DNA from: Candidatus Thorarchaeota archaeon
GTDB lineage: Archaea > Asgardarchaeota > Thorarchaeia > Thorarchaeales > Thorarchaeaceae
Length of the DNA: 64,000 bases
Assembly: GCA_046758445.1 (NCBI GenBank)
Contig: JBHIAE010000001.1
Span: forward strand, 64,001 to 128,000
Direction: 5' to 3'
Shown here: piece after piece, positions 1 to 64,000 of the stretch
How the letters are laid out: the number at the start of each line of letters is the position of its first letter
Position numbering within the stretch: position 1 is the first letter of the stretch
Translations under genes and position numbers: made by a program
The notes under the pieces: model-generated
Told to the model about the DNA's origin: nothing
Database searches by the model: none
What the model saw: only the letters and a program-made list of their open reading frames with translations

Positions 1-346
1 AACCCTTCAGATGACTCTGCATGATGGAAGAAACCTCTTCCTTCCAGAGGGAGCCAAACCTTCTGACTTCAAGACACTAGACACGGTGAAGGTGTCTATA
101 CCGGAACAGAAGTATATGAAGACACACCCACTTGAGAAGGGAGCCTATGCAGTGGTTAGTCGTGGCAAGAACATTGGCATCGAGGGGAAGATCATCGAGG
201 TTGAGAGGCGCTTCGGCACTCATGCCAGCACAGTGACTCTGGAAGATCCAGAGGGAACTCGGTTCCAGACTGCTTTGGAATATGTGTTTGTGCTTGGTAA
301 GAAAGCCTCTGAAGTGAGCCTTGAATCAGGAGGGGCGGAATCATGA
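1..346 (+). CDS. rps4e: Ribosomal protein S4e (eS4), C-terminal part; 5' end outside the window
   Basis: LHDGRN motif, KOW-like GAYAVVSRGKNIG.GKI segment, FQTALEYVFVLG; upstream of rpl5. Confidence 0.93.
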   Translation, partial: TLQMTLHDGRNLFLPEGAKPSDFKTLDTVKVSIPEQKYMKTHPLEKGAYAVVSRGKNIGIEGKIIEVERRFGTHASTVTLEDPEGTRFQTALEYVFVLGKKASEVSLESGGAES

Positions 347-921
347 GCGTCACACCAAACGAGGACCTCTTCTTGGCTGATTGGAGGGATAACCCCATGA
401 AACAACCCTTCATAGCTAAGGTCGTAGTTGACATGTGTACGGGAGGTGGCGAGCCACTGAACAGGGCATCTACGATTTTGGAGCAGCTCACTGGACAGGC
501 TCCTGTACAGTCGCGAGCTCGTCAAACAGTTCGCGATTTCGGAATCAGAAGGAAGGAACCAATTGCTGTCAGAGTCACTCTGCGAGATGACAGAGCACAA
601 AAGTTCCTCACCCGTGCACTTGAAGCAAAGGAAAACAGCCTCTTGATTCGCAACTGGGATGAAGACGGCAACTTTGCGTTCGGAATTGGCGAACATATCA
701 ACATACCTGACGTGAAGTATGACCCTCAGTTGGGCATCCAGGGGATGAACATCACAGTCTGTGTTGAGCGACCTGGATTCCGGGTGAAGAGAAGAAGAAG
801 ACGCAGAACAAGAGTTCCGTACCGACATCGGATAACCCCCGAGGAGAGTATGGTCTTCATCAAGAACAAATTCGGCATAGAGATTCTCGAGAAGGAGCGA
901 GAACGCACTTACTTGTTCTGA
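343..921 (+). CDS. rpl5: Ribosomal protein uL5
   Basis: NPMK...KVVV, TVRDFGIRRKEPIAVRVTLR, GNFAFGIGEHI, YDPQLGI.GM. Confidence 0.97.
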   Translation: MSVTPNEDLFLADWRDNPMKQPFIAKVVVDMCTGGGEPLNRASTILEQLTGQAPVQSRARQTVRDFGIRRKEPIAVRVTLRDDRAQKFLTRALEAKENSLLIRNWDEDGNFAFGIGEHINIPDVKYDPQLGIQGMNITVCVERPGFRVKRRRRRRTRVPYRHRITPEESMVFIKNKFGIEILEKERERTYLF

Positions 922-932
922 GGTGATATGTG

Positions 933-1103
933 ATGAGCACTAGGAAAGACAGGAGCAAGAAGCGCAAGAAGATGGGTAAAGGCAGTAGGAACTGTGTCCG
1001 CTGTGGTACTCATCAGGCCATAATACGATCTTATGGTCTCAACATGTGCCGTCGCTGCTTCCGGGAAACAGCGGAGAAGCTAGGGTTCCGTAAGTATAGT
1101 TGA
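933..1103 (+). CDS. rps14: Ribosomal protein uS14 (zinc-binding), 56 aa, missing from the ORF track
   Basis: Translated by hand: [56 protein letters not shown]; GAGGTGA RBS; lies between rpl5 and rps8. Confidence 0.95.
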
Positions 1104-1119
1104 AGGAGGCCAAAGAGAG

Positions 1120-1512
1120 ATGACACTACTAGACCCATTGGCTGATGCAATGTCGAGCATCTACAACAGCGAAATAGTTGGAAAGCCTGAGGTAATTGTA
1201 GCGCCGGCTTCCAGTCTTATTGAGCGTGTGCTGCAGGTAATGCAGACACAGGGATACATTGGCGAGTTCGAGCGCATTGACGATGGAAAAGCAGGAAGGT
1301 TTCGCATTCAGCTCATGGGACGCACTAACAAGTGTGGCGTAATCAGACCCAGGTTCCCGGTGAAACGAGACGGATTCGAAAGATTCGAGAAGCGCTTCCT
1401 ACCAGCGTACGATTATGGAGTTCTGATTGTCACAACTCCTCAAGGAGTAATGACACATCGTGATGCCAAGAACCTAGGGATCGGAGGAAGATTACTGGCG
1501 TTTGTGTATTGA
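1120..1512 (+). CDS. rps8: Ribosomal protein uS8
   Basis: [38 protein letters not shown]. Confidence 0.97.
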
Positions 1513-1525
1513 ATGGAGGTCTGAC

Positions 1526-2092
1526 ATGATGTCTTCGAGTTACGTGTACGAGAAACGGATTGAGGTACCGAGTGAATGTCAGGTTTCCTTGGACGGGAAG
1601 ACTGTCACAGTCAGCGGCCCAAAGGGGTTTCTTCAGCGGGGTTTCCCAGAGCCTCAGACGACCATAGCAATCGATGGGAACGAGTTGGTTGCAACCACCA
1701 ACTTCAATCGGAAAAGAGCGAGGGCACTAGTGGGCACTGCCATTGCGCACGTGCGTAACATGATCATCGGCGTCCAGCATGGCTACACATACGAGATGAA
1801 GATAGTCTACAGCCACTTCCCGATGTCAGTCGAGGTCCAAGACAGAGAAGTGATAATCAAGAACTTTATCGGTGAACGCGGTGTTCGGAGGGCTAGACTG
1901 ATCGGAGATGTGGAGGTCAAGACCACAGAGGACGACGTCATCATCAGTGGAATAGACATCGATGCAGTTTCCCAGAGCGCAGCCAATATTCAACTAGCGA
2001 CCAAGATTCGTGGTAAGGATCGACGTGTGTTCTTAGACGGAATATACGTGATTAGAAAACGCAAGGGCGAGGATGTGAAATCGATAGTATAA
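1526..2092 (+). CDS. rpl6: Ribosomal protein uL6
   Basis: VTVSGPKG, VYSHFPM, KNFIGE, KDRRVFLDGIY; start placed after the GGAGGT RBS. Confidence 0.96.
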   Translation: MMSSSYVYEKRIEVPSECQVSLDGKTVTVSGPKGFLQRGFPEPQTTIAIDGNELVATTNFNRKRARALVGTAIAHVRNMIIGVQHGYTYEMKIVYSHFPMSVEVQDREVIIKNFIGERGVRRARLIGDVEVKTTEDDVIISGIDIDAVSQSAANIQLATKIRGKDRRVFLDGIYVIRKRKGEDVKSIV

Positions 2093-2105
2093 GGAGGCGA
2101 GATGA

Positions 2106-2900
2106 ATGTCTAAGAAAGCTGCAATTACTGACGTGCCCGGACTGGGACCAAAGATGGCCGAGAAGCTCGCCGAGGCAGGAGTGAAGACTGTGGCCAAGCT
2201 CTCAAAATCTAAGCCGGACAAGCTGGCTGCCAAGGTCGATGGACTCAGTGAGGCCGGTGCGGCAAAGTTCATTGCCGCGGCTCAGAGGCTCGTCCCTGTA
2301 CCAGAGGTGAAGAAGCCCAAGGCCAAGAAACCGAAGAGGAAGGCCGAGGAAGAGAAACCGAAGCCCAAGAAGAAGGTGAAGAGGCCAGAGGCCAAGCCTA
2401 AGAAACCTCGCAAGAAGAAAAGAAAGAAGAAACCAGAACCAAAGCCCGTGCTAGTGCGGGACACGCTCATAGACCAACGTCTTCTTAGAGTTGCCAAAGA
2501 GAAAAGACGGAGGCAGCCGAAGTTCCGTCATGAACAGGCCCACCGTTGGGTGCGAGTGAGTGACTCTTGGCGAAAGGTTCGTGGAATTGACAATGCCACA
2601 CGAGAGAAGCGGAAGGGCCGCATTGCAATGGTATCAGCAGGATATCGAAAACCGAGATCTGTCAGAGGACTCCACCCATCTAGATTCATCGAAATCTATG
2701 TAGAACGACCATCTCAGGTTGAAGGTCTTGACCCTGATATTCATGCGATTCGCATCGGCTCAACAGTGGGTCTGAGGAAACGCCAGGAAATAATCAGAAA
2801 GGCGGATGCCTTACTTGTGAGAGTCTTGAATCCTGGGGCACCTGAAACTATTGGTGAGGAGGATCTTTTCACAGATCTTGAAGACTTGGAGGTAGACTAG
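2106..2900 (+). CDS. rpl32e: Ribosomal protein eL32 with N-terminal helix-hairpin-helix domain and Lys/Pro-rich linker
   Basis: PKFRH..., WRKVRGID, GYRKPRSVRGLHPS, RVLNP; N-terminal VPGLGPKMAEKL HhH. Confidence 0.93.
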   Translation: MSKKAAITDVPGLGPKMAEKLAEAGVKTVAKLSKSKPDKLAAKVDGLSEAGAAKFIAAAQRLVPVPEVKKPKAKKPKRKAEEEKPKPKKKVKRPEAKPKKPRKKKRKKKPEPKPVLVRDTLIDQRLLRVAKEKRRRQPKFRHEQAHRWVRVSDSWRKVRGIDNATREKRKGRIAMVSAGYRKPRSVRGLHPSRFIEIYVERPSQVEGLDPDIHAIRIGSTVGLRKRQEIIRKADALLVRVLNPGAPETIGEEDLFTDLEDLEVD

Positions 2901-2902
2901 AT

Positions 2903-3358
2903 ATGAAGCTCACTACCCAGAAGAGAATCGCTGCTGACGTGATGAAGGTTGGCATATCCAGAGTCTGGATGGATCCTCAGTTCGAGGACGAGATATCTCT
3001 GGCAATCACTCGAGAGGACATCAGGCGTCTTGTGGATGAGGGTGCAATCCAGAAGAAGCAGAAGATTGGAGTAAGCCGAGGACGAGCACGTTACAAGATG
3101 CAGCAGAAGCGAAAGGGTCAGAGAAGAGGACCCGGAAAACGGAAGGGCAAGCACACTACAACCCTATCGCAGAAGGATCGCTGGATGATGAAGATAAGGC
3201 CGATGCGGCGCGAGCTCCGAAGGCTGAGAGAGGAAGGTAGGATAACCAGGCGAGTCTATCGAGATTTGTACCTGAAGGCCAAAGGAAACGCCTTTAGAAA
3301 CACAGCACACCTTCGGACTTACATTGCCGAACACAAGCTGGAGGCGAAGAGGAGATGA
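2903..3358 (+). CDS. rpl19e: Ribosomal protein eL19
   Basis: QKRIAA, RVWMDP, AITREDIRRL, RRGPGKRKG, YLKAKGNAF. Confidence 0.97.
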   Translation: MKLTTQKRIAADVMKVGISRVWMDPQFEDEISLAITREDIRRLVDEGAIQKKQKIGVSRGRARYKMQQKRKGQRRGPGKRKGKHTTTLSQKDRWMMKIRPMRRELRRLREEGRITRRVYRDLYLKAKGNAFRNTAHLRTYIAEHKLEAKRR

Positions 3359-4128
3359 AAGAAGGTCCTACCTACAAGGTCAAATTCAGACGCCGGCGGG
3401 AAGGGAAAACGAACTACTACAGACGACGACGGCTCCTGCAATCGAGGAGTCCCCGTCTAGTTGTGAGAAAGACAAACACTCGTGTGATAGTACAACTGAT
3501 AGAGGCAAAGGTAGTCGGTGACACAACTGTGGCCACGGCCGTGTCCTCAGAGCTAGGTGGCTTCGGTTGGCGAGCTGGGATTGGCAATCTACCGGCCGCC
3601 TACCTCACTGGACTATTGGCGGGACTGAGAGCCAAGGCGAGAGGCCTGAAGGAGGCAGTACTAGACGTCGGCCTTCATCCTCCTGTTCGTGGTTCAAGGC
3701 TATACGCGGCACTAAAGGGAGCCTTGGATGCAGGTCTTGAGATACCTCACAATCCAGAAGTACTCCCTGACGAGAACAGAATGTCAGGAGAGCACATCGT
3801 ATCTGCGTACAAGCACTTCACGGAGAAGCCGAGCGAAGGACATCTCTTTAGCTCATTGGGAAAGAAGAAGACCACGATAACGACAATCCCAAAGCAGTTC
3901 AAGGCGACAAAGAAAGCGTTGCTTGAGATTCCACCTGCCCAGCTGAAGAAGAAGAAGAAACCGGCGGCTAAGAAGCCGAAGGCGGCTCCAAAGAAGCCAG
4001 CTAAGAAGGTGAAGAAAGAGAGACCTGCTGAGAAACCGCCTCGTGCCGTTCCAAGAAAACCGAAGCCCAAGAGGCTAGTGTCTCGAGGCAAAGGCAAGAA
4101 AGGAAAGAGAGGAGCCAAGAAGGGATAG
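3355..4128 (+). CDS. rpl18: Ribosomal protein uL18 with long Lys-rich C-terminal tail
   Basis: FRRRREGKTNY, PRLVVRKTN, NLPAAYLTGLL, ALKGALDAGLEIPH. Confidence 0.96.
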   Translation: MKEGPTYKVKFRRRREGKTNYYRRRRLLQSRSPRLVVRKTNTRVIVQLIEAKVVGDTTVATAVSSELGGFGWRAGIGNLPAAYLTGLLAGLRAKARGLKEAVLDVGLHPPVRGSRLYAALKGALDAGLEIPHNPEVLPDENRMSGEHIVSAYKHFTEKPSEGHLFSSLGKKKTTITTIPKQFKATKKALLEIPPAQLKKKKKPAAKKPKAAPKKPAKKVKKERPAEKPPRAVPRKPKPKRLVSRGKGKKGKRGAKKG

Positions 4129-4138
4129 GAGAGGATTC

Positions 4139-4819
4139 ATGATGAGTAGGAGACGACGTCGGCCACCACGCCGACAGGAAACAAGCCCGCTTGATGATTG
4201 GGTTCCCAAGACAGCTCTAGGGAAACTTGTCAAGGAAGGACATGTTAACAACATTGAGGAGATATTTCTCAACAACTACCTTATCCGTGAGCCTGAGATT
4301 ATTGATGTTCTGATCCCGGAGCTTCGGCAGGAAGTCGTGGATGTGACTATGGTTCAAAGACAGTCAGACAGTGGACAGCAGAAGAGCTTTCGAATCACTG
4401 TAGTGGTAGGAAATGGTGAGGGAGTCATTGGAATCGGAATTGGTAAGGCTCCAGAATTCGTTCCAGCAGTAAGGGCTGCCGAAGCCAGAGCAAAGCTGAA
4501 CGCAACTGTGTTCCGTAGGGGGTGTGGTTCATGGGAGTGTCGATGCCACGACCCGCACAGTATTCCATTTCAAACAAAGGGCACTTCAGGGTCTGTTTCC
4601 GTGACGCTCCGGCCTGCCCCCAAGGGTACTGGACTGGTCACTGCCGATGTTGGCAAGATAGTCCTCCGAATAGCGGGGCTGAATGATGTCTGGTCTATCA
4701 CGAAGGGGCGCTCAAGAACTTCCTCCAATTTCGCAAAGGCCTTTGTCGATGCTCTCACACAAACATACAAGATGCTACCTCCACAAGAATGGATGTCGTC
4801 AGGAGTGCCAGAAGAATGA
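4139..4819 (+). CDS. rps5: Ribosomal protein uS5
   Basis: WVPKTALG, EPEIID, RRGCGSWEC, PAPKGTGLV. Confidence 0.97.
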   Translation: MMSRRRRRPPRRQETSPLDDWVPKTALGKLVKEGHVNNIEEIFLNNYLIREPEIIDVLIPELRQEVVDVTMVQRQSDSGQQKSFRITVVVGNGEGVIGIGIGKAPEFVPAVRAAEARAKLNATVFRRGCGSWECRCHDPHSIPFQTKGTSGSVSVTLRPAPKGTGLVTADVGKIVLRIAGLNDVWSITKGRSRTSSNFAKAFVDALTQTYKMLPPQEWMSSGVPEE

Positions 4820-5298
4820 GCTCGGAGGAGAAAGTTGTATTAGCAATACGCGTCAGGGGACAGGTGAGAGTTAGACCCCAGATAGAAGACACTCTCGACA
4901 AGTTGCTCTTGGGCAGAGTACATCAAGCTAGAGTTCTGAAGCTGAACTCAAGTCTGCAAGGGATGATTATCAAGGCCAAGGACTACATCACATGGGGTGA
5001 GATTGATGAGAAGACTGCTACGATGCTTTTGTCCAAGCGTGGTCGCCTTCCTGGCAACAAGAAACTCAGCGATAGTTATGTGAAGAAGAACTCGAGCTAC
5101 AATACTATCAAGGCCCTTGCCAAAGCGATAACCGACGGCAAGGCTACAGTAAGTGACGTCGAAGGACTGAAGCCTGTGTTTAGGTTGACACCGCCACGGA
5201 AGGGATTCCGGGGCAAGAAACATCTACCAGTGGGGATGGGTGGAGTAACAGGGTACCGAGGACCCGAGATTAACGCCTTGGCCCAGAGAATGATTTGA
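4816..5298 (+). CDS. rpl30: Ribosomal protein uL30
   Basis: AIRVRG, KDYITWGE, KPVFRLTPPRKGF, GYRGPEIN. Confidence 0.95.
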   Translation: MSSEEKVVLAIRVRGQVRVRPQIEDTLDKLLLGRVHQARVLKLNSSLQGMIIKAKDYITWGEIDEKTATMLLSKRGRLPGNKKLSDSYVKKNSSYNTIKALAKAITDGKATVSDVEGLKPVFRLTPPRKGFRGKKHLPVGMGGVTGYRGPEINALAQRMI

Positions 5299-5308
5299 GG
5301 TGATATGA

Positions 5309-5854
5309 GTGAGTTGGGACGACCCATTTGATGACTCTGAAGATCCGCGAAAGAGACTCCGAAGGTGGCTAGGGGATTTTCTTCCTGAGGAAGTCTTCGA
5401 CCAGATTGATGAGATGATGCGACGAATGATGGATGACATGCAAGAAGGCGATATGTTCGACATGGATTCCATTGAGGAGTTCATGAGAGAGAACCCTGAT
5501 GGGGCTAATCCATTTGTGTTTGGCTTCTCTATGCGAATTGGCCCGGATGGCAAACCCATTATCCAGAGGTTCGGCAATGCTCCAAGTCCGGATGGCGCTA
5601 GGATGCTCCCCCAGCTAGAGCCGCTTGTCGACATTATTGAAGAGAACGATAAGATAATCGTGGTTGCTGAACTGCCTGGAGTGGAGAAGGATGAGCTAAA
5701 GGTCCGTGTTAAGGGCCAGACGCTCACTATAGATGTAGATAATCCGGAGAAACCCTATCATAAGGAGCTGAAGCTCCCGGCGAAGGTACGGAAGGAAGAG
5801 GCCAAGTCATCTATGCGAAACGGTGTACTTGAAGTGCGACTAAAGAAGGCATGA
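5309..5854 (+). CDS. hsp20: Small heat-shock protein (archaeal Hsp20)
   Basis: PFVFGFSMRIGPDGKP, EPLVDIIE, VAELPGVEK, NGVLEVRL alpha-crystallin motifs. Confidence 0.93.
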   Translation: MSWDDPFDDSEDPRKRLRRWLGDFLPEEVFDQIDEMMRRMMDDMQEGDMFDMDSIEEFMRENPDGANPFVFGFSMRIGPDGKPIIQRFGNAPSPDGARMLPQLEPLVDIIEENDKIIVVAELPGVEKDELKVRVKGQTLTIDVDNPEKPYHKELKLPAKVRKEEAKSSMRNGVLEVRLKKA

Positions 5855-5871
5855 GATAGGAGCAATCTGCA

Positions 5872-6324
5872 ATGCAGAAGAGGAAATCAAAGAAGATCCA
5901 TAAGATGCGGGGACGCAGATCTGCCGGCTACGGCTTCAGTGCAGGCCACAGAGCATCAGGGCAGAGAGGCGGCAAAGGAATGGCCGGCTCAAGGAAACAT
6001 CATTACATCAAGGTGATGCAGGAAGACCCCCGCTACTTTGGCAAGTGGGGCTTCAAGAGGCCTCAGAATCTCATTGATGATGTTGTTGCTATCAACATCG
6101 GTGACATAGACGAGGCGCTTGAGAGGCTTGTTGAGAGAGGAGGCGCTACCAAGAAGGGGCGCAAGTACACTGTTGATGTGTCATTACTTGGCATAGACAA
6201 GATCCTGGGCTCCGGAAAGGTGACTCAGAAGATTGACCTAGTTGGTGTGAAAGCTATCTCAGCCAGAGCACGTGAGAAAGTATTGGAGAAGGGTGGCTCG
6301 GTGGACCTCCCGAGGGACCAGTGA
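5872..6324 (+). CDS. rpl15: Ribosomal protein uL15
   Basis: RG.RS.GYG...HR.SG.RGGKGMAG, YFGKWGF, KILGSG. Confidence 0.96.
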   Translation: MQKRKSKKIHKMRGRRSAGYGFSAGHRASGQRGGKGMAGSRKHHYIKVMQEDPRYFGKWGFKRPQNLIDDVVAINIGDIDEALERLVERGGATKKGRKYTVDVSLLGIDKILGSGKVTQKIDLVGVKAISARAREKVLEKGGSVDLPRDQ

Positions 6325-6443
6325 GGTCCACAAAGGGTGTGATTTGATTTCCACGCAAAGTGAAATGTTGATATCGAAGAACCACTAGCTTTAAAGGCAT
6401 AGCCAGGCTCGACGTCGAAAAACCCTGCAGGAGACAACAATTC

Positions 6444-7943
6444 TTGCCATCAGCATTCCTTAGGGCTCTATCACCGTTCGTACGGGTGATGCCAGAGGTA
6501 AGGACACCTGACAGAGAGGTATCCTTCCGCGAGAAGTTAGTGTGGACGGGAGTAATCCTCGTTCTCTTCCTTCTCATGTCGCACATCCCCTTGTATGGTG
6601 TCGATAAGACAGTCGGGACTGACTATCTCTGGGCACTGCGAGTGATTCTCGCGAGTAAGAGAGGGACTCTGATGGAGCTGGGGATAGGGCCAATAGTCAC
6701 TGCAGGTCTGGTCATGCAGCTACTCTCGGGCTCAAAGATCATCGATGTTGACTTCAGCGACCCAGATGACAGAGCACAGTTCACCGGTGGGCAGAAGGTT
6801 CTAGCCATGGTAATGACAGCCTTCCAGTCCATCGCATACATCATTGGTAATGCCTACGGAACTCTGGGACCAGAGGCTGCACTACTGGTGTTCATGCAAT
6901 TGTTCATTGCGGGAATCGTTGTGATTCTAATGGACGAACTCATCCAGAAAGGATGGGGCCTTGGTTCGGGTGTTTCACTGTTCATCATGACGAACGTTGC
7001 CGGTCAAGTGATATTCAACGCGCTGAACTTCGTTGACCTAGAATCCGCGATAGCACCTGGCTACACAGATCCGACTAACCTTCCACGTGGTATCATCGCC
7101 GCTCTGCTAGCAAACACCATCAGGTTCTTTGGAATCGGCACGGATGTGGGTCCATTCATTGACTGGGGTTGGCTTCTGATTCGAGATGGTGTCAATCCAA
7201 GTCTGTTCACGCTCGCAATAACCCTGGTAATCGTGGTCGCAGTGGTATGGATGGAATCTGTCAGAGTTGAAATCCCACTACAGTATGCCAAGTATAGAGG
7301 AATGAAGGCTAGGTATCCCATCAAGCTGCTATATACCTCAAACATCCCAGTGATCTTGGCTCAGGCGCTATTCGCCAACATTCTGTTCTTCGGACAGATT
7401 ATCTCCACGAACTTCAACCCGACGGGCACAAATCCTCTGCTGAGCTGGATAGGAATCTTCCAGCAAGACCCTGACAGTGCGCGAATGATTGCGACGTTCG
7501 GCCTGTCTCGTTACGTGACTCCACCTCAAGGCATATTCAACGTCTTCGAGCAGCCTGACGGACTCTTACATATCGCGGTGTATTCGTTCTTGATGATCCT
7601 GTTATGTTGGGGCTTCTCTCGTGTTTGGACGGATATTGCTGGCATAGCCCCACGAGACGTGTCGCGCCAGCTTCTAGATAGCGGATACATTGTTCCTGGG
7701 TTCAGGAGAAGCGAGAAAGTGCTTGAACGTCTGCTGGATAGGTACATCCCGATTGTAGCGAGCCTTGGCGGTTTCCTCGTCGGAGTGTTAGCAGCTGCGG
7801 CAGATGTGGCAGGTGCACTTGCGAGCGGTACTGGTATTCTGCTTATGGTGTCAATCATCAAGCAGTACTACGAGCAGATTGCAAAGGAGCAACTAGCCGC
7901 TATGGGCGGCGAAGGCGTTGCTGGACTGCTTGGAATACTGTAG
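6444..7943 (+). CDS. secY: Preprotein translocase SecY/Sec61alpha
   Basis: GTLMELGIGPIVTAG, KGWGLGSGVSLFI, YPIKLLYTSNIP, SGTGILL; TTG start. Confidence 0.97.
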   Translation: MPSAFLRALSPFVRVMPEVRTPDREVSFREKLVWTGVILVLFLLMSHIPLYGVDKTVGTDYLWALRVILASKRGTLMELGIGPIVTAGLVMQLLSGSKIIDVDFSDPDDRAQFTGGQKVLAMVMTAFQSIAYIIGNAYGTLGPEAALLVFMQLFIAGIVVILMDELIQKGWGLGSGVSLFIMTNVAGQVIFNALNFVDLESAIAPGYTDPTNLPRGIIAALLANTIRFFGIGTDVGPFIDWGWLLIRDGVNPSLFTLAITLVIVVAVVWMESVRVEIPLQYAKYRGMKARYPIKLLYTSNIPVILAQALFANILFFGQIISTNFNPTGTNPLLSWIGIFQQDPDSARMIATFGLSRYVTPPQGIFNVFEQPDGLLHIAVYSFLMILLCWGFSRVWTDIAGIAPRDVSRQLLDSGYIVPGFRRSEKVLERLLDRYIPIVASLGGFLVGVLAAAADVAGALASGTGILLMVSIIKQYYEQIAKEQLAAMGGEGVAGLLGIL

Positions 7944-7951
7944 TTTGTGTT

Positions 7952-7970
7952 GGCGAGGCTGCTCCTCGCC
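7952..7970 (+). terminator. Short GC hairpin after secY
   Basis: GGCGAGG-CTGCT-CCTCGCC followed by a pyrimidine-rich tract. Confidence 0.4.
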
Positions 7971-8104
7971 TCGCATTCCCTTCTTGGACTAGCCGAAATC
8001 ATGGACAGGATTTGGCACCAGGATTTGAGGCAAACCTATTATGTGATTTTGTATTCGCAGAGGACCTACAAACGAAGAGAAAGAGAAGCGCTGTGGTGTC
8101 AATA

Positions 8105-9145
8105 ATGGCGTCAAGCAGGGTTAGGTATGCACTTCCCGCACTATTCTTTGCAGCTGGCGTATGGGGAGCTATTCAGCTAATAGTAGATGTGACTTCTACG
8201 GCTGCTGTGAGCGATATTCTATCGGTATGGGGAGGCAGCGCATACGAAGACATCCTCTTTGTCATTGTATTGGGCTTGCCGATGTTGCTTCTTGAGTACA
8301 TAGGACTCGCAGTGCCAATGGCGATTCTGTTCTTGGTGATTGCGAAGGCCTTCAAGTCTGCCTCGTATGAGATGAACATCATGAACATTGGTGCCGAATT
8401 CGGCGGCATTCGCATGGTCCGAAGGGCAGCAACGCCAGCGTTGTTCAGTGTTAGTACGTCAGCATTTCTACAAGGGTGGATCCAGAGCAACTGGTTCAGC
8501 GTCACTGGAACGCTAACTACAGAGGATCAACTCATGTATGACCTTGCGCTGTCCTTGATTGCCGCACTTGTATTTCTCATTGTGGCCCTTCCGTTGTTCA
8601 CACCGACTTGGGTTTTGAACGATGCAGGGATAGTGACTCATCTGAAGTCAGACAAGATGAAGGTACGTCAGTGTCCTGACACACAAGGCGTAGGTCGATG
8701 GGTCGGGAATATTCTGGGAGGGTACGCCCTGATAGCATTCCCGATTGCAATGTTCATCACTCAATTCTGGGAGCCATACTTCGTTGAGCTTTCTAGACCA
8801 CTCACTAACACCAATCTTCTCATCAGCTTCCTCTGGATTCTGGGACTGCCACTCTTGGTGATGGCCTTCATTATGCCTGTGGTTGTGCTCAATGAGGCCT
8901 ATCAGAAGAGAATACGGCGCCGCCTAACAAGAATCGCCGTTAGGTTGGGTGCAACCGTCGTTTTGAAAGAGAAGATCGAAAAGGTTGAGAAACCCGAACT
9001 CCTGACAAAGAGAAGAAGAAAGAAGGAAGACTTGGGAATACTGGAGACACAAGAGGTAGTAGAGATTGTGACTTCAGCGAAGGGAGTCAAGACATACAAG
9101 AGGAAGAACGGCAAGAAGAAGAAACCCTCCAATAAGAAGAAATGA
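8105..9145 (+). CDS. Multi-pass membrane protein of unknown function with basic C-terminal tail
   Basis: Long ORF with about 6 hydrophobic segments and a Lys-rich end. Confidence 0.75.
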   Translation: MASSRVRYALPALFFAAGVWGAIQLIVDVTSTAAVSDILSVWGGSAYEDILFVIVLGLPMLLLEYIGLAVPMAILFLVIAKAFKSASYEMNIMNIGAEFGGIRMVRRAATPALFSVSTSAFLQGWIQSNWFSVTGTLTTEDQLMYDLALSLIAALVFLIVALPLFTPTWVLNDAGIVTHLKSDKMKVRQCPDTQGVGRWVGNILGGYALIAFPIAMFITQFWEPYFVELSRPLTNTNLLISFLWILGLPLLVMAFIMPVVVLNEAYQKRIRRRLTRIAVRLGATVVLKEKIEKVEKPELLTKRRRKKEDLGILETQEVVEIVTSAKGVKTYKRKNGKKKKPSNKKK

Positions 9146-9272
9146 ACAGCCCTTCTCGACTGACTTCGAGAGAATCTGACTCCCTGAAAGCCCAAGAGCC
9201 TACAGAACCTATATAACGAGCAGAGTAGGACCAACGGCCAGTCGTGCAAGAAGTACGATGTGGTCGGTCCTC

Positions 9273-9863
9273 ATGACGGAAGAAAGGAACGTGGTCATTG
9301 TCACTGGGATTCCAGGCGTTGGTAAGACCACAGTCATTGACACTGCTGTGGAGATAGTCAAGAGCCAGCACGGTGAAGAAGTCCTCGTTCTGAATATTGG
9401 TACAGAGATGTTTGAGATTGCTTCAAAGAAGGGACTCATACAAGACAGAGATGAACTTCGAAAGATGCGAACAGCCAATCAACGTGAGGTCCAGAGGTTG
9501 GCAGGAGAAGCCATCGCAAGGAAAGCGAAGACAGCCAGAGTCATTGTAGATACTCATACTCTCATACAGACTAAGAACGGTTTCCTCATTGGGCTCCCAG
9601 AGTGGGTAGCGAGGGCAATACAACCGAAGACCGTGGTCTTGGTTGAGGCCGACCCGGACAAGATAGCTAGTCGTAGAAGCTCAGACGGTACCAGGACTCG
9701 TGATGACCAGTTGATAGAGGAGATTGACACACATCAGAGGATGTGCCGTGCAGCTGCTGTTTCAGTCGGGACATTGACTGGAGCAACCGTCAGAGTAATC
9801 AAGAACCGCGAGGGAAAGGTAGAAGAGGCGGCTACCGAACTAGCGTCAACACTGATGGAGTAA
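9273..9863 (+). CDS. adkA: Archaeal adenylate kinase
   Basis: TGIPGVGKTT P-loop, DRDELRK, IVDTH, GFLIGLP. Confidence 0.95.
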   Translation: MTEERNVVIVTGIPGVGKTTVIDTAVEIVKSQHGEEVLVLNIGTEMFEIASKKGLIQDRDELRKMRTANQREVQRLAGEAIARKAKTARVIVDTHTLIQTKNGFLIGLPEWVARAIQPKTVVLVEADPDKIASRRSSDGTRTRDDQLIEEIDTHQRMCRAAAVSVGTLTGATVRVIKNREGKVEEAATELASTLME

Positions 9864-9869
9864 TGTCTG

Positions 9870-10448
9870 ATGCAAGATCCGTTTGGTGACTTCATGGCAT
9901 GGTTCAACGTAGTCTTCGCCATTTTCAAGACGCCACCATTCTCCGCCCTCTTCATAATGGCAATCTCAATGAGCATCACAACAATCAGTAACCTTGCGAT
10001 GAGGCGGTTCTCTGATATGCGACGCCTGAACAGATACCAGGCTGAGATCAAGCAGCATCAGGAGATGCAGAAAGAGGCCGAGAAGACACAGAATGAGAAG
10101 TTGGCAAGGAAGGTGAAACGGAGAAAGGCCTATATCGAGCGGATTCAGCGGGAGATGATGACCCAGCGTTGCAAGCCCTCCTTGATGTTCTTCATTCCAT
10201 TCATCATACTGTTTGCAGTCTTGCGGGCTTTCTACTTCATCATAGATGATCCCATCACGGGTGCAGGTCACGACCAAGTTGTCGCGGTTATTCCTTTCAG
10301 TGTGCACAAGCTTCTACCCTTCCTTGTCGGCTGGCTTGGCGTTCCCACACCATATGGATTCGGCATGACATTCTTTGGATTCTATATGCTAGTTGGACTC
10401 GGCCTTGGTCAGATACTCCAGCGAGTAATGGGAGTTTCACTTACCTAG
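9870..10448 (+). CDS. DUF106 / EMC3-TMCO1 (Oxa1 superfamily) membrane protein
   Basis: TM, coiled coil, KP motif, further TMs; conserved position after adk. Confidence 0.85.
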   Translation: MQDPFGDFMAWFNVVFAIFKTPPFSALFIMAISMSITTISNLAMRRFSDMRRLNRYQAEIKQHQEMQKEAEKTQNEKLARKVKRRKAYIERIQREMMTQRCKPSLMFFIPFIILFAVLRAFYFIIDDPITGAGHDQVVAVIPFSVHKLLPFLVGWLGVPTPYGFGMTFFGFYMLVGLGLGQILQRVMGVSLT

Positions 10449-10540
10449 CGGCTGTTCAGAGATGCAATGTACCGGTTTCCTTAAATGTGAAGACCGAGGG
10501 CTCAAAGGAAAAGCCCCTGAGTATAAATTGGGTGAGTGTA

Positions 10541-10810
10541 ATGCCACGTCCAGGTCTACTTACCAAAGGAAGAGCAGGTCGTACAATAAGGACTCCTGGA
10601 GGAAGACATGCTTTCCATCGCCAGAAGTCCTACAAAGCCGCAGGCACCTGCGCATTGACCAGCAAGAAGATGCAACTCCCACGAGGGGCTAAACAGCGAC
10701 GAACTGGAAAATCAAGTCGCTCCTCCAAGAGACCCAACCGCCCATATGGTGGCTTCGCCACTTCAAGGGCTGTAAGAAGGGGAATAATACGCAAAGCACG
10801 AGAACAGTAA
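10541..10810 (+). CDS. rpl34e: Ribosomal protein eL34 (Cys-poor variant)
   Basis: MPRP, RTPGG, SSKRPNRPYGG; between DUF106 and cmk. Confidence 0.88.
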   Translation: MPRPGLLTKGRAGRTIRTPGGRHAFHRQKSYKAAGTCALTSKKMQLPRGAKQRRTGKSSRSSKRPNRPYGGFATSRAVRRGIIRKAREQ

Positions 10811-10811
10811 G

Positions 10812-11357
10812 ATGAAGCGCGTTGTGACGATCGGCGGGCTCCATGGGACAGGAAAGAGTTCCGTGGCAGACAAGATTTCAAAGAAATTCAATCTGAGAAG
10901 AGTTTCGGCGGGAATCATCTTTCGTAGGCTGGCTGATGAAAGAGGACTCACACTTGAGGAGTTCAGTAGAATAGCCGAACAAGACGAGGAAATTGACCTT
11001 CTTCTGGATGATACGCTCAAGACTGAGGCTGAAAAGGGCAATGTCGTAATCGATGGACAGCTTGCTGCATGGATGGCTGGCGAGCATGCGGACTTCAAGA
11101 TCCTTCTGACAGCTCCTCTTGACGTTCGAATAAAGAGAATCTCAGAGCGAGATGGTACGGAATACGAGTATGCCAAACGTGAAACGATTGCACGCGAAGG
11201 CAGTGAGAGTGCAAGATACAAGGAGTTCTACGGAGTGGACATCTCCGACCAGTCAATCTATGACCTTGTTCTGCGCACGGATAGGTACGACCTTGATGGA
11301 GTAATCACCATTCTTACAACAGCAATCCGGACATTCTTTGAGCAGAATGATAAGTAG
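10812..11357 (+). CDS. cmk: Cytidylate kinase
   Basis: GGLHGTGKSS, SAGIIFR, DGQLAAW, RYKEFYGVDI. Confidence 0.95.
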   Translation: MKRVVTIGGLHGTGKSSVADKISKKFNLRRVSAGIIFRRLADERGLTLEEFSRIAEQDEEIDLLLDDTLKTEAEKGNVVIDGQLAAWMAGEHADFKILLTAPLDVRIKRISERDGTEYEYAKRETIAREGSESARYKEFYGVDISDQSIYDLVLRTDRYDLDGVITILTTAIRTFFEQNDK

Positions 11358-11479
11358 TCTGAAGCGTAAGGCTGATATGGCAATCCGAGGTCCAGAGTCT
11401 GTTCTCCCTGTCCAAAGGGATGAGTCTGTGAGGCGACTTGCGGTTTCAGCTAGACCGAGGACCGGCGAGGTGTGTTGAA

Positions 11480-11761
11480 ATGACTTTGTACAAAGTTGGA
11501 CGTGTTTGTGTCAAGACAGTGGGTCGGGAAACCGGAAGCTACTGCGTGATAGTAGATGAAATGGAGGGTAGATTCGTGGTGGTGACCGGGCCTAAGCACA
11601 TTAGCAATGTGCGTAGACGTAAGTGTAACACTCGTCATCTTGAGCCTCTTGAGATAGAGCTGCCGATAGAGAAAGGAGCAGAAGACAGTGCAGTGGAGAG
11701 GGCACTTTCAGAGGCGGGACTGACGGAGAGATTCAGGGAGAAGATTAGGCTGCCACAGTAG
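11480..11761 (+). CDS. rpl14e: Ribosomal protein eL14
   Basis: VGRVCVKTVGRE.G..CVIVD, VTGPK, VRRRKCN..HLEP. Confidence 0.95.
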   Translation: MTLYKVGRVCVKTVGRETGSYCVIVDEMEGRFVVVTGPKHISNVRRRKCNTRHLEPLEIELPIEKGAEDSAVERALSEAGLTERFREKIRLPQ

Positions 11762-11801
11762 TTGAGGGTCATAGTGTGGGCGTCGTTGGGGGGGAGAAGC
11801 G

Positions 11802-12812
11802 TTGAAGGGCCTTCTGCCAGCAGACGAACCGCGAGAAACTATCCTCAAGTCCAGTGAGACGTCTAATCAAGACTACGGATTCTCATCACTGGATAGTCTT
11901 CCAATCGAATACTTGCTTGAGAACAGTGTGATTACCATAGACAAGCCTTCTGGGCCAACGAGTCACGAGGTAGCTACATGGGTTCGCAGAATCTTGCATG
12001 CTGAACGTGTCGGACACGGTGGAACTCTCGACCCGGCAGTAACTGGAATACTGCCCACTGGAGTTGGCAATGCTACCAAGGCGATGCAGGCATTATTGCC
12101 TGCAGGGAAGGAGTACGTCTGTGTGATGGAACTCCACCGCTTAGTGGATCATGAAGAAATCCGTAGAGTCATCAACGAGTTCGTTGGCAAGATCTATCAG
12201 AAGCCTCCCCTGAGATCATCTGTCAGAAGGGTCCTCCGGGTGAGGGAGGTCTACTACAACGAGATAATCGAAACTAAGGGTCGTCTTGTTCTGTTCAGAG
12301 TGGGATGCCAAGCTGGAACGTACATTCGTAAGCTCTGCTTCGACATTGGAGAGGCCCTGGGCTCGGGGGCCAATATGAGAGAACTCCGCCGAACTCGTGT
12401 TGGACCGTTTCGAGAGGATGAGCATCTTTGCTCGCTCTATGACCTCAAAGATGCCTACAGTTTCTGGAAAGAAGAGGGCGACGAACATGAGCTTCGGAAG
12501 TACCTCCTGCCACTTGAGTTCTGTTTCAGCCATCTTCCTTCAATAGAAGTTCGTGATAGTGCAGTAGATGCAATCTGCCACGGTGCGAATCTCGCGGCCA
12601 ATGGAATTGTTAGTCTGAGCAGTGGTCTGAGAAAGGGCGACATTGTGGTTCTGAAGACCTTGAAAGGCGAGGCAATTGCCATTGCAAAGAGTTCTGCTAC
12701 ATCAGATTCAATGGCCAAAGCGAAGAGTGGCATCGTTGCGACAATTGACCGAGTGTTGATGGAGAGAGGGCGTTATCCTTCGATGTGGAAGAAGCGAGCT
12801 GCCGAGAAGTAG
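11802..12812 (+). CDS. cbf5: H/ACA pseudouridine synthase Cbf5 (uninterrupted)
   Basis: DKPSGPTSHEV, GHGGTLDP, GTYIRKLC, ELRRTR, C-terminal PUA domain. Confidence 0.97.
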   Translation: MKGLLPADEPRETILKSSETSNQDYGFSSLDSLPIEYLLENSVITIDKPSGPTSHEVATWVRRILHAERVGHGGTLDPAVTGILPTGVGNATKAMQALLPAGKEYVCVMELHRLVDHEEIRRVINEFVGKIYQKPPLRSSVRRVLRVREVYYNEIIETKGRLVLFRVGCQAGTYIRKLCFDIGEALGSGANMRELRRTRVGPFREDEHLCSLYDLKDAYSFWKEEGDEHELRKYLLPLEFCFSHLPSIEVRDSAVDAICHGANLAANGIVSLSSGLRKGDIVVLKTLKGEAIAIAKSSATSDSMAKAKSGIVATIDRVLMERGRYPSMWKKRAAEK

Positions 12813-12863
12813 TAACACATCAGAAGCTGACCATCTTTTTATGCAGACGTTCAGATGATTGAT

Positions 12864-13214
12864 TGGCCTTGGAGCAGAAGCGCAACTGACGGTACTCGTC
12901 CCTCGGGATGAGAGCTGAGGAAGCTCCCGACTCCTATCGACACCAGTCCTGCGCGAGCAGGGAGGCGAGAGCCTTGCTCTGGGAACAGAAACGACACCCC
13001 CGAGCCGGAGATGACAATGATGCAGCATCTGAAGCTGCTGAGGATTGGTTCGGACCGGTTGAAACGGCCCAACACTGGGGAGCAATCTCAAGAATACATC
13101 TGTGAGTGTCGATGTGAGATGTAGGGTAGAGAGCACAGTTTGATGTTGCAAGATCCCGTTTTGGCAACAAAGCGGAATGGAACAGAATCGGGGCTACTCT
13201 CTGCACCAAGGCCA
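12864..13214 (+). ncRNA. rnpB: RNase P RNA
   Basis: P1 helix TGGCCTTGG/CCAAGGCCA; CR-I GAGGAAGCTCCCGA pairs with CR-V AACAGAATCGGGGCTA (P4 with bulged U); internal ACAGAAAC, TGAAAC and GGAGCAA conserved motifs. Confidence 0.92.
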
Positions 13215-13223
13215 TTCATTCGC

Positions 13224-13772
13224 CTATTGATCTGGTTTCTCGTGCTCTCTCATTATCTCCTTTTGGATCTCGACAACCTCGCTACTGGTGCCACATGCTG
13301 AGTACGCTTCTAGCCACTCCTTGTTTAACGCGATGAAGGAGGGTCCCCACTTGAAGACGGATATGACGTCATCTGCACTTTCTCTCAAACCCAGGATGTA
13401 GAGCGCTGCTGCAACCGCTTCAGCAGTGGAGAGTTTGATTGGCTTGTATGTGTTGATGGGGTTTGCAGCCAGCAAATATGGTAGTGCTCTCTGGTTTCCA
13501 GTCTTGGATCTCATGAAAAGACCCTCAGCTTGCTTCCATGAGCAATCAAGAGCCACGAGACCAGAGCCGAGGGCGGAGTTTCTATCAGCTACAGAAAGGG
13601 CGGTTTCAGCCGCCGGGTTCAGCACAACAGAACCGGATGGAATGCGCTGTAGAGTACGGATGACGTTCGCCTTCTTCATCCTCTCAAGGCGAGTTCCCGT
13701 ACACTTCTTGGGATCACACTGTCCAGCATGGTAGATCATGATACGCGGAAGGTTTCTAGGGTTGTCGGTCAC
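13224..13772 (-). CDS. tsr3: rRNA aminocarboxypropyltransferase Tsr3
   Basis: QCDPKKCTG, ALDCSW, RALPYLLAANP, KLSTAEA, FKWG; start uncertain. Confidence 0.95.
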   Translation of the reverse strand: MTDNPRNLPRIMIYHAGQCDPKKCTGTRLERMKKANVIRTLQRIPSGSVVLNPAAETALSVADRNSALGSGLVALDCSWKQAEGLFMRSKTGNQRALPYLLAANPINTYKPIKLSTAEAVAAALYILGLRESADDVISVFKWGPSFIALNKEWLEAYSACGTSSEVVEIQKEIMREHEKPDQ

Positions 13773-13836
13773 GATTAGTAGTACCATACACAACAGATTT
13801 CAGGCTTCCCATGAAGCACGTCATCAGTGGAACGAT

Positions 13837-14112
13837 TTGATTCGGTTTTCTCCTGGCGATCTGTGCGAGTTGTGTGGCTCTCACAACCTCAGCCCAAACC
13901 TATGTAATATGTGCGGGGCGGTAGTCTGCTCCGACTGCAGCACAAAAGACAATTACATCTGCCTTGCCTGTTTCGAGGCGCGGTGCTCCATCTGCGGGGA
14001 GTATCTATCATCGCGTGCTTGCAACCGATGTGGGAGATTAGTCTGCGAGGATCACGGAGTCAAAGAGGGAGAAGCGACTATCTGCAATGTTTGTCAGGCG
14101 GAGTTGGAATGA
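13837..14112 (+). CDS. Small Cys-rich double zinc-finger protein
   Basis: Two repeats of CxxC-CxxC-Cxx(C/H)-CxxC; ATGA overlap with tiaS; start uncertain. Confidence 0.75.
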   Translation: MIRFSPGDLCELCGSHNLSPNLCNMCGAVVCSDCSTKDNYICLACFEARCSICGEYLSSRACNRCGRLVCEDHGVKEGEATICNVCQAELE

Positions 14113-15443
14113 CAGTCACTTCGATTCACATTGGAATGGACGACATCGATAGTCCAAGAGGTGGTTGTACAACCCACTTCGCGAGCCTGATTGTTCAGAA
14201 ACTCTCATCCCTTGGAGCTGACTGGCAGGACTATCCGAACTTGATTAGGCTCAATCCTAACATACCATTCAGAACGCGTGGCAATGGCGCAGTAGCAATC
14301 AGGTTTGAAATCGACGGAGGAGAAGTCGAGAACGTACTATCAATTCTTGAGAGAATGATTCAAGATTACGTGGAGATGGACTATTCAAACACCAATCCGG
14401 GAGTTGTGTTGGTTCAGGGGAAAGTCCCTCAGGATGTCGACATCTTCTCACAGCGAGCAATGTGGAGGACTATTCCGATTGACGTAGGGGAAAGAGTTGT
14501 TGAGAGAAATGACATTCAACATATCAAGTGGGGGAACGGAAGAGGTCTAGTAGGCGCTTTGTCGGCTGTAGGGAATCCATTGGATGATGACCACACATAC
14601 GAATTCATCGCTTATCGCTCAGTCGATTCGATTTCCCAGCCAAGGGGGGTTCACAAGGAGTCAGTCATTGAGATGGACAAGCAGATGAGTGATAGTCTGT
14701 TCTCAAACGTGGATGAGAGAACGGGGCGGGTTCTCATCGTCCCACATGGTCCAGATCCAGTGCTCTATGGAATTAGGGGTGAGCAACCTGAGAGTGTGAA
14801 GAGGGCATCGTCCAAGGTCGAGAGCGATCAGAAAGTCGACAGATGGATGATATTCAGAACAAACCAGGGCACTGGAGCACACCTTAGGAATTGTGTCTAT
14901 GTGAATGACTTGAGAGCATACATGGCAGTAGTCGTGCACGGCATAGTTGACAAGAAGCCCAGAATATTCGAGGGGGGACATGTCTTATTCGGTATAGGTG
15001 ACTGTTCAGGTAGGGCGGACTGTGCCGCGTACGAGCCATCTGGAGAATTCAGAGAGGTAGTAGGAAGCCTTGTCGAAGGCGATCAGGTCATGGTTCAAGC
15101 TGGAGTCCGTCCTGCATCGAGAACACATGGACTGACCCTGAATGTGGAGGGCCTTGATGTGTTGAAACTTGCAGAAACTTTCAATGTGATTAACCCCCTT
15201 TGTCCACATTGTCTAAAGCGAATGAAGAGTGCTGGAAAGGACAAAGGATACAAGTGCTTCAATTGTGGGTTCAAAGACCCGAAGGCTAAGAGAACCGAAA
15301 CGCCTGTGAAACGCAAACTCAGAGAAACAGTCTATCTTCCTCCGCCGAGAGCACAGAGACACCTGACGCGTCCCTTGGTAAGGATGAATCGGAGAAACCA
15401 AGGTGTCCCAGACCGACTAATCGCTGAATGGCATAGACCCTAA
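14109..15443 (+). CDS. tiaS: tRNA(Ile2) agmatinylcytidine synthetase
   Basis: IGMDDIDS..GGCTT, LIRLNPNIPFRTRGNGA, PHGPDPVLYGIRG, zinc ribbon, RHLTRP. Confidence 0.96.
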   Translation: MTVTSIHIGMDDIDSPRGGCTTHFASLIVQKLSSLGADWQDYPNLIRLNPNIPFRTRGNGAVAIRFEIDGGEVENVLSILERMIQDYVEMDYSNTNPGVVLVQGKVPQDVDIFSQRAMWRTIPIDVGERVVERNDIQHIKWGNGRGLVGALSAVGNPLDDDHTYEFIAYRSVDSISQPRGVHKESVIEMDKQMSDSLFSNVDERTGRVLIVPHGPDPVLYGIRGEQPESVKRASSKVESDQKVDRWMIFRTNQGTGAHLRNCVYVNDLRAYMAVVVHGIVDKKPRIFEGGHVLFGIGDCSGRADCAAYEPSGEFREVVGSLVEGDQVMVQAGVRPASRTHGLTLNVEGLDVLKLAETFNVINPLCPHCLKRMKSAGKDKGYKCFNCGFKDPKAKRTETPVKRKLRETVYLPPPRAQRHLTRPLVRMNRRNQGVPDRLIAEWHRP

Positions 15444-15474
15444 TCTATGACAGTCATTATGCAGTCGGATAGTC

Positions 15475-15876
15475 CTATACTCGTCGGCCTCGACGTCCGC
15501 CAGGCTTCCTTGTTCCGTCGTGCGGAATTGGTGTGACCTCGTCGATGATTCCAATCCTTAGGCCAGCTCTGCTAAGGGCACGAATCGCTGCCTGCGCACC
15601 GGGCCCTGGAGTCTTTGGACCACTGCCACCAGGAGCACGCACACGTATGTGAATACCATAGATGCCTTTGTCCTTGGCTTCTCTCGCTGCCTGAAACGCT
15701 GCCTGCATTGCCGCATGAGGTGACGATTCGTTGCGATCGGCCTTCACCATCATGCCACCGCTGTACCGTGCAATTGTTTCCGCACCTGTGATGTCGGTGA
15801 CATGAATGATGGTGTCGTTATATGACGCAAAGATGTGTGCAATTCCCCACTTTGTGCGCTCTTCGCTCCTACTCAT
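15475..15876 (-). CDS. rps11: Ribosomal protein uS11
   Basis: [41 protein letters not shown]. Confidence 0.98.
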
Positions 15877-15887
15877 TGCTCGACACC

Positions 15888-16520
15888 TTACCTCCGGTTA
15901 TTCCTGTTAGTTGAATCAATTTGCTCGCCTTCATTAGACGCAGGGACGTCATCCACGCCCTCAATGGCCGCGACAGCCTTAGCAGCAATCCGCTGTGCAG
16001 CTGCAGACGCTGCAATTCTCGCGGGGTGTGAGTCATCATTGAGGGGAGATTTAGCAACGTAACTCATTCTCGCCTCTTCGTCGAGAGTAATCAGCCTAGA
16101 AGGTGTACTCAGCTTTGCCCCATCGAGGGCGATATGACCATGCGTGACAAGCTGCCGGGCATGATAGGCCGAGCTTGCCATGCCCTTCCTGAAGACTATA
16201 GTCTGTAATCTGCGTTCCAAGAGATTCTCCAGAGTAAGATCAAGAACGCTATCCAAGGTGGGCTCTCCAGTGAGGATTCCCAGCCGTACAAGCTTGTCTA
16301 CGAGTTCTCGCTCGAACGTGGCCCTCTCTGCCGCTGTCAGTGCTAGCAAGTTTCTGGCTTGTCTTCTGTATCGGGAGAGCTCTGTTCTGTGCCTCCACAG
16401 CTCTCTCTTGTTGCGAAGACCATATGACCCTATCAACTGGAGTTCACTCTCGAATCTTTCGCTGTCATAGGGACGCTTCGGCGTCACGTACTTCTTCTTC
16501 TGTCGACGAGGGTCACCCAT
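15888..16520 (-). CDS. rps4: Ribosomal protein uS4
   Basis: [32 protein letters not shown]. Confidence 0.97.
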
Positions 16521-16540
16521 TCTCTCATAACCTCACAGTG

Positions 16541-16993
16541 CTACTTCACTCTCTTTCTGGACACGCCAACAGCTACACCGCCACGGCCAGTCGTTCTCGT
16601 ATGTTGTCCTCTGACTTTCAATCCTAAGGAGTGTCTTACTCCTCTCCATGACCTGATACGCTTCAATCGGTCGATGTCGCTCCTGTGAGCAAACTCCAAG
16701 TCAGAACCAGTCAGATGGAGCATCCTTCCGCTTGTGCGATCTCGCGGTCTGTTTACATACCAGTCGGGCATCCCAGCAGATACAGGGTCCTTCAATATCT
16801 TCTCAATCTTGGCTATCTGAGTATCCGTCAAGTAACCCAGTCTATCTTTTGGATCAAAGCTTAGCTGGGTCAATATTGCCTTCGATAGCCTGAGACCTAT
16901 ACCCCGTACCCGGGTGAGACCCTGGAGTAGATTCTCCTGGCCATCGATGTCATGGCCTGCGATACGTACGATATGTCGATAATCCTCGGACAT
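16541..16993 (-). CDS. rps13: Ribosomal protein uS13
   Basis: HIVRIAG.DIDG, GIG.R, RGVRHSLGLKVRGQHTRTTGR. Confidence 0.98.
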   Translation of the reverse strand: MSEDYRHIVRIAGHDIDGQENLLQGLTRVRGIGLRLSKAILTQLSFDPKDRLGYLTDTQIAKIEKILKDPVSAGMPDWYVNRPRDRTSGRMLHLTGSDLEFAHRSDIDRLKRIRSWRGVRHSLGLKVRGQHTRTTGRGGVAVGVSRKRVK

Positions 16994-17191
16994 GGTCTAC
17001 AACCTCATCCTGACTGATCTGAGGCTTGTTCGCCTCTTGAAGACGCCTTATAATAGTTATCATCCAGCCCGACGCTTTCTTCGATTTCTCCCTATGTTGT
17101 CGGAGAAGCTAGGGGCACCTTTCGCTAGAGCATTCAACAGAGTTGGAAGGGTTAATCTGCGAATGCGTCTGTGCCATTCAGGGGTATCTCC

Positions 17192-17458
17192 ATGAGTGAT
17201 CTATCACGAGGGCAGGTCCACATCATGAAAGGAGACAATGTCATCCATATAGCCAGCAAGTGGAGAAGACGTGGTGAGGACGGAATACACACCACTTTTT
17301 GTGGCCTAGTAGTATCTAAAAGTGCCGAATAATCAAGGACTGCACATGTAGGGTGCCGAGTCATCAAGGCAAAGCAGACTACCTGCAGCAAATGTCGTGA
17401 GCATTTCTATAGGGCAAGCATAGACCGGGCCACACGCAAACTGGGTGGACATGCATAG
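17192..17458 (+). pseudogene. Small putative zinc-binding protein interrupted by an in-frame TAA (17330-17332)
   Basis: MSDL...HIA...TFCG...SAE*SRT...TTCSKCREH...; frame continues 41 codons past the stop and completes an H/C..CxxC motif. Confidence 0.45.
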
Positions 17459-17484
17459 TCCATAGAAATCGGCAGTAAAGCAGC

Positions 17485-18114
17485 CTATAGAGAAGTTGGA
17501 GCCTGGGATGAGATTGTTCCGCCCGGTCCTATCTGCCGCTTAGTCATCATGGTTCGCACTTCGAAGGCCAGGACCGACAATACTAGTGCTGATAGCCCGA
17601 TTGTCACAGATAGAGGCATGGGACCATAGATTGGGTAGTTGACTACATAGGTACCCACTGAGAGCATAACAGAACCGAGACAGGCTAGTCCTAGAAGGAA
17701 GCCTACTCCTTCTTCCTTCTCAGAACTAAGCCCAAGCCTTTCCAGTAACGAGCGGGTCCAGCTCGGCGGCACAACGATGTATGCAATTCCTAGTGCCATC
17801 CAGAGGCCCCAGATGCCACCTCTGAGGAATAGAACGTAGACTATTGCTTCCAATAGAGAGAGGGGTGTGATTACCGTTATGGCTCTATAGGAAATATATG
17901 GGATGGGGAATAGCCTGAATCCACCATATGGACAATCGAGCCAGTAATTGGACCCCTCACTGACAAACCTTGATACGTCGACCAAAACGGGCAGATACAA
18001 TAGCAAGAGCCCGACCGTCGCACGTTTTATCAGAGTCACTCTATATCTGGCTATCGTATTTCGAAGGCTCTGAGAGGACCGAGTTTCGCCCTGCTCGATC
18101 ACGCTTTCTGTCAA
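17485..18114 (-). CDS. Hypothetical membrane protein
   Basis: 209-aa ORF with several hydrophobic segments. Confidence 0.6.
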   Translation of the reverse strand: MTESVIEQGETRSSQSLRNTIARYRVTLIKRATVGLLLLYLPVLVDVSRFVSEGSNYWLDCPYGGFRLFPIPYISYRAITVITPLSLLEAIVYVLFLRGGIWGLWMALGIAYIVVPPSWTRSLLERLGLSSEKEEGVGFLLGLACLGSVMLSVGTYVVNYPIYGPMPLSVTIGLSALVLSVLAFEVRTMMTKRQIGPGGTISSQAPTSL

Positions 18115-18315
18115 TACTGCCCCCTACATTGCAATAGCCATCTTCTCAGATAAGAGTTGAGAACTGAGAAAGGAATCCAAACGATAACCATCTCATCTGC
18201 GCCACGACTCAAGAGCCTTACAGCTGTGAATGACCTGGGTTCTGAAGCCAATATTCTTGTCGTACTATTGTTTCAGGGAAAAAGTGAAAAGCACGACAAT
18301 ACAGTGACTGTCCAA

Positions 18316-18485
18316 GCCCGGATAGCCAAGCGGTTCGCTCATGACATTCCGTCACGAACCTGCAGACGGCGGCAGCCTGGAGCAGGCCAACTGGTCGAAC
18401 AGGCAGCTGCTCTCCTTCTAGGAGGCATGAAGGTCGATCATTCGTGGTCGGTCTGGCTAGAGTTCGAATCTCATTCCGGGCGCCA
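18316..18485 (+). tRNA. tRNA-Ser(GGA) with three introns (about 18336-18365 in the D-loop; 18383-18404 at 37/38; 18430-18460 in the T-stem)
   Basis: Acceptor GCCCGGA/TCCGGGC plus G-CCA; D-stem GCC/GGC; anticodon stem GCAGC/GCTGC with loop CT-GGA-G^A; variable arm CTCCT/AGGAG; T-arm ATG^AG-TTCGAAT-CTCAT; mature length 87 nt after removing 83 nt. Confidence 0.9.
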
Positions 18486-18487
18486 CT

Positions 18488-18703
18488 TCATTCCTTTCTG
18501 CCAATCCTCAAACCGATGAATATCAGGGCAAGAGTAAGTGCTGTCAGTCCAGTCGCCAGCACAGGAGGTAGTGCCCTCTCTGGATAGAGTGGGCCTTCGA
18601 CTGCTGCGGTATTAATAGTCCAAAGGAGAAAGCCTGCAATGAGGAACAAGATGATTGAGTCAATCACTTGACCCATGCTGACCTTCCTGTTTCTCTGGCT
18701 CAT
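18488..18703 (-). CDS. Small two-TM membrane protein
   Basis: 71 aa, two hydrophobic helices, GAGGGTGA RBS-like sequence upstream. Confidence 0.6.
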   Translation of the reverse strand: MSQRNRKVSMGQVIDSIILFLIAGFLLWTINTAAVEGPLYPERALPPVLATGLTALTLALIFIGLRIGRKE

Positions 18704-18886
18704 TTCGAATTGTCACCCTCAATCATTCTTGGCTACCCAGACATAGCAGGGCCTTCGGGGGGACGGGCGGATATAAGGCTGACGCTGGCTATGTCCCCCA
18801 ATGTCCAGTTCGCCCAGAACTCCACATCTCACCAACTTGGTCCTCTCACTTTGAACTTAGGCGGCCTCGTCGCTTTTATAGTGGAT

Positions 18887-19351
18887 TCACATACCCTCGG
18901 GCATTTCTAGGAGCAGAAGTTTGCCAAAGTATCCGTATATCGGAGCAAGGAGAAGCACCCTTGGACCAATATTGAAGAGCCAAAACAATGCACTTGAAAT
19001 CATAGGAATTGAGGGCCCTCCTAACCAGATAAAAGCAGGGTTGGATATTTGATCTTCAATCATGAAGATGCCATAGAGCACAAGCCCTTGAAATCCAAGA
19101 CGGAGTGGATTCTTGGAGAAGGGGGTCTTCCAGAGTGCCCTTGAGATTGAAGAGTTCGCGGCACCAAACACCAATACAATCGGAATATGTGCCACGATTC
19201 CGATGATCACGCGGTCTGGATGAATTGAATAGTTTGGAATGATTGTTGTAAATAGAATGGACCAGAACAAGTATACGAAGGCATACTGGAAAACCACGTA
19301 GGCTAGACCATGATGATAGAAGCGGACCAATCGACTAGGGATTGTATTCAT
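18887..19351 (-). CDS. Hypothetical membrane protein
   Basis: About 4 hydrophobic segments; start uncertain. Confidence 0.6.
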   Translation of the reverse strand: MNTIPSRLVRFYHHGLAYVVFQYAFVYLFWSILFTTIIPNYSIHPDRVIIGIVAHIPIVLVFGAANSSISRALWKTPFSKNPLRLGFQGLVLYGIFMIEDQISNPAFIWLGGPSIPMISSALFWLFNIGPRVLLLAPIYGYFGKLLLLEMPEGM

Positions 19352-19503
19352 CAACAACGTTCCTAGTTTCCAACTGTCAGAAAAATGTCTTTCGACTCTG
19401 CCTGCACGGAGAACAAAGTTCTGTAGGAAGACCTTTAGCTTGTGACCCTGAGGAGATTGTACAGGGTCAATAACTTCTTGGCATTCTAACTGGGATTGCC
19501 ATC

Positions 19504-20577
19504 TCATGTCCCACGGTGTCCAGCCTGAGCGGGAAACGACATCTCACCAACCAAGTTCGTTGCCATCAACTCCCTGACCTTGCTGGCACTAGTGGTATGA
19601 CCCAGTACCCAGGCAAGTTTCACGACGGCGGCTTCAGAAGTCATATCGAATGCACTCATCGCCCCTACATCTGCTGCCGCACGTCCAACTTCATACATTG
19701 ATAGGTCAGCTTGGCCAAATGTGCATTGCGAACTGATGACAACAAAACAGCCTCGATCCACAGCCTCTCGAATCGCCTCCGTCAAAGCGTTCTCTTCAGT
19801 GGGGATGTTGCCAGAGCCAAACCCCTCAATGACAATTCCGCGATACCCCATATCCAGTACCCTCATGAGTATCTCGGGTGGAAGTCCTGGAAAGACCTTC
19901 AGAAGCCACACTTTGTCATCAAGAAGAGAGTCAAACGTAGGGACTAGATCGGCCCTGCTTCTTCTTCCTTCGTACAAGACGATGTTTCTAGCTAGTACTC
20001 CAAGCGGTGTCGGGTCCATGGAGTCAAATGCATCATAGGAGTTGACTCGCAACTTCTTGGCTCTAGTAGCACGATGAATCTCACCATTAAACACGATACA
20101 TGTTTCACCAATGTCTCCAAAGGCTGCAACTCTTATCGCATCCAACAGGTTTCTCGGTCCGTCGCTCCAAGGAACTGTCGCCGGAATCTGCGAGCCGGTG
20201 AAGATGATTGGCTTGCCGGAATCTTGGACCATGAAACTGACTGCTGCGGCCGAATACACCATTGTGTCAGTGCCGTGAGTTATCACGATGCCCTGGAGAT
20301 CCGGCATTTCATCGTTCACATCTTTGATAGCGCTAGCAATCTCCTGCCAATGATGAGGTTGTGCGTTAGCTGAGTCGAGTTGGAATAGCTCCTTCTGACA
20401 TACGTCAACATTGCCCATGCCTTTTGGTAGTCTCTCTAGAAGTGTTTCAACAGAGAGTCCAGGCCTTAGCACTTCAGTCTGTGAATCGTAAACGCTGGAG
20501 ATAGTCCCTCCCGTTGTAATCAGACACACCTTTGCTGTTTCCGGCTGCGTCAAGGTCATCACCACGCGTCCTGTCAT
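19504..20577 (-). CDS. ansA: L-asparaginase, type I
   Basis: TTGGTIS, THGTDT, TGSQ.P, EGFGSGN; no GatD N-terminal domain. Confidence 0.9.
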   Translation of the reverse strand: MTGRVVMTLTQPETAKVCLITTGGTISSVYDSQTEVLRPGLSVETLLERLPKGMGNVDVCQKELFQLDSANAQPHHWQEIASAIKDVNDEMPDLQGIVITHGTDTMVYSAAAVSFMVQDSGKPIIFTGSQIPATVPWSDGPRNLLDAIRVAAFGDIGETCIVFNGEIHRATRAKKLRVNSYDAFDSMDPTPLGVLARNIVLYEGRRSRADLVPTFDSLLDDKVWLLKVFPGLPPEILMRVLDMGYRGIVIEGFGSGNIPTEENALTEAIREAVDRGCFVVISSQCTFGQADLSMYEVGRAAADVGAMSAFDMTSEAAVVKLAWVLGHTTSASKVRELMATNLVGEMSFPAQAGHRGT

Positions 20578-20630
20578 GAGGATGATTTATTGGTGTTGCG
20601 ATGAGTGGAATAGTCATTCGGTGATTTTGA

Positions 20631-21830
20631 ATGCACGACCTTGTGATTGTTGGCGGAGGACCAGCAGGAGCAACATGTGCAAGAAGAGCAGCACTGAATG
20701 GTCTAGACGTGCTGTTGGTGGAAAGAGAAGTTCATCCGAGACCCAAGCTTTGTGGGGGAGCGTTAACCCATCGCGTTGCAGACCTGGTCGATTTCAATTT
20801 CTCTCATGTCGTGCAGGCGGAATCCAGCGGGGGGCGTCTATACTCTCACTCAGGAGAATGTTTGGAACTCAGCCGAAGCGACTACATTGGTTATCTCGTC
20901 AATCGCCCGGACCTCGACACCCTCCTCATCCAGAAGGCAAAGGAGGCGGGGGCAGAAGTACTCGAGGGTACCAAGGTCTTGGCAGTTGAGCAGCTAAGGT
21001 CGGGAGTCAGAGTCCTCACACATGGCGACTCCCACAGAGCCCATCTGTTAGTGGGTGCAGATGGAGTCAATGGAGTCGTTGCAAAGCAGATGCGGATTCG
21101 TGACAAGTGGTCACCGGAGAGTGTCGGTCTGTGCATCGCTGCCGACTTTCAACTGGATCCGGACGAGGTCTTCAGAGTGATGGCTCTAACCGATTCAAAG
21201 TCAATGGGCATCGACCTTCACTTGGGAATCCTGACCTGGGGATATGGTTGGTGTTTTCCCAAGAAGGACATACTGAATATCGGCATTGGATGCAGGGTGG
21301 ACCACGCATCTAACCTTCGTGGTCATTGGAACCCGTTTGTGAAGAGAGTAGAGAGTCTGAAGGGGGTCAAACTCTCCACTTCAGAGAGGAGTGCATTTCG
21401 TATTCCCCTGGGAGGTGCTATGGCAAGGTATGTGGCCAGAAGGACTATACTTGTCGGAGATGCTGCTGGGTTGGTTTCACCAGTGACGGGAGAGGGGGTC
21501 TACTACGCAATGAAATCGGGAATGATCGCAGCCGACGTTGCATCAGAGGCCGCGGAGATGAAACAACCTCAACATGTCCTGTCCTATGAGAAACGCTTGA
21601 GGGAGTCGATCTTGAGCGAACTTCGCGCCGCCCGCAACATCGCCAAGATCCTGTTCAAATCAAAGAAGAACATGAGTATTGTATTCAGGATTGCAGAGAA
21701 AGACCCCGTGATGAGAGAGTACATCATCGACTTTGTTACAGGAACTCAACCCCTTCCTCAGGTGCGCAAAAAGATGACCAGAAGAATGCTGAGCCGTCAC
21801 CCCATGATGGCCTTGAGATTGAGGCTCTAG
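20631..21830 (+). CDS. Geranylgeranyl reductase family FAD oxidoreductase
   Basis: VGGGPAG, KLCGG, GADG, GYGWCFPK, VGDAAG.VSP.TGEG. Confidence 0.9.
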   Translation: MHDLVIVGGGPAGATCARRAALNGLDVLLVEREVHPRPKLCGGALTHRVADLVDFNFSHVVQAESSGGRLYSHSGECLELSRSDYIGYLVNRPDLDTLLIQKAKEAGAEVLEGTKVLAVEQLRSGVRVLTHGDSHRAHLLVGADGVNGVVAKQMRIRDKWSPESVGLCIAADFQLDPDEVFRVMALTDSKSMGIDLHLGILTWGYGWCFPKKDILNIGIGCRVDHASNLRGHWNPFVKRVESLKGVKLSTSERSAFRIPLGGAMARYVARRTILVGDAAGLVSPVTGEGVYYAMKSGMIAADVASEAAEMKQPQHVLSYEKRLRESILSELRAARNIAKILFKSKKNMSIVFRIAEKDPVMREYIIDFVTGTQPLPQVRKKMTRRMLSRHPMMALRLRL

Positions 21831-21844
21831 CCAATCATGAACGG

Positions 21845-22780
21845 TCATGGAGGGACTACTTTGGTTGACCCATCCAGATTCAACTGAATCCTCATGAAAT
21901 CCGTGGCTAGGATTGAATTCGGCAGGATTGCACGGGCCTCCTCCAGAATCTGTGTCCCATCCCCGTAACGCGGGCTATAGTGCGTGAGTACGAGCAATCT
22001 GACATCAGAATGCCTTGCAAGTTCAGCAGCCGAAAGAGCAGTCATGTGACCTCTCTCCTCAGCAAGATCAGAGTGTTCCGAGGTATACATCGCCTCGGAG
22101 ATTAGGACATCGGCATTCCTTGCAGCCTCTCTAAGACTATCACATGGTCTGGTGTCTCCGGTGTATACAACTTTCAGTGGGCGTGGCTTTGAACCAGTAA
22201 CATCCTCTGGTCGGACTTCTCTACCATCGTCCAAGACTACTGCTTCACCATTCGACAGTTTCCCCCATAGCGGCCCCTTCGGCACTCCCAGACTCTTCGC
22301 TCTATCAGGCAGGAATTCTCCTGTCGGTCTGCTGTATGTCACCTCATATCCAAAGGCGAGACCCCGATGGTCCACTTCAAAAGCTCGAACTGCGATATCG
22401 TCATTCTCGAAAAGCACTCCGCCCTCAATCCCGTACACAGTCGTCTTGAAAGTCGTTCCAAGATTGATGGTCTTTTGGTTCACCTTCACATACTCGATTA
22501 ACTCAACCGGCCCATAGATGTCCAGAGGCTTGATTCGGCCCAGCAGGGAAAACCTGAGTAATAAGCCTCCCAGTCCGAGTAAATGGTCTGCATGCGTATG
22601 TGTTATGAAGACGGCCATCTTCTTGTTTTGTCCTAATCCAGCCCGCTCGAACTGCCTCTGTGTGTCTTCTCCACAGTCGAACATCAGGTTCCATCCGCGA
22701 TGTCTAACCACTATGGCCGGATGGTTCCTTCCTTCAGTAGGGATACTTCCGCCACTGCCAAGTATCACTATCTCTATCAA
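21845..22780 (-). CDS. rnz: Ribonuclease Z
   Basis: LGSGGSIP, DCGE.TQ, THTHADHLLG, GP exosite arm, GDT, HYSPRY. Confidence 0.96.
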   Translation of the reverse strand: MIEIVILGSGGSIPTEGRNHPAIVVRHRGWNLMFDCGEDTQRQFERAGLGQNKKMAVFITHTHADHLLGLGGLLLRFSLLGRIKPLDIYGPVELIEYVKVNQKTINLGTTFKTTVYGIEGGVLFENDDIAVRAFEVDHRGLAFGYEVTYSRPTGEFLPDRAKSLGVPKGPLWGKLSNGEAVVLDDGREVRPEDVTGSKPRPLKVVYTGDTRPCDSLREAARNADVLISEAMYTSEHSDLAEERGHMTALSAAELARHSDVRLLVLTHYSPRYGDGTQILEEARAILPNSILATDFMRIQLNLDGSTKVVPP

Positions 22781-22845
22781 GTTTCGATTGCCACCATACC
22801 GGCCGTTCTGTTTCAGTCAAGATATGGATTGCGACTCCGAAGTTG

Positions 22846-24234
22846 CTAGGCTAGATCGACTGGAATCTCTCCCTGCTCTGCCTCTCTTCGCACAATACCG
22901 AATGATCTCGCATCGAAGAAGTCTCCGTGGCCCCACTTCCACGCCCTGCCACGTCGGCTAAACATTGCAGCAGTTGTGAGCCGACTGCCGTGTCCGGCAG
23001 CGATCATATGTGCAGAGTAGTCATCAACACGCGACATCCAAGACCCCAGTGCTCTGATGAGCTCACGAGCAGTGCCGGGCGGCAGAGCTGCAAGCTGAAG
23101 CACTCTCTTCTCATCTGTTTCCAGATTCACAATTCGTGTCAGATACGTGACAGGCAGGAAACTCCATGCCCCCAGTACGCTGCCAGCTGTTTCAACGCTG
23201 GAGAGAACAAGCATGCGTTCGGATAGCAGGGGGACTCTCACTCTAGTCCTAGGTACTACAACCTGATCCTCTATCAACTGTGCTCTTCTTCTGAATACTG
23301 TACTCTCGGACAAACCGGTACTACTCACAATCTCAGATGCTGTTGACTCGAAGTCTTCTGTCAGCTGATCAATTATCTTCAAATCAGCAGCTGTGAGGTG
23401 CACATGCTCTGAGCTCCTCATTGGCGAGTCGCTCACCACCAGATGATTCTCACCCTTTCTCAACTGAGTGGACCAATGAAACACGTCTAGATTCCATCCG
23501 GCCTTGGGGACACTATACGAACCATTGAAACTGGATTTGCCAGTCGAAAGCTGCCACGCAGAAACACGAATGGAGGTTGTTCTCAATCCTCGTACAATGT
23601 TGAGCAAGTCCTCTATTCTCTCTTTCGGGATGGTGGCAACGTGAAGTGCCATCTGCTCACTACCGTCGATAAAGAGATTCTTCGTAATATATGGTGACGA
23701 GAGAACAAGCTTCGGGGATTCCAAGATAATCAACACTCTTAGAAGGCCGAGCTTGCCTGCGTTAAGTAGACCCTCCATTCTCAATACGTCAGCCCTTCTA
23801 AGTCGCTGGACAGCACGTCTTGCTTGTGAATAGCTTAGTCCGCTCTTCCGAGCAAGACTCCTGAGGCCGAGACTAGGCTCATTTAGAGTTTCACTGAGAA
23901 TTGCTAGCTCAGTGTCTGAGAAGACAGAAATGTTTGCGCGCCAGACGGCTTCAACGAGATTCCATAGATCCTTCTGGGTGATGACTTCCACGCCACCCAG
24001 CTCGCGGACTCGTTGAACTCTTCGCTCAAGCGCTGTATAGAGGCTGCCGCGGTGACTCTCAACCATTTGTTTGAGCCGCGTCATCTCAGGGCCGGGCTGG
24101 AAAACTTCAACCTGTCCTCCCTCGTGCAACTCGTGAATGAACCGGAGAAGTGCTCTCGCATCTGTTGTTAACAGGTTCCTCCAGTCCGAGCCATCATTGC
24201 CTGACATGACACTGTCCTCGTGCGACAAGACCAT
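22846..24234 (-). CDS. Hypothetical protein with two Lrp/AsnC-like HTH modules
   Basis: LRSLARKSGLSYSQARRAVQRL and DLKII..L...ASEIVSSTGLSESTVFRRRAQL. Confidence 0.65.
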   Translation of the reverse strand: MVLSHEDSVMSGNDGSDWRNLLTTDARALLRFIHELHEGGQVEVFQPGPEMTRLKQMVESHRGSLYTALERRVQRVRELGGVEVITQKDLWNLVEAVWRANISVFSDTELAILSETLNEPSLGLRSLARKSGLSYSQARRAVQRLRRADVLRMEGLLNAGKLGLLRVLIILESPKLVLSSPYITKNLFIDGSEQMALHVATIPKERIEDLLNIVRGLRTTSIRVSAWQLSTGKSSFNGSYSVPKAGWNLDVFHWSTQLRKGENHLVVSDSPMRSSEHVHLTAADLKIIDQLTEDFESTASEIVSSTGLSESTVFRRRAQLIEDQVVVPRTRVRVPLLSERMLVLSSVETAGSVLGAWSFLPVTYLTRIVNLETDEKRVLQLAALPPGTARELIRALGSWMSRVDDYSAHMIAAGHGSRLTTAAMFSRRGRAWKWGHGDFFDARSFGIVRREAEQGEIPVDLA

Positions 24235-24309
24235 GAAGTGTAGCTCCTTTCTTACTTTGTAATATACAGAGTTGCGTTCCAGCTGAGCAATAAAAGGCTA
24301 GAGAGAAAC

Positions 24310-25074
24310 CTACAGAGGAGTGGAGTCACTCCAAAGACTCTCAAAATAGGCTGATGCCATTGCTGCAAAAACAGGTGCCGAACTAAAGACACCTAGAAAC
24401 TCTCCCTTTGTGTCCCCACCAGCTAGCATGATTAGAGTCTGTCGCGCGTCGGTCACCAGACCAGCCCCGAAGACACGATCTCGGGTTCGGACTTCAAAGT
24501 CAGCTGGAATCAGAGACCTCAAGGAGGCATCTACACCGGATGTCAAGACTCTAGTTTTGCTTGCTCTGGCAGAGAGGGCTCTCTCTATTACAGGATTCAG
24601 ATCCTCTAGTTCTAGGGTCAAAGCCGGCACTGACAGAATGACCTCCTCCCTAGCAGCATCAAGCATCTCAAGAGCTTTAGCCAAAATGGCAGCCCTTCCA
24701 TGCAGCAACCAGACATCCCGTGTCGTGGCCGTGGTTTCCCGCTCGAATAGGGGTTGAAGCTCCTCCACTACGAGCTTGGTGGCACTCTCGATCCGGTGTT
24801 CCCAGTCAAGTCGAACGAGTCGCACCACCTCTGTTGGAGACTTGGCCGTGTAGAGAGTGGGTCTCCCTTTGCTCACAGTTATGAATCCCTTCTCCTCCAA
24901 GCGACCAAGTACATCATATATTCTAGAGTAAGGAACCTGAGACTTGCTGCTGATGTCAGATGCTGCCATCTGTCCTCCTTCAACTAATGCAAGATAGGCG
25001 GAAGTTTCATACTCTGTGAGCCCAAGCTCCTTTAACGCCTTCAGAGTCGTGTCACTGACCAGCATTGTCACCAC
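24310..25074 (-). CDS. TrmB family transcriptional regulator
   Basis: LGLTEYE..AY.AL, SQVPYSRIYDVL..LE.KG, GRP..Y.A. Confidence 0.92.
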   Translation of the reverse strand: MVTMLVSDTTLKALKELGLTEYETSAYLALVEGGQMAASDISSKSQVPYSRIYDVLGRLEEKGFITVSKGRPTLYTAKSPTEVVRLVRLDWEHRIESATKLVVEELQPLFERETTATTRDVWLLHGRAAILAKALEMLDAAREEVILSVPALTLELEDLNPVIERALSARASKTRVLTSGVDASLRSLIPADFEVRTRDRVFGAGLVTDARQTLIMLAGGDTKGEFLGVFSSAPVFAAMASAYFESLWSDSTPL

Positions 25075-25139
25075 TACGAGTGGTGAACAGTTCTAGCTTA
25101 TTAAGTGGTGCCAATATGCGAGTTGAAGAGAGGTATTAT

Positions 25140-25712
25140 CTACGTCTTCTGGCGATTCTCAACGTACCATTCTAGGAATTTGCGAAAGGCCTCGGACCGG
25201 TGAGAAACCTTCACCTTCTCATCAAGTGACAATTGGGCATAGGTGCGTGATTCTCCGTCTGGCACGAAGATTGGGTCATAGCCAAATCCACCCTCTCCAG
25301 CTGGCGCCTTGGCAATGTCCCCGTACATGGTACCAATGAAGTAGCGAAACACCCACCCATCTGCGTAACCAACTCCCGTATCGAATCGGGCATCTCTGTC
25401 CTCAACACCTTCCATCAAACGCAAGAGGCCCTCGCATCCGATGGACTCGAGAACGAACGCTGCGTAAGGGCCGGGGAAGTCGTTGAGCGACTCGACATAT
25501 AGACCCGTGTCATCAACTACAACGGGACGCTTGAGAACCTTGTAGGCGTTCTTCGCGGCTTCCATAGCGACCCTGCCAATGCTGTTTGCTCTCACCTCAT
25601 ACTTCTCGAGATCCGATGTTTCAAAGGGAACGCCAAACTCATCAAACAGGGGAGTGAGTTCCGCAACCTTATGTTCATTCCTGGTAATCAGAATCAACTT
25701 ATCCTTTGACAT
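25140..25712 (-). CDS. rdgB: Non-canonical purine NTP pyrophosphatase (RdgB/HAM1)
   Basis: TRN.HK, DDTGL, FPGPY, GFGYDPIF, SHR. Confidence 0.95.
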   Translation of the reverse strand: MSKDKLILITRNEHKVAELTPLFDEFGVPFETSDLEKYEVRANSIGRVAMEAAKNAYKVLKRPVVVDDTGLYVESLNDFPGPYAAFVLESIGCEGLLRLMEGVEDRDARFDTGVGYADGWVFRYFIGTMYGDIAKAPAGEGGFGYDPIFVPDGESRTYAQLSLDEKVKVSHRSEAFRKFLEWYVENRQKT

Positions 25713-26826
25713 AGTTCAAGACCTCTTTCAGCACCTTGTAGGAGCTTCTGATATGCTCCAGATCGAACATACCGGTTGCGTTCCAAAGTATCATGTGTGT
25801 CAGACCAGCTCTCCTATACTCCTCAAGCATCTTTATGATAGCCTCAGAGCCTCCAGACATGTAGAAGTCATCTAAGATCTCTTTTGGTACTTGATCCATT
25901 GCCTTGAGAGTGGTTTCACGATCATAGCGCATTGGTATGTAGTCAGTAAGTGAGTAGAAGTCCTTCCCAAAGGGATGTTCATAGCCAAGCCTCGCCCACT
26001 CGTTAGACGGGTACAACAATGCAAATGCCTTAGCAATCTTGCTCTGCTTCAGCCGATCGCAGACCGACTCGTCCTCGTCTAGGATACACCAGTTCCAAAG
26101 AGCAGCAGTGAATGGGCCGGTCTTGTCTAGCCTCTGTCTGTGCTTCTTAATCGTGTTCAAGCGGTCCGCATACTCGTTAGGTGGAAGAAGTGTGGGGATC
26201 CAGCCGTCACCAAATTCAGCCGTAATCCTCAGCATCTTCGGTCCCATGGCCGCTGTCCAGATTGGAGGAGGTCTTTCTGGGTCCAGCGGTCTAAGGGACA
26301 TGACTGCATCTCTGAGCTTCCAGAACTTCCCATCATAGTTGAAGGGTTCATGGGACTTCCAAACTAGCTGAATAATCTCAAGAGCCTCTCTCAGCTTTCC
26401 GACTTGACCTGAGAACTTCAGCCCATAGGGCTCAATATTCTCTAGCTCTCCAGCACCGATTCCCAGGACTGCTCTCCCGTTGCTGATGTGGTCAAGAGTG
26501 AGAAATGTCTGGGCCAACAACACCGGATGTCGTCTGATGGGTTCTGTGACTGCTGAAACCAGCTTCACTCTTTCTGTCACAGAAGCACATGCTGCCATAA
26601 TAGTCCCGAGTTCATAGTAAGTATGCGGAGACTGTTGTAAGAGGGAGAGGGGTGTGACATCAGGAACCCAGACGCTTTCAGGAATGAATCCCGCGAAATG
26701 GTCAGGAAACGCCATACTATCATAGCCCAGAGAATCAATCGTCTTCGCGTTTCTAATTGCATTCTCAATGGGTGGAAGGAATGGCCCTGGAGCCCCAATC
26801 TCCAGATCATGAATGTCTGTCATCAA
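25699..26826 (-). CDS. LLM-class (luciferase-like) flavin/F420-dependent oxidoreductase
   Basis: PDH, RRHP..LAQ...TLDHIS.GR..LGIGAG, PPIW.AA.GP.ML. Confidence 0.9.
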   Translation of the reverse strand: MMTDIHDLEIGAPGPFLPPIENAIRNAKTIDSLGYDSMAFPDHFAGFIPESVWVPDVTPLSLLQQSPHTYYELGTIMAACASVTERVKLVSAVTEPIRRHPVLLAQTFLTLDHISNGRAVLGIGAGELENIEPYGLKFSGQVGKLREALEIIQLVWKSHEPFNYDGKFWKLRDAVMSLRPLDPERPPPIWTAAMGPKMLRITAEFGDGWIPTLLPPNEYADRLNTIKKHRQRLDKTGPFTAALWNWCILDEDESVCDRLKQSKIAKAFALLYPSNEWARLGYEHPFGKDFYSLTDYIPMRYDRETTLKAMDQVPKEILDDFYMSGGSEAIIKMLEEYRRAGLTHMILWNATGMFDLEHIRSSYKVLKEVLNYVKG

Positions 26827-26829
26827 TGA

Positions 26830-28005
26830 TCACTTCTCGGAAAAACAGATGAGAGCGTCTTTGACCTTTTCGAAGTCCTCAAGATGCATGAACTCATCCA
26901 GTCCATGGTAGTTGTTGTCGTCACGCAGCGTGCCGTAACACGCTGTTGGTATGCCGACTCCAGTAAAGAAGTGGCCATCATTTCCACCCAAGTCTGCAGC
27001 AATTGGAATGTCAGGACTTACGGCCTCTTGGACTGCCGCGTGGAATGTCTTGATGAATCGGTCTTCTGGGTCTGAACTCCAGCCGTGTGCTTTGAGCTTG
27101 AACTCCACACTGGCCTCTACTCCTGTTTCTTCAGTTGCATTCTCAAGAAATCTCTCGATGTCCTTCTGTATATCCTCAGGTTTCTCCTCTGGAATCAATC
27201 GACAATCAAAGGTAATCTCCGCTTTTCCAGGTATGACATTGAATTTGCTGCCAGCTTCATACATTGTCATTGAGAATCTTCCCCATAGGTTCCTATGGGG
27301 CAATCCCGGGGGTGCAGGCAAGTTCGATTCAACTTTACGTCTAACATCGACGAAATCCAACATCACGGTGAGTAGGGGGATAGACAGATGAATCGGGTTG
27401 GGATAGGCAAAGGGATAGCCTGCGTGTCCCTGTTTCCCGTGGACTGTGATTGTTCCAGCAACTACGCCACTGGCGCCAATGCTTACATACTCAGGGCCCG
27501 AATCCACCACAATGCCAAAGTCGCCTCTGATTTTTGGTGGGCCGTTAATGAGGTAGTCGATACCCCAGACTCCTCCGATCTCCTCGTTGGGTGAAATCAG
27601 GAGCTTCCAGTTGACTTTCGAACTTCCTCGCTTGATCAATTCCTTTGCCGCGCTAACACATGCTACGATGTTACCTTTGTTGTCAGACACTCCACGGCCG
27701 TAGGCCTTACCGCCTGCAACTGACATCTTGAAGGGGGGCTTCTTCCAGCCTTCGACGTCGCCTGCAGGTACGACATCGTAATGAGTGCAGAGAAGGACTG
27801 TTTCCTTCGCACCTACGTCCATCGTCGCCACGATGTTCGGTTGGGGCTTATCGTCGCTCTTCGAGTCGAATACTTCAACGGTAAGACCGACCTCTTCACA
27901 GTACCTCTTGATGATATCAGCACATTCGGCGTAGTTCTTCTTCTCATCACTGTTTGTGTCAAGCTCTACTATCTCACGGAGGAAATCCTCTTCCCATTTG
28001 TCCAT
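26830..28005 (-). CDS. M20 family metallopeptidase (ArgE/DapE-like)
   Basis: HYDVVP, YGRGVSDNKG, EEIGG, H..DE. Confidence 0.92.
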   Translation of the reverse strand: MDKWEEDFLREIVELDTNSDEKKNYAECADIIKRYCEEVGLTVEVFDSKSDDKPQPNIVATMDVGAKETVLLCTHYDVVPAGDVEGWKKPPFKMSVAGGKAYGRGVSDNKGNIVACVSAAKELIKRGSSKVNWKLLISPNEEIGGVWGIDYLINGPPKIRGDFGIVVDSGPEYVSIGASGVVAGTITVHGKQGHAGYPFAYPNPIHLSIPLLTVMLDFVDVRRKVESNLPAPPGLPHRNLWGRFSMTMYEAGSKFNVIPGKAEITFDCRLIPEEKPEDIQKDIERFLENATEETGVEASVEFKLKAHGWSSDPEDRFIKTFHAAVQEAVSPDIPIAADLGGNDGHFFTGVGIPTACYGTLRDDNNYHGLDEFMHLEDFEKVKDALICFSEK

Positions 28006-28070
28006 GAGTCTTCTCTCCCGGTGGCAGTTGTAGGACATGTGTTCGCTATAGATTAGTATTATGCATTGTT

Positions 28071-28874
28071 TCATTTCTGACATGTCTGGCAGTAGTAAGT
28101 CTTGAAACGGTTGGCAGTCACCTTAGAAACGCGACCGCCGCACAGAGGACAGATGACCTTGCCCTTGCCGTGAATCATGAGAAAGTCCCTTCTCTCACTT
28201 CCAAGCTGGTGTATATCACGGTCTGACAGAATGTCGAGAACTCGAGAGAGAACATTCCGCATCGAGTGATAGAGACCTTCTACCTCCCCCGTGCTCAAAG
28301 AGCTACGCCGTCTGAATGGGAGAATGCCTGCGTACAGCAGAATCTCATCCGCATAGGCATTTCCGATGCCCTTGACGAATCTTTGGTTGCGCAGGACGTT
28401 CTTAATCTGGCCTCTATGCCGCCGAATCCTCTGTTTGAACACCTCAAGAGTGAGCTCTGGGTCCAATGCCGAAGGACCTCGATCGGAAAAGCCTGCAACG
28501 ACAGAATAGTCGCCTTTCGGTACAAGATAGACTCTTCCCATCCTCTTCTTGTCGTAGTACCACAATGAGTAGTTCTTTGTCTTCACTGAGAACATGTCAG
28601 ACTTGATTGGGGGTCTGGGACCTTCAACGAGTCGAAATCTTCCTGTCAGCATTGGGTTGATCACCAGATCATGATTGACAAGTTCCATTATGATGAATTT
28701 GCCGTCGGGCCTGAATGATTGAAACGATTCGCCAATTGATTCGGATTCGAAGTGGTCTACCGGCTGCCCATGAATCACGATGTGATCATAGACCTTTATT
28801 CTCTTGATGACCTCTCCTTTTAGCTGCTCAGTAAGTCTGCGTGCCAGTACTTCGATTTCTGGCAGTTCAGGCAT
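28071..28874 (-). CDS. Fpg/Nei family DNA glycosylase
   Basis: N-terminal MPELPE, GIGNAYADEIL H2TH, C-terminal CxxC...CxxC zinc finger. Confidence 0.92.
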   Translation of the reverse strand: MPELPEIEVLARRLTEQLKGEVIKRIKVYDHIVIHGQPVDHFESESIGESFQSFRPDGKFIIMELVNHDLVINPMLTGRFRLVEGPRPPIKSDMFSVKTKNYSLWYYDKKRMGRVYLVPKGDYSVVAGFSDRGPSALDPELTLEVFKQRIRRHRGQIKNVLRNQRFVKGIGNAYADEILLYAGILPFRRRSSLSTGEVEGLYHSMRNVLSRVLDILSDRDIHQLGSERRDFLMIHGKGKVICPLCGGRVSKVTANRFKTYYCQTCQK

Positions 28875-29017
28875 GATTGCGCACCACGTCTAACTTGGTC
28901 CTCTGTTTCTTCCGGATTTGGGGAGTATCTGATATAGGCATCGACAATCTATTCCTAGACGGTATTCGACCCTAGACGCCGGATAATGCTTATCAACGTC
29001 AGTGGTAATCTCGACGC

Positions 29018-29980
29018 ATGAAGAGAAGAATAGGGAAAAGAGAGGTCAGTGCTCTTGGGATGGGTTGTTGGGCAATTGGAGGGCCCTTTCAAACTCAAGA
29101 TGGACGGTTCTTCGGATATGGCAATGTGAAGGACGAGGAATCGATAGCTACAATTCACAAAGCAATAGAAATGGGAATCAGCTTCTTTGATACTGCGGAC
29201 GTATACGGAGCAGGGCATAGCGAAAGGATTCTTGGACAGGGCTTGAGGGAATTCCGTGATGATGTCTTTATCGCCACAAAGTTCGGAAGTATGTTCGAAG
29301 AATGGAATCGAATCATCCCGGACAAGCATACATCTTCTATAGATTACCTTCGTAGTGCGGTTCTGGATAGTTGCAGGAAACTCGGCACTGATTTCATCGA
29401 TCTCTACCAGTACCACTGGTGGGAATGTCCGATGGACGAAGCAGAAATCGTCCGAAACGCATTAGATGATCTTGTTTCAGAAGGCACAATTGGAGGATAT
29501 GGCTGGAGTACCGACAATGTTGAACGTGCTGCACTATTCGCAGAAGGCAAGCACTGCACCGCCATTCAGTATGTACTGAACCTGGTCACAGACAATCCAT
29601 CGATGAGGAAACTCTGTCATGAAAGGGGGCTTGCCAGTATCATTAGAGGCCCTTTGAGCTACGGGATTCTCACAGGGAAATACAGCGATTCCTACTCACT
29701 TCCAAAGAACCATTGGGTGAACGCATTGAACTGGAAGGAAGGGAGATTTGCTAAGGTGAGAAGACTAGTGGATGAGATTAGAGAAGTGCTGATTGAGGAT
29801 GGCAGAACATTGGTACAAGCCGCGCTTGGATATATCTGGGCGATTGAACCGACTGCTATACCGATACCGGGTGCCAAGAACATTGCACAGATCACTGAGA
29901 ATGCTCAGGCAATGGAATATGGGCCCCTCAACAAAGCTACCGTAAGTAGGGTAGACGAAATGGCTCGGGAACGACTATGA
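29018..29980 (+). CDS. Aldo/keto reductase
   Basis: GMGCWAIGG, FDTADVYG.G.SE, ATKFG, IDLYQ.H, PIPGAK. Confidence 0.93.
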   Translation: MKRRIGKREVSALGMGCWAIGGPFQTQDGRFFGYGNVKDEESIATIHKAIEMGISFFDTADVYGAGHSERILGQGLREFRDDVFIATKFGSMFEEWNRIIPDKHTSSIDYLRSAVLDSCRKLGTDFIDLYQYHWWECPMDEAEIVRNALDDLVSEGTIGGYGWSTDNVERAALFAEGKHCTAIQYVLNLVTDNPSMRKLCHERGLASIIRGPLSYGILTGKYSDSYSLPKNHWVNALNWKEGRFAKVRRLVDEIREVLIEDGRTLVQAALGYIWAIEPTAIPIPGAKNIAQITENAQAMEYGPLNKATVSRVDEMARERL

Positions 29981-29995
29981 GGTGAGCCCAAAGAC

Positions 29996-30037
29996 AGAGG
30001 TGGTGTTTATTCTAGGTGAGTGCTACGTCACCTCTGG
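29996..30037. terminator. 12-bp stem between convergent genes, possible bidirectional terminator
   Basis: CAGAGGTGGTGT ... ACGTCACCTCTG (two G-U pairs). Confidence 0.4.
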
Positions 30038-30047
30038 TTCGACTCAA

Positions 30048-31064
30048 CTAGAGGACGACCCTCGAATCTTCCAAGTTTGTACAGGATTTGAGAGGAGTGA
30101 GGTCTAAACTCTCAAGCGGGTTGAAAGATAACCATAGTTCGTAAAGGTTTCTGCAGGAGCTTAGAGGTGTGAGGTCAACGGACCGCAGGTTATTCTGACT
30201 TAGGCGAAGTGAACCTAGATTGCCAGAAGAGCTGAGGGGTGTGAGATCAATACTATCAAGCTGGTTTGTCCATAGTTCGAGCATCTCTAGCTTAGGGCAA
30301 TTGCTGAGAGGCCGCAAATCGATGGTTCTCAACTGATTTTGCCACAATTCGATTGACTTTAGGTTTGCTGCAGAACAGAGATTTATCGACTGTAGTTGGT
30401 TCCTTGACAGATCAATCCATTCTAAGCTAACACAGGAGCTAAGTAGGGTCAAGTCGATATTCTTGAGTAGGTTATGGAATAATCGAATCGACTTAAGGTC
30501 AGTACACGAGCTGAGAGGCGATAGGTCGATCTCCCGAAGTTGATTGTCATACAGGTCAAGTTCCTGTAGGCTGGAGCAGGAACTCAGGGGAGTAAGGTCG
30601 ATAGTTTCGAGCTGATTCATTCCCAACCCCAGGTCCTGTAGATTGGCGCATGAACTTAGAGGAGTGAGATCGATTCGCCGAAACTGGTTCTGACCCAGAA
30701 ATGACCTTTGCAGGTTAGGATGCGAACTCAAAGGTGAGAGGTCGATATCCTGAAGATGGTTCTGATTCAACCAGAGTTCCTGGAGACTAGGACAAGATTT
30801 CAGGGGAGTGAGATTGACGTCCTTAAGCTTGGTTCCACTTAGAATGAGTTTCACCAGATTTGGACATGAGATTAAGGGAGACAAATCAATGCTTGCAACT
30901 GTCCGACGGCGGAGATCTATCACTGTGATCTCAGACTCATAATCAAGAATGCGATTTTTCCCCATATCATCAGTGTAGTGAATCTGAACGGCATCGTCAA
31001 TCCAGTCATCATCGGCATCATATTGGTGTTCATCTTCTAAGTCATTGATGCGCTTTCTTCTCAC
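30048..31064 (-). CDS. Leucine-rich repeat protein (22-aa repeats)
   Basis: About 12 repeats of L..L.L..NQL..IDL.PLSSC.. Confidence 0.92.
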   Translation of the reverse strand: MRRKRINDLEDEHQYDADDDWIDDAVQIHYTDDMGKNRILDYESEITVIDLRRRTVASIDLSPLISCPNLVKLILSGTKLKDVNLTPLKSCPSLQELWLNQNHLQDIDLSPLSSHPNLQRSFLGQNQFRRIDLTPLSSCANLQDLGLGMNQLETIDLTPLSSCSSLQELDLYDNQLREIDLSPLSSCTDLKSIRLFHNLLKNIDLTLLSSCVSLEWIDLSRNQLQSINLCSAANLKSIELWQNQLRTIDLRPLSNCPKLEMLELWTNQLDSIDLTPLSSSGNLGSLRLSQNNLRSVDLTPLSSCRNLYELWLSFNPLESLDLTPLKSCTNLEDSRVVL

Positions 31065-31456
31065 ATTGCATCACTTTCCGACGTGTCCTTGAAGATTAGT
31101 TGCTTCTCAATCGGATTTCTTAGCCTCATATAATCCCAATCCACTCCAAATGAATAGATAAGGCTCCCATGAAGAAGAGAAGTGAAAAGTGTTTCTTCAC
31201 TTATTCGAATTCAAGGGCTCGGCCAGAATGCAAGAGAGGGAGATACTCTATTTCTAGAGATAATTCTTGGCAGAGTAAGTATACTGGCACTGAAGAAACC
31301 GGAGGACTACCCCGATAACTGGTTATCGACAGTCTGCCAGAGATGTCATCCCGGAACTGACAAACAAGATGGCGATTTCAAGTATCCAAAGGCACCTCGC
31401 TCATGAAATTAACGTCAGGCATTAGTTTATTGATGAAGTTGAACACCTAAACCGAT

Positions 31457-32053
31457 ATGTCGGAACCGGTTGTTTACCACATCCAGAAGGGCCGTTTGGT
31501 GAGAATGCCTGACCCAGGCGCGTTTGGAAGGGGCGACTGCTATCTCGTAGATGCAGGTGCAAAGATCTACCTGTGGATAGGCCCCAGCTCGACAGCAGAT
31601 GAGAAGTTTCTAACCGCCGCGTCCGCAGTCTTTAGGGATACGGAGAGGAAAGGTCACGCAGACATAGATCGCATTGAAGGAGGCAATGAACCCGAAGAGT
31701 TCAAGGCCCTCTTTGACGACTTTCAATTGACTGACGAAGACACTGAAGGGATTCTCAGGAGAGTCCAGATGGAGAAACACGAGTACAAGCTCTGGCGGGT
31801 ACATCACGAGGGTGATGAAACCTTCTTCGCTGAAGTCCCGGTTTCGCGTGACTCCCTCAGGAGTGACGATGTATATCTGCTGGACACCTGGGAAGACATT
31901 TTCGTCTGGCGAGGCAGGGATGCCACAGCGCGAGAGAAGTTCGATGGAACCATGCTAGCCCGAAGGTATGATGCTGAGCGTGTTGGAGTGCAGGAGATAG
32001 AACTCATCGAAGACGGTGATGAACCGGCTGAGTTCTGGGACGCCTTCGACTAG
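31457..32053 (+). CDS. Two-domain gelsolin-like actin regulator (Asgard 2DGel type)
   Basis: GDCYLVD...IYLWIG..S..DEK and SDDVYLLD...IFVWRG..A..REK; EP.EF ends of both domains. Confidence 0.9.
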   Translation: MSEPVVYHIQKGRLVRMPDPGAFGRGDCYLVDAGAKIYLWIGPSSTADEKFLTAASAVFRDTERKGHADIDRIEGGNEPEEFKALFDDFQLTDEDTEGILRRVQMEKHEYKLWRVHHEGDETFFAEVPVSRDSLRSDDVYLLDTWEDIFVWRGRDATAREKFDGTMLARRYDAERVGVQEIELIEDGDEPAEFWDAFD

Positions 32054-32065
32054 ACCGATGTACCT

Positions 32066-33526
32066 CTAGACCAATCTATAGTGACCAAGACGGGGTTCGT
32101 ATAGGACCCCGCTCTGTTTCATTCTTCCGAGAGTTTCTGCCGCGACATGCCGTTTAACAGCTGCTTCAGCTGCAATATCCTCAAGAGTGGGCCCAAGTGA
32201 TCCGGTCTTTCCAGTGTCCAGCTTCTTCAGAGCACGCAAGACTTTGGTATTGAACTTGTATGCACGACTGTCCTTGCCCCAGTCCCGCTCGGTTTCGGAC
32301 CTTAGTTGAGTGAGTTCCATGAACTCGTTCAATGCTGGCTCAAGAACTCGATTCCAAGAGTGTTTGATGTCCTTCGCATTTGTCTTCTTCTTCCATGATG
32401 CTCTCGCGGTGGAACGAGCCAAACGAATCGCGCTGAGAGGACGTCCTAGTGCGTCAGCGTCAAGGAGATGACCTCGAGCAAGTGCCGAGTAGTCAAGTCC
32501 GAAACTCTCCCTGAGACCTTCAAGCTTTCCCAGGATGTGTCGGGTTCCTGCATCTATTGCCCGCTGCGTAATCTCAGGACTCAACATCTGAAAGGTTATT
32601 GCAGACTTTAGGATCGGCAGTTTCAACTGAGCGGGGTTCCGGGTTTCTATCCAGAAGTCCTCAGACGCCAGAGCCAACGGAACATCGGGGAGAGCTGCAG
32701 TTTCCAGATTTGTCAGTGCACCGACCGATACCTCCCTGAAACCTAGATTGTCTTGTCGCTGAACGCATAGGTCCTCCATCTTCTTCCGTTTTTGTTGACC
32801 CACATCAAGTCGCCACAAACGAGGTGTCGAAACTCGGACACTGTTGACTCGTCTCCTTTTCGGCCACCTACCCCTCAACGTCGGAGATAACACTCTGCGC
32901 ATGAATACTAGAAGCCTTTGTACCTGTGTTTGTGAGGCAATGGCCTGTATTCCCGTTGTCAGCCCACCGACCGCCTGATGAATGGGGGGACTAGACACGA
33001 ATAGTAGCGCAAAGACCCTCTTGCTGGCCTCCGCCATCCCCACGTTCTCGAAGAGCAGTGATGACATCTCTTTCAGACTCATTGGGGGCTCGATGACAGA
33101 AAGGACATCCATAGTGATGATTTCGTAGGAGTCTGCATACAGGGCCTTTGTGAGCTTGCCAGTACGTTCTAGGGTCCTTGAAACTGCCGCAGGACGCCCA
33201 ACAACTTCAATCTGCGACCCATCAGGAGGGGTTTCCTGATCCTGGTGAAACTGAACGAAGACGCCCTCTACAAGCCAGGGACTCGGAGTGAGTAGAATCA
33301 ACGATTTGTCACGAGTGTGATGAACGAAGCCGCGATAGACATGGAGTCCGACAGAAACCCTTCTCTTGAATGCCTTTAGTAGATTGAGCTCCCAACCAGC
33401 AAGTTCTGAGCCAAATTGCCTTGTGAATACATCACTGGGCGCAGTCACGTCAGCCAGTCTATCTCGCGTATGTCCAAGCCGGGTATAGATGTCCTCGGGC
33501 TCCATAATTAGCACTCCAAGACTCAC
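32066..33526 (-). CDS. Hypothetical protein resembling a degenerate MCM (lid helix plus C-terminal winged helix)
   Basis: RPLSAIRLARSTARA...DI and GVLYEPRLGHYRLV resemble the MCM lid and archaeal MCM C-terminus; no Walker A/B seen. Confidence 0.55.
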   Translation of the reverse strand: MSLGVLIMEPEDIYTRLGHTRDRLADVTAPSDVFTRQFGSELAGWELNLLKAFKRRVSVGLHVYRGFVHHTRDKSLILLTPSPWLVEGVFVQFHQDQETPPDGSQIEVVGRPAAVSRTLERTGKLTKALYADSYEIITMDVLSVIEPPMSLKEMSSLLFENVGMAEASKRVFALLFVSSPPIHQAVGGLTTGIQAIASQTQVQRLLVFMRRVLSPTLRGRWPKRRRVNSVRVSTPRLWRLDVGQQKRKKMEDLCVQRQDNLGFREVSVGALTNLETAALPDVPLALASEDFWIETRNPAQLKLPILKSAITFQMLSPEITQRAIDAGTRHILGKLEGLRESFGLDYSALARGHLLDADALGRPLSAIRLARSTARASWKKKTNAKDIKHSWNRVLEPALNEFMELTQLRSETERDWGKDSRAYKFNTKVLRALKKLDTGKTGSLGPTLEDIAAEAAVKRHVAAETLGRMKQSGVLYEPRLGHYRLV

Positions 33527-33550
33527 ATAATCGTCCTATGGCCGCGTTCC

Positions 33551-34543
33551 TCAATCTGACATCTCACTCTTTGGCCTTTTGTTCTCTTTCTCTCTCCGTA
33601 GATACTCGCGGTAGGCGTTTGGATACGCTTCAGCGAGCTGCTCTATTGTGGGAAGGCGTTGATGATAGGGAACATAGCCCTCCCCAGGCTTAACACTAGA
33701 CAGCTCAGACTCAATGATGGGCTTCATGTCCAGGTTAATCTCAAATCCAACGAAATGTCTCCAGCTGAGCTTCGCTGCCACTGCTGTTGTGCCATTCCCC
33801 ATGAACGGGTCAAGTATAATATCTCCCGGTCTTGAAGAGAAGTCGATGCATTTGGCCACCACATCAATCGGAAGCTTCGTGCTATTCTTGGCCTGCCTAG
33901 CTCTATACTTGCGCTTCACGACCCATACGTCTTCAGGGTAATGCTCGACTTTGTTGAAGAAGTAGTTTCGAGGATTCTTGGCCAATAGGAGCACATGATA
34001 GTGGCTTGTCACGAATCTACGCTTGGTAAAGACACCGAACGGATAGTGCCAGACTATATGATTCAACATCATAAGTCCAGCCTCACGAGCCTCCCTTAGA
34101 ACCGTTTCCAGATTCGTCCAACCAGAGAAGATGTAAGCGGAGCCGTCTGACTTCAGGATGCGAGGAATCTCGCGAATCCACTTCGTCGTGAACTCATCAT
34201 AGGACTCTGATATCTCCTCGTAGCCCTGGACAACGAGCCCCTCATTTCTGTTGTAGACACTGCTCAATCCGTTGAAGTCTATTCCGAACGGTGGATCGGC
34301 AACGACAAGGTCGATGGACTCGTCTGACAGCCTTTTCATCCCTTGAATGCAGTCCTCAAAGTAGATTCTGTTCAGTTCAGCTGCGTCTGAGATTGTCTTT
34401 CTCGATTCATACAGTGCTTGGGCTTCTTCTGACGTCCAGTCAAACTGAGGCTTGAAGTAGAACTCGGCTAGGTTCGGAATATACTTTCTAGCACGCTGCC
34501 TAGTAGGCAGTTTCTCTTCCTCTTTGTTCGAGTGAATTGTCAT
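33551..34543 (-). CDS. Site-specific DNA methyltransferase (N4-C/N6-A, beta class), orphan
   Basis: DPPF catalytic motif precedes ILDPFMGNGTT SAM-binding motif. Confidence 0.92.
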   Translation of the reverse strand: MTIHSNKEEEKLPTRQRARKYIPNLAEFYFKPQFDWTSEEAQALYESRKTISDAAELNRIYFEDCIQGMKRLSDESIDLVVADPPFGIDFNGLSSVYNRNEGLVVQGYEEISESYDEFTTKWIREIPRILKSDGSAYIFSGWTNLETVLREAREAGLMMLNHIVWHYPFGVFTKRRFVTSHYHVLLLAKNPRNYFFNKVEHYPEDVWVVKRKYRARQAKNSTKLPIDVVAKCIDFSSRPGDIILDPFMGNGTTAVAAKLSWRHFVGFEINLDMKPIIESELSSVKPGEGYVPYHQRLPTIEQLAEAYPNAYREYLRREKENKRPKSEMSD

Positions 34544-34612
34544 GGGGACAGTCTCTACCCCTTACTCGGCCTACCTCTTAAAGCATTACCAAGTTTCTGA
34601 GTTTGGAGCCAT

Positions 34613-35713
34613 TCACATTAGCTCAGAGGGGTCTACACCTCTAGAAGTGGCCTTCTGTGCCATCCAGTCCATCAGAGACTCTGGCGGCGTGACGTTTCCT
34701 CGTCCCTCTCTGGCAATAAGCTTCATTGCGTTCTCAGGACATTCGATGGTACATACTCCGCAACCTATGCAGCGTTCAGTATTCGCAACGCTGACATCTT
34801 CAGGAACGCTCAATGCTTCGAACTGACAGCGATCAACACATGTGCCACATCCTGCACATAGGTCTGTGTCAATACTGATGGTGAAGTCTGAGTTGACAAA
34901 GGCGTGTGGCTGATCATATTGAGTCAGCCCTCTCAGGACCCCACAGCAACAGGTACAGCAGTTACAAATGTAGGTGTGATCGCGCTGAATATTCATCGTG
35001 CAGTGAACAAGCCCGGCTTGTGCAGAGTCACGAAGAATGTTGAGAGCTTCATCTTTCGTAATTGGTTTAGTGATTTCATGTCCCACGAACGCGTTCTCTC
35101 TTCTTGGCGCCAAGGTCAAGCAGACTGAAGTGGGATAAGTACATGGATTGCCAATCAGTCCTTTCTGCTTCTTGCAGATGCACTCTCTGATTCCCCAAGA
35201 TGCTGAGGTTTCGACTAGCTTCTCAGCTTGGTCATACCGATGTATGATGAGTTCTGTTTCGATGGACTTGTTCACTGGGACTACCTTGAATATGGCCGGC
35301 TCCGATGCAAAGAGGGTTCCTCCTCTGGCTTTCTCAAAGTACTCCTCAAGAACCTGAGCAAACTCCTCATCCATTCGGTCAAGCTGCTCTTCATAGAAAC
35401 CCACTGCGAATGGCATTAGTGCGAATTTCCTTGTTCCAGCTGAACGAGACATCCAACCACTGATTTGACCCTTCTCAACCATTCTTTCGAGGAGCTCCGT
35501 TGTTTCCTCCAAAGGCATGCCCAATTTCGAGGTGATCTCCTCTGCTGTTTCGCCTCGTAGCTTCAACCTACTCGCTAGATCAGCTTCTTCGGGAGTGAAG
35601 ATCCACTCTAGCACTTTCAAGTGCGTTCCATCTTCTACATGTGCATACCCGTTGGGTACCTTATCCAGGACTGCCGCTAACCTCACATATGCATCTTCTG
35701 ACATCTTTGACAA
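34613..35713 (-). CDS. 4Fe-4S dicluster protein with N-terminal HTH-like region
   Basis: C.C, ICNCCTCCC, two CxxCxxCxxxC ferredoxin motifs. Confidence 0.88.
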   Translation of the reverse strand: MSKMSEDAYVRLAAVLDKVPNGYAHVEDGTHLKVLEWIFTPEEADLASRLKLRGETAEEITSKLGMPLEETTELLERMVEKGQISGWMSRSAGTRKFALMPFAVGFYEEQLDRMDEEFAQVLEEYFEKARGGTLFASEPAIFKVVPVNKSIETELIIHRYDQAEKLVETSASWGIRECICKKQKGLIGNPCTYPTSVCLTLAPRRENAFVGHEITKPITKDEALNILRDSAQAGLVHCTMNIQRDHTYICNCCTCCCGVLRGLTQYDQPHAFVNSDFTISIDTDLCAGCGTCVDRCQFEALSVPEDVSVANTERCIGCGVCTIECPENAMKLIAREGRGNVTPPESLMDWMAQKATSRGVDPSELM

Positions 35714-35737
35714 CCTCTGTCGGTCTATTCTCTGACA

Positions 35738-37066
35738 TTAAGGGCAATTTATGGTTATCCCAAGAGGGCTGAGCTCTGCATTCACCTGCTCGACAGTTTC
35801 GGTACAGCTTTGCCCTTTCCCTAGAAGGATGTGGGCCAAGCTCATTTGGAAAGGAGGGAGGAACGGAATGTCGCTCGCCTCTAGAATGGCTCTATACTCC
35901 CTGACAACTCTCTCATCCTGAAGAAACTCCTCGAGCTGGGCTAATGTGCTACCATTTTCCAAGATCATATCTCGAATCTTCTCCAAGAAGAGATCCTTTG
36001 GTACGTTCACAGACTCGCCAAAGAGTTTCTTGACATTCTTCTCAAACCAGTCACGCACCCGGCCAACCTGACAATAGGGTAAGACAGCAACCTCCTCCCC
36101 TTCGTAAGGCATGACTCGAATCAGGCTCCTAGTTTCAGCTGAGAAGACGAAGTCAGGCAGATTATTGTAACCCAATTCAGAGATGTCAAGTCCTTTTGCT
36201 TGCAGCTCTTCATTCAGCGATTTTAGAGAATGAGGACTGCCTTTGTCAATGCCCTCCTCCACCACTTTCAACAGGAGGTCAAAGGCATCTTTACTCTCCT
36301 TCGAGAAGCGCGACATCTCTTCAGAATATGCGTCAGGCAGTTTCAGAATAGTAGCGGGCAAATCACCTTCACGAATGACGTATCCCTCAGATTCAGCCCA
36401 AGTAACAAAGTCGTTCCAGCTATGGAAACCGAGATCGCGTTCATTGAAATCCTGATTTAGGGAGCTCATGGCATACTTGACAGTCCCCATACCCGGTTTG
36501 TTTTCTGCCTCCTTTACTATTTGGACCGCTTCTTGGAGTTTTGCCCCCATCATGTGCCTCATTTCTGAGATGCTTCGAACCCGTTCATCACACCGGCCCA
36601 CATCAGGACAGTCCAAGGAACTCCTTCTGAATGAGTGAACATCACTGTACTTAGTTGCTAGATTGGTCAGCTCAGATGCCGTGATTATGGGATTGCTTAT
36701 GACCCAGAGACCTAGCCCGCGATGGCGAATGGATCCAGCAGTGAGCTTGAAGTCCCCATCGCCTGTGATCAAGACGTAGCATGCTGTTTCAGGATAGTGG
36801 ACCATGTGGTCAGTAATGTATGCAGCCATCCTGTAGTCGGTGGCGTTGTCCCTCCTGTCAGGAACGTGTATGACGTCATAGCCTAGATTGTAGAGCTCCT
36901 TTGCCATTTGACGACGGTTGACCCAGTCCGCGAATGCGTAAGCCTTTACGATGGTGCCTACCTCTTGGATTGCTTTCGTCATCTCTCTGTGAGTGCCAAA
37001 GTCCTCATGGACATTCTCGAAATCCCAGAATACTGAGAGATGTGGCTTGGAACTGGGTTCGGGCAT
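35738..37066 (-). CDS. NYN (LabA/DUF88) nuclease domain with OST-HTH/LOTUS-like domains
   Basis: VFWDFENV, ATD, LITGDGDF; DFNERDLGF.SW..FV and ELGYNNL.DFV LOTUS-like motifs. Confidence 0.82.
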   Translation of the reverse strand: MPEPSSKPHLSVFWDFENVHEDFGTHREMTKAIQEVGTIVKAYAFADWVNRRQMAKELYNLGYDVIHVPDRRDNATDYRMAAYITDHMVHYPETACYVLITGDGDFKLTAGSIRHRGLGLWVISNPIITASELTNLATKYSDVHSFRRSSLDCPDVGRCDERVRSISEMRHMMGAKLQEAVQIVKEAENKPGMGTVKYAMSSLNQDFNERDLGFHSWNDFVTWAESEGYVIREGDLPATILKLPDAYSEEMSRFSKESKDAFDLLLKVVEEGIDKGSPHSLKSLNEELQAKGLDISELGYNNLPDFVFSAETRSLIRVMPYEGEEVAVLPYCQVGRVRDWFEKNVKKLFGESVNVPKDLFLEKIRDMILENGSTLAQLEEFLQDERVVREYRAILEASDIPFLPPFQMSLAHILLGKGQSCTETVEQVNAELSPLGITINCP

Positions 37067-37160
37067 CCGTCGTCCACCAATCAAGGACCGATGTATTTGA
37101 TGACCTATAAAGACTGCCGAACGAAACCAGAATCGAAGACAGGTTCTAGGCTCAGGAGGC

Positions 37161-37547
37161 CTAGGCGAATCTGAAGCGCATCGCGGACCAAGTATCGTCA
37201 ACTGCAATCTGATGGACGGCTTTCAGACCGAGCGTCTTTGCATATGCCCAGATGCTGTTTCTGTTTATGTCAGTCTTGATCTTGGAAGTGCCCTTCGGAT
37301 AAGTGATCCACAGAGACCCATCCTGTTTGAGATGCTGCTTCAATTGTGACAGTCGGTCTTCCAACTCCTCTCTGGTCTTCACGAATACTTGAATGAAGTC
37401 GACAGGTTCGGAAGGTGTGGAGGTGACTGTGACATCATTTGGTAGGTCACCCAGGAGGTTTCTGTACCCCTCTGGCTCGGAAACTAAGAGAAGCGAATAG
37501 CCTTCCTTGATGAATAGCTTCTTGGGAAGTGGTTTTGTTGATGACAT
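37161..37547 (-). CDS. DUF3052-like protein
   Basis: KKL.IK, LWITYPK.TS...TDINR, VD.TWSA.RF. Confidence 0.75.
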   Translation of the reverse strand: MSSTKPLPKKLFIKEGYSLLLVSEPEGYRNLLGDLPNDVTVTSTPSEPVDFIQVFVKTREELEDRLSQLKQHLKQDGSLWITYPKGTSKIKTDINRNSIWAYAKTLGLKAVHQIAVDDTWSAMRFRFA

Positions 37548-37791
37548 CACGACCAACTCATTCAACGTCTGCAAGAGATTGTATATGTAATTCACTATAG
37601 GTGCGGATAGGCTAAGAAGAAAGACATCGTTCAAGATGATGAAAGGAAGATTGAGTGGAGATTCGTCGATTTCGTCGATGCTCATTCCTCTTTCTTATCT
37701 GCAGTCCAGACCAAGCCCCTTATTACTAGGGCATTCAGGGCGACAGTGTCAATTTCACGTGACTTTCAACCCGAATACTGAGCGAAGTATC

Positions 37792-39400
37792 ATGGAATCG
37801 GATGAGATCTTCCTACGGGAAAGGAGGGCGTTTCGCCTAATTGCTGAGGCCGCACTCCAACCTCGAGGTAGTCCCGAGCTGTACCACCGTGTTCTCTCTG
37901 GGCTTGTTGAAACACTTGAGTTCGACCTAGGCACTTTGAGGCTATTCGATGACCAGAATGAAGTCCTGAAACTGGAGGCAGTTGTGGGGATTCCAGAAGA
38001 GAAAGTCCAAGATGAGGTGCTTCTCAATGATCCAGAGTATCTCGCGGCACGCGTTGCTCGCACAAGGACACCAATCTTCGAGTCGGATGTTTCTCGCAAT
38101 CCAGAGCTAAAGGCCCGTATGAAAGTCATTGAATCACTTGGAATCAAGTCTCTGATATTCTGGCCCATAGTTGGTGCACGTGATGAGCTTCTGGGGGTCA
38201 TGAACGTTGCTAACCGTGGCCAGAAAGATTTGTCTGAGGAGGACATGGACTTCTTTCAGACAGTCGCAGGAATGTTTGCTGCAGTCCTTGAAAGGCACAG
38301 AGCCATTGATGCCCTGAGGGAGAGCGAAGAACGATACCGTCTGTTGGCGGAGAATGCTGTTGATATAATCTGGACTGTAGACATGAACCTGCAGTTCACC
38401 TATGTCAGCCCATCAGTTGAGGAAATTCTTGGTTACACGCCTCAAGCAGCGTTGCTGATGCCACTCAGTGGCATGATGACGCCGGAGTCGCTCCAACTCA
38501 TCGAGAATGCCCTTACAGATTCACTCCGATTGGAAGCAACAGTAGGCAAGGACGGCTATGATTCGCCTCCGCTAGAGATTCAGATGTTCCGCAAAGACGG
38601 CGTATCATTGTGGATTGAGATCTCTAGAACGTTTTTGCGTGACGATGATGACACTCCCATTGGGATTCTTGGCGTGGCAAGAGACATAACGCGAAGAAAG
38701 ACGGTGGAAGAAGAACTCGCAACTGCAAGAGCACAGGCGGAGTTCTATAATGACCTCATGGCTCACGACTTGGCAAACATGCAACAGGGCATCCTTGTGA
38801 GTCTAGAACTCATGCTGAGAGATCCAAAACTACCTACTGAGCTCCGAACCCTTGCAAACAGAGCTCTTGCACAGACGATACGAGGAGTCACATTGACAGG
38901 GAACGTCAAGAAGCTCGGGCGGCTCGTTGGGGGGGGGAGAAGAGGTTCTCGAGAACTGATGTTTATCAATCTCTGATGGATGCCATAGAGATAGTTGTCG
39001 ACTCTTTTCCGGATAAGATCATCGAGGTCAATACAAACCTCGTCAAGGGACAAAAAACTGTAATGGCCGACGAGTTTCTTATTGATCTCTTCTATAATCT
39101 CCTACACAATGCTGCAAGAATGGATCAGAGCGATTCAGTGGTCATTGATGTGGTGGAATGTGATTCTGACACAACTGGCACACTCAAGTTGAAGATCGAG
39201 GACCAGGAATAAGCGATAACCTGAAAGAGGCAATCCTCACTCGATTCAATGAGAGGGCGAGGCGTGGATGGGGAATCGGGTTGACCCTGGTGAGACAGAT
39301 TGTTGATCGATATGAGGGGAAGATTTGGATTGAAGACCGAGTTCCGAAGGACCACACCGAAGGGGCAAGTTTCGTCCTCGTTCTGCCAACAGCATCCTGA
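37792..39400 (+). pseudogene. GAF-PAS sensor histidine kinase broken by two frameshifts
   Basis: H-box MAHDL; frameshift near a G9 run (38929-38937); N-box NLLHNA in the second frame; second shift near 39200; PGI and GIGL G-boxes in the third frame. Confidence 0.85.
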
Positions 39401-39444
39401 GTTGGAATATCCAAGATTCCTGATTTCACTGTATTGAGAGGCCT

Positions 39445-40527
39445 CTAGAGAAGGTCTGACATGTCAAGCCCTCTCGAAATCGCCCTCCTTGTATTCCAGT
39501 CGGTCCTGGACTCGGGAGGAGTCTTTCGCTCAGCCGAATCCCTTGAAACCAGACGGAGTGCATTCTCGGGGCATGCGATTGAGCAGACGCCACAGCCGAC
39601 ACAACGGGAATTGTCTACCTGACAGATGTCTTGAACCAGACTCAATGCATCAAACTGACATCGGACCACACAGTCACCACAGCCTGCACATGCGCCCTGC
39701 TCCACAGAGGCTTGGAAGTTGGAATTGACAAAGGCATGAGGCTGACCAAGCTGAACCAGTCCCCTTAGCATTGCACAGCAACATGTACAGCAGTTGCATA
39801 TGTATGAATGGCCTTGCTGGACATTCGAAGAGCAATGAATCAACCCAGCCTCCTCTGCCTTTAGTAGAATGTCCAATGACTCCTCTTTCGAGATAGGTTT
39901 GGTCAGAGCATCGTCATCATATGCTCCGGGCCTCGATGAAATGAGAAGGCACACAGAGGTCGGATACTCACAATCCTGATCCAAGACCCCCAGCTGCTTC
40001 TTGCACATGCATTCTCTCAGACCCCATGACTTCGCACCCTGAACGATGTTCTCAGCTACCTCGAAAGGGTATACCTCAAGCTCAGGGGTGATTGCACGGT
40101 TCACAGGAATTACCCTGAATACGGCCGGCTCGGTGTGAAAGTGTCCCACTCCACGTCCCTTGTCAAAGTAATCCTCCATCAACTGGGCAAACTCTCTGTC
40201 CATTCTTTGGATTTGACCTTCCCAGATCCCGCCCAGAAAGACTGTCAGAGCATAACGCCTGCCCGTACTTGAGTTCCAGGCGAATATCTGCCCCTTCTGA
40301 ACCATAGTTTCGAGCCTATCCTCTAGTCCATCGACCGGAATGTCAAGTCAGTCCGTCATTTCTTCAGAGGTCTCTCCTCGCAGCTTCATCTTGCTCGCTA
40401 GGTGGGCCTCCTCTGGTGAGAATATCCACTGTAGAAGCTGAATGTGGGTTCCGCCCTCAATGTGGGAGAAGCCGTTGGGGATCTTGTTCAATATGGCGGC
40501 CAGTTTCTCGTACGGTTCTGTTGTCAT
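39445..40527 (-). pseudogene. Paralog of the 34613-35713 4Fe-4S protein with an in-frame TGA at 40348-40350
   Basis: Both ORF halves share a frame and align without gaps to the intact paralog; the TGA sits at a Lys position. Confidence 0.8.
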
Positions 40528-40742
40528 GGCAGGTCGCAAATGCAACAGAGAAGCCGGTATTTACTCCTTCTGTTAAGTCAAAGTAGTAGCTGGAATCTGC
40601 ACAGAGTAACGAATTCTCGAAGTCGAGTGAAGAAGAGATATGGTTTGCCGTTTTGGACTTCTGAATTACTGAGTGAGGGTTTTCGAAAGTCTCTTATCCG
40701 TTCAGTCCTTTTGAGTTTAAGATACGTCTGTGAGGTGACTAG

Positions 40743-41030
40743 ATGAAGTATGTAGTGTTTTGGGAGTATGATCCAAAGGAGATCGACAATGCGGTCAAGA
40801 AGCTCATGGAGTTCAGAAAGGAGATCAAGAAGAACCCCGATAAGTATGCAAAACCAATTACTCCGAACTACACAATGAGCGTTGGATTCAAGGGATTTCA
40901 GCTATTTGAGGCTGAGAACCCTGAACAGCTAGCAAGAATGGTTCTTCACTATAGGCCTGAAGTGAAGTTTGAGATCATACACATCACTGAAACAAAGAAG
41001 ACTGTGAAGATTTACGAAGAGTCGAAGTAG
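40743..41030 (+). CDS. DUF3303-like small protein
   Basis: MKY.VFWE, KGFQLFEAEN..QL, GAGGTGA RBS. Confidence 0.65.
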   Translation: MKYVVFWEYDPKEIDNAVKKLMEFRKEIKKNPDKYAKPITPNYTMSVGFKGFQLFEAENPEQLARMVLHYRPEVKFEIIHITETKKTVKIYEESK

Positions 41031-41382
41031 GCTTCTGCCAGAAGAAGAGAGTTGGTCCCAGGTTCCTGCATCACTCTATAAGGAGCATGTTTCGTACGTG
41101 GCCCGACCCTTCTACATCCAGCGTTATGAACATGAGTACTTCAATTGAGGGTACGATAGGCCGTTCAATGGGTAGCTGACAACTGCCTAGAACATCGGCA
41201 ATGTTGGACATGCGCTTAAATACTCGGACCCAAGACAACCTATCGAGGTCGAAATGACGCAGATCATACCTCACGGAGTTGACCCCAGTGCCGTTTCCTG
41301 GGCGGACAGCACTCCGGTGTCCAAGATTGTCCAACTCACAATGAACGGTAGACAGATATCATGACTCCTCTTCCTATATGCC

Positions 41383-41907
41383 ATGGACGAAACCAAGAAG
41401 AGAGTTGTTTCGCTGGAGAAGACTTCCGGTCTATCAGATCGTGTTGCACTGTGGTACTCAATGATGGAGAGGGTAAGAGAGAGACTATTGAAACGAGTTG
41501 AAGGCCTCTCGAACAAGGAGTTGGACTACACACCTCATGAAGAGAGTGTTGAAACCATTGGTACTCTCCTTCTTCATATCGCGGCCGTTGAATGGTCATG
41601 GATCTTTGAGGATATGGGTCGGCAAGAGATGGACTACGAGAAGTGGAAGCACGCCTTCGCCTTGAGGGAAGGGATTCCTCAGCTGAAGGGAAAGAAACTG
41701 CGTTACTACCTGGACAGGTTGAATTCTGTCAGAGAGGATGTCTTGAATCGACTGATCGATGTCAGTGACAGTGAGCTGGATCATCTTGTAGATATCGGCG
41801 AAGCAGCAGTGAGCATAGAATGGATTCTCTTTCACTTGATTGAGCACGAGGCCATGCATGTTGGTCAGATCTCCGTACTGAGAAGACTGCAAGAACAATC
41901 GAAATGA
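41383..41907 (+). CDS. DinB family protein
   Basis: TIG.LL.HIA..E..W and HLIEHEAMHVGQI. Confidence 0.9.
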   Translation: MDETKKRVVSLEKTSGLSDRVALWYSMMERVRERLLKRVEGLSNKELDYTPHEESVETIGTLLLHIAAVEWSWIFEDMGRQEMDYEKWKHAFALREGIPQLKGKKLRYYLDRLNSVREDVLNRLIDVSDSELDHLVDIGEAAVSIEWILFHLIEHEAMHVGQISVLRRLQEQSK

Positions 41908-42270
41908 CTTGGCCCACATACATGGTCCAACGCCAGATGGTGAGTTAGGTCGAAGCGAGTTTCTGATTGAAGTCAATGATTTGAAGAAAGAGAGTTTGAA
42001 GGAGGGCTGTGCAGTCCACCTTAGGATACTGGGAGGTCCTGATGCATCTGAGTATGGTTTTAGATTCAGCTTCTATCAATGATCGATTTCGAATTGGAGC
42101 ATAATCTCATTGTGGCCTTGCTTCGATCATCAGCTTTGGCGGTTATCTCATTGGTTCAGCTGATGAGAAAGAACTGGCAACCTGATGCCACCCCAATCAG
42201 TGAAAATGATTAGCATAGGAGAAATAGAAGTTTGTCGATTTTTCATGGAGAGAAGTGATTAATGGCAAAC

Positions 42271-42768
42271 TTATGGGGGCGTCCAGTCTAGAGGAATGTT
42301 TACAGCAAGGATTCTTAGCAGTTCCTTTGCCATCTTATCGTCAAATCTGCAGCTCTCCCAAACCTTTTGCTCAAATAACAGATTGGCATTATCCCTAATA
42401 GAAAACGTGAGTAAGGGAGTATTAGGGAGAGCTCTTTCCGAACAATTCTCCAAGTCCCATATCTTCTTCTTAACTAACTCTTGTATGAAAATCGACAACT
42501 TCTCAATAGAAAACGCAATCTCTCTCTTTTTTGCTGCTTTCTTTTCTCTAGTGATATCGACTGGTATTCCTTTTGGTATCTTCCAATGTACGACTTTGTC
42601 AGAGGTCACGGTTATTCTTAGTCGTGAATAATACGCGGTGTGTCCAGATTGATACTCGAATGAGAAGTTCGCCAATCCAGCATTCTCTTTTAGCAGACCC
42701 TTAAGGTATTTCTTCAATTCTTTCTTAGTATACACCACATACCTCCACCTCAATATCGTTGGGTTCAC
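42271..42768 (-). CDS. Hypothetical protein, AT-rich
   Basis: 165-aa ORF, visibly lower GC than its neighbours. Confidence 0.55.
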   Translation of the reverse strand: MNPTILRWRYVVYTKKELKKYLKGLLKENAGLANFSFEYQSGHTAYYSRLRITVTSDKVVHWKIPKGIPVDITREKKAAKKREIAFSIEKLSIFIQELVKKKIWDLENCSERALPNTPLLTFSIRDNANLLFEQKVWESCRFDDKMAKELLRILAVNIPLDWTPP

Positions 42769-42842
42769 TGGTATGTATCAAAGAAAACATGTCGCATAAT
42801 AAGCTCATTTGGGACAAAACGGTGTCCAAAGAAACTGGCTTC

Positions 42843-42893
42843 TGAAGAAATAGAAGTTTGAAGGAGGGCTTTGCGGCCCTACCTTCAGAAACT
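42843..42893 (-). terminator. Hairpin plus U-rich tract downstream of actin
   Basis: GAAGGAGGGC/GCCCTACCTTC stem followed on the minus strand by CTTCTATTTCTT. Confidence 0.55.
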
Positions 42894-42899
42894 GTTGGT

Positions 42900-44039
42900 C
42901 TAAATACACCTGTGGATGACTTCAGGTCCTGCTTCCTCGAACTCCTTCCTGCTGACCCACATCTTCTGGAAGGTCTTCAGTGAGGCGAGGATGCTTCCTC
43001 CAATCCAGACAGAATACTGCCTCTCAGGTGGAGCAATGATTCGGACCTCGATGTTCTCTGGAACCAGTTCGGTGATCTCCTTGTGGAGCCTCTCCTTCAG
43101 CCCAGGGAACATGGTTGAACCACCGGACAACACAACGTTGGCATACAGGTCACGTCGCAAGTCGACGTCGCATGCCTTAATTGACTCAACAATGTGGTCG
43201 TCAAGTGGCTGGGTGTCAAGACCGATTGCGCTCGGATTGAAGAACAGCTCAGGAGCCTGGAACCTCTCGGCACCAACAGTGATGACCTCACCGTCTGGCA
43301 ACATGTAAGGTTTGTCAACACCCGCCTTATCGGCTACGGTTCTCTCCCGCTCAGGATCAAGGGCTACATAGCATAGCTTCTCCTTGACATCTCTGACAAT
43401 CTCCTTCTCTGCGCCGCTCACAAAGGTGTAGCCCCTCTGTCTGAGCAGTCTGCGCAGGTACTCTGTGATGTCACGTCCTGCGAGGTCGAGTCTTACGATC
43501 GCGTGTGTGATGGCAAAGCCCTCGTAGATTGGGACTATGTGTGTCACACCGTCGCCAGAGTCAATAACAAGCCCCGTCGTTCTTCCCGACGCGTATAGCG
43601 ATAGCACTGCCTGTGTGGCAACGTACACTGCTGGAACGCCAAAGTTGTCAAACATGACTGAGGCCATTCTCTCCCTGTTTTCACGGGGGTTGAATGGTGC
43701 CTCCGTCAGGAGTACTGGGTTCTCGCTCGGGTCGATCTTAAGGTCGTTATAGAATGTGTACGACCAGATCTTCTCGATTGCGTCCCAGTCATCAATAACA
43801 CCGTGGGTTATTGGGTAGACAAGGCGGAGCACTCCACGCAGGTTGATAGCTTCCTCACCGATATAGTAGTCACGTGTATAGTGGTCAACATCGGTCATGA
43901 TGGATTCGTATCTTGGATATCCAATCAATGTGGGCCAAACACTTCGTGGCTGATCTTCGCCGGCGTATCCGTTTTTACTAAGTCCAGTGCCGTTGTCAAT
44001 GACAATCGGCTTCGCGCCAAGGAACTCGTCTTCAGCCAT
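42900..44039 (-). CDS. Asgard actin (Lokiactin-like)
   Basis: [69 protein letters not shown]. Confidence 0.97.
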
Positions 44040-44359
44040 TTCTTTCGGTCCTCTTTTTACTTTTCGTAGCAGATCTCAGAACCTAGAATCTCAACTCGGA
44101 GTTCTGGAACTCTTCGTTGATGTACGTGCTGAGAATATTCTATTTAAGACTTAGCTGGATAAGTCTCGGGTTTTGACGATTCATACAAGACCCACATAGT
44201 TTGCGTATGTCTTGCAGTTTTACTACATTCGCAGACGTTTCCTAGATGGCGTTTCGAGAACGATTCTTGAACGGTTTGTTCGGCCCATTATCTAATTGAA
44301 AGATGCATATACGCATCATATATATATCTTGTAGATAAAGCCGTTTTTGAGGTCAGGAC

Positions 44360-45142
44360 ATGTTCTGGGAGACCGCTGACCAAGTCATTCACCGTGAAGC
44401 AGAGAGCGTCAGAGTCCGTAGAGTGATTCTAGATCAGCTAGAGGGCGGACACAAGACAGGGAAGGAACTCAGAGAAGCCATTAGGAAGGACATGGCTGCA
44501 CAGGCACTAGAAGCCGGAGCAGAAAGTGTCAATCTCGCAGACTTCAACGTGACAGACCCAAAACTGTACTTCAATACGAAGCGCCTCGAAGAGCTTGGAA
44601 TCATCACCAGCAGAAAGGACTCACAGCACAGGAAGTTCGCTCTGACTCCTTGGGCAGTGCAACCAGTGAGAAGAGTATTGGGAGTAATCAGACCCGTTGC
44701 CATGCTCACATCTATGTCACGCCCTGAAGACCAGCGGCCATTTGTCACTTGGTTGAATGATCAGAAGGATTTCGATGTGAGTAAGCTGCATGTCATCGTC
44801 GAGGACAGGACCTTCACAAGAGGTTCGATGAGAAACCTAGAGAGATATCTCCCCAAGGGCGCCAAACCCAAATGGGAAACAGTATGGAATGACATGCCGG
44901 TTGATGCCACTGGCAACTTTGACACCAATATCCCTGGAGATCTGATGGCAACCCAGAGAGAGATAGATAAGATCATAATAGACAATCTCACACAATACGA
45001 TCTTGTCATAGACCTGTCAGCCGGACCCCCACTCATCGTTTTGGCCCTCTCACTACTCGCGATGCACTACTCAATTACAGCCATCTTCGTAAGACATAAG
45101 GACGGAGAGAATGCCCTCACGCGAGTGCTTCCAAGGGAGTGA
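44360..45142 (+). CDS. Winged-HTH regulator with C-terminal CARF-like domain
   Basis: KLYFNTKRLEELGII wHTH; LVIDLSAGPPLIVLALSLLA resembles the CARF/Csa3 D/N-x-S/T-GG helix. Confidence 0.55.
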   Translation: MFWETADQVIHREAESVRVRRVILDQLEGGHKTGKELREAIRKDMAAQALEAGAESVNLADFNVTDPKLYFNTKRLEELGIITSRKDSQHRKFALTPWAVQPVRRVLGVIRPVAMLTSMSRPEDQRPFVTWLNDQKDFDVSKLHVIVEDRTFTRGSMRNLERYLPKGAKPKWETVWNDMPVDATGNFDTNIPGDLMATQREIDKIIIDNLTQYDLVIDLSAGPPLIVLALSLLAMHYSITAIFVRHKDGENALTRVLPRE

Positions 45143-45837
45143 GAACAGAGTTGGCCCGGGGTGACAGTGGTCTTACTTGGGAACCGATAGGACTGGACGA
45201 CAAACTGAGAGTAATCCTAGAGGGAGTGAAGTCGGCTGAAGTTGAGACCCCTAAGCAGAACACCCGGACACTTCGCAAGACCAAACGTTGGCGTGAACAA
45301 CTCACAGATGTTATTGAATCCTTGATTCGAATTGGGAACGACCTCGCTCCCAAACTTGAGAATGAACTGGGCATTCCTTTGAAGGCCAACGAGCTGCTTC
45401 GGGTCGCCATGTTTCAGCCCAGCACGAAGAATCTCTTCAGTGAGCTTGAGATTCACTTCTCCTCAAGTGATCGAGGTCCTCTTGACAGACAGGACTACAC
45501 AGTACTTGGTTCGCTCAACGAGATGGCGAAATCATTGGCACTCGTGGGAGATGCAGCTATATCGATGGCAGTGCTACACCATATTTGGCAGCCGAAGGCG
45601 ACAGATGTTGGAACGCTCACGCAGAGAAGATCGGACCTTGTAAGCAACGAGCACCTAGCTGGAGTGTGCGATGATTGGGGCTTGTATGAGCATCGCATTC
45701 ACTTCGACCCAGTAGAGCCAAGCAAGTCGGAGATTGAACATGATAAGGGCACTCTTGTGGAGGCCATATATGGCATAGTCTACATTGGGCACGGTTTTCA
45801 AAGAGTCAAGGACCTTGTTCCGAAACTAATCCAGTGA
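45139..45837 (+). CDS. RNase III-domain (Mini-III-like) protein
   Basis: LALVGDAAI, LT..RS.LVSN..LA, GTLVEAIYG; no dsRBD. Confidence 0.8.
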   Translation: MRTELARGDSGLTWEPIGLDDKLRVILEGVKSAEVETPKQNTRTLRKTKRWREQLTDVIESLIRIGNDLAPKLENELGIPLKANELLRVAMFQPSTKNLFSELEIHFSSSDRGPLDRQDYTVLGSLNEMAKSLALVGDAAISMAVLHHIWQPKATDVGTLTQRRSDLVSNEHLAGVCDDWGLYEHRIHFDPVEPSKSEIEHDKGTLVEAIYGIVYIGHGFQRVKDLVPKLIQ

Positions 45838-45852
45838 TTCTTTGTTTGGACA

Positions 45853-47340
45853 TCAGGCTTCGGTCATGTCAAACTCATCAAGCAATTCCGGAGCTTCTTC
45901 ACCAACAGGAAAGAGCTGATTGAATTCACGCCGAATCTCTTGTGCGTTCTCTGCATCAGCGTATACTCGTACGGAGGGGATAGTGAGCTTCTGTTGCTTG
46001 AGAAGCTTCATCAAAGGCCGTCCTTCATTAACGTCTTCTAGGAACACGATACCAAGACCAGTGCTCTCCCCGCCCACAAGCAACGGTATAGCCCCAAGAG
46101 CCTTTTCACCCAGCTCCGGATCGACTATATCAATTATGACTCTCCCTGGGTCTCCGGCAACCCGAGTTTCTGCATCGATTAGCTTCTCAATGTCCTTGAA
46201 CATCTCAAGCAGTTCATTCTTTACATCAGGGTCGAATGACATCAGAGAACGAGAGAGCACAACCTTGAACAGACGCCGATAGCGTATCCTAGAAACGTAC
46301 TCTCTTACAAAATCGACCTCAGACTCCTTCAGCCAGCCCAACAAGTCTGCATCTGTCATTCTTGTAAAGAATCCATAGCATTCGTTTCTTGACAGGTCTT
46401 CCTCCTTCATACGGAAATAAGTCGCCTTCGAGAGTAGAGCCTCAGCGAGTTTGACAGCATGATGGAGATAGAGGTCGCTGAACATCCAGTTCCTGCTCAA
46501 AATGAGTGACTCCAATGAATGTAGAGCCTTTAGCATGAATGCACGAATGTAGTTGCCATTTCTGTCACGTACTACGCGGTTTGTCATCATCACGCGCTCT
46601 GCCGGGAAGATCCCGAGCTCAACACCACTGAAGTGAGCATCGCGAATAAGGTAGTCTGTCTTGTCAATATCAAGCGGATGATCGACAAACTCGGATAGTA
46701 GACTTAGTACCGGATCCCGAGTCTTCCGACGTAGCACCTCTACAATGTCTTTGGGTTCAATGTTGTTCTGAGAAAGGATGTCACTAAGACTGCTGTGACG
46801 GATGAGCGACTCGCCCAGATCTAGATGATCTAAGCCCGCCCACCCTCTGAGAGCGTACTCAATGGAATGCGATGTCGGAGGATGACCCACGTCATGCAAA
46901 AGGGCGACCGCCCTGAACACCTTCTGCTGGTACGCATCAAGAAGATTCGATAGAGGAATGAAACATGGATCGTCCAAGTCCTCGCAATAATTCACCACAC
47001 GAATACACTTCTGGGCTAGGAAGTTGGTGCCGATGCAGTGTTCAAAGCGTGTGTGTGTGGCTCCCGGATAAACAATGTGTGCAGGACCGAGCTGTTTGAC
47101 AAACCGGAGTCTCAGCATCTCTCCACTTGAGATTACATCCAGCTCCCAAGGCTCAAGTAGAATCGCTCCGTAGATTGGATCCTGAATCGCCTTCTGACGA
47201 GTGTGCTTCTCACCAAGTGCCAGTAGCCTTTCATGCTCACCAATCTTGCCCTCAATATCCGTCCAAGCCTGTCCTCTCCCCGCCTTTGCTGAGTCAATCT
47301 CGCTTTCACGCATCCCTGTAAGGCGTATGAGCCTGATCAT
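45853..47340 (-). CDS. HD-domain phosphohydrolase (SAMHD1-like dNTPase family)
   Basis: DPIYG.I, RLR.VKQLG, YPGATHTRFEH, LLHDVGH, DIDKTDYL.RD. Confidence 0.92.
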   Translation of the reverse strand: MIRLIRLTGMRESEIDSAKAGRGQAWTDIEGKIGEHERLLALGEKHTRQKAIQDPIYGAILLEPWELDVISSGEMLRLRFVKQLGPAHIVYPGATHTRFEHCIGTNFLAQKCIRVVNYCEDLDDPCFIPLSNLLDAYQQKVFRAVALLHDVGHPPTSHSIEYALRGWAGLDHLDLGESLIRHSSLSDILSQNNIEPKDIVEVLRRKTRDPVLSLLSEFVDHPLDIDKTDYLIRDAHFSGVELGIFPAERVMMTNRVVRDRNGNYIRAFMLKALHSLESLILSRNWMFSDLYLHHAVKLAEALLSKATYFRMKEEDLSRNECYGFFTRMTDADLLGWLKESEVDFVREYVSRIRYRRLFKVVLSRSLMSFDPDVKNELLEMFKDIEKLIDAETRVAGDPGRVIIDIVDPELGEKALGAIPLLVGGESTGLGIVFLEDVNEGRPLMKLLKQQKLTIPSVRVYADAENAQEIRREFNQLFPVGEEAPELLDEFDMTEA

Positions 47341-47459
47341 GTCGACATCCAGACCCGCAGGAGGATTATCTTTCTTGGATTGTATCGTAGGTCACCTGCT
47401 TCGGTCTTTCCTCTTGCGGTTATTTAAGCCATGACATCAATAGTAGACGGTGAAGACGC

Positions 47460-48086
47460 TTAGGGTTCTAAGACTCTGGACCTCTTGACTCTATTCCGGG
47501 CCCCGCTGTACGCGAGTGTGTTTGCACGTTCCATTGCCTGACAATACTCGTCAGGATGGCAATGGCCCCATCGTTGAAGAGCCTTGCAAGATGGAGCACT
47601 TCGTGCCTTGTAGAAAGGGGGTTCAATCAGGTTCGCCTTGACCAAGAAATCTGCGACAATCTTGATACTGTTCTTCTCGTAGGCCTTGCGAATGCATGGC
47701 GGTGCTCTGTCCATCAATCTTGGATTGATCAATCGAAACAGTCTGAGCCACAGAAGACACTTCTTTGCTGTGTAGAGAAAGTCGCAGTTTGGGCAGAGCC
47801 CCTTTCTTATGGAGAGCCGACACAGCTCTTCCCTACTCTCCTTCTTGAGTCCTGAATGGCGCAGTAGGTGGAACTTGATGTCTGTGAACCATTCTGGTGT
47901 AAATGAGCCAAACTCTCCGATGAAGGACTGAAGCTGCTCTGATACCTCCTCATCAGACGCGTACCAGTTCTCTTCGTTCAAGAGCGAACGCTTCTTAACT
48001 TCGTTCATCATAATCCTAGGTTGTCGTTCTTCAAAGGACATCTTAAACGCATCAGTTTGTTCCTGATGCAACGCATAGGGCTTCAT
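47460..48086 (-). CDS. Protein with a primase large-subunit C-terminal (Fe-S)-like Cys motif
   Basis: PPCI ... PSC..LQ..G.C.PDEYC. Confidence 0.55.
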   Translation of the reverse strand: MKPYALHQEQTDAFKMSFEERQPRIMMNEVKKRSLLNEENWYASDEEVSEQLQSFIGEFGSFTPEWFTDIKFHLLRHSGLKKESREELCRLSIRKGLCPNCDFLYTAKKCLLWLRLFRLINPRLMDRAPPCIRKAYEKNSIKIVADFLVKANLIEPPFYKARSAPSCKALQRWGHCHPDEYCQAMERANTLAYSGARNRVKRSRVLEP

Positions 48087-48188
48087 TCTGTTAATCTTCG
48101 ACAGTTGTTGGAGGAACTCTTAAATTGTGCTAGCAAACTTCAACTGTTCAGCACCCTCTACCGCCATTAAAGTCGAGGTCACTCTCGC

Positions 48189-49199
48189 ATGACCAAGCTA
48201 AGTCTGTTGACCCAAGTCTCATTCAAAGAGGCCATTACTTCACTTGAGTTGGCCGACTTAGATGGAAGTGGTAGGGACAACATCGTCATCTCGACAATGA
48301 ATGGGGATCTCAGAGTCTTCGATTTTGTGTCCGGAAAGAAACCGAAGTTGAAGGAGGTTGCCAAGACTAGTGGACTTCCACCTGTTGCAGTCTTGGATGT
48401 TGGTGACATTCTAGGCAACGGACAACCAGACTTCATTGTAGCTGGACTAGACAACCAATTGCGGCTACTTGTCTTCATGGATGGCAAGCTTCAGGTCAAG
48501 AGCTCCACTCCAATTGGCACACTACCCACATCACTAGTAGTCACGAATGTGATGGATGACAAGAGCGCTGAAGTGATAGTAGCTACGAATGACAATGCTC
48601 TCAGATGCTATGGTTGGTTTGACGTTGTGCTAGACAAGCTAGCGCACAAGGTTGTAGAGAGTCCAGTCTTCTCAATGAGACCCTTATCCATCGCAAACGT
48701 ACCATACAGTCGATTCGTGTTTGGCGACGAGAACGGCTACCTCTACATGTATCAGTATGCGGACGACAGACTGCACGAGATTCAGAGAATCAAAGTTGGA
48801 AAGGAAGTTTACCTTGTTGCAACTGGATCAATGACAGCGGGGAGATACGACGAGGTTGCAACTGTTTCGGATGAAAGAACCTTGACTGTCTTCGGGATGG
48901 AGCAGTACTCTCTGGAGAGTCTTCTATCAATAAAGACGCCTGACGCCGTGACTGCGCTCAAAATAGGAAGAATCATGGACAACGCCTCTGCTGGGCAGGT
49001 CCTACTAAGTCTCCGTGATACAACACTCCTTCTTATGGGCTTCACGGGCCTTGAGCTGGAGGAGGTCGCTTCTTTGAAGACGGCATCAAAGCCTGGTGAT
49101 TCTCTTGTGGCCTACGGTGATATTGACGGGGACTCCTCCATGGAGATTGTTCAGACTGTTGGCAATAATCTCTTTGTGATTGGTGTAGAAGACGAGTAG
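48189..49199 (+). CDS. FG-GAP-like beta-propeller protein
   Basis: Repeats ADLDGSGRDNIV, GDILGNGQPDFIV, GDIDGDSSMEIV; no signal peptide. Confidence 0.75.
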   Translation: MTKLSLLTQVSFKEAITSLELADLDGSGRDNIVISTMNGDLRVFDFVSGKKPKLKEVAKTSGLPPVAVLDVGDILGNGQPDFIVAGLDNQLRLLVFMDGKLQVKSSTPIGTLPTSLVVTNVMDDKSAEVIVATNDNALRCYGWFDVVLDKLAHKVVESPVFSMRPLSIANVPYSRFVFGDENGYLYMYQYADDRLHEIQRIKVGKEVYLVATGSMTAGRYDEVATVSDERTLTVFGMEQYSLESLLSIKTPDAVTALKIGRIMDNASAGQVLLSLRDTTLLLMGFTGLELEEVASLKTASKPGDSLVAYGDIDGDSSMEIVQTVGNNLFVIGVEDE

Positions 49200-49202
49200 A
49201 GT

Positions 49203-49622
49203 CTAGTTCAGTTTGGGTAAGAAGACCTCATTCGGCTGAAGCACCTGGATGCTCTTGACGGCCTTTATGGATTGAATCTTCGGTACAACTTCGCTTTCGA
49301 GCCAACCCTTCACCTTCAATCTGGCTTCTTCGATGTTCTCAGCCTCGGCGTTCATGTCAAACCTGATGAATAGATTGTAGGGTTCTCGCTCGGATACTTC
49401 CTTCTTAATCATTGCCCAGAAAGCTTTGGACCCCTCAGGAATGTCAATCCTGCCGAGAATCTCCGACCATGACTTGCCCTCAAGCCGCCTCGACACTATG
49501 GCTAGGTCTTTTAGTTCTGACAGCTCCTTCAGGGCCGCCAAGACAGACTCTCCAGTCTTCTTAGTGTCCTTGACCTCCTCAAACTCAGCGATAAGGTAGT
49601 GATCCGCTCTGAACTTGGGCAT
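49203..49622 (-). CDS. Hypothetical protein
   Basis: 139-aa ORF with RBS-like GAGGGAG. Confidence 0.65.
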   Translation of the reverse strand: MPKFRADHYLIAEFEEVKDTKKTGESVLAALKELSELKDLAIVSRRLEGKSWSEILGRIDIPEGSKAFWAMIKKEVSEREPYNLFIRFDMNAEAENIEEARLKVKGWLESEVVPKIQSIKAVKSIQVLQPNEVFLPKLN

Positions 49623-49672
49623 CGGCCTTGCTCCCTCATGTAATGACGCGGCGGGCCAGCATCCTCTCGCTC

Positions 49673-50308
49673 TTAAGTATGATGGTCAGCTGGCTCGTTC
49701 TGAGCCATCATGATCTCATTCCTGTAGTGATGGTAGCGATACGCGGCCGTTAGGAGTCCCATTATGGTGACTGTGAACAGACCCCAAAGAAGAAGCATAA
49801 GAAGCGAGAAAACAACCAAGGTGAGTAACCTCTCCGATCTCGCACCAACACCTACATCCAAATCGCTGACGCCCAGGCTCTCGGCTCTCGACCTCGTGTA
49901 ACTGGTCATCAGCCACCCCATAAGACACAACATCACCCAGAGAGATACTGGCAGGCCGGCCAGAAATGAACCGGAGTAGGCCAAAGCAATTGCAAACAGA
50001 AGGATGAACTCCGAAACTCTGTCTGAAACAGAATCCGTGAGGGCTCCAGACGTAGACCCACCCTCCTCAATCCTAGCTAGCGCTCCGTCGACACCATCAA
50101 AGAACCCCACCAAGAACACAAGCACTCCGTAGATAGGCTCGGAATGCAGAAGAGCAAGCGCCAGCAAGGCAATCATCGCAAGGAAAATCGTGAAGTATGT
50201 GACGGTGTCCGGCAGGACTCCTCTTCGATGCAAAGTAGTTGCCACACGAGTCACAGCACCTCTGAAGAAGCCTCGAACTCGGATTCTGCTTGGCGACATC
50301 TTCATCAT
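49673..50308 (-). CDS. CDP-alcohol phosphatidyltransferase
   Basis: DGVDGALAR...GA..DS.SDR..E; SYTRSRAE; RSER. Confidence 0.93.
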   Translation of the reverse strand: MMKMSPSRIRVRGFFRGAVTRVATTLHRRGVLPDTVTYFTIFLAMIALLALALLHSEPIYGVLVFLVGFFDGVDGALARIEEGGSTSGALTDSVSDRVSEFILLFAIALAYSGSFLAGLPVSLWVMLCLMGWLMTSYTRSRAESLGVSDLDVGVGARSERLLTLVVFSLLMLLLWGLFTVTIMGLLTAAYRYHHYRNEIMMAQNEPADHHT

Positions 50309-51330
50309 CTCTTGAGTACCGCTTGTCCATGCACTACAGCATTGTGTACTTTGGAACTCTTGGACACTAGAGCGTTTCCGAACAGTATTGAGTTGTCAAT
50401 TTGACAGCCTTCTTGTACAACAGTATTGCGGCTCAGGCTGACGTTTGGACCGATTCTACACCTGGGACCTATTGTGGTTCCCGCGTAAACAAGGGTCGGG
50501 CCTGTTATGCGAGTTCCTGGCCCCAGTGTAATTCTAGGAGCAATCTCAGTACGATTTTCAGCATTAATGGTGTCACCAGACCGTACGAACATAGAATCAT
50601 GTGGTGAGAGTCTAATACTCTGGAGAAGGTGTTGGTTGGCCGCCAATAGATCACTGAAGTCGTCGATGTCAAACCAGTAGCCAGATACAGACGCAGATGC
50701 AACGTGATATCCCTCTGCGATCAACTGGTTCAAAGCAGAGGACACTGTGGTATGCCCTTTCGCAAGAGCTCTTTGCATATGTCCCAGCAATGTACCCTCC
50801 GCAACCGATGTCATGACACTCCTGCCAGTTTCCCTAGTATCCTTCGTTATTTCATCAAAGCCTCTGACCTGGCCATCTTCGGACATATGGATCGAAGCGC
50901 CCTGATCCGCAGTCATGTCCACTCCCACAGTCATGAGCTGGTTGGACCTCTGTGCATTGTGAACCGAGATGATCTCGGAGACAATCGTTGGGTCCACTAC
51001 GTAATCTGCCGGGCAAATGAGCAATCTTTCCGGTGGGGCGAGTTCCAGCGCAGACACGATTGTCTCCAGAGGGCCCAATTCATAATCAACAACTGTCGTT
51101 ACTTTGATCTTGTCGGAGTCAGTCAACTGACGGAGGTGTTCTTCAATCAACTCGCCATGCCAGCCGACACCGACTGTGAAAGAATGAACCCCTGCGGTCT
51201 TCAGATCGTCTATGAGCCGTTCAATGAGAGGTAAGCCAGCAGCTGGAATGAGAGGTTTCGGAACCTCGTCTGTCAGGGGACTCATTCTGGAGCCCCTTCC
51301 GGCAGCCAGTATGACGGCGTGTATGCACAT
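50305..51330 (-). CDS. Sugar-phosphate nucleotidyltransferase with left-handed beta-helix
   Basis: ILAAGRGSRM.PLT..VPKPLIP, WFDID, hexapeptide repeats. Confidence 0.88.
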   Translation of the reverse strand: MCIHAVILAAGRGSRMSPLTDEVPKPLIPAAGLPLIERLIDDLKTAGVHSFTVGVGWHGELIEEHLRQLTDSDKIKVTTVVDYELGPLETIVSALELAPPERLLICPADYVVDPTIVSEIISVHNAQRSNQLMTVGVDMTADQGASIHMSEDGQVRGFDEITKDTRETGRSVMTSVAEGTLLGHMQRALAKGHTTVSSALNQLIAEGYHVASASVSGYWFDIDDFSDLLAANQHLLQSIRLSPHDSMFVRSGDTINAENRTEIAPRITLGPGTRITGPTLVYAGTTIGPRCRIGPNVSLSRNTVVQEGCQIDNSILFGNALVSKSSKVHNAVVHGQAVLKR

Positions 51331-51366
51331 TCCTCCTCTGGATTACCTCCAAACGAGATGGTTCAT

Positions 51367-52095
51367 ATGAGTGTTCGGGACGAGTATTCGGGAGTGACCT
51401 TGACACCCAGAGTTTTAAGAGTACTGGACCCGAGCGATTGGTCTGAGATACTCGCAGAGGCGAGTTCAGTGCTTCTTGAGGGTGGTCTAGTCGTCTATCC
51501 CACGGACACTAGCTATGGACTTGGTTGCGACCCGCAAAAGAAGAAGGCGTTAGAGAGGCTCCTGTCCTTAAAGGATAGAGACCGGAAACTGGGAGTTCCT
51601 CTGCTATTCTCCGACCTAACCCAATGTGAAACGTACCATGATTTCGGACCACTTGAGGAGATCATTGTACGACTCTTTTGGCCTGGGGCTTTGACACTCG
51701 TGGTTAGCCCCAGAGAGACCGTCCCCGATTATATCAGCGGAGAAAGGGCCTCTATAGCAGTGAGAGTGCCTGACCATTCCATACCGCGGAGGCTTGCGGA
51801 GGAGATTGGAGGGCCGATAGTTGGGACCAGTGCCAATAGAAGTGGAGGTCCCAGTCCATTCGAGATATCTGTAGCAATAGAACAACTTGGCGATGAGGTT
51901 GACGTATACATTGACGGAGGGCCTTCAGCTGCGAGTGACGATTCCACCATGATTGGAGTCGAGAAAGCAGATACTGGAGGAGAGCATCTTGATATTAGGC
52001 TCTATAGAGAAGGCCAACTCAGCATGGAGAGAATCAGTGCGGATTTAGCCAAGGACCCGGATGCTCTCATGTTCTGGACAACACGCATTGTCTAA
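51367..52095 (+). CDS. tsaC: Threonylcarbamoyl-AMP synthase (TsaC/YrdC type, single domain)
   Basis: YPTDTSYGL, K.R, FWPGALT, AVRVP, TSANRSG; start uncertain. Confidence 0.92.
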   Translation: MSVRDEYSGVTLTPRVLRVLDPSDWSEILAEASSVLLEGGLVVYPTDTSYGLGCDPQKKKALERLLSLKDRDRKLGVPLLFSDLTQCETYHDFGPLEEIIVRLFWPGALTLVVSPRETVPDYISGERASIAVRVPDHSIPRRLAEEIGGPIVGTSANRSGGPSPFEISVAIEQLGDEVDVYIDGGPSAASDDSTMIGVEKADTGGEHLDIRLYREGQLSMERISADLAKDPDALMFWTTRIV

Positions 52096-52118
52096 TCTGA
52101 TATGTGAGGTGAAAAGGT

Positions 52119-52652
52119 CTGCAGGAGTATAACCTACTGGTCGGATGCCCAAGAGAAAGGGAGAAGGCAGCCAGCTCTGAGGTTCAATACTTCATCGGCG
52201 ACCTGCTAGGAGACTCTGAGCTGAGAGTGTCCCGTACGCCCATTTCAGGACTACTGGCATGCCGCACAGCATTGAATCCAATCGAGGTTGTTCATCGATT
52301 GAGAGAGTTTGCATTTGAGAACCCGTACCAATTCAGGTATGCAATACGCTTCACGCCTCTCGAGTTCTGCGTTCGTTCAGACATCTCCGAGATTGTAAGG
52401 GTCGCCGAGATGCAATGCACCAGAATCAAAGATGATGAGTCCTTCAGAGTTACTGTTAGGCGAAGACATACTACGCTGAAAACGATGGACGTAATCACCG
52501 AAGTGGCCGCTGTTATTCCACGAAGGGTTGACCTTGACAACCCTGACAAGACACTGTACATTGAGATTGTTGGAGATTGGACCGGAGTATCATTGCTGAA
52601 ACCAGAGGAGGATATCCTTTCGATAATGTCTATGCGTGACGACATATACTAG
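52119..52652 (+). CDS. THUMP domain protein (probable CTG start)
   Basis: SFRVTVRRR, VDLDNPDK...IEI; open frame extends to a CTG after the GAGGTGA RBS. Confidence 0.85.
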   Translation: MQEYNLLVGCPREREKAASSEVQYFIGDLLGDSELRVSRTPISGLLACRTALNPIEVVHRLREFAFENPYQFRYAIRFTPLEFCVRSDISEIVRVAEMQCTRIKDDESFRVTVRRRHTTLKTMDVITEVAAVIPRRVDLDNPDKTLYIEIVGDWTGVSLLKPEEDILSIMSMRDDIY

Positions 52653-52660
52653 GACTCTAG

Positions 52661-53251
52661 TCATGACTCCAATGAAACCATGGAGATTCTACTTTCTACA
52701 CAACCTGTAAGCGCCTTGAAACGAGATTCCAAGGAGTCAGATTCCGACACGATTGAGAGTTCAGTTTCGCTGATCTTAAAGTGCTCCATGACATGGCGGA
52801 GTCGTTCCTCTGTTTGCGAGAATGGCGGCAGAACCTCACTTCCCAGTCTCTCGACAACCTGATGGAACTGGCTCTCTAATACTTCCTCTTCTGGCGCAAC
52901 CATGACAAGTGCAACAGATTCAAGACCATCACGGACTCCGACGCTCTCCAAAGCCACGCCGATTTGATGTTGGCCAGACGCATACAGGGCCACCTCGACA
53001 TCCAAACTTCGAGCGATGCCATATCCTCCCTTCCAAGCGTTGAGGGCATTCTGGGAGGCAGAGAGAAGATGGCCGACCCCGACTATGGGTAGAGGATTGA
53101 ATAGCTGAAATGCAAGCAGGTCCGTTGAGAACTCCAAGGCCATCCGAAGCAGCGATTTCTGATCCAGCTCGTTTTTGTTCTTGAGCTCTGCGATGCCAAC
53201 TTTGAAGGTTTCTTCGGCGTAAACCAGGTTTTCCAGTAGCAATCTTCTCAC
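52661..53251 (-). CDS. cgi121: KEOPS complex subunit Cgi121
   Basis: HL..A..NA, IARSL.VE..LYASG..QI..AL...G. Confidence 0.88.
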   Translation of the reverse strand: MRRLLLENLVYAEETFKVGIAELKNKNELDQKSLLRMALEFSTDLLAFQLFNPLPIVGVGHLLSASQNALNAWKGGYGIARSLDVEVALYASGQHQIGVALESVGVRDGLESVALVMVAPEEEVLESQFHQVVERLGSEVLPPFSQTEERLRHVMEHFKISETELSIVSESDSLESRFKALTGCVESRISMVSLES

Positions 53252-53262
53252 CAGGACAAAGT

Positions 53263-53844
53263 CTACAATCTCTTGACAAAGTAATCAGCCACTGTGGGCT
53301 GGAAACCAACCTCGAAGACCAACTTGTCACGGAGTTGCTTTGTATCAAGAGTGGGGTCCTCTTTCTTGAAGATCTTTATGAGGGCAATGATTGACTCTCG
53401 CATTTCCCAAGGATATACTGTCCAGCTCTCTGTCTTGACCATGTAATAATCTGGAGCTACTCTTGACCACGGCTTGAAGTGAAGGACGGCAGACTTGACC
53501 TCTCCCGCTCCAAGAGAATTCACATGTTCAATGGCGTAGAACAGGCTATCGCCAGTGTCTGCCACTTCATCTACTAGAAGAACACTCTTTCCTTCCATTG
53601 AGCCAGTGATAGGCTGAGTGATCTTGGGCTCTCTTCCTTTTTGTGCAACATCGGAGTAGTACTCGATACGGATGTTCTGAAGTGTATCAGCGTAGAGGAC
53701 GTCCGAGAGAATCCGCGCAGGAATCCAGCCGCCTCTTGCGATCCCGATAATGACACTCGGCTTGAAACCACTCTTGACAATTCGCTCAGAGAGCTGGAGA
53801 GTGAGATTATAGACATCATCCCAGGTGAGTATTAGATAATCCAT
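53263..53844 (-). CDS. Purine phosphoribosyltransferase (type I PRTase)
   Basis: IARGG.IPA, VLLVDEVADTG.SL PRPP loop, W.VYPWE. Confidence 0.92.
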   Translation of the reverse strand: MDYLILTWDDVYNLTLQLSERIVKSGFKPSVIIGIARGGWIPARILSDVLYADTLQNIRIEYYSDVAQKGREPKITQPITGSMEGKSVLLVDEVADTGDSLFYAIEHVNSLGAGEVKSAVLHFKPWSRVAPDYYMVKTESWTVYPWEMRESIIALIKIFKKEDPTLDTKQLRDKLVFEVGFQPTVADYFVKRL

Positions 53845-53956
53845 CCTGCTCGATATCCCCGCAAAGACCTTGTAACTCAGTGGAATTCCTCCATAATAAC
53901 AGTATCCTAGGTTGGCTCTTGCACAACCTAAATCTGGGAGAACGAGTTGCTGTAGC

Positions 53957-55231
53957 ATGAGAGAAATGAAAGCAGACCTTATCCTCACCAACATTGGCCA
54001 GCTCGCAACCCTTGCAGGAAACAGTAACAGGCCCAAGACAGGAGAGAGTATGAAAGAACTATCAATTGTAGATGATGGGGCTGTAGCGATGAAAGATGGA
54101 ATCATTGTGTCGGTTGGTACGACCAAGGATGTACTGGCGGAGGTAGACGATGAGCCATCTCTCCCACCAATCGAGTTTCCAGGTATGCTTGGAATCCCAG
54201 GTTTTGTAGATAGCCACACTCACCTGGTCTTTGGTGGTTCACGTGAGAATGATTTTGCCATGAAACTTGCAGGCAAGACCTATCTCGAGATTCTAGAGAG
54301 TGGCGGAGGTATTCTCAACACTCTCAAAGCTACCCGAGCCTCGACACAGACAGAATTGAGCAGTTCTGCATTCTCCTACGCAGAGAGAATGCTCAGTAGT
54401 GGGACAACGACTGTAGAGGCCAAGAGCGGCTATGGTCTTGATGTGGAGAATGAGTTGAAGATGCTCCGTGTAGTTGGAGACCTTCAGAAGCGATTACCAA
54501 TGGAATTCGCCTCTACCTTCATGGGTGCTCACGCAATTCCTCCAGAATATCAAGGCCAGACTGACGACTACGTCAATCTAGTGGTCGATGAGATGATACC
54601 GACGGTTGCGAAACGCAATATGGCAGAGTTTTGCGACGTGTTCTGTGAGGAGGGCATATTCAACATTGAGCAGTCTCGACAGATACTTCTGGCCGCGAAA
54701 CGCGCAGGGATGAAGCTGAAGGTTCATGCTGATGAAATAGTTCAGCTGGGAGGTGCTGGTCTTGCCGCGGAGGTTGGCGCTGTTTCCGCTGACCACCTGC
54801 TGATGGCAGCTGATGATGATCTTGAGGCTATGCTCAAGACCGGCACAATCGCCACACTGCTACCTGGAACTGCATTCAGTCTTGACACGCCCTATGCTGA
54901 TGCACGCAAAATGATAGACATGGGCCTCCCTGTGGCTCTTGCAACGGACTTCAATCCCAATTGTGCAAATGAGTCCATGTTCTTCACAATCGCGCTCTCA
55001 TGCTACAAGATGAAGATGCAGCCGACAGAGGCAATCACAGCAGCTACAATAAACTCTGCACACGCCCTAGCTAGGAATGAGAGTGTTGGCAGTATAGAAC
55101 CGAGTAAGAGAGCTGACATCGTCATTCTTGAATGCCCCAGTCCTGAATACTTGTCATGGAGATTCGGAGTCAATCTTGTCCATACTGTGATAACTAATGG
55201 ACAGGTCGTGCATACGAAACTTGGTCCCTGA
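53957..55231 (+). CDS. hutI: Imidazolonepropionase
   Basis: PGFVDSHTHLVFGGSR..F, E.KSGYGL, DVFCE, HADE, SADHL, ATDFNP. Confidence 0.96.
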   Translation: MREMKADLILTNIGQLATLAGNSNRPKTGESMKELSIVDDGAVAMKDGIIVSVGTTKDVLAEVDDEPSLPPIEFPGMLGIPGFVDSHTHLVFGGSRENDFAMKLAGKTYLEILESGGGILNTLKATRASTQTELSSSAFSYAERMLSSGTTTVEAKSGYGLDVENELKMLRVVGDLQKRLPMEFASTFMGAHAIPPEYQGQTDDYVNLVVDEMIPTVAKRNMAEFCDVFCEEGIFNIEQSRQILLAAKRAGMKLKVHADEIVQLGGAGLAAEVGAVSADHLLMAADDDLEAMLKTGTIATLLPGTAFSLDTPYADARKMIDMGLPVALATDFNPNCANESMFFTIALSCYKMKMQPTEAITAATINSAHALARNESVGSIEPSKRADIVILECPSPEYLSWRFGVNLVHTVITNGQVVHTKLGP

Positions 55232-55254
55232 GGTGAGCTGGCTTCAGTCGAGAA

Positions 55255-55728
55255 TTAACGCGCCATGGGACGACTTCCAGACGCTTGATACTCCCTGAAG
55301 TGATCAAGCCATCTTGGGCTCCGGGGAGCATTCTTTACCCACTCAACGAACTGTGTCAGCTTTTCAACAGTTTCTGGATTTGCTATGTGTTCAAACTCAC
55401 AGGCGTCTGCGTCAGCGGTTTCCTCATCAATGCCAATCATGCAGAAGAACCACTTGATGGTTTTATGTGTTCTCTCTAGGTCCCTCGCAATCTCCTCACC
55501 ACTATCTGTCAGACTAACACTTCGATATCGCTCATAGTTGACCAAGCCCAGTTTCTTGAGCTTCCGCAACACGTATGTGACGCTGGGAGCCTTCACACTC
55601 CTCAATTCTGCAATATCAGTGACGCTTGCTGAGCCATGTTGCCGTTGCAGATCATAGATTGTTTCCAGGTATTGCTCCATTGCCTTTGTGAGACCTTTCA
55701 ATGCACTGATCACATCCGTGACTACCAT
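55255..55728 (-). CDS. DtxR/MntR family metal-dependent repressor
   Basis: E.YLE.IY, DIA....VK.PSVT..L.KL, DAC.FEH. Confidence 0.92.
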   Translation of the reverse strand: MVVTDVISALKGLTKAMEQYLETIYDLQRQHGSASVTDIAELRSVKAPSVTYVLRKLKKLGLVNYERYRSVSLTDSGEEIARDLERTHKTIKWFFCMIGIDEETADADACEFEHIANPETVEKLTQFVEWVKNAPRSPRWLDHFREYQASGSRPMAR

Positions 55729-55829
55729 AGCTCTTCGCGAAGAAACTGTGCAAACAGAAATTGGAACATAGATAAACCTTGACGAGTGGAGGAAAGTCGA
55801 ACTTGTGTTAGATGAGCGGTAGCTAGTGG

Positions 55830-57362
55830 CTACACTTTGAGGAAAGACCCCGTCACTTCTTCTACGCTGGACACTATCTTCCCGAGGTCCATCAGCTCAC
55901 GAATCCTGACAATGTCTGAACTTAGGGGTCTGTCATCTTCCAGTTTCGGAACCACATTCCTCACAGTCGTGTATGCTTTCATCAGGGGTTCGGATGGTTT
56001 CAGTGGTGCCAAGAGATCTATCGCCTGGGCCGCACACATGTATTCAATGGCTATGACATTCTTCGCATTCTCAAGAATCTGTAGACCTTTCCTGGCCGCG
56101 ATTGTACCCATGCTGACATGATCCTCTTGGTCTGCGCTGGTTGGTATCGAGTCTACACTTGCAGGGTGCGCGTAAACCTTATTCTCAGAAACGAGAGCCG
56201 CGGCAGTGTATTGGGCAATCATCATTCCTGACTTGAGTCCACTCTCCTTGGTAAGAAATGCCGGCAGGTCGCTTAGATTTGGATTTACCAGCCTGTTAAT
56301 CCTTCTTTCCGAGATATTTGCCAGCTCACAAATCGCAATCCCTAGGAAGTCCAGTGCTAGTGCAACAGGTTGTCCGTGGAAGTTCCCACCAGATATTACA
56401 TCTCCTTCTTTTGAGAACACCAAAGGATTGTCCGTAGCAGAGTTAATTTCAGTTTCCAGTACTCCACGTACGTAACGAATCGTATCAAGAGAGGCTCCTA
56501 ACACTTGAGGAATGCATCGTAGAGAATAGGCATCTTGGACCGTTCCACAATCTGCATGAGAACGATTGATTTCACTGTCTCTTAGGATATCGAGCATTGC
56601 CTTGGCAATGTCAATCTGTCCCTTGTGGGGACGTGTGCCGTGGATTCTCTCATCCATTGCGGCTCGCGTTCCCCTTAGAGCTTCAAGACTCATTGCAGCA
56701 GCAACACTTGCATCTCTCATCAAGACTAGCGAATCATGAACGGCAATGGAGCCAACTGCGCACATCGGTTGTGTGCCATTGATGAGGGCAACTCCCTCTT
56801 TTGCCTCAAGAACAATCGGCTGGACGCCGGCCCGTTCCATAGCTGTTGCCCCATCGAGCTGCTCGTCCTCGAAGTAGGCCTCTCCCTCACCAATCATTAC
56901 TAAGGCCATGTGTGCAAGGGGGGCGAGGTCTCCACTGGATCCTACTGACCCCTGTTGGGGGATGACTGGAACAATGTCCGAATTCAACATTTCAACCAGG
57001 GTTTCTATGACCTTCAATCGAATACCAGAGAATCCCTTTGCGAGTGCATTTGCCCTTAGAAGCATCATGCCCCTCACAATCTCTCTGGAAAAAGGTGGCC
57101 CAACTCCTGCACTGTGACTACGTATCAGATTGACTTGTAGTTGAAGGATTTCGCTTTTGTCAATTGACTCCTCGGCGAGATCCCCGAAGCCGGTGTTCAC
57201 TCCATAGACGACGCGACCTTCCTTCAGTGCCTTCTCGATCACTTCTCGACTACTCCGAATTCCTTCAATTGTGGACTTAGCGAGCTTCACTGGTTCTTGA
57301 TGTCTTGCGACCTTAACGACGTCGTCAACGGTGAGACTGACTCCATCAATCATTACAGTCAT
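55830..57362 (-). CDS. hutH: Histidine ammonia-lyase
   Basis: YGVNTGFG, GSVGSSGDLAPLAH, KEG.ALINGT, QDAYSLRC, GGNFHG, QEDHVSMG. Confidence 0.96.
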   Translation of the reverse strand: MTVMIDGVSLTVDDVVKVARHQEPVKLAKSTIEGIRSSREVIEKALKEGRVVYGVNTGFGDLAEESIDKSEILQLQVNLIRSHSAGVGPPFSREIVRGMMLLRANALAKGFSGIRLKVIETLVEMLNSDIVPVIPQQGSVGSSGDLAPLAHMALVMIGEGEAYFEDEQLDGATAMERAGVQPIVLEAKEGVALINGTQPMCAVGSIAVHDSLVLMRDASVAAAMSLEALRGTRAAMDERIHGTRPHKGQIDIAKAMLDILRDSEINRSHADCGTVQDAYSLRCIPQVLGASLDTIRYVRGVLETEINSATDNPLVFSKEGDVISGGNFHGQPVALALDFLGIAICELANISERRINRLVNPNLSDLPAFLTKESGLKSGMMIAQYTAAALVSENKVYAHPASVDSIPTSADQEDHVSMGTIAARKGLQILENAKNVIAIEYMCAAQAIDLLAPLKPSEPLMKAYTTVRNVVPKLEDDRPLSSDIVRIRELMDLGKIVSSVEEVTGSFLKV

Positions 57363-57538
57363 AGATTCAACCCCGGGCTTTCAAGCCGTCAGAAGAACTT
57401 CCATCTGACACTCAAGTCGAACGCAGTTCCCACTGAGCAGAACTTAGTTCCTACTCTATTGCAGCTTGACCCCACTTTAGTAATTACCGGACCACAGACT
57501 CTGGAGTAGATGCAGGATGGAGTGAACCCAGTGTTTCA

Positions 57539-59586
57539 TTATGACCGTAGCTCATTCTTTACTAGTTCTTCTACTAGGCCGTCGGGAGGAACGAACGGAA
57601 GTGTGATGTGACCACGGCCGTCCATCAACCTGTTCCAGTCTACTGCCGTTTCAACTGCGTGTTCATTTCTGGCCCATGCTCTGCGGGCTACTCCGCCCAT
57701 TACATCCCAGTCTAGCGCAGAACGAATGACAGTGTCTACTCTCTCGCTGCCATCAAGAACCAAGCCAAAACCTCCATTGATGGCCTTCCCCGTACCCACA
57801 CCACCGCCGTTTGAGAGGACTGCCAGAGTCATGCCACGGGCCACATTTCCTGCCCAGCATTGGTGAGCCATGTCGCTTGTGACATTACTGCCGTCTCGAA
57901 TGTTTGCGGTTTCTCTGAAGGGGGAGTCTGTGCCTCCTGTGTCATGGTGATCTCTTCCAAGCATTATAGGTCCAATCTTTCCTTCTCGCACCTCCTTGTT
58001 GAACTCTAGAGCAATATTGGCGCGTCCCTTGGCATCCGCATACAGGATTCTGGCTTGGGACCCAACTACTAGAGCATTCTTCTCAGCATCCCGAATCCAA
58101 ACATAGTTGTCCCTGTCTTGGCCTCTGCCTTTCGGATCAATGCATGACATCGCTACCTTGTCAGTTTCGACCAAATCCTCGTGCTTCCCACTGAGGCATA
58201 CCCATCTGAACGGTCCATACCCGTAGTCGAAGCATATTGGTCCCATGATGTCCTCGACATAGGAAGGGAATATGAAGCCGTCATCTGTGTTCTTCCCGTT
58301 TCTCGCAATTGCCAAGACGCCTGCATCGAAGACTGCCTTCATGAAGCTGTTGCCGTAGTCCCAAAAGTGAGTGCCTCTTTTAGTCATGGTCTGGATAAGT
58401 TCGAACTGCCTACGGAGTGATTTGTCTACAAGGCTCTTGAACTCGTCACGGTCACGTTTCAATAGCTCTCTTCCCTCTTCAAATGTCACTCCTTGAGGAG
58501 TATAGCCGCCATTGTACACATCATGGCAAGATGTTTGGTCTGACGAAAGCTCGATAGGAATCTGATTGTCCACAACGTATTGCCATAGATCAACAACATT
58601 GCCAAAGTATCCTATAGAGATTGGCTCATTCTTCTCTCGGTATTCCGTGACCCACTCGAATACCTCATCGAGTTCGGCAGAATGTTTGCTGAGCCATCCT
58701 TGTTCATACCGTGTAACGATTCGACTCTTGTCAACCTCGGCGATTACTCCAATGCCGCCTGCAATCTCAATTGCCTTTGCTTGTGCACCACTCATGCCTC
58801 CCAAGCCAGAAGTAAGGAAGACCCTTCCGCTAAGGTCTTTGTCTTCTGCTATCCCCAGATAGAGTCTACCGGCATTCAGGAGTGTGATATAGGTCCCATG
58901 GACTATCCCTTGAGGACCAATGTACATCAAACCACCTGCTGTCATTTGGCCATAGTTGACTGCGGAGAGCTGGGCTGCTCGATGAAAGTCCTGAGGTGTA
59001 TCAAACATACCCACCATGAGTCCATTTGTGACTATGATCCTGGGCGCATCACTGCGAGACGGGAATAGACCGAGAGGGTGACCAGAGCTCACTACAAGTG
59101 TCTGATCTGCGTTCATGGTTTCCAAGTACTTCATGATTAATCGATACTGCATCCAGCTCTGGCAGACTTGGCCGCTTTCGCCGGGCGTGATTAGAGAATC
59201 CAATCACGCTCTCCGTAAGTGACCAGCTCGTACGGATACAGGGCGACGTTGAAGTCCAAGTTGTTATCAATCATCAGCTGAAGAGCCCGTGCTTCGAGAA
59301 TCCCGTGATATTGGTCGACCGGTTTTGCGACAATCCGGCCTCGGGGTCGGTATCTATATCCATAGATTCTTCCTCTTGTCATCAATTCAGTCAGAAACTC
59401 AGGTGCGAGGTGCTCGTGTAGTTTTGGGTGAACATACCTTAGGGCGTTCTTGACTGCAAGTATCGTGTCTTTTTCACTAAGATTGAATCCTCTATCTGGA
59501 GCTCTTCTTATCTCTGGGTCGAAGATAGGGTCGGGAGGCAGCTTATCAGATAGTTTGATTCTCATAGCTTCAGAAGGGTCATACAT
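57539..59586 (-). CDS. hutU: Urocanate hydratase, long type (671 aa after splicing); two exons, 59586-59211 and 59178-57539
   Basis: GRIYGYR, NNLD..VA.YP.ELVTYG|ESGQ, YGQMTAG, IGPQGIVHGT, GLGGMSGAQ, SDQTSCH, GRDHHD; 2048 nt minus 32 nt = 672 codons. Confidence 0.93.
59179..59210 (-). other. Putative BHB-type (tRNA-splicing-endonuclease) intron in hutU mRNA, 32 nt
   Basis: Intron AGCGTGATTGGATTCTCTAATCACGCCCGGCG; 11-bp inner stem, bulges AGA and CGA, central ACGG/CCGG, outer GTCACTT/AAGCGGC; excision restores the frame. Confidence 0.82.
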
Positions 59587-59644
59587 CTAACCATCACTCC
59601 GGTGATTGCTGTTCCTTCAATGTAGCACCTTCATAAACAAGTTG

Positions 59645-62600
59645 TCATGAAGATTGTTGAGCTTCCGAGTTTCCATCAGACGCGAACCTGTAACGTTTCA
59701 CGATCCTACCAATTGTGGCGATGTTTCTTGAGATGCCACGAGTTCTCCATAGGTGTAGTCCGATCTGACCAGGAGATAAGCCGGACTCACTTAGCGTGCG
59801 GATTATCTCAATCTCTTGACGTGTTACTCGCTTACGTTGCGGCCTTGCTGCTAACATATCGCAAAGCTCCGATAGACTCTTGGTTCTGCCCAATGCGTTC
59901 CTGAAAAGCGGGAGCTGTGCTGCCCGCCTGATAGAATCGTGACGCACTATTTCGACGCCTGATGGATGTAGATAGGATTTGACACCAAGTGATTCCAAAA
60001 GGGCTTGTGTAAAAGGGCCATTCGAGATAGATGAGATTCCCGCGCGTTGAGCAACTGGAGAGGCGTAGCCATCTCCATCGGCCAATCCTTGGACGAATGC
60101 AATGCGGGACTGTTCGGATGATGCAAGAATCCAATCACCTATGAATGGCACATGGGTCTTCTTCTCACTAGGATTGAGTCCCAAAACAACCTCTCGAAAC
60201 CAGACGAACAATGGGCTGGAAACAAACAGTTCCCAAACCTCGTCCTTAGACCTCTTAATTCTCAGGATTCGATTAGGCTTCACGCGTGAAAAAACTGAAG
60301 AAACGTCATCCAAGGCCTGTTTAGACCAAGTATAGCTCTTGCTCAGGAGACCCCTTAGGGAAAAGGATGTTTTACTGGTAATTTGAACGTAACCATCTGA
60401 CACGGCAAATCCTATTACATACATAAAGTCCTGGAATCTCATTCGCATCTGCCGAAGTACCCTAAGAACATCAGAAACGTTGGTGAGCGTTTCCGGAACC
60501 TCGACCCAGTCCGAGAATACTTGCCCGTCTATTCGAGTAGGCAGCCACTTCCAATTCTCGACTGGCTCCTCCCTTGGGACTCCTTGCAGTAGACGTAGTA
60601 TTCTGGGCAGTCTACTTTTGGTCCAGTGATAAACAGTAGATTCGTCAAGACTCAACGCCTCCGCAATCGCCTTTTGCGATATACCTGATTCGTACATGTC
60701 TAAGAACTTGTAATACTTAGAGCATGACTCTTCAATCTCATTGTAGTTGCTCCAGCTTCTCAAATGCGGTGCGATGTAGATTCTATCCAGTAATTGCAGA
60801 ACACCTTTCATTGATCCGGCTGGTACCTTCTTTCTCAGTTCTGCTACTACTTGCCTGTTTCTGGCAGCTCGTTCGATTTGTGCGCAGATCTCAGGTCTTC
60901 CTCCGTCTACGACCCATCTTCTTGCTTTGCCGGCGGATACTCCGATATCCTCCGCCGCCTTTCGAAGTTCACTCCACCTGATGGTCTTCCTACCACCAAT
61001 CGCTTCGAAGAGATCTAAGTATGCTCCGAAGTCAACGATGAGCGAATCAATGTCTTCCAGTTTCGCCAATCCAGAATAGCTTTGAGAGATTGTTCCACGG
61101 AGTTGGGATACAGAGGATATCGTGAAACCGTCTATCTTGAAGTCGTGGAGATTGACTGTCAACTTCCCAGATTGAATCATACTTCTTTCAGAGTTCGGCA
61201 TGGCAGCAATTCGGACTGGCCAAGGAAGAACTCCATCGACCCACCTCTTTGTTGTGGTCGGCTTTAGTCGGAGCTTGCGGTCAACATCAGACTGCAGCAT
61301 TCCACTCTCAAGAAAAGACAAGGCCTCAAAGTACAGTCTTAGTCTGCTCCACTGCCTCTCAGCTGACGGCCACAGTGATATGGAATCGGAAGTCCCGGTT
61401 TCTTCCAGGATTCTGCGAACATCTTCGGCACTCTGGACATCTCCAAGCTGTTGTCGAATATTCAAAACTCTCTCCTGATTCTTGAAGACCTCATTCAAAT
61501 ACCGGAAGACCGTAGGGAGTTTCCCCTTTAGGACCCAGTTCCTTGCAGTATTGGCTGATATTCCACTTTCTTTTGCAATTGTTGAAACATCCACATCTTC
61601 AATCGGGTCTTGCTCAGAAAACGCCGACATAACTTGGAAATAGATTTGTGCCTGTTTCATCCATTTACTGAAGTTGCGGTTTTGCCTCAGTCCTGGAAAC
61701 TGTCTGTCGATTATGCTTTCAAGCTGGTCATAGGATTCTATTCGTTTACTATTGAGCTCAGGCAAAAACGTCGCAAGTTGTTTCTCTCTAGTCTTCTTGG
61801 CGGCAAGTCTGCCAACCAGGGCCGGTATTCTCTCGCCGCGGAGCCAGGCCAGCACTTCATCTTCAGGAATCCTGTATTTCAGACTCAGCTCTTTGATTTG
61901 GTCATGCCTGTACCTCTCGCGGCCGTTCCGGACTATTGTGTCAAGTTCTCCTCTCTTCCTCATTGATGAGAGTTCAATCCATGCCCTTGCCTCCTCAAGT
62001 TTCTCGTTGAAGTAAACCATTTGACGAATTTCAGGATCATTCTGAGCTTCTTCCAGTTCTTCCTCCGACGTCGGATAGTCCTGTTCGAAATGAGCTCGGA
62101 CTAACTGACCCATCAGCCAATCGCCCTCACGATTCAGCAGTCTCCTGAGCGCCTCGGGCATGGACCTACCTTCACTCCAGTCCCTCGCGGTGTCTTGGTC
62201 TAGGTCAAACTCCCCGGCCAGTTCCTCAATGTCTGTTTCCTCATCTCCCTGCTCTTTCAGCGCCTTTCTGAAACGAAGATAGTTCTCAACCTCTTCCATG
62301 GTCTCTTCGTCTTCAAGCATTGATTCAAGACCATGTTTCCGTGCGAGTTTCTCGAAGTCTTCTTCATCCTCTACTAGCCCTCGGAGATACTCTCTGATAG
62401 CCTCCTTCAGCTCCTCATCAAGTTCATTGAATATCTCTCGGAGATACCTCTGCCAGTCCTCATCCTCGCGCGAGTAGTGCTCTGGCCAATCCGATGATTC
62501 AGTATCACTCTCAGTCGCCTCAGAGTCCTCCTCACCCTTATCATGATTGGTCTTCTCTTCTGCTGATTCTGGATGCTTCTTGACGTGCTCGTACTCTTCT

Positions 62601-63478
62601 TTATGCAGAGATTCGCCCTGTTCAGCCCTGATACTCTCTTGCGATTTGCTATCGGGTTTCTCTTCAGATGTTTCTGTTTTGAGTTCGGAGTGTTTCCTGC
62701 TTTCCACAGATTCTTGGTCTTCAGGGTCCAAGGCCTCAGACTCTTCGGTTTCGTTCCCCCTCTCCGATAGTTCTTGTTCCTTCTCAGTCGCAGACGCACT
62801 GCCTTCGGGCAGGCCGGGTTTCTCCGACGGCTCCGTGTCTTCTTTCTGCGATTCACTTTCAGGTTCCGCTACAGTTTCGGAACCAGCGCTCTCGTTGGCG
62901 GAACTCTGTGTGGCGTACATCTGTCCGCTACCGTCATCGAAGTACGAATGATCATCCTCTGTTCTCCTCTGCCCTGTCTCTCCATCTCCCTCCTCATCGT
63001 CCCCCTCCTCCTTCCCATCAACTGATTCACCAATGTACTCCATGACGTCTTCGACGAATTGTTCACGCCAGCGTTTCTTCATATCTTCTGGGTCCACACC
63101 TCGCTTGTCAAATTCGTCAAGGATCTTCTTCTCGAGATCGTCGTACTTCTCCTTGTCAGCAGTTTCTTCTCTCTCTCTGCGAGCCTCTTCCCTAGCTTCC
63201 TCTCTCTCTAGTTCCCTCCTTCTGTAGTCTTCATATGCCTCTCGTCTTTCCTCTTCCTCACGTTCCAGGTCCTTTACGGCATCTTTGACGGAGTCCTCGG
63301 GCTCTTCGGGATACTCTTCTCCTTCTTGCTCTTGATTCTGATGGGTTTCTTCATCTTCCCTCTCTCTCTCAATCTGGTCTATAATCTCGCGCATCTGTCG
63401 TCGAATCTCTTCTTCGTCTTGAGACTCACGCTGACCTTCTTGTCCTCGTCTGCCTCGTTCACTTCCCTCCCCCATCAT
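59645..63478 (-). CDS. 1277-aa protein: acidic low-complexity N-terminus, about 6 HTH-like repeats, double LAGLIDADG motif, C-terminal HTH
   Basis: YVIGFAVSDG and AFVQGLADGDG; repeated W..G..P HTH ends. Confidence 0.75.
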   Translation of the reverse strand: MMGEGSERGRRGQEGQRESQDEEEIRRQMREIIDQIEREREDEETHQNQEQEGEEYPEEPEDSVKDAVKDLEREEEERREAYEDYRRRELEREEAREEARREREETADKEKYDDLEKKILDEFDKRGVDPEDMKKRWREQFVEDVMEYIGESVDGKEEGDDEEGDGETGQRRTEDDHSYFDDGSGQMYATQSSANESAGSETVAEPESESQKEDTEPSEKPGLPEGSASATEKEQELSERGNETEESEALDPEDQESVESRKHSELKTETSEEKPDSKSQESIRAEQGESLHKEEYEHVKKHPESAEEKTNHDKGEEDSEATESDTESSDWPEHYSREDEDWQRYLREIFNELDEELKEAIREYLRGLVEDEEDFEKLARKHGLESMLEDEETMEEVENYLRFRKALKEQGDEETDIEELAGEFDLDQDTARDWSEGRSMPEALRRLLNREGDWLMGQLVRAHFEQDYPTSEEELEEAQNDPEIRQMVYFNEKLEEARAWIELSSMRKRGELDTIVRNGRERYRHDQIKELSLKYRIPEDEVLAWLRGERIPALVGRLAAKKTREKQLATFLPELNSKRIESYDQLESIIDRQFPGLRQNRNFSKWMKQAQIYFQVMSAFSEQDPIEDVDVSTIAKESGISANTARNWVLKGKLPTVFRYLNEVFKNQERVLNIRQQLGDVQSAEDVRRILEETGTSDSISLWPSAERQWSRLRLYFEALSFLESGMLQSDVDRKLRLKPTTTKRWVDGVLPWPVRIAAMPNSERSMIQSGKLTVNLHDFKIDGFTISSVSQLRGTISQSYSGLAKLEDIDSLIVDFGAYLDLFEAIGGRKTIRWSELRKAAEDIGVSAGKARRWVVDGGRPEICAQIERAARNRQVVAELRKKVPAGSMKGVLQLLDRIYIAPHLRSWSNYNEIEESCSKYYKFLDMYESGISQKAIAEALSLDESTVYHWTKSRLPRILRLLQGVPREEPVENWKWLPTRIDGQVFSDWVEVPETLTNVSDVLRVLRQMRMRFQDFMYVIGFAVSDGYVQITSKTSFSLRGLLSKSYTWSKQALDDVSSVFSRVKPNRILRIKRSKDEVWELFVSSPLFVWFREVVLGLNPSEKKTHVPFIGDWILASSEQSRIAFVQGLADGDGYASPVAQRAGISSISNGPFTQALLESLGVKSYLHPSGVEIVRHDSIRRAAQLPLFRNALGRTKSLSELCDMLAARPQRKRVTRQEIEIIRTLSESGLSPGQIGLHLWRTRGISRNIATIGRIVKRYRFASDGNSEAQQSS

Positions 63479-63987
63479 TCGCCCGTTTCTCCGTCAAGTG
63501 CCTTGGTAACATGATTGAACACATCCCGGTCCTTCTCGGTGTCAAGATATTCGAGCGCCAAGTCTAAGACGTATAGGTTTGAGAGTGAGCTTCCGCCACC
63601 ATGTATCTCTGAAGTCTTGCGAATCAGTTCCGTCAGTGCACCGATGTCCTCCTTGCCTAGGTTTTCGCGGAAGTATCTCTCAAACTCTCCACTCTCGACT
63701 GCAGCCCTCATCCGTTCTCTGCTTTCCCGAGGGATTCGGTGTGACCAATCGTGATTGTCCGGCACTCTTGTAGTCGTTAGAAGGTCCATTATGTCCTCAG
63801 GCAGGGGCTCTGACTCTCGAAACTCAGGGTGCTCATCGAAGACCCTACTCATGTGATTCTCGACGATGTCATCTCCTGTATCCTCCTCTGGAACCTCGCC
63901 ATGGATGAACCATCTCAGAGGGCAAATCTTCACGTTCTTGGGTTCTCCCTCGTGCTGAAGGTATATTACTGCCTCTCCTACCTGCAT
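63475..63987 (-). CDS. Hypothetical acidic protein coupled (ATGA overlap) to the LAGLIDADG protein
   Basis: 170-aa ORF with AGGAGG RBS. Confidence 0.7.
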   Translation of the reverse strand: MQVGEAVIYLQHEGEPKNVKICPLRWFIHGEVPEEDTGDDIVENHMSRVFDEHPEFRESEPLPEDIMDLLTTTRVPDNHDWSHRIPRESRERMRAAVESGEFERYFRENLGKEDIGALTELIRKTSEIHGGGSSLSNLYVLDLALEYLDTEKDRDVFNHVTKALDGETGE

Positions 63988-64000
63988 TCCTCCTATGTGG

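Follow-up and report, generated by a model that had tools for sequence, protein, structure and literature searches.

A predicted BHB mini-intron in the urocanase gene of a thorarchaeotal archaeon and its possible arrival as the seam of a homing cassette

The hutU locus and its 32-nt insert

The window analysed here, a 64,000-nt stretch of a Candidatus Thorarchaeota genome found in hydrothermal-vent samples, carries on its minus strand the urocanase gene hutU, split by a short insert and flanked by hutH on one side and by a large gene for a LAGLIDADG-type protein on the other. Throughout the text, G000 denotes the genome of this window and the other G codes denote the related genomes with which it was compared. 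The features of the locus are, in coordinates of the window:

55830-57362, minus strand: hutH (histidine ammonia-lyase), intact and directly downstream of hutU (Pfam Lyase_aromatic, E = 2e-205)
57539-59178, minus strand: hutU exon 2, remaining bases of codon 126 through the stop; the gene's native portion, with Urocanase_N (44-126), Urocanase and Urocanase_C
59179-59210, minus strand: predicted BHB mini-intron of 32 nt in hutU; 5' cut after the second base of bulge AGA, 3' cut after the second base of bulge CGA
59171-59223, minus strand: whole BHB motif, with an outer helix (exon 1 and exon 2), a 4-position central helix (exon 1 and 3' end of the intron), two 3-nt bulges and an 11-bp inner hairpin
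59211-59586, minus strand: hutU exon 1, codons 1-125 and the first base of codon 126; a 'foreign' version that goes with the island and not with exon 2
59645-63478, minus strand: free-standing gene encoding a protein of 1277 aa that combines several HTH domains with a double-motif LAGLIDADG domain at the C terminus; 59 nt separate its end from the hutU start, which lies downstream
59648-60616, minus strand: LAGLIDADG nuclease domain and terminal HTH of that protein (residues 955-1277), assigned from motifs, an AlphaFold2 model and Foldseek
59179-64000, minus strand: right-hand portion of an accessory island (about 17.8 kb) that continues beyond the window as far as about G000:C1:141000; the intron forms the right edge of the island

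Read without splicing, the hutU frame yields a 131-aa product (59586-59191) that ends at a TAA within the insert (59193-59191), and the remainder of the gene is encoded in the frame of 59203-57539; HutU would therefore be obtainable only with the insert removed. When the 32 nt (59210-59179) are deleted in silico, the two parts join into 671 codons with zero stops and a junction that reads ...ELVTYGESGQV... (in the predicted spliced RNA, ...UACGGAG is followed directly by AAAGCGGC...), and the joined codons match the consensus of intronless relatives, TAY GGN GAR AGY GGN CAR (YGESGQ). The Pfam profile Urocanase_N is covered from position 3 to 42 before the insert and from 44 to 126 after it, and hence hutU misses nothing but the join. 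This domain is complete only after the exons are joined, and the resulting HutU has full Urocanase_N, Rossmann-like and C-terminal domains (E = 5e-31, 1.5e-79 and 1.2e-76, respectively). The original prediction, which had derived a single 671-aa urocanase from two otherwise intact exons, was thus borne out by the reading frames and by the continuity of the Pfam match.

The same holds for the secondary structure, which that prediction had described as a relaxed BHB motif; the letters of the minus strand between 59223 and 59171 proved identical on re-reading, and the fold energies agree. The outer helix (GUCACUU/AAGCGGC) has six of its seven positions paired, one of them as G-U, the central helix (ACGG/CCGG) consists of three pairs and an A-G mismatch, and the 3-nt bulges AGA and CGA flank it on opposite strands, while the inner hairpin comprises 11 bp, including one G-U, closed by a 3-nt loop. 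In a transcript, the outer and central helices would take their 5' strands from exon 1. The intron would supply one bulge base, the 11-bp hairpin, the central helix's 3' strand and two further bulge bases, and exon 2 would complete the motif with the remaining bulge base and the 3' side of the outer helix. A 66-nt region around the insert has a minimum free energy of -29.9 kcal/mol (z = -4.07), a stability equalled by none of 200 shuffled sequences. We call the motif relaxed because the fold constrained to a strict BHB (-25.9 kcal/mol) lies 3.2 kcal/mol above the minimum-energy fold (-29.1 kcal/mol). G-U pairs outnumber A-C pairs on the sense strand by 12 to 7, which by itself is no proof of an RNA over a DNA structure. 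BHB-like hairpins also arise by chance: those with at least 8 bp and at least three of four central-helix pairs number 4206 in 6.5 Mb of this genome, or about one per 1.5 kb of single strand, and the odds of such a hairpin falling at the exact spot that restores both frame and consensus are, comparative evidence aside, roughly 1 in 1500. Two genome-wide scans for BHB motifs that join ORFs placed hutU near the top amid hundreds of chance matches, and were too noisy for wider use.

The genome encodes the proteins that would be needed for removal of such an insert. Two genes with the EndA domain (tRNA_int_endo; 108.8 and 80.3 bits) lie at G000:C1:41817-42071 and C7:9600-9857, and the presence of two paralogs suggests that EndA is probably a heterotetramer; the ligase RtcB is represented by one gene (589.7 bits) at C6:22854-24164. 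EndA would cleave each bulge 3' of its second base, and RtcB would ligate the exons to give the mRNA for the 671-aa urocanase. Many tRNA genes of this genome carry introns of 30-36 nt, with borders given by ARAGORN that, for the tRNAs elsewhere in the genome, are too approximate for a comparison of geometry. In the window itself, where the original prediction had likened the relaxed BHB to introns of tRNA-Ser, neither ARAGORN nor Rfam found a tRNA, even with relaxed thresholds over 18200-18600. The cbf5 gene is uninterrupted in this genome (window 11985-12326), as had been noted at the outset. Its counterpart in Crenarchaeota (Desulfurococcales and Sulfolobales) carries a pre-mRNA BHB intron with experimentally demonstrated splicing (PMC2738675), and in the literature searched crenarchaeal cbf5 was the only archaeal protein-coding gene with a documented BHB intron.

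Recurrence and covariation of the insert among relatives

Inserts of 29-32 nt interrupt hutU in 12 of 86 related genomes, at two sites and in eight genera. At site 1, the codon split here, inserts of 31-32 nt are found in G000, G101, G099 and G063 (4/86, three genera), and at site 2, between NYGQ and MTAGG, inserts of 29-30 nt are found in eight genomes (8/86, five genera). Beyond this family, no hutU insert of this kind was seen in a phylum-wide sample. Two in-frame stops in that sample are not accompanied by an insert. The split hutU of G060 was considered as a further case and rejected, being a plain 1-nt frameshift.

Comparison of homologs with and without the insert, and of their stems, had been proposed as a check, and it came out in favour of a conserved structure. 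In the site-2 alignment, 95.3% of the cells pair, compared with 33-44% when the partner columns are slid, and changes on both sides of a pair (compensatory) occur in 7 of 16 pairs. One of these is a pair between exon and intron, in which the intron has CCGU or CCAU to match a Tyr codon of TAC or TAT. A full 4-bp central helix is present in six of the eight introns at site 2; at site 1 the central helix of G101 has only two pairs. Site 1 offers only three distinct sequences and one clear compensatory pair, and the differences between the introns of G000 and G101 are mostly transitions, one of them compensatory. A joint alignment of the introns of both sites was dropped, as it was out of structural register.

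Could the gene simply be dead? The stop after 131 aa would fit a hutU pseudogene, in which the insert is an unspliced scar left by the insertion of the island and no HutU is made. The rest of the gene argues against this: the 671 codons are free of other defects, none of the intron-bearing hutU copies shows a further one, and exon 2 is under purifying selection, with a dN/dS of 0.085 relative to G007, instead of the relaxed selection expected of a decaying gene (for exon 1, pN is 0.14 and pS is saturated at 0.86 in the same comparison). Moreover, the frame is restored exactly in 12/12 inserts, across all eight genera and together with compensatory pairing, when the cuts are placed after the second base of each bulge; inserts of 29, 31 and 32 nt shift the frame and those of 30 nt keep it and contain a stop, and a single cut rule nonetheless fits all four lengths. 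We regard a pseudogene as highly improbable.

Explanations that dispense with RNA processing fare worse still. At site 1 a ribosome might hop from the glycine codon before the gap to that at its end (GGA to GGC in G000 and G101, GGA to GGA in G063); the site-2 inserts lack a matching landing codon and yet obey the BHB rule, and translational bypassing was rejected for this reason. An assembly artefact or chimeric contig, also raised at the start, is contradicted by three separate Logan assemblies with 13-29x coverage, all with the same insert sequence, and by the presence of the hutU insert in genomes of other studies; the Logan contigs lead from exon 2 across the intron and reach 2.7 kb into the nuclease gene. 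Taken together, bypassing and artefact have a negligible chance of accounting for the insert. On the strength of sequence comparison, the 32-nt insert is very probably a BHB intron that is spliced from the hutU pre-mRNA.

A recombination seam next to a LAGLIDADG gene

Three close pairs of genomes, each with one intron-bearing and one intronless member (G000/G007, G101/G018 and, for site 2, G014/G001), allowed identity to be compared across the intron. In all three, sequence downstream of the intron is identical at about 0.9-1.0, whereas on the upstream side identity drops to about 0.55-0.8, with the upstream exon at about 65-75%, and the switch lies at most about 30 nt from the intron; in G014 it follows site 2 and not site 1. 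Between G000 and G007, exon 1 is only about 65% identical, compared with about 90% for exon 2. The exon trees are likewise incongruent across the intron sites, and that of exon 1 places G000 together with G063, another genome with both a site-1 intron and the nuclease gene. It is conceivable that chimerism of metagenome-assembled genomes underlies such identity breaks, a possibility against which the three independent pairs and the separate assemblies argue. Judged by these comparisons, the hutU intron is the apparent recombination junction between native and foreign sequence.

In G101, the displaced sequence is still visible: a remnant of native hutU codons 1-92, with a protein 92% identical to that of G018, lies upstream of the nuclease gene, and between this remnant and the new exon 1 there is essentially the nuclease gene alone. 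No remnant of the native exon 1 was found in G000, where the conserved upstream neighbours of hutU lie 17.4 kb away, compared with 0.4 kb in the intronless G015, a synteny that is invisible at the nucleotide level and was detected only with proteins. Among the further genes of the island that fills this distance in G000 is one for a HerA-like ATPase, which is also paired with the paralog on C51.

The gene next to the foreign exon encodes a protein with HTH domains and a match to Pfam LAGLIDADG_3 (31.5 bits, cut-off 22.5), and five homologs score above the cut-off for PF14528. Both LAGLIDADG motifs are present (...SDGY... and ...GLADGDGY...) and their acidic residues are invariant. A search of the PDB with the nuclease sequence gave no match, and a fold search was therefore needed to identify it; a protein homology search returned only two relatives. 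With an AlphaFold2 model of the LAGLIDADG domain (pLDDT 77), the best Foldseek matches were I-Tsp061I, I-DmoI, PI-PfuI and PI-SceI, the first two with E = 3e-4 to 5e-4 and target TM-scores of 0.55-0.60. It is possible that the protein binds DNA without cutting it, in the manner of WhiA, which stands at rank 50 in the Foldseek list.

How closely are intron and nuclease gene linked? Of the 12 intron-bearing loci, four have the gene immediately upstream of hutU (G000, G101, G063 and G094, the first three being three of the four site-1 genomes), and of nine intronless loci none does (0/9). No LAGLIDADG gene occurs within about 6 kb of hutU in seven of the eight site-2 genomes or in G099 (site 1), and with these eight loci the link between intron and nuclease gene is not obligatory; loss of the nuclease gene must be assumed. 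The family as a whole has up to four copies per genome in 35 of the 86 genomes, mostly away from hutU, and downstream of 20 other copies no clean mini-intron was found, only matches at noise level.

These figures feed a competing account, in which the BHB intron is spliced as proposed, the neighbourhood of the LAGLIDADG gene is a coincidence, and the island and the foreign exon came by another route: an integrase or transposase for which the hairpin served as end or att site, a hairpin that acts as a recombination hot spot, or an ancestral intron that was lost often. Most site-2 introns and G099 without a nearby nuclease gene, the many family members distant from hutU and without mini-introns, and the additional island genes of G000, such as the HerA-like ATPase, all speak for it. 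The four-to-none split between intron-bearing and intronless loci speaks against it, as does the insert of G101, confined to little besides the nuclease gene, and no integrase was seen. We consider coincidence unlikely, and a cassette driven by the nuclease, as far as sequence comparison can tell, to be moderately favoured as the explanation for the presence of the intron.

A further possibility is that the intron is regulatory. The original prediction had proposed that splicing by EndA and RtcB could gate histidine catabolism, in parallel to HAC1/XBP1, and it is true that splicing would be obligatory for HutU and that the surrounding hut genes are intact. However, about 60 relatives run the same histidine pathway without any hutU intron, no sensor or condition-dependent element is evident, and the intron occurs patchily, in association with recombination junctions and the nuclease gene. 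Nothing in these data points to regulation, and a switch of this kind appears very unlikely. What survives of the proposal is that an Asgard metabolic gene carries a BHB-type intron in its coding sequence, as supported by the 12 inserts, the covariation, the purifying selection and the genes for EndA and RtcB. The coincidence of the intron with a recombination junction and a LAGLIDADG gene points instead to an origin in a selfish element.

A homing cassette as a possible route of intron arrival

Overall, we think it likely that the hutU insert is a spliced BHB mini-intron that forms the seam of a homing cassette, in a manner akin to collaborative homing. The anatomy of the locus, the pattern across relatives, the breakpoints, the fold of the nuclease and the remnant of the displaced exon are shown here; in this reading we infer the RNA splicing, the activity of the nuclease and its target. 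The cassette, here the island of about 17.8 kb, would have brought the LAGLIDADG gene together with its own diverged hutU exon 1 and taken the place of the native 5' portion of hutU exactly as far as the intron site. The nuclease would cut intronless hutU at the conserved site 1, and repair from the cassette-bearing allele would copy nuclease gene, exon 1 and intron together. In the recipient, the intron would part the two halves of the target in the DNA and so prevent renewed cutting, while splicing would keep HutU functional.

Several known systems share elements of this scheme. Archaeal rRNA and tRNA genes contain long introns that encode nucleases such as I-DmoI and I-Tsp061I, with the nuclease gene inside the intron of an RNA gene. 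As in hutU, a BHB-spliced archaeal intron is there associated with a double-motif LAGLIDADG enzyme, and these enzymes are the best structural matches of the neighbouring protein; in contrast to those elements, the nuclease gene next to hutU lies outside the intron, upstream of the host gene; the intron itself is too short for any gene, and it resides in an mRNA. In the mobile ORF elements (mORFs) of fungal mitochondria, a nuclease gene moves with a replacement copy of part of its target gene. Free-standing endonucleases of T4-type phages, in turn, carry out intronless homing (PMC2790892, PMC2988022). Both resemble the hutU locus in the displaced native remnant (seen in G101) and in the sharp identity breaks at nuclease-associated sites, but fuse in frame or depend on target divergence for immunity, whereas the seam in hutU would be a spliced mini-intron.

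A parallel in logic is the collaborative homing of the cyanophage psbA group I intron and the free-standing nuclease F-CphI (Zeng, Bonocora and Shub 2009, as summarised in PMC6083498). As outlined there, an intron without a nuclease of its own sits in a conserved gene beside a free-standing homing-type endonuclease gene, and the proposed logic is also the same: the intronless allele is cut, the intron blocks self-cleavage, and both elements move by repair. The differences are that the hutU intron is a 32-nt BHB element that would be spliced by proteins and not a self-splicing ribozyme, that the nuclease is of LAGLIDADG type, that the host is an archaeal chromosome and not a phage, and that a whole diverged exon would travel along.

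Among archaeal introns, that of crenarchaeal cbf5 (PMC2738675) is likewise short, defined by a BHB within a coding sequence and patchily distributed through gain and loss, and is removed by the tRNA-splicing endonuclease and a ligase, as demonstrated experimentally for cbf5 and predicted for hutU. The hutU intron differs in its host, a metabolic enzyme instead of an RNA-modification enzyme, in its phylum (Asgard/Thorarchaeota), in occupying two insertion sites within one gene, and in coinciding with a recombination junction and an adjacent nuclease gene. Asgard tRNA genes are heavily interrupted, and the route by which their introns arrive 'remains open' (bioRxiv 10.64898/2026.10.13.758758). 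These introns share with the hutU intron the phylum, the size class and the dependence on a BHB; that study deals with tRNA genes only, whereas hutU displays a concrete footprint of arrival.

The hutU gene thus adds a metabolic gene to the hosts of BHB introns, in the archaeal group closest to eukaryotes, and the evidence includes clear covariation and two sites of independent insertion. Its locus keeps the traces of arrival (the seam between native and foreign sequence, the neighbouring nuclease gene, the displaced exon and the island) and suggests a possible way for BHB introns to enter protein-coding genes, a question that hutU makes accessible to experiment, given three recombinant proteins and two DNA substrates. 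A host RNA-repair pathway would, on this evidence, be exploitable so that a large mobile element could insert into an ORF without harm, which bears on ideas of how introns first colonised protein-coding genes.

More tentatively, and with rather less confidence than for hutU itself, Asgard BHB mini-introns in general may have reached conserved genes as the seams of homing cassettes or islands, with free-standing LAGLIDADG nucleases as the driving force. Each cassette would bring its own copy of the exon between nuclease gene and cut site, the mini-intron would act as an immunity device that splits the DNA target of the nuclease and is erased from the RNA by the tRNA-splicing machinery, and the nuclease gene would then decay and the intron remain. 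If this holds generally, it would account for the many mini-introns that stand as orphans in protein, rRNA and tRNA genes of these genomes, and would provide the route of arrival that has been missing.

A 32-nt insert in the urocanase gene

The urocanase gene of this genome (G000) is split between two reading frames: an ORF at 59586–59191 ends at a TAA within the insert, and the rest of the protein is encoded in a second frame at 59203–57539. The minus-strand sequence of 59223–59171 is exactly that of the original prediction and, as also stated there, removal of 32 nt yields 671 codons with the junction YGESGQ. Since the Pfam Urocanase_N match continues across the insert (profile positions 3–42 upstream, 44–126 downstream), hutU shows a clean interruption rather than decay. 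Folding of the region is much more stable than that of shuffled sequence (z = -4.07), with the strict bulge-helix-bulge (BHB) fold lying 3.2 kcal/mol above the minimum-energy fold.

The hutU gene and its insert (minus strand)
59586–59211: exon 1
59210–59179: insert, 32 nt
59178–57539: exon 2
BHB outer helix: 6 of 7 pairs
BHB central helix: 3 pairs plus A-G
BHB bulges: AGA and CGA
BHB inner hairpin: 11 bp

Three Logan assemblies (13–29x, all from one hydrothermal-vent study, which may also be the source of G000) are identical to the window over this stretch, on contigs spanning exon 2, the intron and part of the gene upstream of hutU. Genomes of other origin, among them Thorarchaeota SMTZ1-45, likewise have inserts at this codon. 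An artefact, or ribosomal bypassing, which fails at a second insertion site in the gene (site 2), is thus extremely improbable as an explanation. In two runs the Logan contigs end ~2759 nt ahead of the hutU start (window ~62345), in a repeat-rich part of the upstream gene where the repeats have probably broken the assembly.

The gene was found in 81 of the 86 metagenome-assembled genomes of the family, with about 60 full-length copies uninterrupted.

Inserts in hutU of the family
Site 1 (YGESGQ codon): G000, G101, G099; 32 nt
Site 1: G063; 31 nt
Site 2 (between NYGQ and MTAGG): G014, G023, G017, G092, G057, G056, G094; 30 nt, in frame with a stop
Site 2: G003; 29 nt, frame-shifting
Site 2, BHB inserts of 29–30 nt by locus: L010, L028, L019, L020, L027, L024, L025, L026; eight genomes, five genera

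In all twelve cases, cuts placed behind the second base of both 3-nt bulges recover the family consensus protein exactly. Homologs and stem covariation, named in the original prediction as a check, bear it out: inserts occupy two sites, and 7 of 16 pairs at site 2 are changed on both sides. BHB pairing holds in 95.3% of cells among the eight site-2 sequences, vs 33–44% when partner columns are slid, and the exon-intron central-helix pair at this site covaries (Tyr codon TAC with intron CCGU, TAU with CCAU). The introns of the window and of G101 are homologous; most of their differences are transitions, of which one is compensatory. The sequence UUACGGA(G/C)A is common to both sites, as expected if, as we infer, splicing of an intron whose 3' central-helix strand is CCGN requires a preceding ACGG.

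Could these copies be pseudogenes? Exon 2 is under purifying selection (dN/dS = 0.085 vs G007, the closest relative), no further defects were seen in the intron-bearing copies, and the adjoining hutH is intact. Together with twelve frame-restoring inserts, a structure kept by covariation and encoded splicing enzymes, the low dN/dS makes this reading highly improbable. The enzymes are two EndA-domain proteins, whose separate subunits suggest the heterotetrameric type, described as one of two accepting non-canonical introns (PMC5829648), and RtcB. Splicing as a switch gating histidine catabolism, as originally proposed, found no support, and such a regulatory role appears very unlikely.

Among 301 genomes sampled across the phylum, inserts of this type were confined to the family. 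In other families, two hutU genes (G308:C5:4783-6414 and G208:C636:658-2277) carry a single in-frame stop (TAA and TGA, respectively) with no added length, which may reflect sequencing error, a pseudogene or recoding. The split hutU of G060 (L029, G060:C15) was ruled out as an intron, being a plain 1-nt indel that shifts the frame near codon 160, within TTTCCGTTCTC. Contigs of G013, G064, G089 and G090 break off exactly at site 2, perhaps in populations mixing intron-bearing and intronless alleles. Our literature search documents BHB introns within archaeal coding sequences for cbf5 only, and cbf5 of G000 is, as predicted, uninterrupted. Many tRNA genes of G000 carry 30–36-nt introns (ARAGORN); a 2026 preprint leaves open how Asgard tRNA introns arrived. 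At window 18316–18485 (+), hairpins like GGTTCG...CGAACC of the hutU intron's size class were seen by eye, and neither ARAGORN nor Rfam found a tRNA there, relaxed thresholds included. Archaeal RNase P RNA lies at 12870–13208 (+; Rfam RF00373, 175 bits).

The intron as a seam between native and foreign DNA

Between G000 and G007, identity is ~90% in exon 2 and over 3 kb downstream and ~65% in exon 1 (pS saturated at 0.86), and the DNA upstream of exon 1 is unrelated; the switch falls no more than about 30 nt from the intron. The same break lies at the intron between G101 (site 1) and G018, and between G014 (site 2) and G001 it follows site 2, ~240 nt deeper in the gene; genome pairs alike in intron state showed no identity break of this kind. 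In these three close pairs, the intron is the seam. Trees of three hutU segments are incongruent in the direction that a seam predicts, with exon 1 of G000 and of G063, both carrying the site-1 intron, as sisters.

In G101, the native 5' remnant of hutU (codons 1–92; protein 92% identical to G018) survives upstream of a nuclease gene: this gene, a new exon 1 and the intron were inserted as a unit, displacing the old exon. The remnant is itself broken by ~270 nt at codons 27–29 (L037:2899-3171). No native exon 1 remnant was found in G000. Here hutU is separated by 17.4 kb, rather than 0.4 kb, from its seven conserved upstream neighbours, so that the intron forms the right edge of a ~17.8-kb island.

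The upstream LAGLIDADG gene

The gene at 59645–63478, ending 59 nt upstream of hutU, encodes 1277 amino acids with several HTH domains and LAGLIDADG_3. Two LAGLIDADG motifs, in which the acidic residues are invariant, lie in the C-terminal 323 residues, and the structure modelled for this part (pLDDT 77) best matches archaeal intron endonucleases (I-Tsp061I, I-DmoI) and intein endonucleases (PI-PfuI, PI-SceI). The N-terminal 560 residues (window 61799–63478, minus strand) are missing from the homologs in G101, G063 and G094; a 970-residue ORF without Pfam match (L057, G000:C84:5553-8465) contains a paralog of them at 46% identity, and the 1277-residue protein may be a fusion. A HerA-like ATPase gene precedes another paralog of the LAGLIDADG-HTH protein (L056, G000:C51:13-4558), and the two genes may form a conserved module.

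Homologs directly precede hutU in G101, G063 and G094, at none of nine intronless loci, and at none of the other seven site-2 loci. G099 has an exon 1 and intron of the G101 type without the nuclease gene. The association could be coincidental, some other integration mechanism having used the hairpin: 35 of the 86 genomes have members of the LAGLIDADG-HTH family (at most four copies each), mostly away from hutU, and no clean mini-intron was seen downstream of 20 such other copies. We consider this unlikely, if worth keeping in mind.

A possible route of spread

Under the homing mechanism that we favor, the LAGLIDADG protein would cut intronless hutU at the conserved site where the intron sits, and repair off the cassette-bearing allele would copy the intron along with the nuclease gene and exon 1. 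The logic would resemble the collaborative homing described for cyanophage psbA and F-CphI (PMC6083498), with a ribozyme there and a protein-spliced mini-intron here. By parting the target halves in the DNA, the intron would confer immunity, while EndA would cut both bulges of the pre-mRNA and RtcB would ligate the exons, keeping HutU intact. Later decay of nuclease genes would leave orphan introns behind and could explain most of site 2.
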